A stretch of 64,000 bases of DNA from Microthyrium microscopicum (lineage: Eukaryota): NCBI GenBank assembly GCA_010405405.1, contig MU004238.1, positions 1,747,530 through 1,811,529 on the forward strand, written 5' to 3'. Positions 1-64,000 of the stretch are shown in pieces. A program made the position numbers and the translations under genes. Position 1 is the stretch's first letter. Each line of letters starts with the position of its first letter. The notes below the pieces were generated by a model, which saw only the letters and a list, made by a program, of their open reading frames with translations, did not search any database and had not been told where the DNA came from.

Positions 1-925
1 ATCTGTCAATCTGTCCACCAGCGAAGAAGCAGAGACACGTATCTCCGCCAGCCGTTTCTTTGGCAGCCTCGCCTTGTTGCTCGTCTGTGATAATCACGCC
101 GTATAGAAAGCTTAATTCTTGGCTCGCTGGATGTTGGTAAAGCCTCTTGTATTGCGGATTGGCGACAATTGCAGCCTCGAGGCACGCTGCAGCTCGCTGG
201 TAGACATCGATATTTGAGCTTTTCAGTCCTTCAGCAAAGCCTAGTTCTCGAGCTTCGATCACGCAGTAGAATGCTCCACCGTAGCAAAAGTCGGCCGTGA
301 CTGCAGTTCTGTTGCCCAGCTCTGGCCACCTATAGGCTGGTGTCAAAGAGATCTCAGTAGCAATTCCTAGTGCATAGGACTCAACGCTGACGAAAGACAC
401 ATCGCGCTCAGGATCACTCTTCAATTTTTCATTCGTGTCAATGGTAACAGGTACTGTAATGTTTACCACACCGCATGGGCAGTGTAGATTGATGGTCGTC
501 GTCATAGTACCTGTATCCAGCTTCAAGTCCCGCCGAGGAAACAGCTCTGGGCAGGCATTGGTGTCAAAATCAACCAAGAAGCGGCCTAAAGCGATAGTAG
601 CATGACCGCACATGGTTGACCATCCCTCGTTATGCATGAACAGCACTCCGACGTCTGCTTCTCCTGTGGAGGTAAATTCCGTGCCATGAATTAATAACGC
701 CCCATACATAATGCTATGGCCTCGTGGCTCAAGCATCAGCCTTCTCCGTAAATTATCGTACCTGAGTTTTGCATCCGTCATCTTCTGAAGCAGCGTATGT
801 CCTTGAGGTTGAGGGAAACCAGAGTATATGATGCGTGTGGGCTCGCCAGTCGTATGCATCTCGACAGTGTTGATCGGCTGGCCGTGAACTGACACAAAGT
901 CGGAAAGAATTGACACGTTTGCCAT
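1..925 (-). CDS. Proline racemase family protein (hydroxyproline epimerase / trans-3-hydroxy-L-proline dehydratase-like), 3' end outside the window
   Basis: Manual minus-strand translation from ATG 925 gives MANVSILSDF...INTVEMHTTGEPTRII...LMLEPRGHSIMYGA...GVLFMHNEGWSTMCGHATIALG...CFFAGGQIDR(S). It has the family motifs MHTxGEP, EPRGH, MCGH and the start of DRSP. Not in the ORF track because it runs off the left edge. Confidence 0.93.
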   Translation of the reverse strand, partial: MANVSILSDFVSVHGQPINTVEMHTTGEPTRIIYSGFPQPQGHTLLQKMTDAKLRYDNLRRRLMLEPRGHSIMYGALLIHGTEFTSTGEADVGVLFMHNEGWSTMCGHATIALGRFLVDFDTNACPELFPRRDLKLDTGTMTTTINLHCPCGVVNITVPVTIDTNEKLKSDPERDVSFVSVESYALGIATEISLTPAYRWPELGNRTAVTADFCYGGAFYCVIEARELGFAEGLKSSNIDVYQRAAACLEAAIVANPQYKRLYQHPASQELSFLYGVIITDEQQGEAAKETAGGDTCLCFFAGGQIDR

Positions 926-1026
926 GACTGTTATTGTCCATCCAGAACGGGATGGATAGCGTGGAGTTGAAGAATGGGGATCACTGAATGTCATTGAGAA
1001 GGGGTGCACTGTGCAGATATCAAAGA

Positions 1027-1040
1027 CCGGAATTTGCCGG
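1027..1040. promoter_or_regulatory. CCGG-N6-CCGG, candidate Zn2Cys6 (PrnA-type) binding site
   Basis: ccgg aatttg ccgg lies about 100 bp upstream of the proline racemase-family ATG. Confidence 0.4.
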
Positions 1041-1536
1041 GGTCTGTTCATCCCATCCCCAAGCAGCAACTTCATCTCCATTTCCCGCTCTGTCACCATT
1101 TTTCTTATCCTTCAAGCAACAGTCCCATCATCCACTGAACGGCGGGTCCTAGTACAGATTGTCCTCCTCCATCGGCACATTTCGCCCCCGTCTGATCACA
1201 ACCATCGGCTCGGCATCCTGCGAGACAAGCGCACGACACGTCTATAACATCACAAGCTAGTTTTTGATAAGGGAACGTGTGGACAGAATCAATGGCGCAC
1301 TCAGCTATTGTAGCTCTGACGTTCAGGTTCCAGCGTATTGAATCAAGAACTGAGAAGTCGGTGCGTTCAAATGGGAAGCAAGCACCGAGTGACACAGCAT
1401 AACGGACGGTAAATATTACCCCAGATGGAACAATACATGATGGCAACGCCTTTTCAAAACTCATCGAGACAATTACAATACGCACTCGGGCGCATGTAAA
1501 CACTATCCTTGCCTTAGGCATCAGTTCTACTGACCT

Positions 1537-2334
1537 TCAGATCGCAATTTCAGTTTCGCCAGCCACTCTCCTGATAACGTTTGCAACAACATCCGGACGA
1601 TCTAAGAATGGGGAATGGTCTGCGCCCTCCAACGTCACGACCTCCATCGCCGGCGTCGTTCCATCCACTTTCTTCTTGCCTAAGATTCTCTCGAATGACT
1701 CTGGAATCATACTCTTATCTTCAGTGGAGAAGATATACGTGGTTGGGATGTGCCTCCAGGCAGCGTAAGTAGTCTTCGTCATAGAAACGCCCATCGCCCA
1801 CGGCTTAAGCAGCTTGCCGACATGTGAAATTACATCTGGCGACTGGCTTCCATAGAAGAACGACACTGCGTCTTCCGGGCTGACTCGCAAATACCCATCT
1901 CCGTCTTTCATAGCCTGCTCGAAGTAGAACTGCGCGACCTTAGGCTCCATAACCTGGTGATCACTCAAGGCTTCACCTTCCTCGAGTAGATTGGCGCCTC
2001 CACAGACGATGGCAATGACTCCGGTCTGTTCTCCTGAAGCTTTGCGGTCCGATTTGGACAGACCACGAAGAGCCTCTGAGCCAGGCACGCCGCCGTAGGA
2101 GTGCAGAAACATGACGACGTCTTGGCCGTCGCCTAGTTCTTTGAGTACAGCGGAACGGATGGTTTCGACATCAGGATCCATAGATGCTATGGCGGGAATA
2201 TCCTCAGTCGATGGGAGATGCGGTGCTGAAACCCGATAACCGGAGGACTCTAGAATTGAAGTGAGAGGCTCATAGGCCGCTGGGACGTGAAAAGCGCCAT
2301 GTACGAGAACGATGGTGGGTAGTTTGTTGGCCAT
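1537..2334 (-). CDS. Alpha/beta hydrolase (AB hydrolase-1 / methylesterase-like)
   Basis: 265-aa single-exon ORF with IVLVHGAFH, nucleophile elbow HSYGG, and C-terminal D..H (STEDK, ADHSPFL). Confidence 0.92.
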   Translation of the reverse strand: MANKLPTIVLVHGAFHVPAAYEPLTSILESSGYRVSAPHLPSTEDIPAIASMDPDVETIRSAVLKELGDGQDVVMFLHSYGGVPGSEALRGLSKSDRKASGEQTGVIAIVCGGANLLEEGEALSDHQVMEPKVAQFYFEQAMKDGDGYLRVSPEDAVSFFYGSQSPDVISHVGKLLKPWAMGVSMTKTTYAAWRHIPTTYIFSTEDKSMIPESFERILGKKKVDGTTPAMEVVTLEGADHSPFLDRPDVVANVIRRVAGETEIAI

Positions 2335-2917
2335 TGTAAAGAGCTTGGAGGAGCAAGGAGTATAGAGACAATGTTATGTTCAAAAGCTTCGTTGGAGATT
2401 ATTCAGCAGGGAGCCTGAACGAGTGAAGAATATATATTGCTCCCTCTGGAGTCTAGCGCTTACATCAGCACCCTCGGCTCCTGATGCCTTCCGAATCATA
2501 TCAAGAACCGTGAAAGAGGCAACTAGACGTTACGCAATATATCTCTGTGGTTAAGTCAGGAAGGCCGTTTGGTCGCTGCTCTGGTTCACTGCAATGTCAG
2601 TCGATAGACAAAATAACTGGCGTGCCCCCATCGACTTCAACGGCTCCTACATAACACACTCTACTATCGAGTGCTTCACCTAGTTTAAATTATAGGGTGT
2701 TCTGACTTGGACATTTATCGAATGTAATGGAAAAAATAACACCTCTTGATTGATAGGAATCGTGGGAGCCAGCGAAGTTAATGGGAAAATGCCAGCCATT
2801 TCGTCATGCGATTGAATGCCCACCATAACAGTCCTAACAGAGACAAGCCCGATCTCCAATGCATTCAAGTTCGACACCAGAAAGAACTTATGAATGAAAG
2901 ATAGATCTGGATTCACG

Positions 2918-3400
2918 CTATGCTCTGACACCGATCATAAAAAGCCGAAGGCATCGCAACATGACTTTGCCATCAGGCAGCTTACGATAAGCTTTTTCAA
3001 TTCGACCAAGATACACTTCCAAAATCTGTTGTCGTTGCTCCCCAGAAAACGAATCAATGTATGGTCTTAACCCTGTTCCCATCACCCACTCAACAACAGC
3101 CTGATGGTCGTCCAATGCATGATCGTGGTGCATATGCCATACATCCAGACTGGCAAGCCGTGGGCTTAGAGCATCCTACAGCTTTTGCGGTGATGGGAAG
3201 CGCTCACGCAACGGGACCAGTACCTGCAAGCCCGCGGCCTACGATCCGTTACTTGCAGTCTCCGAAATTGCAGCGTAATGCTGCTGTGCGAAGTCGTCTG
3301 GCACCTGGAAGACAAAAACACTGCCTGGTCGTAGTGCTTTCACCAAATGTAATAGTTGGAATCCTTTCCTTGTCTGGTAGCCAGATGAAGAGGGCTCTGG
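2918..3400 (-). pseudogene. Degraded trans-aconitate 2-methyltransferase (Tam-like class I SAM methyltransferase) remnant
   Basis: Recognisable segments ALFIWLP..ERIPTI / LRPGSVFVFQVPDDF / SLDVWH / AVVEWVMGTGLRPYID / DGKVMLR.LRLFMIGVR. They are broken by a frameshift near 3350 and in-frame TAG stops at 3239-3241 and 3176-3178. No N-terminal SAM-binding half was recognised. Confidence 0.8.
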
Positions 3401-3764
3401 AGATGGTGTTCGTTCAAATGAATAAGCTGGACTTCGAGTATTCAACTCCGACGGAGTTCGAACTTGATATTACTTTCAGTCCAGGCAATCGACTTGTCAT
3501 TGCTAGGCAAGTAAATATCGATGCGATGAGTGAACAAAACCTTTTTCTGGAGACTTTGACCGTCATTGATATCACTCATCATTTGTTATCCAATTGTTAT
3601 AGTGCCCGGCGTAGGAACAATTTCATCATGGCAGGTCGAGCAAGTCGAAGATATAAAAGGATCAGTGAATCGGCACTTTGTACGTCCCATCTGAATATAC
3701 CCAAATACCACAAGAATATCATCTTTAATTCTGACACAATCTGAACCGATTCTATCCCATCACT

Positions 3765-4835
3765 ATGTCCTACATACTTCTCACTGGCGCAACTGGAAAT
3801 CTTGGAGCCGTCATCCTCGAACAGCTCATGAAAAGCGACCAAAAAGTAAAGGCTGTCGTACGATCCTTTGCCAAATCCAAAGAAACGGTCGCCACACAAT
3901 ATGAATCTGCTTCCAATTCAGGACAATTGACCTTTACGGAAATTCCCGACATGGCTGTTCCCGGGGCCTTCGATGAAGCTTTGAGAAACGCAAGCTCCCT
4001 AATCCACGTAGCCACTCCTCTAGAGGACCACGACTTTCTCGAGACCATGATCAAGCCCGCCTCAGTCATCACCAAGAATATCCTCAATTCAGCTGCGAAA
4101 TCGCCAACTTTGAAACGAGTCATCATCACCGGGTCGATTGTCGCTACTCTTAAGCTTCCAGACGATGTATTCAGCGGAAGAACCATATCCGAGGAAGATT
4201 GGAATAGCTGTTCCCTTGAAGAAGCCGTGACCGATGAGTCACACGCCTATGGCTACTCGAAAGTGACTTCCGAGAAGGATGCATGGGAGTTCATGGCAAG
4301 TGAGAAGCCAAGTTTTGATCTGATTTACCTTCTTGCGCCGAGCATCATTGGCAAAAGTATTCAGCCAGGGTTCAAGTTGACTAGACAACACCTTGGTGGA
4401 ACTTCCAGTGTATACAAAGCGGCCTTTGATGTTGAGAAGCCAGACTTTATGTTTCCATATGTCATGTAAGTTGAGCCATCAACCAGCACGAGCTTCGCTG
4501 ATACAGTGACTAGGGATGTCGAGGATGTAGCTGCGATCCACATCAAGGCACTGTCTCCGAATGTGCCAGGAAATGAGCGCTACCTTTTTCACTCGAAGCG
4601 GCCTCTGCTAGCAGATGAGGCGGTCAATTTTATCAGAGAGAAATATCCGGAACTGACCGTACGAGTGCCAGCAGGCAGTAACGACTCATCTTTGGCGCCG
4701 AATTTGTTCAAGACGGATATTTCTAAGGCTAGCAAAGTGTTTGGCACTGATTGGAAAGACTGGACACTTAGTGTCAGCTCCATGGTCGACGATATCTTGA
4801 AGGCCGAGAAGGAGGGCTGTGTTGAGAGTGACTGA
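3765..4835 (+). CDS. NAD(P)-dependent epimerase/dehydratase family aldehyde/ketone reductase (GRE2-like extended SDR), 2 exons
   Basis: ILLTGATGNLG Rossmann motif, HVATP, catalytic YGYSK. Intron 4466-4513 joins the two ORFs as ...PYVM-DVEDVAAIH. Confidence 0.93.
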
Positions 4836-5045
4836 TTTTAAGATTAGCAGGTCTTCTTATTTCAAGTCAATAGGATGAAGAGACAAAGAACTTCACCCTA
4901 AAGTGTTTAGTGTTTATACCATATAAATTATAACAGTGGAATTGGAAGCCTACAAAACCTAATCATTATCTCGTGAGCCAAGCCGTGCACTACGGCAGCA
5001 GTACCAAACTCCAACCTCTTTACATCGCGTATAGACAAATCCCTA

Positions 5046-6965
5046 TCAGTTCGCTTGAATTTCGCGAATGATTGGAAATCTTGTTTTGTCCTCATGCACC
5101 TTGCGCTTGAAGAAGCCAAGCTCTTTTAGCATATCCTCAGCTTCCTGCTGCATATCTCGAGCCCACTGTTGCTTCTCAACTTCATGTGGATCCTCGTGTA
5201 CAGACATATCAACAGCCTCATCAGTGTCCTCATGAATTTCAGAACGCTCATGCTCAGGCTGAAGTTCTTCTGGAATGACAATCGGATTCTTGAGCTCATT
5301 AACCACAAGTCCCAGATGTCTACGCAGAGCCTCAATTTCGCCTTTCAATCTGTCATTTTCTGGTCGCAGATCTTCAACCTCAGCACTTAAAGCGCGAATG
5401 CGAGCTTCGCTAACTTGGCGCGTTTCTTCCATTAGTCGCTGCATCTTGTCCACTTGTTTCTGATAGTCTTCCATCTCAGTGGCCTCTTCCTTCTTACGGG
5501 CGTGGGCATTGTTGACGGATACTTGTAGAGCGCGGATGGTCTCCGCCATAAGCGAAATTTGCGCATCTCGTTCGGCTGCAGATACAGCGTCAATATTGGC
5601 AGTGGCACGAGTGCGGATGCGTTTGGCCTGATCGGCATATCGTAGTGTCGAGAGTGTCTCGTCGTAGTCTGTAGGTGAGATGCAGGCTACCATGGCTGTC
5701 TTGGAGTTGCCGCCAAGCGAATCTTTAAGCAGCCAGGTGAGGACAGAGTCACGATATGGAACAATTTCCAGCGGTGTTGAGCGACCGCGGCGACTGGGTG
5801 TTCCAGGCCGAGGGCTGTTGCGTCCGCCGGGACTACCAACAGCTTGACGACGTGGATCTGCCAGCGCAGCAATGACTCGGCCGAGAGTTGTAAGAGATTT
5901 GTTTATTTTGCCTCCTTCGAGGAGGCGCTGACCGGTGGCTTCGGTTGATTTTGCTCGTTCAGATCCTGCCAAGTCTACCAACCGGAAGCGAGCTGTTCGT
6001 TCAATGGTCTCGTCTGTTATAAGAGAATGTTGAATTTGCTTGAGTTGAAGGGTAAAGACGGCATGCGATCGGGAGGATGTATCGTTCATCTTGGTAGAGG
6101 CAGTTGTACGATTCTGTGTCTTGTTAATCTCACGCTTGGCTTGGAGAGGGTAGGTTGGAGCATACTAGATCTCCCATTTTCATCAGACGTTCCACATCTG
6201 CGAAATTCTTTACGGCTGCATCAGTCAATCCTTGTACATACACCCCTTCAGTTTGAGATTCCCGAATCTTCAGATAATATGGAGTATTTGATTTCATCAC
6301 CAACAGATCTCGGACATGTTCGTTGTAGACTTCGAAATACGAAACGTGGACACTATAGGTGGTGTTTGGCTCTGGCTCATCCTTGATTCTTGAGAAAAGC
6401 GCCTCGCAGGTTCTAGGTATGAGTCCAGGCTGATCTTGTGTTCCCATCATCGTATATGATTTTCCAGATCCCGTTTGGCCGTACGCAAAGATGCAGGTAT
6501 GGAATCCATTGAAGTTATGGTCTAGAAATTCTTCGCCGAAGGAGCTGTAAATGTCTTCTTGTTGCGCGTAGTGAGCATCTTGAGGGTCGTGCGACCAGTA
6601 AGACTTATCGAAGGTAAAGGTCTTGTCTTCTCGGCGAGCTCGAGCACTACTCGAATCCCGAGGGGCGAAGATGGTGGTGCTTTCTGTCTTTGGATCCATT
6701 TCGACAATACATTTTGCATTTCTATCCCGTTCTGTGTACAATTGGTTAGTCAACGTAGACAAAGCAATGGTAGGTATCTGTTACCTCGCTGGACAAATTG
6801 TCGAACTCGAACCACGACCTTGACATTGGCACTGCTATCTGGCTCCTGGGCTGCGGGCATGATCGAATTACGTGGTGGAGTGGTGAATTCAGGATGATCA
6901 AAAGATCGGAGAGATGGAGCCGAAGCAGTCGACTCGAAGCGGTGAAGGCGAGGATCAAAGGCCAT
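5046..6965 (-). CDS. Short kinesin-3 family motor (UncB/NKIN3-like), 3 exons
   Basis: [20 protein letters not shown]-loop [44 protein letters not shown], then a short coiled-coil tail. Introns near 6736-6784 and 6119-6165. Confidence 0.93.
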
Positions 6966-7465
6966 GATGGACCTTGGGAGTAATGGATCGCAGCAACAGT
7001 CGCACTGAAATGATACAAGTTGTTGGAAGCGACAGCGGCGAAGTGAGTGCATCTGAGGAAAGAGCAGGCGCACTTGGTGGGTGTGCTTCGCTGCAGCCGT
7101 GCGTTTAGTGCCAGCCCGGCAAAGCGTAAGGCTGTATTGGTCAATTGGTCAGGAACTAGGGTAAAAAGTAATAAAATGTTGTCTCGGATGCCACGATTTG
7201 CAGATCCGAATTATGGAGCGATGCACTGGTGCGGGATGTTGTCATAAGCACGAGCCGATTTGGTCCTTCCCAAAACAACTCTTGGTGCCACAGCAACACG
7301 CGAAACGCGTGGGTAATCCCTGCATTACGGCTAGCCTAACTTTACAAGGACTAGCGATGCAACTTTTGTTCTACCTCGAATTCAGGTTCCACAACTCCAC
7401 CGCAGCGCTGCATAATCCCTTCGTAAATCTCGTGTAATGGCTGCTTTGTGCTTCTTCTCAGCGGC

Positions 7466-10303
7466 ATGAGAGCTCTTCCAAAGTCAGCAGAATTCCTCAA
7501 GCACTGGGCGCGGCGCGTCAACAATGCATCTCCATGTCCCTCAGAGCAAGCAATCCTCCAACATAGCCTGCAATATGGCTCTCAAGAAGAGCGAAAACTA
7601 TGTTTATACATCCTGAGGAAATCAAATCCAACTCCCGCTTTCGAACTCTATTGTAAAAAGTTCGAGACTATCGTGTTCGGGGGCTACTCCAACCAAGTCG
7701 ATGACTGTCTGGCGACCGTCAGTCCGCAATGTCTTCAACAGCCCAAGAAACCTGGTCAGCTTGTTGATGATGTAGCATGGTGGACGACTTTGCTATCGGC
7801 AGCGCTATCATCTCCTCATAAAGGTGCCGTAAGTCCGAGTATAGGATCATGGATATTCAACTACAATTTTCAAGGGGTGCCCTACTCTGAAGATATCTCA
7901 AACTTACTTGTGGATGCATTCTTCCCATGGGCGTTTGATTATTCCCGATTCTATTCAAGCCTAGTTCGTGCTGGCTCCAGTGTTAGTTGTGTTCATGGTC
8001 ATCGCTTGTGTACATTCATTCAAAGATTCATTGAAAACGCTCCAGATAATACGTCACAGCAGAATTATCTTCGGGCCATTGTGGCCGCCCTCGAGTCTTA
8101 TCTCAAAACGGAAAGTCTTGGTCCTGCTTATATCTTCATGGGTATCAGGAGAGCACAGTTGGTCGTTCCTGAGGATGTCTGTTCACTCCTTGGAGAGTAT
8201 GAAGCCAAGTTAAGTCAACGTACTTTGTCTGACAAAGTCCTTCGGTTTTATGTACAGGGTATAATAGGAGACTCACGCAAACCGCCAGCCATCGACAACA
8301 CGACACATATTGATAAACCATATTTGACGAGTTTGTTCAAGATTCAAGACTTTCGGGCTCTGGAAGATTGGTCAGAATTCGTCGAAGTGATGCCAACGAT
8401 TCCCGCCACGTCAAAACAAATTGTCGATATCTGCATCCAAGTTCAGGAATGCTTGAGTACCGTTCCTGATACTGCAACGATACCAATAGGCGATGTGCTG
8501 ACCGCATTGTGGGCTCAAGTGGCAAGATTGCGACATCCGACGCCAGCAATGGAACAACTGGAAAAGCTACTACTATGCGATCAGGTACTCGAGGCTTGTG
8601 ACGAATCTAGCGAAGCGCAAAGGATCGTTGCGCAACTGCTAAAAAACTGCCAAGCCGTCACGAAGACGAAGCCTCGTCTCTGGCTATCATTCACCAAAAA
8701 CATTCATCACGCGTTTTTTGCCTCTTCACGACGCAAGGCTTTCATGGAGTCCTTGGTTGACCTCATCTGCAATTTTACAACAGCACCACCCAAAGCAACT
8801 GCTGATTATCTCATGGATTGTGCCCTGTCCCAGGCGTTACAAAAAGAAGGAAGTCATGTCTTCCAAGATCAGCAAGCAGAAGAGGGATTCGGGCATGCCT
8901 ACATCTTCGACTTGCTGAATAGGTGGACGGCAGAATATGCAGAAGATGTTAAAATACTTATGCCAGAACTGCTCAAGCCGTGGTTGTCACCAAATTCGGC
9001 CAAATTGAAGCATATTTTTGCTCTTTACACCATAATATTTCTCTCGAAGCATATTCAACCATCCCAGGAACGAGCCAAGACTGAGAGTCAGCTCCTGTTG
9101 GCGCTCAGCACTGAAAAGTCACCTAGATATCGCTTCTTACTCGAATGGGCTATTGTTGCCCTTCGATGGGATAATGATTTGGTCAACTCTCATTTTGATC
9201 CACAACGACCTTTCACTCCCAGTACTATGATGGAAGAGAACGCAAGCCCAGCTTTCATAGTTTCCCTGCTCAAGATTGCCGTCTCAACATCAAGACATCC
9301 TTCGGCAGGGTTGTCATTCATGCAGCCTCTCATGGAAATTCTACCGACGCTTTGTGCAAGCACCAAAGTTGCCATACGTTTCGAAGCACTGTTTACCGTC
9401 ATATTGTTGATGGGCATAGCCCGAAAGAAGCACATTGGTGAGATTGCCTCGAACCAAATATACATCAACCTGGAAGCCTATGCCTCTTCTTTGCTAGATT
9501 CTCGTGGGCTTCCTGAGTCTCGAAGATTAGAGAGCTTTGACGCGACCACAGATCAGACTCTAGCGACCATGTTTGAAGGTGGCTACTTGAGCTTCGACAC
9601 AGGAGCTCACCATTACGTCAAAGCAGAGTACTTTTTAAAGATACCGAAAGGAAAAGACCTCCCGGCTCAATATCTGCCTTTGGGTGACATCCATGAACAA
9701 CAGAACACATCTGGGGGTACAGTCATTCCAAAGGTCTCAAACCTTGGTTCTGTAGATACAAGCAGCACTCATCAGTCCAAGGCATTTGCACTATCAGATA
9801 AAGACTTGGGCATCAGTACCGAGCCCAGCAAAAGCAACCTCATTCTAGTTGCATCTCTAGTCGACTCCCCTTACAATCTCGGAGGTCTTTCCCGCGCTGC
9901 AGAGATATACGGCTGCTCAGAACTACACATCGCAGACATAAAGGCTGTCACAGACAAGGCATTCAAGTCGGTATCTGTCGCAAGCGAACTTCATGTCCCT
10001 ATCAAAGAAACAAAAGTTTCTGATATGGCAGCGATGCTTTCTAATTTGCGAGCCGCAGGCTATGTCATTGTTGGAGTCGAGCAGACCAGCTCCAGTTTGT
10101 TATTAGGTAATCCCAGCACAAAATTGCCAGAGAAAGTTGTTATAGTCATGGGAGCTGAAAGAACCGGCATTTCGGGAGAGATACTTCTTGAGTGTGATAT
10201 GTTTGTCGAAATCAAACAATGGGGTGTTACTCAAAGTCTCAATGTTCAGACTGCTGCTGGAACAGTGCTATACGAATGGAGAAGGCAGTGGGGAGATGGA
10301 TGA
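7466..10303 (+). CDS. TRM3: tRNA (guanosine-18 2'-O)-methyltransferase, SpoU/TrmH family with long helical N-terminus
   Basis: C-terminal SPOUT motifs LILVASLVDSPYNLGGLSRAAE, VGVEQT, MGAERTGI, EIKQWGVTQSLNV. True start codon uncertain. Confidence 0.88.
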   Translation: MRALPKSAEFLKHWARRVNNASPCPSEQAILQHSLQYGSQEERKLCLYILRKSNPTPAFELYCKKFETIVFGGYSNQVDDCLATVSPQCLQQPKKPGQLVDDVAWWTTLLSAALSSPHKGAVSPSIGSWIFNYNFQGVPYSEDISNLLVDAFFPWAFDYSRFYSSLVRAGSSVSCVHGHRLCTFIQRFIENAPDNTSQQNYLRAIVAALESYLKTESLGPAYIFMGIRRAQLVVPEDVCSLLGEYEAKLSQRTLSDKVLRFYVQGIIGDSRKPPAIDNTTHIDKPYLTSLFKIQDFRALEDWSEFVEVMPTIPATSKQIVDICIQVQECLSTVPDTATIPIGDVLTALWAQVARLRHPTPAMEQLEKLLLCDQVLEACDESSEAQRIVAQLLKNCQAVTKTKPRLWLSFTKNIHHAFFASSRRKAFMESLVDLICNFTTAPPKATADYLMDCALSQALQKEGSHVFQDQQAEEGFGHAYIFDLLNRWTAEYAEDVKILMPELLKPWLSPNSAKLKHIFALYTIIFLSKHIQPSQERAKTESQLLLALSTEKSPRYRFLLEWAIVALRWDNDLVNSHFDPQRPFTPSTMMEENASPAFIVSLLKIAVSTSRHPSAGLSFMQPLMEILPTLCASTKVAIRFEALFTVILLMGIARKKHIGEIASNQIYINLEAYASSLLDSRGLPESRRLESFDATTDQTLATMFEGGYLSFDTGAHHYVKAEYFLKIPKGKDLPAQYLPLGDIHEQQNTSGGTVIPKVSNLGSVDTSSTHQSKAFALSDKDLGISTEPSKSNLILVASLVDSPYNLGGLSRAAEIYGCSELHIADIKAVTDKAFKSVSVASELHVPIKETKVSDMAAMLSNLRAAGYVIVGVEQTSSSLLLGNPSTKLPEKVVIVMGAERTGISGEILLECDMFVEIKQWGVTQSLNVQTAAGTVLYEWRRQWGDG

Positions 10304-11335
10304 TACCCAACTGTCGGCCTTGTTCTTCCCCAGTTCCGATACTAGCATGATATGATGGTCCAACTCTGGGCGCCAATGTGATCAAATAGCATCGTAATAG
10401 ACTAAGATTTCGGCAATTGAACGCGCCTTGGAGCATTACATGCAATTGATGGGGATCCTGGCGCTATCAAGTTTCTCGAAGTACCCAATATAACTCTACT
10501 CAGTGACTGGTGGAACTCGTTCCTATTTTAAGTTCGCAGACTCCAACAACCGGTCAAAGAATCTGTACGTGTGTACATGTACTTCCCAGCACCCGGTCCG
10601 GAACTTAGCTAGGGCAGCTTGCGCTGGACCGCGCCTACGTCTCGCACTATAAGGAACACGTCAATTCTTGGACCATTTGAGAAAGTGGGGTTGTCATTCC
10701 AATCTGAATATGGATTATCCTATATTAACATGTCCGTTCCTGTGGGCAGACCACAATTGCGGCGCCAGTTCCACAACCAGTCGATGCCCCCATGCGAAAA
10801 TAGCGCTGTCGTGTGCGAGCATGGACCAGATTAGTTCGTTCAATATATGTATAAGTTTCTTTAATTGCCGTCTAACCTGTTATCGTCGAAGGATGATTCG
10901 TCGACACCGCTCTGGTAAAGCGAGTGCTCGCAGTTGTTGCCAATTTTGAGCATCATACACTCAGCACCATGGTCTATATGAAGATTTTGCAAGCTGTTCA
11001 TTCTTTACTTTAGGAAGAATCTAGCAAGTAGACCGTCTCTTGTTTTCTAATCAAATCTATTAATGTAAAGAACGCTATCAATTCTGAACACACTGCTTGC
11101 GTAAGGGGTGGCTGTTGATGATTGTGGCCTTCATGATCTGTACAAGCATTTGCTGTATATCGTTCTTATATTGTTCCGTCGATCTTGTTTACAGGCCCAA
11201 GATATCATAGAGGATATCTCCCCTGTCTCCATTAATTCTAGATCCTGCTGCAATATACAGTGTCTGCTTGATGTAAAAGAACAATCGCACCCTCCAAGAT
11301 GTATCTCGATTTCCTTCGTGAGGTCGCAAGTCAAC

Positions 11336-13760
11336 ATGAAGGGTCTTGTACATGCAGCAATAGCCGGGGCCGTTTGGTCGCCAACATCGTGGGCTCGCGC
11401 CACTGGTGGTCTCACTCGCCATCAACACATTCCTTTGACTTTGGAGAGGCGCGAGGAATCATCGCAGCAAGTCGATAGCGCAGCAGAACTATGCACGACC
11501 ACGAAATGCAGAGACTACGCCAAATATATCTTGGACTCTTTCTCACCAAACTATACGGCGATCGATCCTTGCACTGACTTTGACAAATGGTCGTGTGATG
11601 GCTGGACAGCTAATCACCAATATCGTCCAGAGCAGTCTTCTCTTTCCGTGTCGTCAGTTCTATCAGACTCTAACCGTGACATGCTCCATGCTATACTTGA
11701 AGGCCAGTATCCAGCAAATTCTACCTTTACTGGTCAGGATCAGACTCTGGACAAGGCTAATTTTGACAAAATGAAAACTGCGTACAACACCTGCATGGCG
11801 GAGGACAAAATCAAAGAATATGGCCTCAATCCACTGCAGGATTTGTTAGACGATTTCGAGGAGGTGTTTCCTATGAAAGCCGAGCGAGATCGCGAGGGCA
11901 GCTACAAAGACGAACTCACTGCAGTGGCAACCTGGCTGCAAAAGAATCAGGTCGCTGGGCTTCTCAGCTCTTCTCCAGGTGTAAGTGGTTGATTTTGACA
12001 TATGGCAGTCGCTCGGAGCTAATAACAATCACTAGGCAAACGATATGAGCCCTGACGAAGTTATCATTGGGTTAGATGCATCTGAAATCCAATTGCCAAA
12101 AGCCTACTATAACAAAAGTGTCGTGCTCACCAACTACACTCGTGCCATCGCGCAGATGTATCAAGTGCTCAGCTCGGGAGATCCGATTGACGAGTCCCCA
12201 ATTCCAGCTTGGAAAAACTCATCACTCTTCGAAAAGGCTAAACGAGTTGTTGACTTTGAGAAACTCATTGCCGATAAGGTTGCAGAACCAGAAGTAAAAA
12301 ATGATATCAAGGTACGTTGAGTTATGAACAAGCTGCTGGAGTTTTTTCCTAACGATGAAAGTACTCTTATAATCTCAAAACGCTTGGAGAATTGGACACA
12401 CTCGTTCCGCAGATTTCAATTCAGCAGTATTTGAAGAACTTGGCTCCTCCGGGATATCCAATTGACTCAAAGAGAACAGTCATTGCATATGACATCGGCT
12501 ATTTTGGAAACCTTTCAGAAATCATCAAGACAACCTCGAGGCAAACCCTTCACGACTATTTTGAATGGCGATTGATCATCACTCACTCAGAACGTCTCCA
12601 CTCAAATTACACTGCTCCCGTGAGACGGTTCAAGAACGTCCTAAATGGAAAAGAGCCAGATGCAAGCCCTCTGCGGTGGAGAAGCTGCATCAGCGAAGTC
12701 GACGATAGTTTAGGCCATCTGTTGGGTGCTGCTTATATCCAGCGACTCTTTACAAAGCAAGACAAGGCCAGAGGTGATCAAGTAATCAATGATGTCAAGA
12801 GAGTCTTTGGAGATAACTTGAAGTATTTGGATTGGATGAGCAACTCATCAAAGGCCGTCGCCGCAGAAAAAGGTAAACTCGAAAGAAAGTTCTAGCGAAA
12901 GGATCATTGCTAATATGAGCAAAGTGAAAAACATCATTCCCAAGATCGGTTATCAAGTTCAGAATCCAAATGAAGAGAGTCCAAGCGATTTGAACCAATA
13001 CTACACGAATTTACGCTTGTCGGCCGACTACTTCGGAAACGGACAGGCCGGCTACAAATGGGCCCAGAACAAGACATGGCACGACTTGCTTAAGCCCACT
13101 GATAGAACACAGTGGGGAATGACCTCGCCAACGGTCAACGCGTACTTCAATCCACCACTAAACGAGATCGTCTTTCCAGCCGGCATCATGCAACCCCCAT
13201 TTTTTAATAGTGAGCTGCCGAATTATGTGTCATATGGTGGCTTCGGGGCTACCGCTGGCCACGAACTCACGCATGGTTTCGATGATAATGGTTCCAAATA
13301 CGACGTCAATGGCAAATACCGAGAATGGTGGGACAACGAGACCACAGCCAAGTTTGAGGCAAAGACACAGTGCTTCGTCAAACAGTATAATGAATACACC
13401 GTGGAAGGCCTTGAGGGCGAGAAGGTCCACGTAAATGGCAAACTTACATTGCCAGAAAATATTGCTGATTCTGGAGGACTGAACGCTGCATTTCGAGCGT
13501 GGAAAGACAGGCAAACTGCTTCAGGAAAGCAGGACCCAGCGCTTCCTGGCCTAGAGAAACTTACCAACGAGCAGCTGTTCTTTGTCAGCTATGGAAATGG
13601 CTGGTGTGAGAAGGTTCGAAAGGAGGCATTGCTGAGCCAGGTGCTGTCTGATCCTCACAGTCCGGCTGATAAGCGTATTCTTGGACCACTCGCAAACTCG
13701 GCTGACTTCAAAAAGGCTTTCAATTGCCCCGTGAAGAAGGCAACTTGCGACTTGTGGTAG
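11336..13760 (+). CDS. Secreted M13 (neprilysin / endothelin-converting enzyme-like) zinc metallopeptidase, 4 exons
   Basis: Signal-like N-terminus MKGLVHAAIAGAVW, DPCTDF..SCDGW, VNAYFNP..NEIVFPAGI, HELTHGFD, ENIADSGG, DPHSP. Introns about 11981-12035, 12312-12361 and 12873-12924. Confidence 0.95.
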
Positions 13761-13962
13761 AGCTAAATCCATGGATAATCTTGTAAGATATGAATGCGAA
13801 ACATAAAGTACGTGTGGAACATAATGCAAATAGTGAAATGCGTCGCGATAAATAAGGGTGTGAATGCATTCTTGTTGGTAATCATTCGCTATGCAATTTG
13901 AATCAAGGGGTATAAGGCGACTGTAAAAATCCAAAACGCACGTCTATACAATGCAATACAAT

Positions 13963-16900
13963 CTAGGCTCTCTGAGCCTTACCTTTGACTAGGCGTCTCA
14001 GTTCTGCTACCTCCTCTCTCAGCTCCTTCATCTCTTGGCGCAGCTCTAAGCAGCCTTCACATGAGCCAGGCTCGCAGGATTGGTAGTTTGACGAAGTAGC
14101 TTTCGTCGCGCGTGGCGAAGCGTTGCTTGCAGTAATATCGGATTTGCTGGAATTGATTAGTATAAAACAACAACAACAAAGCCAACACGCAGCGAAAAGA
14201 CTTTTTGGTCTCTTGACAGGAAAAGGGTAGATTGGCTATCATATTCGATGGAAACCATACAGTTCGATCAGGATTCAATGATTATGGGAGCCATCGGACG
14301 TACTGAAAGCTATCAAAAGTTTCGAAATGTCAAGGGTAGTCAAGAATCGTAGCTCGAAACAAGGGAATCTTACCTAGAAGCATTGCCAGATATCTCGGCC
14401 ATGGCCCCTCGTGATTTCCGTGCAGGCGTTTGCGTAGGTGAATGGAAACTCAAGCTCTCGCGACGAGGAAGGTAGTGAGCAACCTCAACTGGTCCTTGGA
14501 AGGATTCAGTAAATCCGGGAAGTAGCTGCTGAGAAAGGCGACTCAATCGTTTCCGCATAGGGCTGCTCTGCTGGGACTTGCCTGTTTTGTACGACGAAGC
14601 TGTAGTGATCGGTGCTGGCTCAGGATGGTATTGCTCTCCCAATGTTTCGGCGACAGATTGGTAGCGCGTACGGGGTGGTGAATCCGACAAATCTTGCGAC
14701 GATGAGAGCGCAGAATTATAATCCAGTGAACTTGGAGCCCGGTCGCTTGTGTCTGTGGTGAATGTCATTGATGACATGCTCGATACCTCAACTACTCGTT
14801 TAGGTTGTACATCTCCAGGTCCATTAGTGGAGGCTACATGAGTAGGTCTTACGGTCGCATCATCGGCCTCCGACTCAGTAAGCCACAGGTCGTTGTCTGC
14901 AAAGCGTTGAGCTCGAGGACGTGTTCGCACGCGTACAGGCTTTGCAGCCTTTACCACTGCTAGGATTTGTTAGTATAAGATTGCGATCAGAGCTGACATG
15001 CCATGAAAGACCATTTGGTCTCTTCGTGGTGAAACCGTGCAACACCCGTCGCAATCGGTGGTAGCCACAGCGCTTGATTAGCAACGCATTTCATGGTAGC
15101 CACCGAGTGCGATGGGAGACATGAAGTTTTGGTTCAATCGAATATCGCTAGGAAATGTAATTTGACCAGGGGGACTCTTACCTCCCTGCGAAGTTCGCAC
15201 TGGTCGCTGCGTACCAGCTCCACCCATCTTTCGAATGTCAGAAAGAATCTTGGAATTTGATGTGGATCTTTCTGAAGCCGGAGTGGAGGAAAAGAGGCCT
15301 GGTGTTGTTAATAGATCCGAAGCAATACTGAGGAAAGAGCCTTTGCTTTTCTTAACAGCTGCCTTGCCGGGAGAGTTTCGCCGCTTAGGACTCATACTCT
15401 TCTTCAAGGGCATGGCTTTGGTGCCCGGCTTGACGCCCAAACTCCGTGGCAAAGGTCGATCTGGTACCCTGGGAGGAAGCATTGCCTTTGGAGGTGGACT
15501 GAGCACCTGATCCTTCTCAGGTAGAGTTGGCGCAGCATCCTCGTATTCTACGAACGTAGCACTCGTAATTCTAGGTCTCGACCTTGGGGTACTTCGCACT
15601 GGGGAGCGGGCAGCTGGAGGTTTAACAGGGGAGAACAAGTCCATGTAGGTCTTACCAACATGGCCTGGTATATCCGCGGTTGTAGGACCGAGGATTGGAA
15701 CATGTCGAACCGTATCAAAGTCTTCTTCCTTGATGGCCACCACATGATCTTCGAACTTTACGGTGGTAGGGACGGCTGGTAATGTTTTGTCGAGGAGAGC
15801 CTTGTCCTTGGAGGACTTACGAGATGCTGCTCTGGAAGAGGTTGCAGATATGCCTAAGTCAAAGTCTTTCTCGTCATTGAAATTGACGGTTGTCCAATCA
15901 CCCAAAGCCTCAGGACTGGCTCCGGCGATCCAGTCTACATCCAAGACCTGACCTGCACCGTCGTCGACAGTCTTTTGAGCCAGTAGTCTTCCTTGCTCAT
16001 CATAAACGAAAACTTTGCCGTCCACGCGTCCAATTGCAAGTAGGTTCGACGTGACCTGCGGCTTGGCGACAGATGACTGCCGCGCTTTTCCAGACGCTGC
16101 AGGCAATTTCGACGGTTGTGCCACACCAGAGGCATTCTTAGATGCTGCAGGTTTCTTCGACGTTTGGTTCACAGGCACACCAGGCAACACCGAGAGTGAG
16201 GTTGCTGGTCCTTTTATGTGAAATGTTTTCAAGATCATCTTGGTCTCAAAATCAAGAATGTTGCACTTTCCATCAGCACCGACCGTGACAACCTTTGTTT
16301 GGCTATTAGGAAGGAAGGATGCTGCTGTGACGCTCAAAGATACTGCTCTTGGGCGCATGTTGCCTGCTTGCTCTGTCTGATATGTGCTTGAAGCTACACG
16401 ATGGAGTTGTGGAAAAGCGCGAACCTCTGCGGTGTATGTAGACAAATCTTCTGCGTCTTTTCCTCGAGCTTTGGAAAGTCGACTTGCATCATACACTGCA
16501 AGGGAGCCATCTTTGAAGGAAAGCAAGAAAATATTGGGCCGCTTCGGGTGGAACGCAGCATGAACGACAGGAGCTGTTGTGGCTTCGGGAATGAGGAGCT
16601 TGGGGGCACCAGCGTATGTCAGGCTTTGTAGATATACTGTAGGGGGATTCTCGGATGCGGATAGTAGAAGATGCGATGTTGATGATATGGCGAGGGCGAT
16701 AGGAGGAGAAGGATGCGTAGGGCCGGGGTCGAGAAGTTTGGACTCGCGCAGGCTATATATTTGTATCGAGTCTAGTAGGGTAGTGGAGAAGTATAGGATA
16801 TCTGAATTGGCAGAGAAGTGTAGTAGGCGGATTTGACCCTACGGCGCCATTAGCTCATAGTCGAGGGTTGAAAGATCCTTTTTACCTCCGCCCCCTTGAG

Positions 16901-17116
16901 TCTGTAGCTCCTCTCCAAGCCCTTCTCCACCTCATGGAGCAGAACGAGATGACTATCTGAGATGGCAAGAGTTCCATTCTTTGACTCTTTCGCTGCGATG
17001 ATCCCGCTGGATCCAGAAGTAAAGATTCGCCGGATGCCATTCGAGTCCCATGTTAGTACGTTTTTTTGGGTAACAGCTACTAGATGGTGCGTGGAGGGAA
17101 AGGCTCTCGATGCCAT
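13963..17116 (-). CDS. WD40-repeat protein with long disordered middle and C-terminal coiled coil, multi-exon
   Basis: Beta-propeller-like segments (VVTVGADGKCNILDF, LLAIGRVDGKVFVYD) and a Pro/Ser/Lys-rich linker. Last exon translated by hand as ...CEGCLELRQEMKELREEVAELRRLVKGKAQRA* (stop 13963-13965). Confidence 0.8.
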
Positions 17117-17592
17117 TTCGAGTAGTTGTTCTTCTATAGTAGGTAACAGGGAAATAATCATAGGACGCTGATGAGTTGAAGTTGAAGAGCATGTTGGTCA
17201 ACAAAGGTTGGCAGGGTGATGGTGATGCTTGGCGCGCGCGGGTTGTGGGTCGTTCTTTCCAACTTCCAAACCGCGTCAGAGAGGCAAAATTAGTAGCAGT
17301 CCCATCGAGTGCGATGGCTACAAGTACTTCATAACAATAGTACATATGCTTAGGTTTTCATCTTGATCGATCATTTGAGCGACTATCTGCGCCCTAAATT
17401 GGACAGCGCTTTTCATTATGTCAACTGCGTCGTCGTGTTTCTTTGAGTCCATTCAAGATGCCTCGGAACAAAAGGAAGCAAACATCGAATTGGGGTATCA
17501 TATACAATCTTCCAGGTAATTCAAGAAATGCCAGAAAAAAACAGGACTCATCGGCGAAGCAAAAACCAATAATAACTGTCTTAATCTTTCCA

Positions 17593-20091
17593 TCATCGTT
17601 CAGGCTTTACCACCACAATGTCACCATCCCAATAGCCCTTGATGTATGGATTTATCTCACCGCGCCGAAGGGCAATCTCGTATTTAGCTTTTCGATCTCG
17701 TCGAAACTTGGATACCTCAGCTAGGACATCAACCGCGCTCTCAATGTTGATACTCTCAGCACCAGTCATCATGGGAGCAAATGCATCATCATCCCCAACC
17801 ACCATCTTGCCTTGTCGAGCTTCCAAGGGAATGGACCGATTTGCATCTAACCTGGGTACACCGCACTCTTCCTCTGCTTCGGATCCAAAGAACGAGAAGT
17901 CATCTGACGCAGCTTTCCAAAAGGTTTCACAATCAGCATCCTCTACAGACGATTTCCCAGGACTACGAGGAGCGCTTATTAGCGATGAGCGATGAGGTAG
18001 AGATTTCGACCTCATATGTAAGACTAGTTGCTTCAATCCAAACAGTGACTGGGCATACGATCTTTCTGCAGTGTGCCGGTTTTGTCCAGGAGGAAGCTGG
18101 TATGCATGCTGGGCTTGGAGTCGACTCCAATGCGACTCTTCTGCGCATGCTGTAATGAACGCGATCACCCGGTCACTCACTTCTTTGGAGGGCCAGTGAG
18201 AGGGGACGTCGGTGAGCTCCAGCATTCGTAGGCACGGTATCATGCTAGGAAGTAATCCATGAGGCTGGGATTTTTGATAAGCGATTCTGGATTCATGATC
18301 CATTAAGACCCCTGAATAGGTTCTTTTGTGCTTTAGTGTAGGCTGCGGCGGAAGTAATGAGCCAGTGGATGCCGTATGGGTTGAACTAGGGGTTGTGGGT
18401 TGTGCAGAACCAGCAGACGCGGGATGTAAGAAACTGGATGAGGCGGGATGTACAGGACTCGATGACATTGGAGTTATATTCTCGATGGGACCAAAATGCT
18501 CTGAGTGAGGCGAGAGTAGTGGCGACACAACGCACCCGGTAATGACCTCTGGGGCATTTTGTGATATACTTCTCGGACTCAGGTTAGGTCTTTGTGGACT
18601 CGGCTCTACACTCCCGGTGGGCTGCTGGCTGACGTTGATTCTAGGAGAGGGTGGAGCTGGGGAGCCTTCCAGCTCGAAGACCATCGCCGAATCTGCAGGT
18701 AGTTCCTGTATATCTCTGGTATCGCCCTCCAGCTCAGCAATCATGCTGACTTGGTTATCAATGGCAATGAATGGCTGGTTCACCTCTGTTTCAATATCGT
18801 GTCCAGTATCAAGCTCAGCAATCGCCAAAGTCGGATCGCAATATTCCGTAATAATGGCATGGTCGATTTTCAGATAATCGATAGTACCGCCATTGATTTC
18901 AAAGAGAGGCACGAGTCTTTCAGCAACGGCAAGCCTTGAAACCTTGTTAAACCGATCACCTGGCGATAGGGGGCTAGAGTCAGGAATAAAGCTGCCAACA
19001 TCCAGGACATGAAATCTTTTCAAGCGGAGCATATCAGCTACAGCAGGCGCCGAAAGTTGATTTCCAGAAATATACAGGTGAGTGAGACCGGTTCCACAGG
19101 CATCTTCGACACCAAGGTGTGGAAAAAAACCAGACGTGAAGCGGTCATATACGAAGCGATCTTGGTAATCAGTATGGTATAACGGTGGAAGATCAACACC
19201 AAAGTACATTTGCATGCTTGCTGAGAGGCCACCGGAATTTTCTACGTTTCTGCGTATCACTTCGGCTGCCTGCGATGGCGTTGTGACGCAATGTTGCAGT
19301 ATAAATCGTACTGCTTTGTTGGTCAACCGATTTTCTCTTACATCCAGACTTCGCACTCTGAGTCCCACGGCTTCGGCAACAACGCGGATATCTTCGTCTT
19401 TTAAGCCTAGTCTCCGAAGCTTCAGAATCTGCAAGCCGGAGAGTGCTTGGAGGGCTGCAAAAACGTTTGTATCCTTGGCTGGTAGTGTGTTTGACAGATC
19501 GAGGTATGTTATGGATGAGAAACATTTTAATGCACTAGCAAGTCCATTCGAGGTCGCGTTGAAACAACTCGAGGCTTCTAGAAGTCTTAATGGATAGGTA
19601 GCAGTGTGAAAATCACCCGCTGGATTTGTTTTCCCCAACGGAATATTGATCAAAGCTCCATGATCGAAGAATGGCAGTTCCGATCTACTACAGTCAACTT
19701 TGGCTCATTTGAACAAGATTCGTACCTACACAATCAACGACTGTAGTCGTGGTAACCTCACTAGGATATCTCGTAGCCATTCTGCATGAGGTCCATCATA
19801 CATCTCAGCATGAGCTGGCGGTAGGCGGAGAGTATGAGTGAGTTCGCGTGTGCTTGATCGCGCCCATACCAGAGTTCTTTTGAACCTGACGAGAGCGACA
19901 TAGACCACGTCATTTTCTGTACCAAAATGCGATGCTGGATTGCCCCATAAGTGAGGAGTGAATATACGGTTCCATTGCTTCGAGACCAAGGCGGCAGAGC
20001 ACAGGTCTTTGGACGGAACAAAAGACGATATTATTGACCAGTGGTCGCGATTTGTTGCTTGTAAGTATGATGGAGGAATTGTTTCCATCAT
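17593..20091 (-). CDS. F-box-like / leucine-rich-repeat protein, 2 exons
   Basis: N-terminal F-box-like IISSFVPSKDLCSAALVSKQWNRIF and LRR units ITYLDLSNT, LQILKLRRLGL, VRSLDVRENRLT, LTHLYISGNQLS. An intron near 19687-19729 gives SLIV-SELPFFDH. Confidence 0.85.
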
Positions 20092-21639
20092 GGCCAAATG
20101 TCACTCCATCTGTGTAAGTAATTACAATTCAGAATGGAGGTTCGTGGCTACTGGGGAAATTCAGACCGCGAGATGTAGACTTCCAAGTCTTTAGCCTCAC
20201 AAGTCGCAAGGCAGATTAATATCGATATATATGGACCAGACGCATCCAATGGTTTGCGCATATCAACAGCGGCGCATTTCGGAGCGGGTAGGCTGAGCAG
20301 TGTTGGTGGTCAATCGGGATGCTCGTCAGTGGGCGGGTGGCAAAGCAAAGGGGGGTTTGGTCTCCCGGTCGCCATCTCTGTGCGCTCCATGTCCAACTTC
20401 CAACCTTCAACCATCCGCACCATTCATCTCGTAATAATGACCCCAGGGCCTTGCCATTCCTTGTTAATCATTTCAGCTTGGTCTTCGTCATAGTCCTACC
20501 TTTTCTTCTCCGACGCTCTTACGCGTCGGAAGTTTACTGTCCTCTTTGCGCGCAGTAAGACGCGCTGGCGGGCAGCACATATCTAGCAACCTCCAGACAG
20601 GATGAGGCTGTCAGAAGCCAGCTTGGAATCACTGTTCTTGAACGTTTAACTAAAAATGCGCCAAGGCTTGGCCCTCTTTGCCAAAGATCGGGTGCTGCCA
20701 TTGTCAGCCCATGATGTTTATACATCTGCGACGTTACTGAACCCGACCCCACTAGAGTTTAGGATCGCATTTCAAACTCACGGTCCTAAAATCCGCCATG
20801 ATACGGCGAGATGTTTGTTCTATTGTCATCATATTGGCAATTCTATGGACGTGTCACTGTCAAAACGGTATCTCCATATCACATCCACTTGCTGTTACGC
20901 GCCACAATGCCTCATCCCCCATGATTTTGTCTTACTTCGTGCGCAAAAGAATATTGACAGCTTTCACGTGGAACCACACCAGACCGAGAAGTTTCAAATG
21001 CAGCCTGGAGGTTGACGTAGTTTTTTCTATGAAGAATTCCGGGTGGCTAAGAAGCAATGGCCGGTAAAAGCTTATGACGAGCCATTCCTTTCATCAGATC
21101 ACTGGCACTATCACATATCAGATCACGCAGCCAGAAGCTTGACATTGAAGTCTATTACTTTTGATCTCAGTCCACCTTCCGGCCGGTGTGTTCCTTATAC
21201 ATGTTTACTGTTTCTAGTCCCATTGCAAAGAGCCTCGTTGGCGTGAATGTCCCTGATGGCAACTCTCGAAACAGTCTCAGCAAAACGCCATCTTAAAGCA
21301 ACCTACCAACAAAAGTACAATCAAGTGTATCTTCTCAGGAAACATCACAGAGATGCCAATGGCTGGTTTTATACTTTTGCGTCTTGTGCAAAGACTATCC
21401 AATGCTGGCATGTGCACCCCTTGGGCTATATAACTCGTGAATATTGCTGTTCTGAGCTCAAATCTACATTCTTCAAGCAGTAGTCTTTGCTCAACAAGTT
21501 TCCAACGTTTCTAATCATTCCAAGCCTGGTATTCCTTCCTTCACCAGAAATCTCCATCTACCTTCTCTCGACTCCAACAACATTCTCTCTACTTTCAAAC
21601 CACTTCTACCATATCAATTTTTATTCCATTCTTTTCAAC

Positions 21640-22883
21640 ATGAAGTTCATCTATATCGCCTCTGTGATCGGCCTGGCGGCGGCTGCGCCCATTGTCAGTG
21701 TTGCTGGAAAAGCTACTGAAGAGATGATGACCAAGAGACAAGGTATGAATACATTGAGAGATACAGATGCAATATCTAACATGTGACAGATCTGAGTGAT
21801 ATCACTTCTCTTCTCGGAGGTGGTGCTGCACCACCAGCTGGAGGTGCTGCTAACGCGGATCCCCTAGATGCCATCACTGGTCTCATTACCAAGCGTCAAG
21901 ATCTTAGCGATATTACTTCGCTTCTAGGCGGTGGTGCTGCACCACCAGCTGGAGGTGCCGCCAATGCGGATCCTCTGGATGCCATCACTGGACTGATCAC
22001 TAAGCGTCAAGATCTTAGCGATATCACTTCGCTTCTTGGAGGTGGTGCTGCTGCCCCAGGTGCCGGAGGAGCTGCACCAGCCGACGGCGGAGATTTGCTC
22101 CAAGGAATTGAGATTCTCAAGCGTCAAAGTAAGTAAAGTGATTTCTGCTTCCAAGCATCTCGTGATGCATCAAACATGAAGGATATATGTACATGATACG
22201 AGATATGGTATACAAAATGTAACAGAATTCGATCGCTACTGTAAAAGTAAAGTATCTCTTGTAAACACGCAGTAGTGGAAAAAGTGGAAGATACCCAATC
22301 TTGTATTCCTGTGTAAATAGAATATTGAGAGAGCACATCATGTACATTATCATCATATCTGTTTGTTATCAATTCTCAGCCTCACCGTATCATCTGGAAG
22401 AACTATATACATGTGTAGGCGCAAGCTAACAAACTTGCAGACTTGAGCCCACAAGGTCAAGGAGGACAACAACGCGGTGGTGGAATCGTCGCTCCCGCGA
22501 ACCAACTCCTCTCCGCCATTGCCGTCGGTGGTCCCAGTGGTGCCATCACCCAGAACGGTGGCATTGGATCTCTACTATCTTCCGGAAACCTGAATCTCGC
22601 CGGTGTCCAAGGAGGTGTGCCTGGCGCCAACGGTATTCCTGGCACCGGTTCCAATGGAGTCAGCGCTGCTAGCATCGACACGAGCGGTCTTTCCAGCGGC
22701 GTCCAAGGAATTGGTCTCGGAGGCGCCAGCGCCCAGGGACTTTCTCTAGGTGATCCTAACGCTCAGGGAAGCACTCAGGGACTGTCGCTTGGTGGTCTTG
22801 GCTCTCCAGGGGCTCCACAAGGTCTTGCGACTGCTCCAGGTCAGGGAGTTGGAGACCGCACACTTGCTGGATCAATTGTGTAG
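21640..22883 (+). CDS. Secreted KEX2-processed repeat protein (KEP) precursor, 3 exons, 294 aa
   Basis: Exons 21640-21742, 21790-22128 and 22441-22883 total 885 nt and are in frame. Signal peptide MKFIYIASVIGLAAAAP and four KR-Q sites separating repeated Gly/Ala/Leu-rich cores. Confidence 0.85.
21790..22128 (+). repeat. Coding tandem repeat, 111-nt (37-aa) unit x2 plus a diverged third copy
   Basis: QDLSDITSLLGGGAAPPAGGAANADPLDAITGLITKR is repeated with synonymous differences only between copies 1 and 2. Confidence 0.95.
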
Positions 22884-23882
22884 GTTGCGACTTGTCTGGT
22901 ACTTGTCAATTATAGCGTTGAAATATAGCAATTCCGAGCAATCATGGAAATCAAACATCGAGGTTTCGTTGATTAGTGATCTTCAGCTTTGTCAAAATCA
23001 CCCAACGACGACAGAGGAAAAGGTCACATTTTACAAATTCGTTTTGATGTTGATATTTCTTTCTGTCCATTTATGTTCGGAGATGTTGCTATCTAGCGTC
23101 TACTGATTTCACTATAGATAATGTGGATTTCAAGGACGGATAGAGTTGAGAGTGAAAGCGCGTGTCGGGAAGTAAGAACTAAGACCCGTTCCAAGGCATG
23201 AACGTTGAAAGAGCTGGCAAAATTCCCAATCAAGTCCAAACTAAAAGGTAAATATCTTTGGCGATTAGGCATTCTCCGAATCATTTTTTTGCAGTCGCGA
23301 TGTCAAGTATTTGCAAGTTATGAAGCTCCTAACCATTAGCTCTCATGGTCAATATAAACCGCGATGGAGAACTCCGATGTGGATACTGACACAGTCCTAA
23401 ATCAACGTCCATCAAAGTTTATCCGTACAACACGTCTTCGTTCTGCGTGATTTACAATCATTGCATCTTCGCGTAACAACTCAGCACGCCATTTCCATTA
23501 ATTGATCAGCCTCTACAACTCAAAGCATATCCAATATCGAATCAGCAGGCTTTTCTAGGGTCGAATTTGTCAGCTGTAGCTAGAGACGCAGGCACGGCAG
23601 GGTCCATACGCTGTAGATAGGTCCCAACGGATTGATCCGACGCAACTTCCCCACCTCGCATCATCAATGACCTCTCTGATGGCTGTCGGCAATACCCTAC
23701 ACCCTCTGCTCTATAAAACCGCCTTGTCTCGATCATTGATCAATCCCAAGTCAGTTCGATCATTCAGTTCACTCTTGACACAAACTTCAGATCACCAGAT
23801 TCATCCCTCTTTTTCGAGGCATAATACAGTCAAACTGAATAGACTACAGCAACTGCAAAGCCAACTTCGGGCCTCATCAACG

Positions 23883-24611
23883 ATGGCGTCAATCTATACC
23901 AATGAGACACCAGATGTGGTCAAAAACGCCAAAGGTATCCACCTCATCACTCAAAGCACACCCAATGGCCAAAAAGTCCAAATTTTCCTGGAAGAACTAG
24001 CCGCCAAATATGGCACGGAATTTACATACAATGCCATCAACATCGGCACCAACGAGCAAAAGTCCGACTACTTCCTACGCATCAATCCAAATGGACGTAT
24101 CCCAGTGATAGTCGACAACACCGTCTCACCACCATTCCCAGTCATGGAGACATCAGCTCAACTAGTCTATCTCCAAGAAAAGTACGACAAGGACAACCTC
24201 TTTGCCTTCACCGATCCACTTGAGCAAAGCGAGCTGTTCCAATGGCTCTTCTTCTGGCACGGCAGCGGAGCTCCATATCAAGGACAGACCAATCATTTCC
24301 TACGCGCTGCACCTGAGAAGATCCCATATGCCATCAAGCGCTACAAGGACGAGACGCTCCGTGTATGGGGCGTCTTAGAGATCCGATTGAGCGGCAAGTA
24401 CACCGGCGAACCTCGCGAGTATCTTGCAGGTAAAGGAAAGGGCAAGTACTCGCTTGCAGATATCGGTACTTGGGCGTGGGTCAAGGGCTGGAAGATGAGC
24501 TTTTCTGAGGAGGAATTTGCTTTCCCACATTTGTTGAAGTGGATTGATAGGATAGCGGAGCGAGAGGCGACGAAGATTGGTATCAGTGATAAATATTCAT
24601 TGAAGAAATGA
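23883..24611 (+). CDS. Glutathione S-transferase (Ure2/YfcG/YghU-like)
   Basis: TPNGQKVQIFLEEL, INPNGRIPVIVD, METSAQLVYL, YSLADIGTWAWV. ATG 23883 is in good context (acgATGg). A TATA-like ctataaaa lies near 23712. Confidence 0.94.
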   Translation: MASIYTNETPDVVKNAKGIHLITQSTPNGQKVQIFLEELAAKYGTEFTYNAINIGTNEQKSDYFLRINPNGRIPVIVDNTVSPPFPVMETSAQLVYLQEKYDKDNLFAFTDPLEQSELFQWLFFWHGSGAPYQGQTNHFLRAAPEKIPYAIKRYKDETLRVWGVLEIRLSGKYTGEPREYLAGKGKGKYSLADIGTWAWVKGWKMSFSEEEFAFPHLLKWIDRIAEREATKIGISDKYSLKK

Positions 24612-24989
24612 GTGTTTGATGTTTAAGTACATAAAAATGCAGACTGTTACAGTTGACCTTCGTCTGCCAAAAAATTGTACTCAGTGATCCTAAAACATTA
24701 CCAAAGGAGTGTGGTCGTAGGGAGATAGATATTCATGATGTCCAGCAAGATGTGTTCTCATAACGAAGTTTTTTTTCTTCTCACTTTCTTCCGACCTTTC
24801 ACCACAGAACCATACTCCCAACCTCAAGCAATCGAATGCACCAAAACTTCAGCCTCCATCCTAAGATCCGGTTGAAGATTGAGTATTAGCAGCTGGGCCG
24901 CTTGGCCACGTGTGTATCGTTAAAGCGAGATGAGATTGAGAGACTGGCTGGCGATGCTGAACTCGGTAGAACAATTTCAGTCGTGAAGG

Positions 24990-25193
24990 CTATTTCTTTT
25001 TCGGTAGCTCTTTCGGTGGCAGACGGGCTTTGTGAGCAGCGTGTCCTGCATTGTCATTGACAGGTGCCAGCAACATGCCCTTTGAGCAAGTTTTTGTTGT
25101 CACTGCCCGCTGGTCCTTGAGCCCGGTGGTTTTGTTGTAGGAATCATAGATGGGTGTCGAGTTGCTGCCGGATTGCTGATCCTTTGGAGCCAT
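24990..25193 (-). CDS. Small basic orphan protein (67 aa)
   Basis: ORF with strong start context (acaATGg). It is preceded by a TATA at about 25342 and the same leader hairpin as the two neighbouring orphan genes. No domain recognised. Confidence 0.55.
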   Translation of the reverse strand: MAPKDQQSGSNSTPIYDSYNKTTGLKDQRAVTTKTCSKGMLLAPVNDNAGHAAHKARLPPKELPKKK

Positions 25194-25260
25194 TGTAGTT
25201 GTGAATGAGATTGTTTTGCGAATTGATTTCTTGGTGTAGAACGTGATGCTGTTTGACAGA

Positions 25261-25277
25261 TTAGATACCTGATCTAA
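25261..25277 (-). promoter_or_regulatory. 5'-leader stem-loop UUAGAU-CAGGU-AUCUAA (Smaug/Vts1 recognition element-like)
   Basis: 6-bp perfect stem with a CNGGN pentaloop on the coding strand. Confidence 0.65.
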
Positions 25278-25554
25278 GATGAAGTGTTTTTGATGACCGA
25301 AGAATGGAAACCAGCAATTGAAGGACTAAGGCATGTCTTATAGAGTTTTCGAACACTGTGAACAAACGTTGACGTTTGAATTTTGGTAGGGAAGTTGGCG
25401 ACATGCGATCAGTCTATGATCGAACGGCTCCGTTTGATACGCAAAGGTGAAAATGATTACAAACGAATCAATTCACTGTTGCGAAAATTGGAGCATTGGT
25501 ACTCGGCTGGCTGCACAAAAATAGTCGTTGTCCTGAATCGTTGCGGCTACTACT

Positions 25555-27387
25555 CTAGTTCACTTGTTCGTCCTGACCATGAGTTTTGAGGCTTGAACAC
25601 TTCCTTTTCGGCTCTTTCTCGATAGGATAACAACAAGGCATATCCAAAGTCTCGGGCATCTCCAGTGGGATGGGTTCCTTGGCACGGGCCCATTCCTCGA
25701 ATGGATCAAAGAGCTCCCAGGGGCCCGAGATAGTCGCACTCATTCCAGGCCTGTGGTCTTCGCTGACTTTCGCCTGGTCACTGTGGTCTTCGCTGACTTT
25801 CGCCTGGTCACTGTGGTCTTCGCTGACTTTCGCCTGGTCACTGTGGTCTTCGCTGACTTTCGCCTGGTCACTGTGATCTTCGCTGATTGTCTTCTGGTTA
25901 CTTCGGTCTGCTAGGCACTTACGTGGTATTTGAAAATCATTGGAAGGGCCGCCAAACCGTGGAGATTGAACACGTACTTCGACAGACTGAGGAGATGTTT
26001 GAGACGCATACGGGGAAGAATACTGAGAAACATGTTCAGCCGAGTACGGAGCCGCAGATTGAGGAGCATATGGAGAAGCTGATTTTGCAGGAAGTTCGAT
26101 AGACTGAGGAGTTGTTTGAGACGAATACGGCGAAGAATATTCAGAAACATGTTCAGCCGAGTACGGAGCCGCAGACCGAGAATCATATGGAGAAGCTGAT
26201 ATTGCAGGTAGTTCGCTAGACTGAGGAGATGTTCGAGACGCATATTGAGAAGAATATTGAGAAACATGTTCAGCAGAATATGGAGCTACAGACTCAGGAG
26301 TATATGGAGAAGCTGATTGAGCAGGTAGCTCTAAAGACTGAGGTGATGTTCGAGACGCATACTCAGAGGGATATTGAGAAACATATTCAGCAGCATACGG
26401 AATCGTAGGTTGAGAGTCATACTGAGCCGTGTACGGCAGAGCATATGGAGAAGCTGATTGAGTCGTACATGGACGGTCATATGGAGATGTTGTTCGGGCG
26501 GCATACTGATGATACTGATGATCCTGATGTGAAGTAGCATGAACCGCATACTGCTGTTCATATTGAGAAGCTGGTTGAGTCGTGTCTTGATAATCATATT
26601 GAGAAGCTGATTGAGCCGCATACCCAGGAGCTGATTGAGCAGTGTAATGACCACCTTGAGAAGCCGAACGAGCCGCAAACTGAGGAATAAATGGAAAAGC
26701 CGATTGAGCCGTAAACTGAGGACTATATGGAGACCCGAATTGAGAAACTGATTGAGAAACTGATTGAGCCGGATACTGTGAATCAGATTGAGCTGGATAC
26801 TGTGGATCACATTGAGCCAGATACTGCGAAGCTGATTGATGAGCCAGTTGAGCCGTGTACTGTGGATCACATTGAGCTGAATACTCTGGATCAGATTGAG
26901 CCGGATACTGAGAAGCTGATTGATGAGCTGGTTGAGCCGTATACTGAATATCATCTTGAGAAACTGATTGAGGCGGATACTTTGCATCAGATTGAGGCGG
27001 ATACTGAGAAGCTGATTGATGAGCTGGTTGAGCCGTATACTGAATATCATCTTGAGAAACGGATTGAGGCGGATACTTTGCATCAGATTGAACCGGATAC
27101 CGAGAAGCTGATTGATGAGCTGGTTGAGCAGTATACTGAATATTATCTTGAGAAGCTGTTTGAGGCGGATACTTTGCATCAGATTGAGCTGGATACTGAG
27201 GAGCCAGCTGAGTTGTATACTGAACATCATCTTGAGAAGCTGATTGAGGCAGATACTGACGAGCTGATTGAGGCGGACATGGAGGAGCAGGGTTAGGATC
27301 AGACTGAAATCCATACCGTCGAACAAATCGACGAATGGGAGATGGAGTACCAGGGATGAGACATGAGGGAAATTCACGATATGACAT
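25555..27387 (-). CDS. Orphan Ser/Gln/Pro/Ala/Tyr-rich repetitive protein (610 aa)
   Basis: Long uninterrupted ORF with in-frame repeat units of 96, 117 and 30 nt, plus upstream TATA and leader hairpins. No signal peptide or domain recognised. Confidence 0.75.
   Translation of the reverse strand: MSYREFPSCLIPGTPSPIRRFVRRYGFQSDPNPAPPCPPQSARQYLPQSASQDDVQYTTQLAPQYPAQSDAKYPPQTASQDNIQYTAQPAHQSASRYPVQSDAKYPPQSVSQDDIQYTAQPAHQSASQYPPQSDAKYPPQSVSQDDIQYTAQPAHQSASQYPAQSDPEYSAQCDPQYTAQLAHQSASQYLAQCDPQYPAQSDSQYPAQSVSQSVSQFGSPYSPQFTAQSAFPFIPQFAARSASQGGHYTAQSAPGYAAQSASQYDYQDTTQPASQYEQQYAVHATSHQDHQYHQYAARTTSPYDRPCTTQSASPYALPYTAQYDSQPTIPYAAEYVSQYPSEYASRTSPQSLELPAQSASPYTPESVAPYSAEHVSQYSSQYASRTSPQSSELPAISASPYDSRSAAPYSAEHVSEYSSPYSSQTTPQSIELPAKSASPYAPQSAAPYSAEHVSQYSSPYASQTSPQSVEVRVQSPRFGGPSNDFQIPRKCLADRSNQKTISEDHSDQAKVSEDHSDQAKVSEDHSDQAKVSEDHSDQAKVSEDHRPGMSATISGPWELFDPFEEWARAKEPIPLEMPETLDMPCCYPIEKEPKRKCSSLKTHGQDEQVN
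25751..25886. repeat. Perfect 30-nt minisatellite x4 plus partial (encodes SEDHSDQAKV)
   Basis: ctgtggtcttcgctgactttcgcctggtca repeated four times, then a partial variant copy. Confidence 0.97.
25984..26460. repeat. Imperfect 117-nt (39-aa) coding tandem repeat, about 4 copies
   Basis: Anchor agactgagg recurs at 25984, 26101, 26218 and 26335. Confidence 0.9.
26750..27275. repeat. Imperfect 96-nt (32-aa) coding tandem repeat built from 12/24-nt subunits
   Basis: Anchor gagctggttgagc recurs at 26925, 27021 and 27117. Subunits gattgag / gatactg occur throughout. Confidence 0.9.
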
Positions 27388-27402
27388 GATGGTAAAGAGA
27401 AG

Positions 27403-27417
27403 TAGATACCAGATCTA
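27403..27417 (-). promoter_or_regulatory. 5'-leader stem-loop UAGAU-CUGGU-AUCUA (SRE-like)
   Basis: 5-bp stem with CNGGN loop, 15 nt upstream of ATG 27387. Confidence 0.65.
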
Positions 27418-27474
27418 AGCGGAGGTGTTCTGGATGCTGAAAGAGCTTTGATTGGAACTTTGAAGATGCAAAAA

Positions 27475-27491
27475 TTAGATACCAGATCTAA
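27475..27491 (-). promoter_or_regulatory. 5'-leader stem-loop UUAGAU-CUGGU-AUCUAA (SRE-like)
   Basis: 6-bp stem with CNGGN loop, 65 nt downstream of the TATA at 27556. Confidence 0.65.
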
Positions 27492-27729
27492 GTCCATATA
27501 TTGTTGATGAGTGAAGCGTCAAGACCAGCCATTGAAGAACTGAAGCAGGCTATATACAGCCATTGAACAGAAGACTCAAACGGAAACCTTGAAATCTGTT
27601 TGAGAAATTAGTAGATCCCTACCAAAACAGAGTCCAACGGCTCTGTTTGATGCTGTGAGATGAACTAACCTCAAACGAACGTATTGCTGCTAGAAAAGAT
27701 AACCGGCATCCATCTGGCTGAGCACACCG

Positions 27730-28242
27730 TTATTTGGACGACGACTTGTAAGCTTTGTAGGCTGCCTTGCCCAATTTCACAGCCATGCTGCCCTTAGAGT
27801 TGGTCTTCTTAGTGCGTGGGCTATTGTTGCTAGTCGTCGAAGTGCTGTTCCCGAGGAGAGGTGTGACGGTTTCCACTGCGGTGGCCGCAAAGCCAGCGAT
27901 CTCTTTTCCGTGATCTTTGACGAAGCTCATCCCTTGACGGAGACGATGCTTGGAAGCTGTTGCTTCGAGTGGAACATCGTTTGGAAGAGATGCCGTTTGG
28001 GTGACATTAGCTGGTCTTGGTGGTAAGGCTTTTGGGAGAAGTGGCTCAGATTCCGATCTGGTCGTCGTTTGGTGATAGCCCATGCCGTCAAGTTTATCCT
28101 GCTCCCTCAGTTCTTCTGTGCTTGAATACGGTTGTTCTATCAATTGAGTCGTAGCAGGTCCAAACGACACGACCTTTTTGGGTTTGGACTCAGTTTCGCT
28201 GGTAGGCTCGGCTTTGAATGCGGACTTAATGTGGTTGAGCAT
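27730..28242 (-). CDS. Orphan Lys/Ser/Thr-rich protein (170 aa)
   Basis: ORF with good start context (aacATG), TATAAA at 28336 and a leader hairpin. Contains KVVSF, resembling an RVxF PP1-docking motif. No domain recognised. Confidence 0.7.
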   Translation of the reverse strand: MLNHIKSAFKAEPTSETESKPKKVVSFGPATTQLIEQPYSSTEELREQDKLDGMGYHQTTTRSESEPLLPKALPPRPANVTQTASLPNDVPLEATASKHRLRQGMSFVKDHGKEIAGFAATAVETVTPLLGNSTSTTSNNSPRTKKTNSKGSMAVKLGKAAYKAYKSSSK

Positions 28243-28256
28243 GTTGATGGAGTTGA

Positions 28257-28273
28257 TTAGATGCCAGATCTAA
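28257..28273 (-). promoter_or_regulatory. 5'-leader stem-loop UUAGAU-CUGGC-AUCUAA (SRE-like)
   Basis: 6-bp stem with the CUGGC loop of the canonical Smaug element, 14 nt upstream of ATG 28242. Confidence 0.68.
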
Positions 28274-28568
28274 AGGGAAGTATAATAGTATTGTTGGAGT
28301 ATAAAGAATCATAGCTGGCGGATCAAGGGCTTTATACAGCGATCCAGCGTGACAATGGGCTGGACTTGTTGGCTGACAGTAACAAAGCACCCACAGACTG
28401 TGGTAGCTTTGTTGGTATCAAAGCGAACGGATCGCTCAGGAGAGAAAGTCACAGGAGATAGAACTGTCAGCAATCAGCTTTGTTCTCTGTTCTGCATCAT
28501 TTGCACCAGTGACTGGCAATGGTTGATATTGATCATATCTTGGGTTTAGCTTTTACTGTCTGAATCGT

Positions 28569-29686
28569 TCACAATGATTTCAGTAATTCGTTTACAGCTG
28601 TATTGGCGAACCGTTTTCTCTCTGCTTCAGGCATCGCTGAACTGGTGTCTGTGACTTCTGTTAGCATGTCGTCTGGATTTGTTTAATTATCAATGACTGC
28701 ATGGCAGAACACGACATTCGCCGCAGATACTTGCCTTTTATCGCTTGCAGTTGAGACATCATCTTCTCCAGCCCTTCCACCTGTAACTCTTCATCTTCAA
28801 GCTGACCGCCATCTCCGCCATGTGCAATAGAGCTCTTCAGTCCGAGCAATTCGGACCCCATCTCAGCCTCCTCTGCGGCAAACGTAGACGAGAAGTCTAT
28901 TTCTTCATCAGGATCATCGAAGTCGCCAAAGTCCAGATCATCGTCACCATTCCAGTCAGTTGCTTCGATGGCCTCCTGTAGCCGCTCTACGCCAGCTGGC
29001 TCTACGCTCATATCAGCACTAAATTCCCTAAGATCTCTGGCTAAGAGGAGATGAGGTTACTTACCACCAAACTCATTCCGCCCTTTCGCTTCCGAATCAA
29101 TATACTCAAACCCAAACTCCCTACATACATCATCCCATTCATCATATGGCTTATCCAGGTAAGGCGTAATACTCTGGGGCGTGACTACAGCCAAACACGT
29201 TCCATCCCAGCCATACCCCGCCGCCTTCTCGATGACAGTCTGAATAGCTTTGATCGTGGCCTTCACACTTTCCTAAACACACCATTAATATCACCCAAAT
29301 TAACCCCCTTATTGGGTGGAGAAGCTTACAAAGTCCTCCTGCGTGACTGGGCGCCGAAAGCAGTAAATCCAAGCCCCTAGCGAAGTAATGACCTCTCGCG
29401 CTTCAGTCTTCGAAAATTCGGTAGTCCATTCATCCAGAGAAGATATTTCGTCGATCCATATTGGTAGGTCGGCGGTGTAGTAGTTTGTTTTGATGGCCCA
29501 GATGTGGGAGAGACCGGCGGTGGAATTGTCGACTGGAGCGGGCGATGAGCCGCATAGACCTGTAATGTCGTTAGATCATTCGATGGCTTTGTGAAAGGGG
29601 GTTTGGGACGGACTGGTGAGGAGTTCTAAGACACCTGTGTCGGGTGCTCCGAGGAGTAATATTCGTCGTGGTCGTTTTATGTCCAT
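28569..29686 (-). CDS. IRC6: Alpha/gamma-adaptin-binding protein p34 (AAGAB/Irc6 family), multi-exon
   Basis: Manual splice: MDIKRPRRILLLGAP...WAIKTNYYTADLPIWIDEI...WDDVCREFGFEYID...GRNEFG...GVERLQEAIEATDW...LEKMMSQLQAIK...MPEAERKRFANTAVNELLKSL*. Confidence 0.87.
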
Positions 29687-30094
29687 GTTTGTGTAGGGGA
29701 ATGGTTTGAGGGATGGAAGTTAAGAGACGGATCTTACGATTTATTGGTGGCCAAACCACACGATTAAAAGCAACAACCACTTAGCTTTCGAGATCAGAGA
29801 TAGTATTGCTTTTGCATCAAGAAGATATCTTGATTCTAAAAATATTTGATATGTGCCATTAATCAATATTCATTCATTGTAAGTCAAAGCCTGTAGCGAT
29901 ATCTTCTAGGCCGGCCATTTTCATCATCAGTTTGAGATCTTCTACATCCCACCTGGAAATCGGCATGACCTTTCAAGTTTGTCATCCAGAGGAAGCGAAT
30001 TCAACCATTCCGAACATATCGTCGGAGCATCGCTCCACTGAGTTCTTGAGACCCCAAAATCAAAGTAGCAATTTCACCCTCCATCCATCAATGC

Positions 30095-30641
30095 TCAAGG
30101 ACCGCCCCGCCCTCCACCACCACCACGACCCATCGATTGTCCTCTCGCTCTGCTAACCGTCGCCCGACCTCTAGCCAAGCCAACACCACGTCCCTTGCGA
30201 TCCTTCTGTCTGAACATCGGCGCATTCCTAACAACCAGTAAGTATGTATGTCGTAGCAACCGTAATGGCTAAAGATAAGTGGTCGTACCGTAACATATCA
30301 GGCACAATGAAAAACCGCACATGCGATCCACGAATATACACCTGATCCAAATGCGACACGCGACCGTCTCGTGCAGTCACGGTAATATCTTTGAGTTGTA
30401 CGTTCATGTTGTCTTCGGCTACACCAGCAATCAGTAAACATGTTTTTCGAGGCGGTATAGTTTGCGCGCACCTTCTAGGAGCTTGCCGCGGTAGACTTGG
30501 CCGGAGGAGAGTTCGAGTGTAACGACATGGCCCTGGGAATGCGCATTAGTACAAGCTCTCGGTGAGTGAGTGGGGAGGGGGAGGAGTGCGTACTGTAGCT
30601 TCGTTGAGTAGTTTGATGGGGATACCGATCGTGCTGGTCAT
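30095..30641 (-). CDS. SMD3: Small nuclear ribonucleoprotein Sm D3, 4 exons
   Basis: Manual splice: [83 protein letters not shown]...RG-rich tail. Missed by the ORF track. Confidence 0.96.
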
Positions 30642-30870
30642 CTTCGCGATAGTATGAGAATATGGGAGAGCGAAGAGGAGGTGGTATTAGTTTGGAATTG
30701 GCGAGAGTTTTTGGGTGTTGAAATTCTGTGGAAGGCTGCAGCTCGAAAATGAGAGCTTGTGACTTTAGGGTTGAGAAGGAGTGAACCCTAACGCGGCTGT
30801 CTCTTCTCAACGCGATTGATTGATTCAAGAGCAACGTCATTGAAGAAGAGCAATATTTAAGATCTTTGAA

Positions 30871-31667
30871 ATGACTTGGTTGAATTTCTCTGGTACGGTG
30901 AATGCGTTTCGGCTACTTCGAGATCCCTCCTTGTGTCTGCCTCATCACACAGTCTCGACCTTCAACTCTCTGCCCATTCCATTGACCAAGGCACTACAGA
31001 AACAGCATGACAAGAGCGAACTGGATATTCGGGCCGTTGTGCTAGATAAAGACAACTGTTTTGCTGTTCCACACAGCAATGAGGTCTACGAAGGATATAA
31101 GGTAGATCTCTACTCGTTCACAAGCTCACACAGAAAAACTGACAGCAATGTAGGTCAAGTTTAGGCAATTACGGGAAGCATATCCTGGATCAAAGCTACT
31201 AATTGTCTCCAATACGGCGGGTACATCATCAGATAAGAACCACGCTGAGGCGGCCTTACTGGAGAAGAATACTGGAGTAGCTGTGCTGCGTCATGACACC
31301 AAGGTATATGATGAGACGAGCCACTGCTGGAATATTTACTCATTGCTACTAGAAACCTGGCTGCCATGAAGAAGTAATGCGCTATCTGCGAAAATCTGAT
31401 GCTGGAGTGACTTCACCGTCTCAAGTGGCCATTGTTGGTGATCGACTACTCACTGACATGATGCTCGCGAACACGATGGGCTCCTATGGATTTTGGATTC
31501 GCGATGGCGTGAAAGAAGCAGGCATACGGCCGAGTTTCGTGAGTTCAATATTCCATGCCTGTTCTAAGCCTAATCGTTCACAGATTGCCCGCATGGAAGG
31601 TCGGTTGGCGACGTTCCTCTTTCGGCGTCGCTTCATTCCACAAAATCCGACCAGTCCATTTGAATGA
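30871..31667 (+). CDS. GEP4: Mitochondrial phosphatidylglycerophosphatase (HAD IIIA), 4 exons
   Basis: PSLCLPH, HAD motif VVLDKDNCF, LLIVSNTAG, KKPGC, VAIVGDRLLTDMMLAN. Confidence 0.92.
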
Positions 31668-31694
31668 GAATTCTTCAACACTGCTTGCATTATA

Positions 31695-34441
31695 CTACTT
31701 AACCCTAATGCGTTCAGTTATATATGCCGGAACCCTCAACTGCATCTGCCGTCTGATTTCTCTTAGCGAGCGCTTGACAGCCTTCCCATCCGGCCCAATT
31801 TTCTTGTCTTCAATCTCATCCATCTTCAATCCAATGGGCAGCTCCTGTAAGCCCTTGGTAATGTGCTTCTTATTAGTCTTGGAGCTCGTTGCGAGACGGT
31901 TGCCAAAACGAAGGAATTCGCCGAGCATACCACACATGAAATTGGCCTCGTGGGTTCCTTCAAGCGCTGCAGAGATCTCGGCACGTAATTGTGCAAGTAA
32001 GTCGTCAACGGCATCAATTGGATTGGTCGCAGATGTGGTGAGCCACCCAGTGATGCCGATAGCGTCAACAGTGCAGCTAAGTAGCCGGGCGACTACGGTA
32101 ATAGAGTGGTCAAATGGGCCTTTTTCTTCATCCGCTGAGGTTGAGTCCACATAACGCGACGTCCAGCCACCTTCTGCGAGCTCTATCCGCAATATATGCA
32201 CGAGAAAGATCAGCTCGTGCTGGGTGAGAGCGCTCCGAAGAGCATTGGTGATTGCCGGTCCACCATGTCCATTGAGCGCAGTTAGTGCCCGACTCAGAGC
32301 TTCGCCGCGCATCGGATGATGTTCCTCAAGAGCGTCCAGAGCCATGTCAACATCATCCAATGCATCTTCGACCTGTTGGTCTAGGTCGCTCTCGTCATCA
32401 CCATTTGGTAGGTGCTCATCACCATTTGTGAGGAGGGCCTTGGGAGCAGGAAGATTGGAATTATCGTAGCTCTGAACAATGTGTTTTATACACTGGGCCA
32501 GGTCGTCAATGGGAAGATATGGGTGGTGAGTTATCATGCTGCAGAGTACTCCTAGACTGGGATCGAAGCGGGCGACGGCGGTGATGACGTCCGATGGTTG
32601 GAGGGAGAATATTGGCTCGTCTTGTGGGTATAATCGTAATGCTTGTTCAATCATAGTGTTTGAGAGATGACCTCTGCTGGCAAGCCAGAGAAAAATGTTA
32701 GGAGGGAAGAAGCGGATTGTAAGAGGCGGTGAACCTCCGATTCGAGGCGTTTGCTCGCTTTTCTTGTCAGGTTCGCCGAGTTCAAATATCACTCTCAATA
32801 TGAAAAGGGCTCGCAATTTTGTCCCGCTGAATTCTTCTGCGCCAACTGGCTTGTCAAATGACCATTGCAGCAATGATGCATCAGAATCCACTTGATTCAG
32901 CCAGGAGAATCCCGGATCGGTAGCGAGTTCCCTTTCGAAAGCTTCTGTATCTCCTTTATTGGAGACTTCGATGAGATGCTCACGTTTTGCAGTCCAGCCA
33001 TGACTTTCTTGGTCAGTGAACGGTTGGCCAAGAGATTCTGTGATGTCTGTAGGTATGGTAATGTTCGCTTTAACAGCTCCGTTGGGAACGCCGCGGTTAA
33101 GCGAGTTTAAAAGTTTCGAACTTTTCATTTTGCGTCTCTTGTGGGACGCTCGCGCATTGAATTGTATACCAAGGAGCTCGTTTTCATGCAGCAATATTGC
33201 CATTCCAAGCTTAGGCGAAAAGTGCAAAAGTTGGGTGCAGCTGTGTAGAACAGGAGCGTCAACTCGTTTTCGCTTCTTCCCTAAAGTGAGAAAGTTGGAA
33301 GGGAGAAGATGTCGGTCTTGTACCGAGCTGTATTTCGAGTCATATATCGTAAATGCGGAGTCTGATCCAACGAGATAAAGAGATCCATCTAGAGCGAGAT
33401 GGCCGTCTGAGTCTTGAGTTTCAATTGTCGATATGAGCTCTGGCACGCCTTTTCCAAAGCTGTAGGTGTAGACCTTGGTGTTTAACTTGACATGTAACAG
33501 GCGGCAAATAACGTTCCAAGAACAGGATACAAGCTCTTTTGGGTCACCATGACTAGGAATTGGAGTTGTAAGGGTGATAAGATGCTGTAAAGGGTGCTCA
33601 AAATTATTCGCTACACGGGTGTTTGGCCTTATCACTGACAGTGATATTTGCAGGTTCGTCCGGTCAACATCGTGCCCAACAGAACAGATGATAGTAGCTC
33701 TTGAAAGATTTGCTTCGCTGCCACCAACTATGCCCACAAGTTGACCTGCAAGATCTTCACGATTTTCGAAGAATGTGTCTTTCACAGTTTTTGCGTCGAT
33801 ACAGATAGCGTTGTCAAATTGCTCGGCCCCATTGGAAGGCTCGAGCGAGGCAGTCCATATTAACTGGCTCAAATCGCTAGAGAAGAGTTGAGCTGTACCG
33901 TTTCTTTGGATGAGCAGTATCTCAAAAGAGCTGTGTGTTTTGGCGGGGAGTGAGGTATGAACAGCCTCGAGCGATAAAACAGAGCTCTGTAATGAGATCT
34001 CAGTTTGGAATTTGGTTGCTGCAGTGTCGGGCCCATTTTTGGCGTCCTCGAAGCATAATATTATACTTTCATCGGTGGAGGTGTCTTGAGCAACGACGTA
34101 TGATCTTTGAAGAGTGGCTTTGGATTTTTCAGGATTCGAAATTACTGAGCACGGCTTGGAGAGAAATCGGATCTGCGGGGAGACGGCATGAGAGTATATG
34201 AGGCTGGGAGGTTGGATCTTTTCTGGTGTGTGAGTATGTTTCAAAGAAGTCTTGAGAGTTAAGAATAACTAACATGATAGGTATTCAAGCTATCACCGTC
34301 AACTGCCACAGATACATGAGAGCGCTTGCGTTTTCTCGACTGGGTGAAGGAAGTAACGGGCGCGGCCTGTATGCGACCATTGTCCGAGTCGAATGGTTTA
34401 GGAAGAGTGAGAAGTGAGTAGACTGATTCGATGGTGCTCAT
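31695..34441 (-). CDS. UTP8: U3 snoRNP / SSU processome Utp8-like protein, 2 exons
   Basis: N-terminus MSTIESVYSLLTLPKP...RKRKRSHVSVAVDGDSLNTY and C-terminal Y.TERI resemble Pezizomycotina Utp8 proteins (from recall). 849-codon main exon. Confidence 0.7.
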
Positions 34442-34831
34442 AGTTGCGGAGTAGAGAAGCGCGCCTTAAAAAGCACGCAGTATTCTAGACATGGAGTCTG
34501 ACCGTGATATAGCCAGCCATTTCTGGTAGAAATTTTGAAGTTGAATAAATTTTGGGAAAATCTTGGCAAGCGTGCTGATGGTGGGGCGCTAGAGCTTAGC
34601 TTGGCTTAGTGCCCAGAGTGGAATGCCAAGACTGCCAGATATCACGCTAAGCCCTTTGCAGGCTCTGACCCCAACCGCGTCTCGTCTTCCTCTGGACTGC
34701 TGAGAGTTGTCAAGCAAAACACCATCGTCAAATCTCATCCAACTGCCATATTGCTAGCGCCCCATCCACGCGCACCTCCCCTCTCTACTTCACTGCACAC
34801 CCGCCATTGTCTCTTCTCACCACCCGTCATT

Positions 34832-37569
34832 ATGACGGCTGCCACTGCATCTCCGCCTGGTCCCCCTGATCAGTCGACTGCAAACGTGGCTCAGAAGCGC
34901 AAACTGTCGCAGGCCGATCTAGAGCCAGAAACAAATGGCATTGCCAGCAAATCTCCCACAGAACATGAAAGCGACACTCCTGAGCCTGCTTTGGCGACAC
35001 CAGAACTCAACAGCTTGCTCGCCGATATTCTGATTGTCCTCCAACGGTGCGCTTATCATTTCACATTCCTCTTCGTTAAAGTCATCTAACTTTATCTAGG
35101 CACGATCCAAAACCATCAATATTAGATTATACGTTGCCTGAACACGAAACATCCCAAGAACCGTCCTCAAAAAGAATTCGGCTCTCTGATGAAAGTAACA
35201 CGGCCACTATTTCCGCAAAGGTATCCGGCCAACACTATACCTCCCTCAAAGCACTCGGTCGCGATGTCGACACTGTTTGCGATGTTGTCCTCAAGCCTAT
35301 ACGTGAAAAGCAGTCGGCACTAGTCAATGCTCCATATGGCCGTCAACCTCAACTTCCTGCGGATGACACCAAATACTGGGCTAGTGTGCTGGCTTTTCAA
35401 AAGGTCCTCGGAGGTCTAATATACGCTGCTAAAGACAGCAGCGCATCGAATACTAATGGAGCCAACCTGAAAGGTCTGACAAATGGCATCAAGACTGAGA
35501 CGACTGATGTCACTGAGCTTCCAGCCTCGAATCAGGTATTGACCATCTATGCCGGTGCTCAAGCACCTCGTCAACTGTTCTCCAGTTTTCAAAAGCCTCT
35601 TCACGTCAATGGTGAAGAGATTTCTGAATCCAACGAACTCGACTCTTCCGTGAATGTCACACTACCTCTCCGAGAGGCGGCTCTTCCAGGTTTTCTCACT
35701 GTGTCCAATATTGCGGATTTCTCCAAGGCTGCACAAGGCTCAGCTTCCAACAAGAACCGCAAGTTTGGCGAGAGATTTATACCGCCACGTCAGCTACCTA
35801 CGCTACAAGTTCCAAAGCCTAACAACAGACTCCTCACCAAGGGCAACAATGTCTCATGGATTCCTCACCGGGATTTGGCCAAACCGAGCAGTCAACATCG
35901 GCCTACATATAACTGGGCAAGCATGAAGCAACTCAGCGGAAAGTGGCTTAGTTATAATGGCTTGGATTCTTCTAAAGACCCTAATTCGCCAGAAGCGAAG
36001 CGACGGCAGCGCGAGCGTGCCTTGAGTACTGGCGCATCCTTTGTACCTCAAACGGAAGAAACGCGACTGGCCGAAGAAGAAGCAAAAGAAGATGCCCTGT
36101 TCCGCAGTGTGTTTTCAAGTTTTGCACCAAGTGTGGACAACAGTAGTGTTGTTGTGCCAGACCAGGTCCGAAACGAAATCTGGTGGGCAAAGACAGGTCG
36201 CTATCGAGCCGAGAAACTCTTCATCGATCCCCTTCTGTTAGGTGAAGACGATCAACTGGACGGAGAAGCTGATCAAGTTGAAATTGATGAAGAACTCATT
36301 GAAGAGGCCTTGAAGACTTACGAGCCAGAAGTCCTCGAATCAGGCAAGACCGAAGACGAAGAGCAAGACGAGGTTGATAAAAGACTCCAGGACATTACTG
36401 AACTTATCGACACCCTGTATTCACAACAAAAGATTCGACTTTCGCAATTACCGTCAACTTCTACTCCGATCACTCCAGTAGGTCAACGACCGTCACTTTC
36501 TGAAACGATTGGTACTCCAACAACTCCCTCTGCGTCGGAAATGAAAACCTTCAAAGATCTCAAAACTCGATTGGCAATGTTGATTCTTGATCTCCCGCCT
36601 TATGTAGTTGCCAGAGTTGATGGCGATAAACTAAATGACTTGGCTGTCTCCACGGAAATGATTATGGAAGCAGATAATGATCGGGGAATTCTTGAAGACG
36701 ACACACCCATACCCACACCAAAGCATGTTGCCCATGCCTCGCATCAGCCGACATCAATCACGCCTAGGCCTACTGCTCCAAACTCCTACGGCAATCTTCC
36801 TGCAGCCAACCAATACAATCGCACTGCGCAGGCTCCGATTGCTGGGAGAACAAACTCGTCCTACTACCCACAACAGCAAGCGCAAACACCTCGAACACCA
36901 GCTGTTAATTACGCTCGTCCTGGTGCTCAGACATATGCGGCAGGATATCCATCCACAGGACAGCGTGCGGGCTATGGACCTCCATCGTACAATGCCTCGA
37001 ATCGTCAAAGCTTCAATCAGCAGCCAATCTACCCACAAGGCCAACAACCTATCGCCGCTGCCCGAGGCTCACAGTACAACAGCTTTTATAACAACAATGC
37101 CGCAACTCCAGGCAGTGCCCGCACTTTTCAGCAAACTCCAACACAGGGCTACGCTACCCGGCCAGCCCAACAAGGATATAGCTATAATCAGGGCACTCCT
37201 ATCCAACAACGAACAGCCTCACCGATGCAGGCAGCTGCAGCTGCAAGTCCAGGGCAATATACACGCCCAACTTCTGGCCAGGGGAGTCGAGCGCAGTTTT
37301 ACACTCCTCAAGGTCCTGCACCCATCGGTCCAACTGGCTATCACTCAACCATGAGCAACCAGGAACAGCAAATGCTCATGGAACGCCAACAGCAACGTGC
37401 AGCGCAACAGGCAGTTCATCAACAACACAGCAGGATATCGGCTATGGGACCGACGTCCCATCTGCCAAGTGCTAATAGCCCGGCGGGGGGCAACTATCTC
37501 ACACCTACTCGAACACTGTCCAATACTCCACAACCTGCGGTGCAGACGAATGGGGCCCCGAGTGCTTAG
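34832..37569 (+). CDS. Nuclear protein, Rsc58/BRD7-like chromatin-remodelling subunit candidate with Q/P/Y-rich tail, 2 exons
   Basis: NLS-like KRK, block WLSY....LFRSVFSSFAPSVDNS, low-complexity C-terminus. Intron about 35047-35099. Confidence 0.65.
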
Positions 37570-38205
37570 AAAGCTCCCGGGCACCAGAAGTCTAGGCAAA
37601 GAATAGTTGTGGGTAGTAGCCCTTTGTGGTATGAAGGTTGAATATCAGTTTGGACAAAAGCATCTTGATATTTTTGCGGGGTGCATGAGCGCTGTACTTG
37701 TAATTGTAGTGTATCTTTATAGAGCGCAGGAGCATAGACTTGGGATAGAAAGCTATAGTACTCTTTGATTAACAAACGCTTTTCGTCCAACTACAAGTAC
37801 TTATTTTAAGGTGTACTTCTGAGTCTCAAGGAAGCAATATAGATAAGGTCAGATTCGTAGTCGAAAAAGTGACAGCTTGGGAGCACTTTGATAGGCCTGC
37901 ACAATCGCGACAGGGTAGCTTTGCTAGCGCGGTGGCAAGGATTGTTCGCGACGTGCACGCGACGACGCATTTACCAACCACCACCCTCTTCAATTAATCT
38001 TCCACTTTGGGCCATCTACTACTTCTATATTCCTCCGTTTCTGCTCTCCCACTCTTGTGCTTTCTATTGCTTCTGCTCGTGCTTGCCTTTTTAGCCTTGA
38101 GCTCGAGGTTGTAGCCCATTCTGGACTGGCCACGTGCTGATAACCTGAACTTTCACTATTCGCCCGCCCGTTCTCGCCATATCAGGATCTTTCCGCAACG
38201 CAACA

Positions 38206-40275
38206 ATGGAAGATCCGGCCATTCAAGCAGATGTATTGCAGGATATGCCGCCGCCTAGCAATGTGCCATTGAGTCCTCCAAGCTCACGGCGGCAGTCCAA
38301 ACCAAAGCGTCCCCCGCCAATAACACCTAAGAGATTCACACGGTTCTTCACCCCTCGATCAACCAATGGCTGGAAACCTTCGTCAACTTCAAGATCTGCT
38401 CGACAACTTCGAGACATTACCAAATCTGGTGCTAACCGCGGCCATTTCAGTCGTTCTTCACGCAAGAAGTCTGCTCTGGGTCGAGAAAATGTTCCTTTGG
38501 GGCCTGTCACACCCGAAACGACACCACGAAAACGAAAATTGACTCCTAATCAATCCTCGCCATTTTTGCATTCTTCACCAAGCAAGCGAGTTCGTATTGT
38601 TGCTACTCAGGACATTGAGATTCCAAGCAGTCCTCCGGTTCCGGTCTCGATTGCTGAAGAAGTTATCTTTGAAGATATCGAATCCTCATCATCGAATCGT
38701 CCTTCACCTGAGCCTGTGCCATGTCTTCCTCTCAGAAGATTGAAACGATCGGGTGCAAATGTTCGGCTTGTCGAGCGCTCCTTCGGTGGCTATGACAATG
38801 GATCGGCTGGCTTTAATCGGTTAGGTTGGGCAGGTAAGATTGATGAACACCACGTCCATTGGCATTATTAACCACTCGTAGATCCCGAATTCAAAACGAG
38901 CAATTTTTACTCAACTAAGAAGGACCATGCTTTCTTGTATCGTCCTCACCTTCCTTTCTGTATCACAGCATGCAATACCGACAACCTTGTGGCAACTGGT
39001 ACAGAGGGTGGTGCAGTAAGGCTCTTTAACACCACTAGTGGTATTAATATGGCTGAGGAGGGTGTGGGTGAGATCCTACGATTCTCACCGCACGAGAACG
39101 CCATCATGGACCTCCAATTCTCGGAAGATGACATGATCTTGGCAAGCTGTGGTGGAGATCAAACTGCTCGGTTGACTGACATGCCTACTCAGCGAACCAA
39201 AGCAGTCTTCAAGCTACACCAGTCATCCGTTAAACAAGTGCGATTTCAACCTGGCGACAACAACATTCTTGCAACTTGTTGTCGAGACGGAGTTGTCGCT
39301 CTTTGGGATAGTCGCTGTCGAGGCACAGAGGGGTCTGTAATGAGTATCGTTACAGACTTGACCACGAAAGCAAACACCGAAATCAACAACAACGCTCGGT
39401 GGTATTTTGATCCACAGCATATCATCAATAAAGCCCACACCAACCGCCCATCCCTCGCAGCTGCCCAGTCAAAGGAGTCTGATACTAGCACGTCCGTGAC
39501 AGCACTAAGCTTCCTCTCCGCTGCGCGCAGCCACATCCTTCTCACCGCCTCAGAAGCCAATACATCCGTCAAAGTATGGGACATCCGAAGTCGTTACTCC
39601 CGACGCTCTTCCGCACTATCAATACCACTAGCATCAACCGAAATACCCCTATCCCACCGCCGCTCACGGAACTATGGTATAACATCACTAGCCCTGGACT
39701 CGCAATGCTCGCGCCTCTACGCCCTCTCCCGTGATAGCACCCTCTATTGCTACTCCATTAATCACCTCATTCTCGGCCAAGCGCCAGAACTCGGCCTCAC
39801 CAAGAACCAAAAGAACCGCTTCAGCGACGAACGTCAAGGTCTCGGACCGCTCTACGGTCTCCGTTCTTCAAAGATGCGCGTTTCCTCCTTCTTCGTCAAA
39901 TGCGCTCTTCGCAAACCAAAAGACGACAAACCAGAGCTCATTGCATGCGGTGGCGGCGATAGCATGCCCGTACTCTTCGCCACTTCAGAACGCGATCTAC
40001 CTGCACCACAAACGAGCGCTGACAGCGGCTGTCCAATCTATACGACAGGCACGCCATTAGCTAGAGGTCATCAAAGTGAGGTGACGTCGCTGGCGTGGAC
40101 GACGGAGGGGAACTTGGTATCAGCAAGCGATGACTTTACAGTACGCTGTTGGCGCGAGGATGCAGAAGAGGCCCGCAAGTTAAGGTCGTATGCTAAGGAG
40201 CCGGGCTGGCGGGCGGAGACGGAGCGCGCTGGCTGGGCGCAAGTCAAGGAGAGTTTGGACGAGGATGATGAATGA
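38206..40275 (+). CDS. CDT2: WD40 CRL4 substrate receptor Cdt2/DTL-like, 2 exons
   Basis: PHENAIMDLQFS.DD.ILASCGGDQT, HQSSVKQV, TCCRDG.V.LWD.R, VKVWDIR, SSFFVK, GHQSEVTSLAW, SDDFTVRCW. S/TP-rich N-terminus. Intron about 38834-38881. Confidence 0.85.
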
Positions 40276-40706
40276 ACGATTTGTTGTCCTATTTGGTGTC
40301 TTAGTTGGTGCTTCGATACCCCTGAATTGATAGCGTATATGCATAGCTTTGTATTAGCATAAAATTACAAGCGAACTATCCCTTTCCAATCAATCTGATT
40401 GTTTACCTTGCCTCGGTGGTTCTCAAGAACTCTTCACATGCAGTCCTCTTGCTTCTGACAATAGTTTCACAACCTCGTTCGATAATCAATGGGAAATAAC
40501 CATTGCTTAATGAACAATAGCATATGGTGTGATAGACATCGTACCTGATACGAGCGTGCTGATTATTTTGTCACCTGGTTTTGTATCAACGATTCACAGC
40601 AACGACATGAGTAAGGTATCACTACAAGTGCTATATTGCATATATCATTAGGATACAGACTCGAGTTCCCAAATCTCTTTCCATCGTACTTATGTGTAAC
40701 TAGCTT

Positions 40707-41357
40707 CTATTGAAACACACTCGAAGTCTCCTGTCCCGTCGCCTTGCCCTTCTGATATGTGTCCGAGAGCTCATTATACATTTCCTTCAACCTCTTAATC
40801 TCCCCCATCCACTTCTCCCTCTCCTTCTCATCCTCAATCCCACTAACCACATCCGCCACACTCTTCGCCTCAAAGAACTTATTCTTGCGATTATACAAAC
40901 TCCTCTTCTCAAACTGTTGCTCCGTCTCGCCCTCCGCTTTCACACGATAAACCTCCTGCAAGATATCGATGTCATATGGAATGCCAAACAGATCCCTACT
41001 ATCCTCATACGTAAATAGGTAGTAGAATTCGTTGAAGCCAGACCAGGTGATCCCGCTCAAACACAGACTACATGGCTCGTGAGTCGCAAAGAATACACAG
41101 TCTTTTGTGGCTGGCCTCCCCTCTTTTGGGGAGGCGAAGAAAGTTTGGATGCAGTTAATTTCGCCGTGGAGGAGCGGTGAGTCGCGCTCGTTGTTGGTGG
41201 CGACGGTGATGGGGCTGAGGTCTGATTTGGAGAGGATGGCGGCGCCGAAGAGTTTGGAGCCGGAGGACACTTGGGCGCGGGTGAGGGGGACGATGGAGTT
41301 CTCGGTTGTCGAGAGGAGAGCGGAGACGAGTATTTCGGGGGTGTGGGATGCTGACAT
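40707..41357 (-). CDS. Cytidine/nucleoside deaminase-family zinc protein
   Basis: FGAAIL, SPLLHGEINC, THEPCSLCLSGI (HxE...PCxxC). Confidence 0.92.
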   Translation of the reverse strand: MSASHTPEILVSALLSTTENSIVPLTRAQVSSGSKLFGAAILSKSDLSPITVATNNERDSPLLHGEINCIQTFFASPKEGRPATKDCVFFATHEPCSLCLSGITWSGFNEFYYLFTYEDSRDLFGIPYDIDILQEVYRVKAEGETEQQFEKRSLYNRKNKFFEAKSVADVVSGIEDEKEREKWMGEIKRLKEMYNELSDTYQKGKATGQETSSVFQ

Positions 41358-43341
41358 TTTTGGAAGTTTGAATAGTTTGTGATGAGTTGTTTTGAGAATG
41401 GTGAAGTCAAGTATTGTGATACTCTAGAGTACTTATTGCGTTGTAGGTACTAATGGTTTTGTGAAATTGGTTATGGGGTTGGTGTTGTGGAGGTGCGGTT
41501 TTACCGTTTTCCTGGAGGTTTGATGCGATATATATATACACAGGAGCTTCATGAGAAAAAAGTAAACAGAGTTATCATATATGGGGAAAGATAAGAGCTT
41601 CGACGAACGAGAAGAGAGCAAGCGATTTCTGGCATCGAATGTTCAAATCGGGGGTCGCCGACAGGCTGGAAGTGGCCGAAAGCTTCGAGTAGTTAAAAGA
41701 GCTGTGAGAGCAACATAACCAAAGTTGGGTATCTGAATAGAGATTGACAAGGCTCTTCGCTTGATAAGGAGATGATCTAGATCCGTTTGTTCCTCGGTAC
41801 GACATTTACTTTGGACATGCTTTGCCTAGAATCATTGCCTTGACCTTGGGTAGAGTATCTATTCGAGAAGTTGCTCTAATCTTCATAAGCTTCGAGGCCA
41901 ATATCTACACAGCAACTAACCGTGGGATAGTACTGCGATAGGGATGAGACATGATACTAGAAACAACAATCTGATACATGGTACAGCTTTCTTAATATCA
42001 AACACTTTTGATCCAGAGATGTCGCCAGTCTGAGCACTTGAAAGAATGACTGATATAAGCAGGCTGTTTTCGCTTCTCACGATCAACTACAAAATCTCGC
42101 TCCCACCTTAATTCAACTCCGATAACTCTTGAGGAGCATGTTTGCGGTTCTTCATACTGCACGCACGCCAATTCGGTCTCAGCGCATCAGCACAAGCATC
42201 CCTTCATGCGTAACACTTCGCTAGCCAAGCAGTATTCGAGTTATTCTATCTTAGTTGCTCGCTGGACTTGTTCATTTCAGGACGATTTGCGAATATATTG
42301 GGCATGAGTGCACCCAGTCGTCAAAAGCCGCTTTATAGCATGTTCGGTGTCTAAACAGCGATTGTTAGCTTCTAGGGCTTTGAACAATAGTCTTAGGAAT
42401 GGTGGACTTACCTCAATGGTCTTATGGTTCTCCTGCTTGGTGATACCGCCTCTTACCTCCTGCCGCAGGCTGCCTGTGAGCACGATGAAAGTTGTAGCTC
42501 TTAGCGGTCGCACAGGTACTGGTCATAGGGTGTCATCGTAAGCACTGGCAGTAAGACCCTAGTTCATCGACTGAATGATCCATCGTCACCTCAAGAAAGG
42601 CGCATTTATCGTATGATGGGAAGAAAGTAATGTTGGTGGTGGTGAGATGGATCAAGAAGAGCGAAGGTACGCACGGTCTTTTTGACATCGCGACTTCATC
42701 TGTTGCTTTCCCAACCTCCCTGATATTTTATGCAAGTCGCAACAACATTCTCCGTGATGTTCACAATCAATTGAAGAACTTGGAGACTACGCGCTTTGAA
42801 TGCAACCGTGTTAAAGCTACATCAAGCCAATACCTATTTGTCGCGAAAGATTCGCGCTGTGCTAGGTCATCAGGAATCCCTCCTCCCCTTCATTATACAT
42901 TGTGTCTACCGTCTCGAAGTAATTTTCAAATCATCTCAAGGTAGGTAAGCGTCGAAAGAGCACGTAGAAAAGTTTAAACATGCCCGGCAATGGAAAGCAG
43001 GGTACAGCGAGGAGCGAGGTACGAAAAATTGTACTAAAACGGACACTGCATAATCCGCATAATCCTCCAATCCGCTTCGGCTCATCGAAACATTTCTTAG
43101 TGTAACTGGAAGATTGCTCGGCGATTGACTCGTATCGGCCCCCCCTCATGTGCATTTTGCTCAAAATGTATTGGAAATCAATCTAATGTTCCACGATCTG
43201 CTTATGTTCCACCGCTATTCAGCAGCCTAGTAGGATTCATCCTTCGTTGCAGGGGTTCGATATTGTCATACTGAACCGAGAGTTAACCTCCAGGCAATAG
43301 CTTTGTTGACAAGACTTCAACTCTTTGTCTTCCTCAAGAAT

Positions 43342-46300
43342 ATGGAGATATATCGTAAGTGCAGCCTCAATGAGGACAAGAAATTCGGGCCAGTTCTGAA
43401 TTGTGATGGAATCGATTTCACTCTCACTTTCGAGCAAAGCATTTTCGCACTTGGCGTGTCTGTTATTTTTCTCGTGTTTCTACCTTTACAATTGAGACAG
43501 CTAGTTCGACTGGAGGAAAAAACCTGCGCGAACTTTCTCTACAAATCCAAGATTGTAAGTACAGTCCGAAGCGATGATTGCAAGGCAAGCTAATGATTTA
43601 GGCTCTTGCTGCAGTAGACCTTGTCTTGCAAATCTCTTTGCTTGTTTATTGGGTTCAAAATCCATTGACTAGTGTTTCTATCGCGGCATCATGTCTAGGC
43701 GTTGCAGCTGCCTCCGGTCTTGTGGTTCTCATATCTGTCGAACATACGAGATCTATTCGGCCTTCAACCATAGGCACAACCTATCTGATCTGTTCAATTC
43801 TTGCCACCTTAGTTCAGGTCAAAAGTCTTCACCATAGGTTCAATGTTCCTATCATACTTCACCTTCTTTTCGCAAGCACGCTGGACAAGACTCTCATCCT
43901 AGTGTTGGAACAATTCCGAAAAGAACGCATCTTGAAACTAGACCGGGATTACTCCCCAGAAGAATCAAGTGGAATTTTGAATCGGCTAATCTTCCTCTGG
44001 GTGGTTCCCTTATTCCGGAAAGGTTATCAAACAATTCTTTCCCAAGATGATATGTATATCTTGGACCAGAAATTGACAACAGAGAAACAACGTGATGGAA
44101 TCGTTATATGGTGGGCTAAATGTAAGCTTAATGGCTTTTTTACCTATGTGTATTCTTACATCCTCACAGACAAGACGGAGACTTCCTATCCGTTGGTCAG
44201 AGCGCTTTTTGGTATGCTGATTTGGGAGTATCTCGGTGCCATGCCTGCGCAGATGGTGAAGATCACTCTGGTCTACGCTCAAACCTTTGTGATGGCGGCA
44301 GCGATCAGCTATCTAGAAATCCCAGCTGAGCAAAGGGATCCGCAATACGCATATGCATTGATCGCAGCTACAGCTCTGAGCTTCTTTGGCTCTATGGTAA
44401 GCATCACCACAAGTTGACCATGCGAGAACATCACTAACAAATGATGATAAGTTTGCTGACATTGTGTTCCGCCACAAACTCAATCGCGTAGAAGTCATGA
44501 TACGTGGAGCGCTTTGTTCTCTTGTCTATGACAGTGCGTTGTCTACCAAGACGGGCGACGATGAGTTGGCCGCTGTTACACTGACATCAAACGATATCGA
44601 CACAATCATCAACAATATCGAGCCAATCTGGGGCATCCCTTCCTCGCTGATCACTGCATCCATCGGAATATACCTGCTCTGGTCAAGAATGGGCCCAATC
44701 TCTTTCGCGCCAATCGTGATGCTAATCATCAGTTTCTTCATACAGAGATGGATAGGCATAACACTAAGCAAGAGAAGAGTAAGTTTATCCTAAACGAGAT
44801 TATCAACTCTCAAGCGGCGGCTGTTTCAAAGCATATCGTAGATGCGAAATATCTGATTCAAAATTAAGCTTCCTTGGTAGTTTTTGACTGCTAACTTCCA
44901 TTAGGCTATCTGGACCAAGGCGATCCAAAAACGAGTCGGTTTGACTACAAATATCCTGAGATCAATGAAAGGCGTCAAGATGTCCGGCTTGGTTGACACG
45001 GCAGCCAATCTAATTCAGGCAGAAAGGATTCACGAGTTAAGCCTTGGAACCCGTACACGTTGGTTCATCGTCTGGATGAACGGTTTCGGTAAGTCTTTAC
45101 CGCTATATTTGACTGTCAATTAACAGCCACTCAAGCCCAATTGCCATCTGCTATCGGCCCATTTCTAGTCTTTGCCGGTTACGCCATTCAAGCCAAAGTG
45201 ACCGGTGGTCCTCCACTGTCGACTTCTCAAGCGTTTGCATCTTTAGCTCTGATAAGCATTTTGTCCGGCCCGTCGGCAATGCTGCTGTATTCGTTCCCTC
45301 TAATGTTGTCAACCAAAAGCTCATTTGATCGTATTACAACATTTCTGCAAAAAGATCGTTATGAGGACCATAGGCCACTTATTGATGGAAATTTGCAACA
45401 ACCCAGTGATAGTAGTAATGCTATTGAGTTTAAAGAGGTAGTTCTGGATCTCAAGTCGGCTTTCGAGCCGACGCCAATTGATTTCGTTCTCCCGAAAGGC
45501 TCTGTAACAATGATATCAGGCCCTGTGGGAAGTGGTAAGTCAACCCTGCTCAAAGCACTACTTGGGGAGATTCACCCCAAGGCCGGCCGAATCAGTATCT
45601 CGACCCCATACATGGGCTATTGCGCTCAAACCCCTTGGCTCCAAAATACGACAGTCAAGAAGAACATTGTTGGGCACGGAGATATTGATGAAGAATGGTA
45701 TCGGCACATTCTCGATGTCTGTAATCTAAAACCAGATATTTCTCAAATGCCCAAGGATGATGAGACATTGTTAGGCAGTCGCGGTATATCTGTCTCTGGT
45801 GGACAAAAGCATCGCATCGTAAGTTCTGTTTCAAGTCTACTCACAGTAATACTAACCAAACCTAGGCTCTCGCGCGTGCTTTATACTCAAGGTGTTCGAT
45901 ATTGATCCTGGACGACCTATTCAGCAGCCTTGATCGAAAAACACAGTCCATCATTGCCAATAAGCTGTTTTCGAGTGGAGGGCATGTGGAAACCCACAAG
46001 TTAACAGTGCTGTTCACTACTCATTCAGGTACGTCCATTACGTAAACCAAGTCTACAGATGTGGTCCTAACTTTTGAAGCTGCTCTAGCAAGCTTCTCTT
46101 CTCAAATGCTAGTTCTATCTGAAGGAGCTTCGCTAGCATTTGTCGGACTCACAAAAGACTGGCTTAAGGAGAAACAAACTCACTCAAATCTGGCCTTGCC
46201 AGAAGAAGAGCCAGAGACTGACGACAAAACCGATAATGATACAAAGGAGCCCGCTGCTTTACCGCCTCCTGTTGCGAAAGTTGAAGATCTATCTAGACAG

Positions 46301-48138
46301 ATGGGTGATGCCTCACTTTGGGGCTACTATTTCAAGTCTATCAGCACTTCGAATCTCGTCGGAATTGTCATCGTGCTGATTCTGTCTAATCTGGCATCCG
46401 CCTTTCCACGTATTTGCTCATTCATACCCGCTATTACAGGTTGTAGTGAACACTAACATTGCGTAGAAATATGGCTCAAGGTCGCCACTGGGGCCTCGCC
46501 ACCCTCAACTGGTGTGTTTATTGGAGTATTTGGTCTCATAGCTATCATCAACTGGAATTGCAACTGGGGAAGACTCGCTCAAATCCTCATCAGTATCGCT
46601 CCCGTGTCGGCAGCAAGACTACACGAGGTTCTAGTAAAGGCAACTTTCAATGCGCCAATGTCTTTCTTCGAGTCGACAGACACTTCATTACTGATCAACC
46701 GATTCAGCCAAGACATGTCTATAGTTGAGCTGGGACTTCCAGTCTCTATCTACCAGCTCTTCATGGGTAAGTTATCATGTCGATCATTCATAACTTTAGC
46801 TGACAAGAATAGCTATATCTCGTTGTCTTATAGATGTAGCACTGCTAAGTGTTGGATCATCCTTCATGGGCATAACCATTCCATTTGTCGTTGTCATTTG
46901 CGTCTACCTTCTGAAGTATTACCTTCGTACTTCCAGGCAAATGCGTCTATTGTCTCTAGAAGCGAAAAGTCCAATATACCAACATTTGACGGAAACACTT
47001 GAAGGTCTAGCGACTATTCGAGCCTTTGGATGGCAAGCTCCTTTCAACGCAGAGGCAGAGAAACGTATCGAAGTGTCACAGAGGGTGGTTTATCTCTTCA
47101 TGTGCATCCAGATGTGGCTTGGCACTGTCCTTGATCTTCTCAGCAGCTCGTTGGCGGTCATTCTGGTCGCTTTGGCATTGTGTATTCCATCATCCTCGGA
47201 TCCGGGTTTGGTTGGTATTGGAATGACGACGTCCATGTTGTTGGCCAACGCAATCAACCGTGTCATCCAATCCTGGGCCGGAGCGGAGACTGCACTAGGT
47301 GCCATTTCGAGAACAAGATCATTTGAGGAGGAGACGCCAAATGAGAACCTTGAGGACAAGCGCGAACCAGAATTGGCTTGGCCTCAGGGAAACTTGACCG
47401 TGTCTCAGCTCACGGTCACTTATGACTCTGGCACTTCGGCTCTCAAGAGCGTCGACATTGATATCGAGCAGGGCCAAAAGGTAGGGATTTGTGGACGCAC
47501 TGGAAGGTGAGTAAATCTTGAAAGATGGGAAGACCTGTTGACTGACTGTTCCAAGTGGCAAAAGTACTTTCATGTCAGTACTACTCCGACTAATGGACGC
47601 CACCGCCGGTGAGGTAAAAATCGACAACGTCGATATCAACTCGCTTTCCCGAAATTCCGTTCGCGAACGCCTCATCTGTCTTCCTCAAGATCCCCTCCTA
47701 CTCCCCGGCACATTCGAATTCAACCTCAACCCAGAAGGTAAAATCAAAGACCGCGAGCAGATTGAACAAGCACTCCGCCAAGTACAAGTTTGGAAACTCG
47801 TTGAAGAGAAAGGTGGCCTCGATGCCGAACTTCAGCTAGAGTCACTTTCGCATGGCGAGCAGCAACTATTCGCTTTAGCCAGAGCAATTCTCAAGAAACA
47901 ATCCATCAATGGCCAATGTATTCTGGTCCTCGATGAGGCAACTAGCAACTTGGATGCCGAGATGGAGAAGATTGTGCAGAATGTTCTCGAGGAGGAATTC
48001 CGGAGCTGCACGGTTATTGCTGTTGCGCATAGACTGGAGTCACTGCGAGACTATGACAAGATTGTTGTACTTGACAAGGGCATAGTGTCAAGAGTTGGTC
48101 CAGCTGCGGAAGTCATTGCCGAATTGAACTCCGCATAA
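43342..48138 (+). CDS. ABCC (MRP-like) full-size ABC transporter, multi-exon
   Basis: TMD0 start DFTLTFEQSI. NBD1 GPVGSGKST, VSGGQKHRI, ILDD. NRFSQDM. NBD2 ICGRTG-SGKST, LSHGEQQL, LDEATS, VAHRL. About ten GT-AG introns. Confidence 0.95.
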
Positions 48139-48636
48139 GATTTACGAATAATACAAAAGATGCCTGCGGCTTTTGGTTGCAGTACGAGGAGAGGTGTAGC
48201 CAACCAGGTCCGCCAATGCCACACAACATATTCTAAATTTCTTTCTGACTCATGAAAATATCTTTGTCTTTATTCTAGACCTACCTAGTCCATTCGAGAA
48301 CATATTTCCTGTCAAGATCTCAGACTTCTGCCTGGCCGTGCCGCTGCCAAGAATTTTTGACCCTTCGAGATCTGGCCTTGAGAACAATTCCACGTCACTC
48401 GTAACAAAGCCAAGTCCTGCTTATATACCTACTTGAACGATCGAATATTTGAGGGATTTTGTCTCGAGCATTTGGCCCCTTATGTCATTCCTCCTTCCAG
48501 ATTCCCTCAGATCGCCAGTTCCCTCGATCATACACTAGCAGATACTGACCACCCCTGCGAAGGGTTAGTAGATACTAGGAACCAGTACTATCCAGACACG
48601 ACTGGATCAATTAGTATTCGCAATCACGACACAACC

Positions 48637-50001
48637 ATGCGTCTCACAAATCTCATATTGATTGTCTCGCTCTTTACTACTCAAATTCTGGCCGCTGCCC
48701 AATGGAAACCAGGAGACTCATGTCCAGACACAATTCGGACCCTAGTTCCCGGATATGCAGATCACCATGGGGAGGAACAAGAAGATAGACGCAGCTTTCA
48801 TACCATGACATCCGTACACGAGGCCTTACTTCAGTGTCCCAATATCACATCACTAGATCTACGCGTCACTCTTCTTGGATGCAGCAATTGGCCCGACCGG
48901 TTCAACTTCCCTTTATCCCTCTCTGGTGGAGAAAAGTACGCGAACCTGACGCAGGTCAAGCTCGAGGGCTACGATTTCGCGGAGAGCGTATGGGAGAAGG
49001 TGCAGTATAAGAATAACCCGAGCTACCATACCAGTAGGTGGTGGCCAGAGAAGCTCTTATATTGGTTGCAGTCAGGGAAGGCACAACAATATCTTGGGTA
49101 TAGAAAACTGGATGCAGGGCAAAGAAACAAGACAAACTTGGAGCTATGGGCCGATGCCATGGACTGGGAAAGAGTTGAAACGCTGGCGTTGAAGGATTGT
49201 CGCGGACAGGAACACTTTATGGAAATCATGGCGCCGCGGCTGCGAAGTTTGAAGAACTTGGAAATAGAGGATGGGTGGAGTAATCTTGGAAACACTACAG
49301 TGCCTTTCATCCAAGCCCTTGAGCCAGATACCCTACACAATCTGGCATGGAGAGAGGGACGGAAAGCCGACGTCCTTGACCTAATCCTACGGCGTCACGG
49401 AAACTCTCTTCGTAGCCTTGAAATCCGCAATGGAGAAGGCCCTCGGAGCTCGACTAAGGCTTTCAATTCAGCGCAGTTACAACATCTCGTTCGTTCGGCA
49501 CCCAAGCTGGAACATCTGAGCATTAATGTGCACCGGAACGTTTCGTGGCCGTACGATGTCTTTGATACGATCGCAGAGATGAAGGAGCTGATTACTCTGG
49601 ACCTGTGGTTTGACATACTCTCCGATTGCCAGCGGCAGAAGCCCGAAATGTATACCAGGCAATATATCGAATGGGAGCGGGAGATGGAGAACAAAACATT
49701 CAAATGCAGTGGCGAAGAACGGTATCAGAAACCACTTGTGGATGATATCTCGGCGCTGGGAATATTCAAACATATACGCCAGAAGAATACAAGTGGAACA
49801 GTACAAAAGGTGGTGTTTTGGGTAGGGGATTGGAGTCGATCGTGGGATGGACCGCTCTATTCTGAATCCTTTCTGGAAGGACGGAGAGCTAGGGTTGTGT
49901 GTACACCGACAGACAAGAGTGAAGGCGAGGCTTGGTGTGTGGTTGAGGAAGGGGAAGCATATTGGGACTCTGGTAGGAGGACTGAGTATTGGATGGATTG
50001 A
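48637..50001 (+). CDS. Secreted hypothetical protein with RNI/LRR-like repeats
   Basis: ATG 48637 (accATG) starts the signal peptide MRLTNLILIVSLFTTQILAA. Units ITSLDLR, LKNLEIE, LRSLEIR, LEHLSIN, LITLDLW. Confidence 0.75.
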   Translation: MRLTNLILIVSLFTTQILAAAQWKPGDSCPDTIRTLVPGYADHHGEEQEDRRSFHTMTSVHEALLQCPNITSLDLRVTLLGCSNWPDRFNFPLSLSGGEKYANLTQVKLEGYDFAESVWEKVQYKNNPSYHTSRWWPEKLLYWLQSGKAQQYLGYRKLDAGQRNKTNLELWADAMDWERVETLALKDCRGQEHFMEIMAPRLRSLKNLEIEDGWSNLGNTTVPFIQALEPDTLHNLAWREGRKADVLDLILRRHGNSLRSLEIRNGEGPRSSTKAFNSAQLQHLVRSAPKLEHLSINVHRNVSWPYDVFDTIAEMKELITLDLWFDILSDCQRQKPEMYTRQYIEWEREMENKTFKCSGEERYQKPLVDDISALGIFKHIRQKNTSGTVQKVVFWVGDWSRSWDGPLYSESFLEGRRARVVCTPTDKSEGEAWCVVEEGEAYWDSGRRTEYWMD

Positions 50002-50539
50002 GCTTATTCTCCAACTGGCAATTTCTGCGAACACCGCGCCAATAGTGTAACTAAGGTAAGATGCTCTGCCCCTAGAGTAGGAAATATGGAATGCTCTACT
50101 AAGCTCGAGCACAGAAACAGACTTCATCAGGTCAATAATTGCGCGAACCAGCAGCGCCCGCGATGGGTTCCATGAGATGATGAGATCTCTTGTCACCATC
50201 CATTTTCCAACTCTTCCTGCTCGCTCGCTTGCTGCCTCGAGTTGAAAGCAAGTTTGAGTAGTAGTAATAGCGCTGTCTGCAACTCTGGCCAGGCTGAACA
50301 CGACGACGCCCCATGCACTTCGCCTGCGCCCTGAATTTAGTTGCATACCTAGGTATGCCTGAATGCTCTCAACACTTAATCACTCCTTCTCCCCAATGGA
50401 ATTTTCAGGACCATTTCCCTTCCTATACCGAATTACTGAAACACAATTGGTCAGCCTCTTCAATTTCTTCCTGCCCACTATCTCGCCGCCTCGGGGCCCG
50501 TTTCCAAGCACTTACAGCTTGCATATCCATCTTCCAATC

Positions 50540-52144
50540 ATGGCCTTCAACGACTTCCTCAGCACCCAGGAGGAGCTTCGCTATTTCCTGTCAGATGAGC
50601 AGCCTGACCAGGCAGATCTGACCGACTCGCTTCAGGTCACCGAATCTGGGTGAGTAAAAAAAAAGAACCACGCTAACTTTGGGGCGTCCGTCTCTAGGAC
50701 AATCAGACAATGTTCCCAGTTTGATTCCAGCCTTTGGGCAGAATCTTTTCAGGCAACCTCTATCTTGCCTTGCCACGGCACACTACCTGGCCCTTCGCAG
50801 TTGGATGCATTTTTTGAGGCACCTCCCGAGCTTAATCCCCAGGGACCAATTCCTGCTCAGTATTTCGAAGCCACGGAAACCACGGCCACCTGCAGTCAGA
50901 CCATTGGAGGGCAAAGCAACATCTGCAATAATATCTACCCATATGTCGAGTGTCAGTCATATAATGTTCCTGTTGTAGTACCGCTAGTTCATCTAGCACA
51001 ATGGTCGTCTGTTCCAGAAAGCTATAACAGCGAAGCGGACTCAGTCTACATGCAAACCAAGACCACGGTCCCTAAAGCTGAACAAATTGCAGATGAAATG
51101 CTCAGTCATGACAGGAGTCAAGACAGTGCTATCCCAAAGACCGCGCTCGTAAATCATGGTCGCACCTTGAGGTCTCAGTCCGAGGCAAGGAGGTCATTCG
51201 CTTGCAATGCTCCAAGTTGTCAAAGCGAGGCATTCACTCGTCAATCGGACTTGAATCGACATATGCGCCTGCATCAAAAGGAAACACCTTTCTTGTGTCC
51301 TGTTATTGGCTGTACCAACAGATCCAGATGCTCCAGGAAAGACAAGGTCAGGGAGCATTTACGTCGCCATGGTGAAAGTGCCTTGCTGAGATGCCCAGTG
51401 CCTGGTTGTCTACCGGTCCCATTAGAGATGCAGCTTCTTCTCAGACATCTAAACACCCATACAAGCAGCCAGCGAGATTTCATTCGCCGAAACACATATC
51501 CAGAGCTCTATATGGAGCGACCGGCGACCTACTATCGTGGCTTCAGAAGCATCATTCACGACGTTGGCCGGAAACGCATCTGTCCAATCAGCCCGTGCTA
51601 CAAAGGCTTTGACAACCTGAACGAGTTATGCAAACACCTCGTAGATGACCATGACGAGCGATCAAGAGCTGCTCAAAGTAGCAACGTGTGCGACATGCTC
51701 ATGGATTCTCACTCATGCAACTTCATATGCCCTTTCTGTTACGAAGGCATCGATTGCTATTCGACTCCATCCCGAAGCAATCTGGTGCTGGATCATATGC
51801 TTCCTCATCTAGTCGACATGCCTCATTGGAAGGCACTATGCCAGATGATCGAACCAGGATTTGACTCGGATGCCCCATTCTCCGTTTACAATCTCTTGTC
51901 TCGAATTCCACACATGAAAAGAAAATGCCCAGAGTGCTCTTTCACCGTTGACACCTGGAGTATGGACGCTATGCAAATATTGCGAGACCACCGGGAAGTT
52001 TTCTTGGACACCCCAGCCATCCGACAACACCGTGCGGGGCTTCTTCGAATGTTCCCATGGCTGGACAAGCATCCTATGTTCGATGACCTTATTGTTCAGC
52101 CAAGCAATGTTCCGGCTTGGAGCTTGGCCACTTCGTCCGGATAG
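50540..52144 (+). CDS. C2H2 zinc-finger protein, 2 exons
   Basis: CNAPSCQSEAFTRQSDLNRHMRLH, CPVIGC...KDKVREHLRRH and further CxxxxC/H fingers. Intron 50650-50697 joins ATG 50540 in frame. Confidence 0.85.
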
Positions 52145-52594
52145 GAAGTTAATGGTAGCCAACCAGGCTGATACAGCTTTATGGAGCCTATCGTAGTCAG
52201 TCCTTTTCAAATGTTACTTTCACCAAGAAGAGAATCGTTTCAAGCATTTATCACCACAATGCCGACCACAATGCCAATTTTGAACAAATTGAGCAGGATG
52301 ATCAGAGTCCTTACTTTCTTACCCTTCAATCTTTTCACGGCCCTTTGCTATTCAATGTTTTTACCTAGTCTTGTTGGCTGTACTTTGTGGCTGTCGTGCT
52401 GGGCGATGTCCGGTTTCAATTATTTCTTATTTGAACACAGTCGTCGAACAGGTAGAGTAATCACTCATTCATCATAATGGAGCTAGAATTCCTTCCTTTT
52501 TCATAACTCAGAATCAAATATCTTTCTGTTCATTTTGATTCTATCTGCCTAGCTCTTGATGAAGAAAAAAATGGCCCACTGCTCCCCGCTACTA

Positions 52595-54642
<2,048 letters not shown>

Positions 54643-55225
54643 CTCTGAAACTTCACTGGGATCAAAAACGAGGAAAAAGAACGACAAAGAACGACAGAGA
54701 CGGATTTTGAAGAAATGGTAAGAATAATTTGAAATAACCTACAATTGAGCCTCAATCATATAGCAAAACTATGACACCGGCCGACACTAGACCGATAATA
54801 TTCAAGAGCGCTTATTGTCTATACTAATTAAAGACAGATTATGTTTAGCTGGCTAGTAGATGCAGATAGCGGAGCATTTGGGTTTAGACCTACTTAACAT
54901 ATATTGCTATTTGAATTATGAAACAACCCTTTCTCGGTTTTATGCGAGCCTTGAATTGCTGATAGCTAACTTCACGCGCTCAGACCTTTCGAGCGTCAGC
55001 TAAGTTTTTAAATGGTAATGAGTTACTGTTGTATAATAGCTCTTATTGAATGCGTGAGATGCTCGACTCCCTATCGAAAGTGCTGGGAATGAGAGCATCT
55101 TTTTCTGGGAAGCTGTCAGACCTATCCAACATACCACCTGTCGGTTTGATGCATGAGATTAGTCCAAGCTACAGCCAGAACAGAACCATGGAGACCAAAG
55201 TAGCTGGTCAAACTCCTTTCTGCCT

Positions 55226-56610
55226 TCAAGCGCCCCAGCGATGAGTCTCATCACCTTCTTCCCAGTTCTTTTCCACATAGCCAAGCCGTTTCTTGACTTC
55301 CGCTACTTTGGCTTCATCACCCGTGTTCTTGCCGATATTGTCACTGATCTTGATGGCCGGCTTTCCACTCGCGGACCCGAGTTTAATCACAATGTTCAAT
55401 GGGACGGACTTTTTGCCGTCCGAGAGGTTGTGGAAGTCATCTGTATCTCGTTAGTAAAGAGACCGGAATATATCAGCTCTAGGAGAGAAAACTTACTGGT
55501 CAAAAATGTCCCCACGCCAAATGAAGAGATGAACCCAGCCTCTTCGCATACTTTCTTATACTCCAAGCATTTCTCCACATCAAGCGAGTCAGAGAACACC
55601 ATCGTCTTTCCCTCGATGCCCAAGTCCTTATAGAAGGACTCCATAGTCTTGACGAAATCTTTCGGATCACCAGAGTCCTGTCGCACACCCGTGAACTCCG
55701 AGGCATATGATATCTCAGGCACAGCAGCATCCACAGGCTTTTTGAAGCCTTCCAGAAATGCCCGCGTGCCAAAAGTATCCGTCAACGCAATCGAGAGCGT
55801 CTTCGTGCCGAATGTCCCCACCCAGTTCCGTAACGCGATCTCATTCGCATTCTCGTAGTCGTCTGTGATTGCCGCAACGCCCATGAACCATTCGTGTGCT
55901 ACAGTGCCAATAGGTAGGAGACCAAAACGCATGGCGAAATGTACATTGCTTGTACCGCTCAGTTTGCCTTTCCAGCCTTTCTCTTTGCCCTCCTTTGCGG
56001 CATCAAGCAGTCCGTGGATAACGAGTTCTTGTGCCTTGTAAGAACGCCGTCTGCGTGATCCAAATTCGCTGAACACACAGCCCGCTTGTATCAACTGTCT
56101 TCCCTTCTCACACGCATTCTCCACCTGATTATCGTAGTTCCAATCTTTATCAACGAACTTGAAATAAGCCTCCGAAATGAGCGCCAGCAACGGAATCTCA
56201 TACAAAATCGTCTCTATCCATTTGCCCCTCACTTTGATATGTATCGCGCCCACATCGCGATCAGCCTCTGGATCTTGGTGGAATGTGAGCTCGACCTGGC
56301 TGTCAGGCTGCAGACGCAGCTTGCCCAGGTAAGCGATATAGGCTTCGGGGAGATAGGGACATGTTTTGTGTAGCCAGTCGAGCTCTTCTTTGGTGACGAA
56401 GAGGTTGGCGAGCTTGTCGATCTGTGCTTGCAGCCAGTCGACGGCCTTGCGGTTGAACTTTTTGTGCGGGGTGCGGTTGGTGAAGTTGTAGGTGACGTCG
56501 ATGGTGGGATAGTATTTGAGGATGCAGCATTGCATGGTTAGCTTGTAGAGGTCGGTGTCGAGGATGGAATAGACGCCTTCTGGCGTCTCTTCTGGCGGTG
56601 GTGAGGCCAT
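55226..56610 (-). CDS. NPT1: Nicotinate phosphoribosyltransferase, 2 exons
   Basis: [65 protein letters not shown]. Last exon ...PLNIVIKL...GDETHRWGA*. Confidence 0.96.
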
Positions 56611-57345
56611 GATTTCACTTTGGAGCGCGGCTTTGTTGGAGGTACTACGCGTTTGAGTTGTTATGTGGTGGGAATGAGGGTTGTCTGACCGAAGAAGGGG
56701 TAGTGTGATTGTTGGAGCCGTGGAGGGACATTTAGTACTAATAGATGGAATAGATGTTTTGAGGGATAGAGGACTGGAAGTACAGAATAGGTGGTGCGAC
56801 GAGAGGTACAGTAGACTCTTTGACAAAGCTTCAACCATTTCCGTGCTTCTTGGCTGGTTCCTTCTCGGAAGTTAGGCAATTTTTTGAGCCAATTGGCAAT
56901 TGTCATGCCTACAGCTCACTTCAGCCTTATGGCTCAAATTAGCTTTTTGTGCAAAACATCCGCAGCTAGCCCTTTTTTCGAGATAGACTCGTTCTATATG
57001 TTACTAGTGAACGCAATAGGTATTTCTTCTTCAAATCTAAGGTTATGAATCTGATGATTTCATCTCATCAAGATCTTAGATTCCATGATCCATCCCACGT
57101 TTTGGCGGGGTGTGAGAGCTTGAAAGCAAGGGTATGCCTGCTGCGGCCGCTAACTTAGATCGATCTAGCATTACAGCCTGACTCTGAGCCTTGAGGCCTT
57201 GAATTTGAGATCCCCGCAAGCTTGGACCATGCGCAAGCTCAACTCTGAAAAAAAAATGTTGACTTGAAATTCTCCAAGCACCGCAAATATGGCCTGCTAA
57301 TTCCACACCTCTCAAGCTCGAAAAATCGCCTGTTATTGCTCCAAA

Positions 57346-60300
57346 ATGAAGCGCAAGGCTGAAACGAGCGCAGCTCCCTCGACTACCCCAAAGCCTTCTG
57401 CCACAGCTCGCCCTAGCAAACGTCCAAAGAGTTCCACATCCGACTCTCAAACCAATGGCGCTGCTCCAAAGCCGGCCAAATCCTCAGCCATTCCATTAGA
57501 AGAGAAATCATTTCCTCGTGGCGGCGCAAATGTCCTTACGCCTCTGGAACTCAAGCAAGTGCAAAATGAAGCCACTCGAGACGTTCTTTTCGAAAATACA
57601 AGCACAAAACGAAAAGCTGGCTCCGAGTCTGGCGAGGACGAAGCTGAGACCAAGACGGCCAAAGTGAAGAAGGGCCATAAGAACAACAAGAAGAAAAGAA
57701 AAGATGGAACGCATACTAATGGGGAAAGCGTCGTGGAAAAGCAACACCCTGCAGAAGGCTTGAGTTACAAGCGCCTCGTGCCCGGAAGCCTTGTTCTAGG
57801 ACGGATATCTAACATAACCTCCAAAGACCTTGCCATATCGCTTCCAAATAACCTGACTGGCTATGTGCCTCTCACCGAAATATCTGACCAGCTCAATCAA
57901 CGCGTCGAGAAACTCCTCGCTGAAGATAATGATGATGTGGATTCAGAAGATTTTCAAGATGTCGATATCAAGAAAATGTTCACAGTGGGCCAGTTCCTTC
58001 GAGTGCATGTTACTGCGAATGGCCTGGAGAGTGCAAACGCTGGCAAAAAGCGAATCGACCTCTCTATCAATCCTCGACTCGCAAACCAAGGCATCTCCAA
58101 TGCGGAAATAGTGTCCAATGCCATGGTGCAGGCATCCGTCAAGAGCATAGAAGACCATGGGCTTGTTATGGATTTGGGACTGGGCGATAAATCTCGAGCT
58201 TTTTTGTCCTCTAAGGAGCTCGGAGATATCTCAGTATCAGCTATTCAAGAGGGCTGTGTTTATCTATGCATGGTACTGAAAAAGAAACATGATGGTCGCA
58301 TCATCAATCTTACTCTGGATTCTCAAAAGCTCGGAGATATCAAGAAGCACTACATAGAGAGTACTCCGTCCGTCAAATCCTTTTTGCCTGGAACAGCTAC
58401 TGAAATTCTCGTGACGGATGTCTCAGAGAACGGATTACATGGGAAAATAATGGGAATGCTGGATGTCACCGTGGACTACATACACTCTGGCCTTGAGCCT
58501 GAAAAGACTATCGATGAGCGCTTCACTATAGGCTCAAAAGTAAAAGCTCGCGTTTTGTTCAAGCTAGCGGACGACGATAAACAATTTCTCGGGGCAACAC
58601 TTCTTCCGGAATTACATCAGTGGGGCTCCATTGAATCCGATACCAAGAGCACCAAGCCTCCCGAACTCGAACTTTCTAGCATTGTTGAGAAAGCGAAAGT
58701 TGTCAAAGTGCAGTCAAAGCTTGGATTATTTCTGAAGCTTGGCGACGATATTCTTGGTTTCGCCCATATCTCCAGAATTAGTGAGAAGAAGATTGAGACT
58801 TTGACTGCGGACTCTGGGCCTTACAAGATCGGATCGAAACATCAGGCAAGAGTGCTGGCCTATAACCAGATTGATCAACTACACATCGTATCCCTGGAAC
58901 AAAAGATCATCGATCAGCCATTCCTTCGTGTCGAAGATGTGAAGGTTGGCCAAGTACTCAACGGAACCGTCGAAAGAATCATTCACAATGCCCAAGGTGT
59001 TGGCGGTGTTTTGGTAAACCTCGCTGAGGGGCTCTCTGGTCTCGTCCCCGAGGACCATATGGCTGATGCTCAATTACAACATCCAGAGCGGAAGTTTAAA
59101 GAGGGTGTCACGGTAAAAGTTCGAGTTCTGGCCACGGATTCGGAAAAACACCTGATTCGTCTTACGCTGAAGAAATCTTTGGTCAATTCTGACGTAGAGC
59201 CATGGACCACATTCGAACAGATCCACATTGGCGATCAAAGTCCTGGCACTATCATCAATATCACACCCACTGGTGCTGTCGTCAAATTTTATGGACCTGT
59301 TCGTGCCTTTCTGCCTGTTGGAGAGATGAGCGAGGCTTATATCCAGAATCCTCGTGAGCACTTTAGAGTTGGTCAAGTAGTCAATGTCCGCGTTCTTTCA
59401 ATAGATGCCGCTGAACAAAAAATGATTGTTTCCTGCAAAGGTCCAAGTTCATTAGGCGACGAAGAACTAAAGGCATTCAACAAACTCACAATCGGAGGAC
59501 TTACCAAAGGCACCATCACTGAGCTTGGAACCGATACTGTTACTTTGGAACTCAAGCATTCTATCAAGGCACTTCTCAATTTGTCACATCTTACAGACGG
59601 CTCATTAAGGAAAAGCACCTCGGCTTTGAAAAAGCTTCGAGTCGGCCAGACGCTCAATGACTTGCTAGTTCTGGATAAGCTTTCCAAACGTCACATGGCG
59701 ATCGTCTCAAATAAGCCGACTTTGATCAAAGCTGCTGAAGAAAAGAAACTCTGTACAACGTTTGAAGAGTTTCAAGAAGGTGCAGAGTACACAGGCTTCG
59801 TTCGAAATATCACTGAGAAAGACATCTTCGTCGAGTTTGCTGGCGGTATCGTTGGGCTCTTACCTTCTCATCTTCTTGATGCAGAGCATCGACTGATGCC
59901 ACAATTCGGATATGAAGTCGCTCAAACCATTACGGCCCGTGTTCAAGGTCTTGACTCACAAAAGCAACATGTTCTTTTGACTACTAAAGCCCCGGAAGAG
60001 CTGACAAATAGCTCATCGAAAGGGGCAACGACGGGAGCTCTTGTCAATCCCGTTGACAAGAGCCTCACTTCGACGACAGAGCTGACCAAGGGCAAGAAGA
60101 CCATGGCTCGTGTCATTGGTGTAAAGCTATTTCAACTCAACGTGGAGCTGGCTGATAAAGTCCATGCTCGCATTGATGCTTCTGAAGCATTCGATAGCTT
60201 TGACCAGATCAAGACTGTGAACCATCCCCTGTCTATCTTCGAACGACAGCAGATCATCCCCGTCCGGGTCATGGGAGAACGCGATACGAAGTCACACAGC

Positions 60301-62704
60301 TACTTGGCCTTTTCTCATCGCAAAATGAACACCGTGTGGGAGTTGTCTGCGCGAAACATGGACTCGGAGGACATTGATTGTGACCTCTCCTTGGAAAAGC
60401 TCAAAGCTGGCGACAAGGTCGTAGGCTTTGTCCATAAGTACAACGAAGGTTGGCTACTAGTCAAGCTTTCTCCCACTGTGTTCGGTCGCGTTGCATTCGT
60501 GGACCTCACAAGTGAGATTTCCAAGCTCAAGACAGTTGAGAAGAGCTTTCCTTTGGGATCGGCTCTGGACCTCACTGTTACCTACGTCAACGTGGAGAAG
60601 AGAAAGATCAACCTGTCAGCGAAAGGTCACATTGTCGATGAAATTGAGAGCTTCTCAGACATCACTCTTGGTGCAACGTTGACTGGCAGAATCACCTCCA
60701 TCAAAGATCATGGCTTGACAGTACGATTAAGCAACAAGGTCTCTGGCTTCGTGCCATTGATCGAATTGTCTGATGATTACTCTGAGGCAAAGCCGGACAA
60801 TCATTCGCAGAATGAGCTTGTCAACGTCAAAGTGGTTCACACTGATCCTGCAAACAAAAAGGTCTATCTCTCATTGAGACCGTCTCTTGTTCTCAGCTCT
60901 GCACTACCCGTTGTAGACCGACAGATCACATCCATTTCACAGCTCAAAGTTAACGACATCGTACGCGGATTCGTCAAGAAAGTGGCTGACAAGGCGGTAT
61001 TTGTTGCACTTGGGCCAAATGTTGATGCAATTATCCGCATTGGTGACTTGTCAGACGCTTTCGTCAAAGATTGGAAAACCGTCTGCACTGTTGACCAGCT
61101 CGTCAAAGGCAAAATTCTCGCAATTGATCAAGATTATGGGAACGTCCGAATGACTCTTAAAGCATCCATGTTCGACGAGAATTATGTTGCTCCTCTGGAA
61201 TTTGGGGACCTAAAGGTTGGACAAATCTGCTCGGCGAAGGTTCGCAAAGTTGAGGACTACGGCGTTTTCATACTGCTTGATAACTCGAAGAATATTAGTG
61301 GCCTGTGCCATAAAAGTGAAATTGCAGATCAGCGAGTGGAAGATGTCACGAAACTCTATGAAGTTGGAGATGCGGTCAAGGCAATTGTGCTCAAGGTTGA
61401 TAAAGACCGAAAACGGATCAACTTTGGTCTCAAGGCTTCGTACTTCAAGGACAGCAGTGAGGTCAACGACGAGGACGGTGACAATGATTCAGACGTCATA
61501 ATGGAGGAAGACTCGGATAATGAGCTTGTCAATGGAGGCGTTGAGTCAGACGAAGAGGATGAAGCCGAAGCTGGTGCAGCCGCTGACAATGAGCCGGTGG
61601 CCGATAACGAGGATGAAGAAATGTCAGATGCGGAGCCAGAAGATGCTGAACCCGCCGCACAAGGCCTTGCCACAGGTGGTTTCGACTGGTCTGGAACAAT
61701 CAACGACGAGAAGATGGCTCTTGATGAGTCAGATCTTGAAACACTTGGTGAGGTATACAAGAAAAAGAAGAAGAAGGCTGAGATTCAAGTTGACAAAACT
61801 GGCGAGCTCGACAAATTTGGCCCTCAAGCGGTAGCCGATTTTGAGCGTCTTCTCCTAGGTCAGCCAAACTCTTCGAGTGTCTGGATTCAATATATGGCAT
61901 TTCAACTCGGTCTTGGTGAAGTTGACAAAGCTCGAGCCATTGCAGAGCGTGCTCTGAAAACCATCAATATGCGTGAGGAAGACGAAAAGATGAACGTGTG
62001 GATTGCGCTTCTGAATTTAGAGAACACTTACGGCAGCGATGAATCTGTTGACGATGCTTTCAAACGAGCGTGCAGCTTCAATGACAAGCAAGAAATGCAC
62101 CAACGCCTCGTCAGTATCTTCATTGAGTCCGGCAAACACGACGTAAGTTCTCTGTGTTTTTTCACAACACAACAAACTAATGAATTTCCAGCGCGCCGAA
62201 AATCTATTCCAAAGCATGACTCACATGAAAGATATAACCGCCCAAATCCCCTTCTGGCTGAACTACGCCACTTTTCTCCTCACCACCCTCAACAAATCCG
62301 ACGCTGCTCGCGGCCTGCTCATGCGCGCCATGCAATCCGTTCCGTCCGACGACCACTATATGCTGACCGCCAAATTTGGTGCTCTCGAGTTCACGTCTAC
62401 TAACGGCGACACGGAGCGTGGACGCACCGTCCTCGAAGGTCTACTGAGCACGTTCCCGAAGAAATTGGATCTTTGGGATATGTATGTTGATCTGGAGAAG
62501 GCACATGGGAGTGTCGATAAGGTCAAGCATTTGTATGATCGGATGGCGAAGTCTAAAATGAAGAAACGACGGGCAAAATTTGTGTTTGGAAAGTGGTTGG
62601 AGTACGAGGAGAAAAATGGAAATAAGGGAGATCAGGAGAGGGTCAAGGCGTTGGCGGCCGCTTATGTGCAGAAGTTGAAGAAGGCGGAGGAGGACGAGGA
62701 GTAG
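57346..62704 (+). CDS. RRP5: rRNA biogenesis protein Rrp5 (tandem S1 domains plus C-terminal HAT/TPR), 2 exons
   Basis: FPRGG..LTPLE, many S1 repeats, DFERLLLGQPNSSSVWIQYMAF. Intron 62143-62192. Confidence 0.97.
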
Positions 62705-63064
62705 GCTGGATAGTGAGATCAAGATTGAAATCTTTGTAGCGTTGTTGTCATCACGATTGCATTTTTCAGGGGTTTGTTTACATCTTTGCAGTGACAAGAT
62801 TATTGGGATATACCAATCAACACAACGTCTTCCTTCCGGGATTTATCGTTGCATGTCTGCCCTAGGCTATTCACTTTGCTTACGGACCTCTGGATATTCA
62901 CCCATGCTTATTCATGTCTTGTCCATATTTCGAAAGGGCGTGGTTTTACACAACCGATATCGCCGACACCAATGACTCAACGCGTACTCTTATTCCCAGG
63001 CTAACTCAACTGCCAATTGAGGAGCAAGATTATTTGGACTATTTTCCCTGAACATTAAACCATC

Positions 63065-64000
63065 ATGAAGGGCATTCCAGGATTTAAGATTGATAAATGG
63101 GGTATGTCGTCTCTATGAGCTTGGAAAGGCAGAAAATAATCTAACAATATTTCCAGTCCAAGAGTACGGAGTACGTTCTATATCAACAACATCCAAGGCT
63201 AAAGCTAACAATCTTTGTCTCTAAGCCCAAGTCGCAAATTTCACTTCACAGTATATCTCTTGGCCATGACGATGCCTTAACGGCTCACTAAACATATCGC
63301 AGGTTCCGTCATTTCCCCAATATCATTGCGAGAACTCCAGAAACTAGCCCCAGAGGAATCCCAAGCAGCCATAGACTATGATCTACCCCTGAACTATGGC
63401 CCCGTTCAAGGCTCAGTAAAACTCAGGCAGCGTATCGCTGAACTGCATTCATCGCCAAAAGTTCAACTCACTGAAGAGAATGTCATCATCACCACTGGTT
63501 CCATTCTTGCAAACTACCTCGTCCTTACCAGCATCTGCGGAGAAGGAGATCATGTTATTTGCCAATATCCAACGTACGGCCAACTTTATGCGTTGCCTCG
63601 ATTTGTGGGCGCAGAGGTGGATATGTGGGAGATGCGTGCTGAGAATCAATGGATACCCAGCGTCGAGGAACTCGCTGCGATGATAAAGCCAAATACCAAA
63701 GCTATAATTCTCAAGTACGGCCCCAGAAACCCACGTTCGTGCATTGCGGAATATACTGATGATCTCAAGTAACCCCAGCAATCCTACTGGTACTGTGCTC
63801 CCCGAGGCCGTCCTTGAAAATATTGTAAAGCTAGCTGAAAAGCATAACATCCTCCTCTTTTCTGACGAGGTTTTCGCTCCCTTATTCCACAGCTCTGTCA
63901 CTGCTCCGCCGCTCATATCGCTCGGATATCCGAAGACCATTGCGACGGGCTCGGTCTCAAAGGCCCAAGGCTTGGCTGGCGTGCGAGTAGGCTGGATCGT
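63065..64000 (+). CDS. PLP-dependent class I/II aminotransferase, 3' end outside the window
   Basis: LNYGPVQGS..LRQRIA, IITTGSI.AN, YPTYGQLY, NNPSNPTG, FSDEVF, SVSKAQGLAGVRVGW. Starts with two micro-exons. Confidence 0.92.

Follow-up and report, generated by a model that had tools for sequence, protein, structure and literature searches.

Four copies of a conserved 17-letter inverted repeat precede three adjacent orphan genes and may form a start-site-proximal operator

In a 64-kb window (the whole stretch of Microthyrium microscopicum DNA that was analysed), one 17-letter inverted repeat, TTAGAT-CNGGN-ATCTAA, occurs in four copies, every one on the minus strand and each ahead of one of three tandem orphan ORFs. 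The repeat is conserved above its flanks, it sits in upstream modules that are homologous to one another, and three of its copies are contained in RNA. Our tentative first choice among the explanations, ranked above a palindromic DNA site, is that the element may be a conserved, start-site-proximal operator acting in the RNA leader.

Scans of the window for the element led to the same four positions (Table 1). The pattern TAGATCNGGNATCTA recovered the four reported copies (4/4, minus strand; 25262-25276, 27403-27417, 27476-27490 and 28258-28272) against a chance count of 0.01 by dinucleotide shuffles, 0 of 100 of which reached four, and the looser TAGATNNNNNATCTA returned the identical set. 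So did the full 17-mer with up to three mismatches (0.29 expected), an nhmmer profile built from the four copies and their flanks (A3), and a covariance model run with filters off, which scored them at 32.6-34.2 bits with the next match at 10.8 bits; a second profile, made from the three upstream modules (A1), found those modules only. The original prediction had reported four minus-strand copies, no further copy in the window and loop variation confined to positions 2 and 5; the first two points were reproduced by the pattern, mismatch, covariance-model and profile scans over the full 64 kb, and the third holds in all four copies. From c1 to c4 the loops read CAGGT, CTGGT, CTGGT and CTGGC, with C, G and G invariant and both changes on the two free positions of CNGGN. 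With just two loop changes, the C-GG constraint is by our estimate not statistically secure. The sole stem change is an outermost A>C in c2 (27402-27418), which breaks one pair. Rfam 15 gave six matches in the window at E<=10, none of which came near the gathering score (best 22 bits vs 60) or lay on the minus-strand elements, and a literature text search by motif strings of the element returned no match. A metagenome scan with TTAGATCNGGNATCTAA yielded at least 119 single-match loci; among the matches listed, all 16 loop variants occurred (counts 15 down to 1), a TATA-like box lay at -85 to -45 in 3 of 117 loci, and homology ended within about 18-28 nt. We read these matches as probable background, and relatives were not found among those listed.

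Table 1. Features of the locus, in order along the minus strand
Feature	Position	Strand	Remarks
TATA-like box TATAAA	28331..28336	-	upstream of c4; inside RNA contig
c4	28257..28273	-	TTAGAT-CTGGC-ATCTAA; 63 nt after TATA-like box, 14 nt before 170-aa ORF ATG; in RNA contig
170-aa ORF	27730..28242	-	orphan, predicted disordered; codon score coding-like; Atlas model pLDDT 0.52
Module B (610 gene)	27474..27679	-	homologous to module A; intron 5' splice site through c3 end
Spliced intron, 74 nt	27596..27669	-	GTTAGT...TACTAAT...CAG; between 170-aa ORF stop and 610-module TATA-like box
TATA-like box TATATA	27551..27556	-	upstream of c3; inside RNA contig
c3	27475..27491	-	TTAGAT-CTGGT-ATCTAA; distal in 610-aa ORF leader; TATA-like box +65 nt, ATG -87 nt; in RNA contig
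c2	27402..27418	-	TTAGAT-CTGGT-ATCTAC; proximal in 610-aa ORF leader; ATG -14 nt; outermost pair broken; in RNA contig
610-aa ORF	25555..27387	-	Q/S/P/Y-rich; 30-, 96-, 117-nt tandem repeats; C-terminal non-repeat part coding-like
Module A (67 gene)	25260..25467	-	homologous to module B
TATA-like box TATAAG	25337..25342	-	upstream of c1
c1	25261..25277	-	TTAGAT-CAGGT-ATCTAA; TATA-like box +65 nt, 67-aa ORF ATG -67 nt
67-aa ORF	24990..25193	-	hydrophilic; codon score coding-like

Judged from the alignments, the four copies are not independent but belong to a single promoter-leader module that was spread by local duplication. Modules A and B align by blastn over 209 columns at 64% identity (E 3.5e-17) and have in common a 96-nt ungapped block at 71% (family D6), the stretches from c2 and from c4 to their ATGs align over 42 nt at 71% (family D8), and c2 and c3 agree at 16 of 17 positions. 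The 17-mer is the best-kept block of the module, above its flanks: 14 of its 17 columns are invariant, compared with 9 of 62 in the aligned flanks (alignment A3). About 30 nt upstream of the element are moderately conserved and the downstream flank is not. All three family ORFs have the element ahead of them, and none follows the last ORF. The divergence comprises 15 transitions and 13 transversions with no transition bias, and repeat-induced point mutation was rejected as its source, a transition excess being absent. The three genes share one palindrome because they inherited a single duplicated control region, and the earlier picture of three unrelated genes recruiting one hairpin was overstated, since the four copies trace to one event via module duplication; the genes may be called unrelated at the protein level, but their upstream regions are homologous.

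For the proteins, the lack of similarity among the three ORFs is confirmed, the best pairwise match (E 8.6e-4 over 44 aa, obtained without composition correction) not being significant. Pfam held no family for any of the three, and the 170-aa protein matched itself alone in two protein libraries. In the protein collection, within the length ranges searched, we found no relative of the 67-aa ORF and neither a homologue of the 610-aa ORF nor that ORF itself, and Atlas structure comparison gave no usable look-alike.

The leaders follow a recurrent layout. From the starts of the TATA-like boxes at 28336, 27556 and 25342, a copy follows at 63, 65 and 65 nt, respectively, distances that fall inside the start-site scanning window of 40-120 bp given for S. 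cerevisiae in the available part of PMC8589449. The 17-mer-to-ATG distance, put at 14-15 nt in the original prediction, is exactly 14 nt for both c4 (28257 to 28242) and c2 (27402 to 27387) and 67 nt in the 67-aa gene, and c2 begins 73 nt after c3. No ATG lies between the element and the start ATG in any of the three genes. The 610 leader has an ATG at 27497, 6 nt before c3, in a favourable context (TATATGG); it opens a 388-codon overlapping frame, and a productive 610 mRNA should therefore start at or after c3. The predicted order of TATA box, copy and ATG was found at the three tandem ORFs, but the simple scheme of TATA, TSS, hairpin and ATG is incomplete, because RNA contigs traverse the "TATA boxes" and lose an intron in the supposed intergenic region.

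The comparison with RNA contigs spanned 27300-31800, with c1 and most of the 610-aa ORF outside this range, and the RNA origin of the same-organism contigs is read only from their spliced joints. One such contig of 3066 nt, from which five GT-AG or GC-AG introns of the minus strand had been removed, is colinear over c2, c3 and c4 with no other letters, and also covers the TATA-like boxes of c3 and c4 and the upstream gene. The joint of the 74-nt intron, whose boundaries were checked, has 255 letters on its shorter side; the stop codon of the 170-aa ORF is at 27730-27732, and the conserved block ATCAAACAGAGCCGTT lies inside the intron. Transcription of the element, as originally proposed, is thereby seen in a spliced sense RNA contig for three of the four copies (c2, c3 and c4), those within the stretch compared. 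The ends of RNAs are not visible in contigs, which also fuse overlapping transcripts from neighbouring genes on one strand. Those of a second organism are uninformative on the elements because they match the LSM-gene region 30201-30633 only.

Several other roles for the element were considered and rejected. Splice signals within it (a 5' splice-site-like GGTATC, a branch-like CTAAT and an acceptor-like YTTAG) are contradicted by the contig, which is colinear across c2, c3 and c4, and A-to-I editing of an in-frame TAG by the absence of an upstream in-frame ATG and of other letters in the contigs. A poly(A) signal belonging to the gene upstream, with TATATA as an efficiency element, does not agree with an element before all three ORFs, none after the last, and a continuous contig; a T5 run, as for a Pol III terminator, follows c3 only. 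An N-terminal extension from non-AUG codons was not persuasive. A primer-binding site or LTR, a GATA site and a telomere-type Myb site do not appear to fit the sequence of all copies.

Folding predictions lend little support to a hairpin reading of the element. Isolated stems have energies of -1.4 to -2.5 kcal/mol (z -1.04 to +0.46, no better than shuffles), and the lowest-energy fold of c1 is a different pairing. In contexts of 57-187 nt, the predicted stem probability was 0.18-0.38 for c1, about 0.00 for c2, 0.00-0.02 for c3 and 0.06-0.69 for c4. No covariation was detected among the four copies: five of the six pairs are the same in every copy and the remaining one is disrupted in a single copy, with no compensatory change. 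Of the CNGGN stem-loop originally described, a real, conserved sequence on the coding strand is confirmed; its predicted stems are weak and free of covariation, and c2 and c3 are predicted to be unfolded.

Action in the RNA leader is favoured by the two genes in which the element sits 14 nt ahead of the ATG, where an upstream activator site is not normally expected. Against it, one contig spans the elements, the TATA-like boxes and the upstream gene alike and does not reveal where RNAs begin or end, and a dimeric DNA-binding protein would be an equally good match for a 6-5-6 inverted repeat kept at a constant distance from a TATA-like box. Such a protein leads to a competing explanation that we regard as a real contender, although not a probable one: a 17-bp operator bound by a dimeric transcription factor, or an initiator-region element particular to this family, would co-regulate transcription where RNA polymerase II starts, ~63-65 bp past the TATA-like box. 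Viewed as DNA, the element has 6-bp half-sites, a 5-bp spacer and half-site centres 11 bp apart, with TTAGAT-N5-ATCTAA before all three ORFs, and palindromic sites common to fungal gene-cluster promoters are a known pattern (AflR TCGN5CGA, QA-1F) that counts in favour of such a role. The TATA spacing is kept in all three genes while the ATG distance varies (14; 87 and 14; 67 nt), the stems are invariant without compensatory change, the RNA hairpin is weak and predicted not to form in two copies, conservation extends moderately into the ~30 nt upstream but not downstream, and the c3-to-c2 spacing of 73 bp is close to seven helical turns. A DNA site must nevertheless accommodate two copies 14-31 nt before the ATG and three inside RNA contigs, which is odd for an activator site, as well as an asymmetric loop constraint in which C1 and G4 are invariant and their symmetry partners vary. 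CGG or TCG half-sites are absent, we know of no fungal factor motif that fits the element, and no transcription-factor gene stands beside the cluster, the sole zinc-finger-like ORF being weak and ~23 kb off.

A narrower version of the RNA-leader explanation takes the elements as Smaug/Vts1-type SREs in 5' UTRs, through which the Vts1 SAM domain would silence the cluster via CCR4-NOT, perhaps within a genome-wide regulon. We consider this full version unlikely; as a special case of the preferred explanation, it makes up only part of the likelihood given to the latter. All four loops are CNGGN and vary only at N2 and N5, in agreement with an SRE consensus in which the loop starts with CNGG followed by 0-3 further bases, and three of the four are CUGG and all are 5 nt long, as in the best-performing SRE variants described in the available part of PMC4053848. 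Three copies (c2, c3 and c4) are in sense RNA, and another filamentous ascomycete has a Vts1 that carries a SAM domain and is important for its development, according to the accessible text of bioRxiv 10.1101/2023.08.19.553964. The loop match, however, counts once only because all copies descend from one, and amounts to a single coincidence of ~1 in 64 by our estimate, a figure that takes no account of how many known loop motifs could have been matched. The loop is preceded by U at its 5' side, where G is preferred (PMC4053848, available part), and the stem is either weak or predicted not to form. SRE scores calculated in the published manner were 1.22, 0.07 (610 mRNA) and 0.27 for the three mRNAs vs 0.00-1.72 for 10 control window ORFs; the three scores fall within the control range, so there is no common SRE enrichment. 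Generic 5-bp CNGGN hairpins number six in the window vs 1.6 expected, four of them being these copies and the two others standing at chance level. Drosophila SREs are mostly in ORFs, the nanos 3' UTR being the site of the classic examples, and a 5'-leader SRE operator was not found in the part of the SRE literature available to us (PMC4053848). The boldest form of the idea, likewise doubtful, would be a fungal 5'-leader RNA operator with a CNGGN pentaloop at the mRNA start and 14 nt before the AUG, putatively read by a Vts1 SAM protein or another RNA-binding protein, which might keep a young cluster of orphan genes for disordered proteins translationally silent until a developmental signal and perhaps belong to a wider regulon.

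Two further explanations are far less probable. A long spliced or polycistronic RNA could read through from the upstream gene for an adaptin-binding protein, the element then serving as a re-initiation, processing or 3'-end signal between cistrons; one contig does bridge the upstream gene, the 170-aa ORF, the "intergenic" intron and the start of the 610-aa ORF, and natural and engineered bicistrons in fungi re-initiate, as described in the available part of PMC10352335. We think this very improbable: overlapping transcripts from neighbouring genes on one strand are fused in contigs, and the spacers measure 329-361 nt and contain upstream ATGs, three of them between the intron and c3. The element occurs before the first ORF and is absent after the last and therefore fits a 5' module, not a 3'-end signal; since the contig is colinear across c2, c3 and c4, no cleavage or splicing is seen there. 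We give as little credence to the shared block being without function, left behind by duplication or by short tracts of gene conversion. The four copies are all found within 3 kb, and a 16/17 window is, by estimate, not very improbable for one module pair at 64% identity; yet the block is kept in four copies while the flanks are far more diverged (14/17 vs 9/62 invariant), and no transition bias hints at recent repeat-induced mutation (15 transitions, 13 transversions).

Under the preferred explanation, an operator in the RNA leader, the four 17-mers would be copies of one cis-acting control element carried by a spread promoter-leader module. Its ancestral layout was probably a TATA-like box, ~63 nt, the element, 14 nt and the ATG, the arrangement that the 170-aa gene has; a ~73-nt duplication would have split this layout in the 610-aa gene into a TATA-linked c3 and an ATG-linked c2, and in the 67-aa gene the leader would have been lengthened. 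Within the transcribed 5' leader, near the mRNA start or the AUG, the element may bind a putative sequence-specific protein, and the three genes would gain common control of translation or stability, probably repressive or stage-timed. The position of the mRNA 5' end, the action at the RNA level, the protein binding and the direction of control are what we infer in this model.

Were the element an RNA operator, a filamentous fungus would provide a rare natural example of post-transcriptional control through a leader, with a defined class of targets there for Vts1-type proteins; were it a DNA site, it would be a promoter motif of an ordinary kind, specific to this gene family. In both cases, the locus offers a clean, small example of new orphan genes that keep a common control module after their coding parts have diverged beyond recognition. 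It also advises caution, as a motif found unchanged ahead of several "unrelated" genes may have been inherited as one copy and not recruited independently.

Among known systems, IGG1/IGG6 of Glarea lozoyensis likewise have adjacent same-strand ORFs joined in one RNA (a contig in our case), but here the spacers are hundreds of nt long with upstream ATGs, the ORFs have their own TATA-like boxes, and the joining is known from the contig alone (PMC10352335, available part). SREs (nanos 3' UTR, Hsp83 ORF, yeast Vts1 targets) resemble the element in having a CNGGN pentaloop in sense mRNA, multiple copies per RNA (c2 and c3) and variable loop positions that match those the consensus leaves free; they differ in lying in the ORF or 3' UTR and not in the 5' leader, and the stem here is AU-rich and weak with U, not G, before the loop, two of the four contexts are predicted unfolded, and the SRE score is not enriched. 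The cluster sites of AflR and QA-1F share an inverted repeat with a 5-bp spacer before each gene of a small cluster, whereas the element here has no CGG/TCG half-sites and is found inside RNA, past a TATA-like box and 14-104 nt from the ATG, and the window contains no regulator gene next to the cluster. Functionally, the closest parallel is the ferritin IRE: its loop and stem rules differ, and the cap distance of our element is deduced from the TATA distance and the upstream ATGs, but both are short conserved hairpin-type motifs whose loop core does not vary, and our element, like the IRE, would lie close to the beginning of the 5' leader. The ferritin IRE is a cap-proximal protein-binding hairpin, and such a bound site could block ribosome loading.

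A scan of the 64-kb window with the pattern TAGATCNGGNATCTA returned four matches, all on the minus strand, compared to 0.01 expected from shuffles (at least four matches in 0 of 100 shuffles). These are the four copies (c1 to c4) of a 17-nt inverted repeat, TTAGATCNGGNATCTAA, situated upstream of three tandem orphan ORFs of 170, 610 and 67 aa. Within the window, no further copy appeared when the five loop letters were left free or when three mismatches to the 17-mer were allowed (0.29 matches expected), and nhmmer profiles of the flanked copies or of the whole upstream modules (the promoter-leader region of one ORF, with TATA-like box and element) found no other regions. A covariance model treating the stem as structure, run with filters off, scored the four copies at 32.6-34.2 bits and the next match at 10.8 bits. 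The sole stem change, A>C at the final position of the copy at 27402-27418, breaks the outer pair. The distance from the start of the TATA-like box to the copy was 63 nt for c4 and 65 nt for both c3 and c1, and the gap between element and ATG was exactly 14 nt for c4 and c2 and 67 nt for c1. The original prediction of four same-strand copies without others in the window, two of them close before an AUG, was therefore borne out by the pattern, mismatch, covariance-model and nhmmer searches.

Positions of the element copies, ORFs, repeats and neighbouring gene features
Feature	Position	Strand	Detail
Element copy c4	28257-28273	minus	TAGATCNGGNATCTA match 28258-28272
Element copy c3	27475-27491	minus	TAGATCNGGNATCTA match 27476-27490
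Element copy c2	27402-27418	minus	TAGATCNGGNATCTA match 27403-27417
Element copy c1	25261-25277	minus	TAGATCNGGNATCTA match 25262-25276
170-aa ORF	27730-28242	minus	tandem ORF with c4 upstream
610-aa ORF	25555-27387	minus	tandem ORF with c3 and c2 upstream
67-aa ORF	24990-25193	minus	tandem ORF with c1 upstream
Tandem repeats of the 610-aa ORF	25721-25909, 25971-26426, 26514-27324	minus	tandem repeat units
Adaptin-binding-protein gene, introns removed in the 3066-nt contig	29560-29613, 29273-29329, 29002-29064, 28649-28734	minus	joints in X1 contigs
LSM-domain gene	about 29716-30772	minus	three short introns, 30228-30288, 30419-30471, 30533-30593

The element also holds stop codons (TAG, TAA) in two frames (minus strand; 27488-27490, 25261-25263, 28270-28272 and 27415-27417); two upstream ORFs, from ATG 27532 and ATG 25404, terminate exactly within a copy, and the TAG of c2 and c4 shares its frame with the main ATG, nine codons farther downstream.

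Upstream of the 610- and 67-aa ORFs, the sequences aligned over 209 columns with 64% identity (27679-27474 vs 25467-25260, E = 3.5e-17), including a 96-nt ungapped block of 71% identity that reaches from TATA-like box to element. From c2 to the 610 ATG, 42 nt were 71% identical to the 42 nt from c4 to the 170 ATG, the c2 region matched the c1 region at 74.5% over 51 nt, and the 170 module shares the TATA-like box at equal spacing and some 27-42 nt surrounding the element. These alignments show that a single promoter-leader module was copied together with its gene and copied again within the 610 leader, the coding parts having since diverged until no similarity is recognisable. The presence of the element before three genes accordingly counts as one event, not three. 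What had been described as the same element before three unrelated genes is correct in that the proteins lack similarity, but the upstream modules are homologous and the copies are not independent. In the four-way alignment, 14 of 17 columns were invariant in the element compared to 9 of 62 in the flanks, and the module differences (15 transitions and 13 transversions in 96 nt) displayed no transition excess; the 17-mer block is therefore under constraint, and we consider an element without function to be highly improbable. A second conserved block, ATCAAAC(A/G)GAGCCGTT, is common to the 610 and 67 modules (27625-27651 and 25423-25438, minus). This block forms part of an inverted repeat of 8 bp (AAACAGAG...CTCTGTTT) in the 610 module, within the intron at 27596-27669, and the equivalent place of the 170 module (28381-28413, minus) carries another 8-bp inverted repeat of different sequence (AACAAAGC...GCTTTGTT). 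These may be upstream factor sites of Myb- or HMG-like type.

The 170-aa ORF is present letter for letter in the public protein collection, where its protein matched only itself among 5.8 billion clustered proteins and 1.84 billion representatives; it fell in no Pfam family, and its Atlas model was of low confidence (pLDDT 0.52). For the 67-aa and 610-aa ORFs the protein collection contained no match in the length ranges searched, not even to themselves; both may lack annotation, or have a different gene model, in the source genome or public records. Pairwise comparison of the three proteins gave nothing significant, and with the library searches their description as orphans without mutual similarity holds. 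With 11 solid ORFs of the window as training set (training range 0.16-0.32), a codon-usage score was 0.16 in frame for the 170-aa ORF (-0.28 and -0.32 out of frame), 0.11 for the 67-aa ORF (-0.32 and -0.19) and 0.19 for the non-repeat C-terminus of the 610-aa ORF (-0.23 and -0.29), all near the training values. The repeats of the 610-aa ORF consist of five near-perfect 30-nt units (SEDHSDQAKV), three 117-nt units and a run of 96-nt-type units. Because a second frame (388 aa from ATG 27497) and the opposite strand (189 aa, 26727-27296, codon score very high at 0.52) are likewise open across this repeat part, its coding frame is less certain.

Two sets of sequencing contigs, X1 and X2 (the latter from a second organism, B), neither recorded as RNA, were compared with 27300-31800. 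X1 was at least 99% alike in 10 of the 12 records placed there and skipped 11 short segments of 45-86 nt, a twelfth joint belonging to X2. The ends of the X1 segments read CT..AC or CT..GC where the gene is on the minus strand and GT..AG in the phosphatase gene on the plus strand. These segments are spliced introns, from which we infer that X1 derives from RNA of the same organism; X2 contigs matched only the LSM-domain gene within this interval. One 3066-nt X1 contig spans from the exons of the upstream adaptin-binding-protein gene through the 610 leader: it runs unbroken over 28648-27670 (TATA-like box at 28336, c4 and the entire 170-aa ORF), leaves out the canonical 74-nt minus-strand intron at 27596-27669 (GTTAGT...TACTAAT...CAG), and goes on over 27595-27300 (TATA-like box at 27556, c3, c2 and the 610 ATG) and then for about 1 kb more. 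Three of the four copies (c2, c3 and c4) therefore occur in the RNA contig without any differing letters, c1 lying outside 27300-31800. Because contigs merge overlapping transcripts of neighbouring genes and RNA ends are not readable from them, the 3066-nt contig neither proves one long transcript nor places a start site, and we see very little likelihood that the element is a signal inside a polycistronic RNA. The predicted transcribed leader is thus upheld for these three copies, but the TATA-like boxes at 28336 and 27556 are in RNA too; likewise, the order of TATA-like box, element and ATG is present at the copies, but some 610-leader RNA begins upstream of the intron at 27596-27669. This intron lies only 60 nt past the stop codon of the 170-aa ORF, in the supposed intergenic region, and belongs either to the 3' UTR of the 170 gene or to the 5' UTR of a longer 610 transcript. 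In the homologous stretch ahead of the 67-aa ORF (about 25357-25459) the donor is poorer (GTAATC). The adaptin-binding-protein p34 (Irc6-like) gene has at least four spliced introns, with its stop at 28571, and its 86-nt intron nearest the stop is of GC-AG type (GCAAGT...CAG). The gene content of the window is eukaryotic and fungal (kinesin, RRP5, NAPRTase, DUF7785, mitochondrial PGP phosphatase) with short GT-AG introns, and the source is probably a filamentous ascomycete.

Three ATGs lie between the intron at 27596-27669 and c3, the last of which (27497), in good context, opens a 388-codon frame overlapping the 610-aa ORF, so that translation of the 610-aa ORF should be poor from any RNA that begins upstream of this ATG. 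No ATG occurs from element to main ATG (14, 87 and 67 nt), and all three main ATGs have A at -3. The 63-65 nt spacing between TATA-like box and element falls within the start-site scanning window of 40-120 bp described for S. cerevisiae (PMC8589449). Taken together, the upstream ATGs, the ATG-free gaps and the TATA spacing suggest that short mRNAs begin at the TATA-linked copies or immediately before them, and that the longer spliced RNA is a read-through or upstream-initiated isoform.

The conserved stem-loop originally proposed gained no support from folding calculations. In 37-nt RNA pieces the hairpin reached -1.4 to -2.5 kcal/mol (z -1.04 to +0.46), the lowest-energy fold of c1 was a different pairing, and the proposed stem, when 20-85 nt of flank were included, had a probability of 0.18-0.38 for c1, about 0.00 for c2, 0.00-0.02 for c3 and 0.06-0.69 for c4; two unrelated CNGGN hairpins elsewhere in the window had fold probabilities of 0.7-1.0. 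Predictions for such short AU-rich stems are weak evidence, and since five of the six stem pairs never vary, one is broken once and nothing covaries, the pairing argues neither way. There is an appreciable, though minority, possibility that the element works in DNA, as a palindrome or initiator-region site, given that the 6-5-6 inverted repeat lies on one face of the helix and that the spacing to the TATA-like box is kept in three of three genes while the ATG distance varies. However, two copies lie 14-31 nt before the ATG, inside the RNA, and the loop constraint is asymmetric, C1 and G4 being fixed but their symmetry partners variable. We tentatively prefer that the element acts in the RNA leader as a putative protein-binding operator, a substantial minority of this reading falling to Vts1.

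Rfam held nothing for the element, and the motif strings had no match in searchable papers. A metagenome scan with the 17-mer gave at least 119 single-copy matches; among the matches listed, all 16 loop variants were present, each between 1 and 15 times, a TATA-like box stood at the right distance in 3 of 117 and no homology extended beyond the motif, and these matches were rejected as background.

Overall, Vts1 is a possible but unlikely reader of such an RNA operator. The loops (CAGGT, CTGGT, CTGGT and CTGGC) fit CNGGN, as predicted; this match is real but is one coincidence, estimated at about 1 in 64 with no correction for the many matchable loop motifs, and the possible Vts1 regulon rests on this single low-information match. 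Generic CNGGN hairpins with five Watson-Crick pairs numbered 6 in the window compared to 1.6 expected, 4 of the 6 being element copies. Smaug recognition element (SRE) scores, calculated after the published procedure with local folding at 25 °C, a window of 170 and a span of 120 (PMC4053848), were 1.22 for the 170 mRNA, 0.07 for the 610 mRNA and 0.27 for the 67 mRNA, and 0.00-1.72 for ten control ORFs. In Magnaporthe oryzae, the SAM-domain protein Vts1 is a MAP-kinase target needed for infection-related development, according to a preprint that does not address RNA binding (bioRxiv 10.1101/2023.08.19.553964). In a Drosophila study, most SREs were located within ORFs, and the classic nanos sites in the 3' UTR (PMC4053848). 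The best-performing SRE variants have 5-nt loops with CUGG and a preferred G before the loop, whereas the base preceding the loop here is U (PMC4053848). Collectively, the 17-mer is a genuine and conserved cis-element within the duplicated promoter-leader module of a small orphan-gene family, and as a family-specific cis-regulatory element it belongs to a kind already known.
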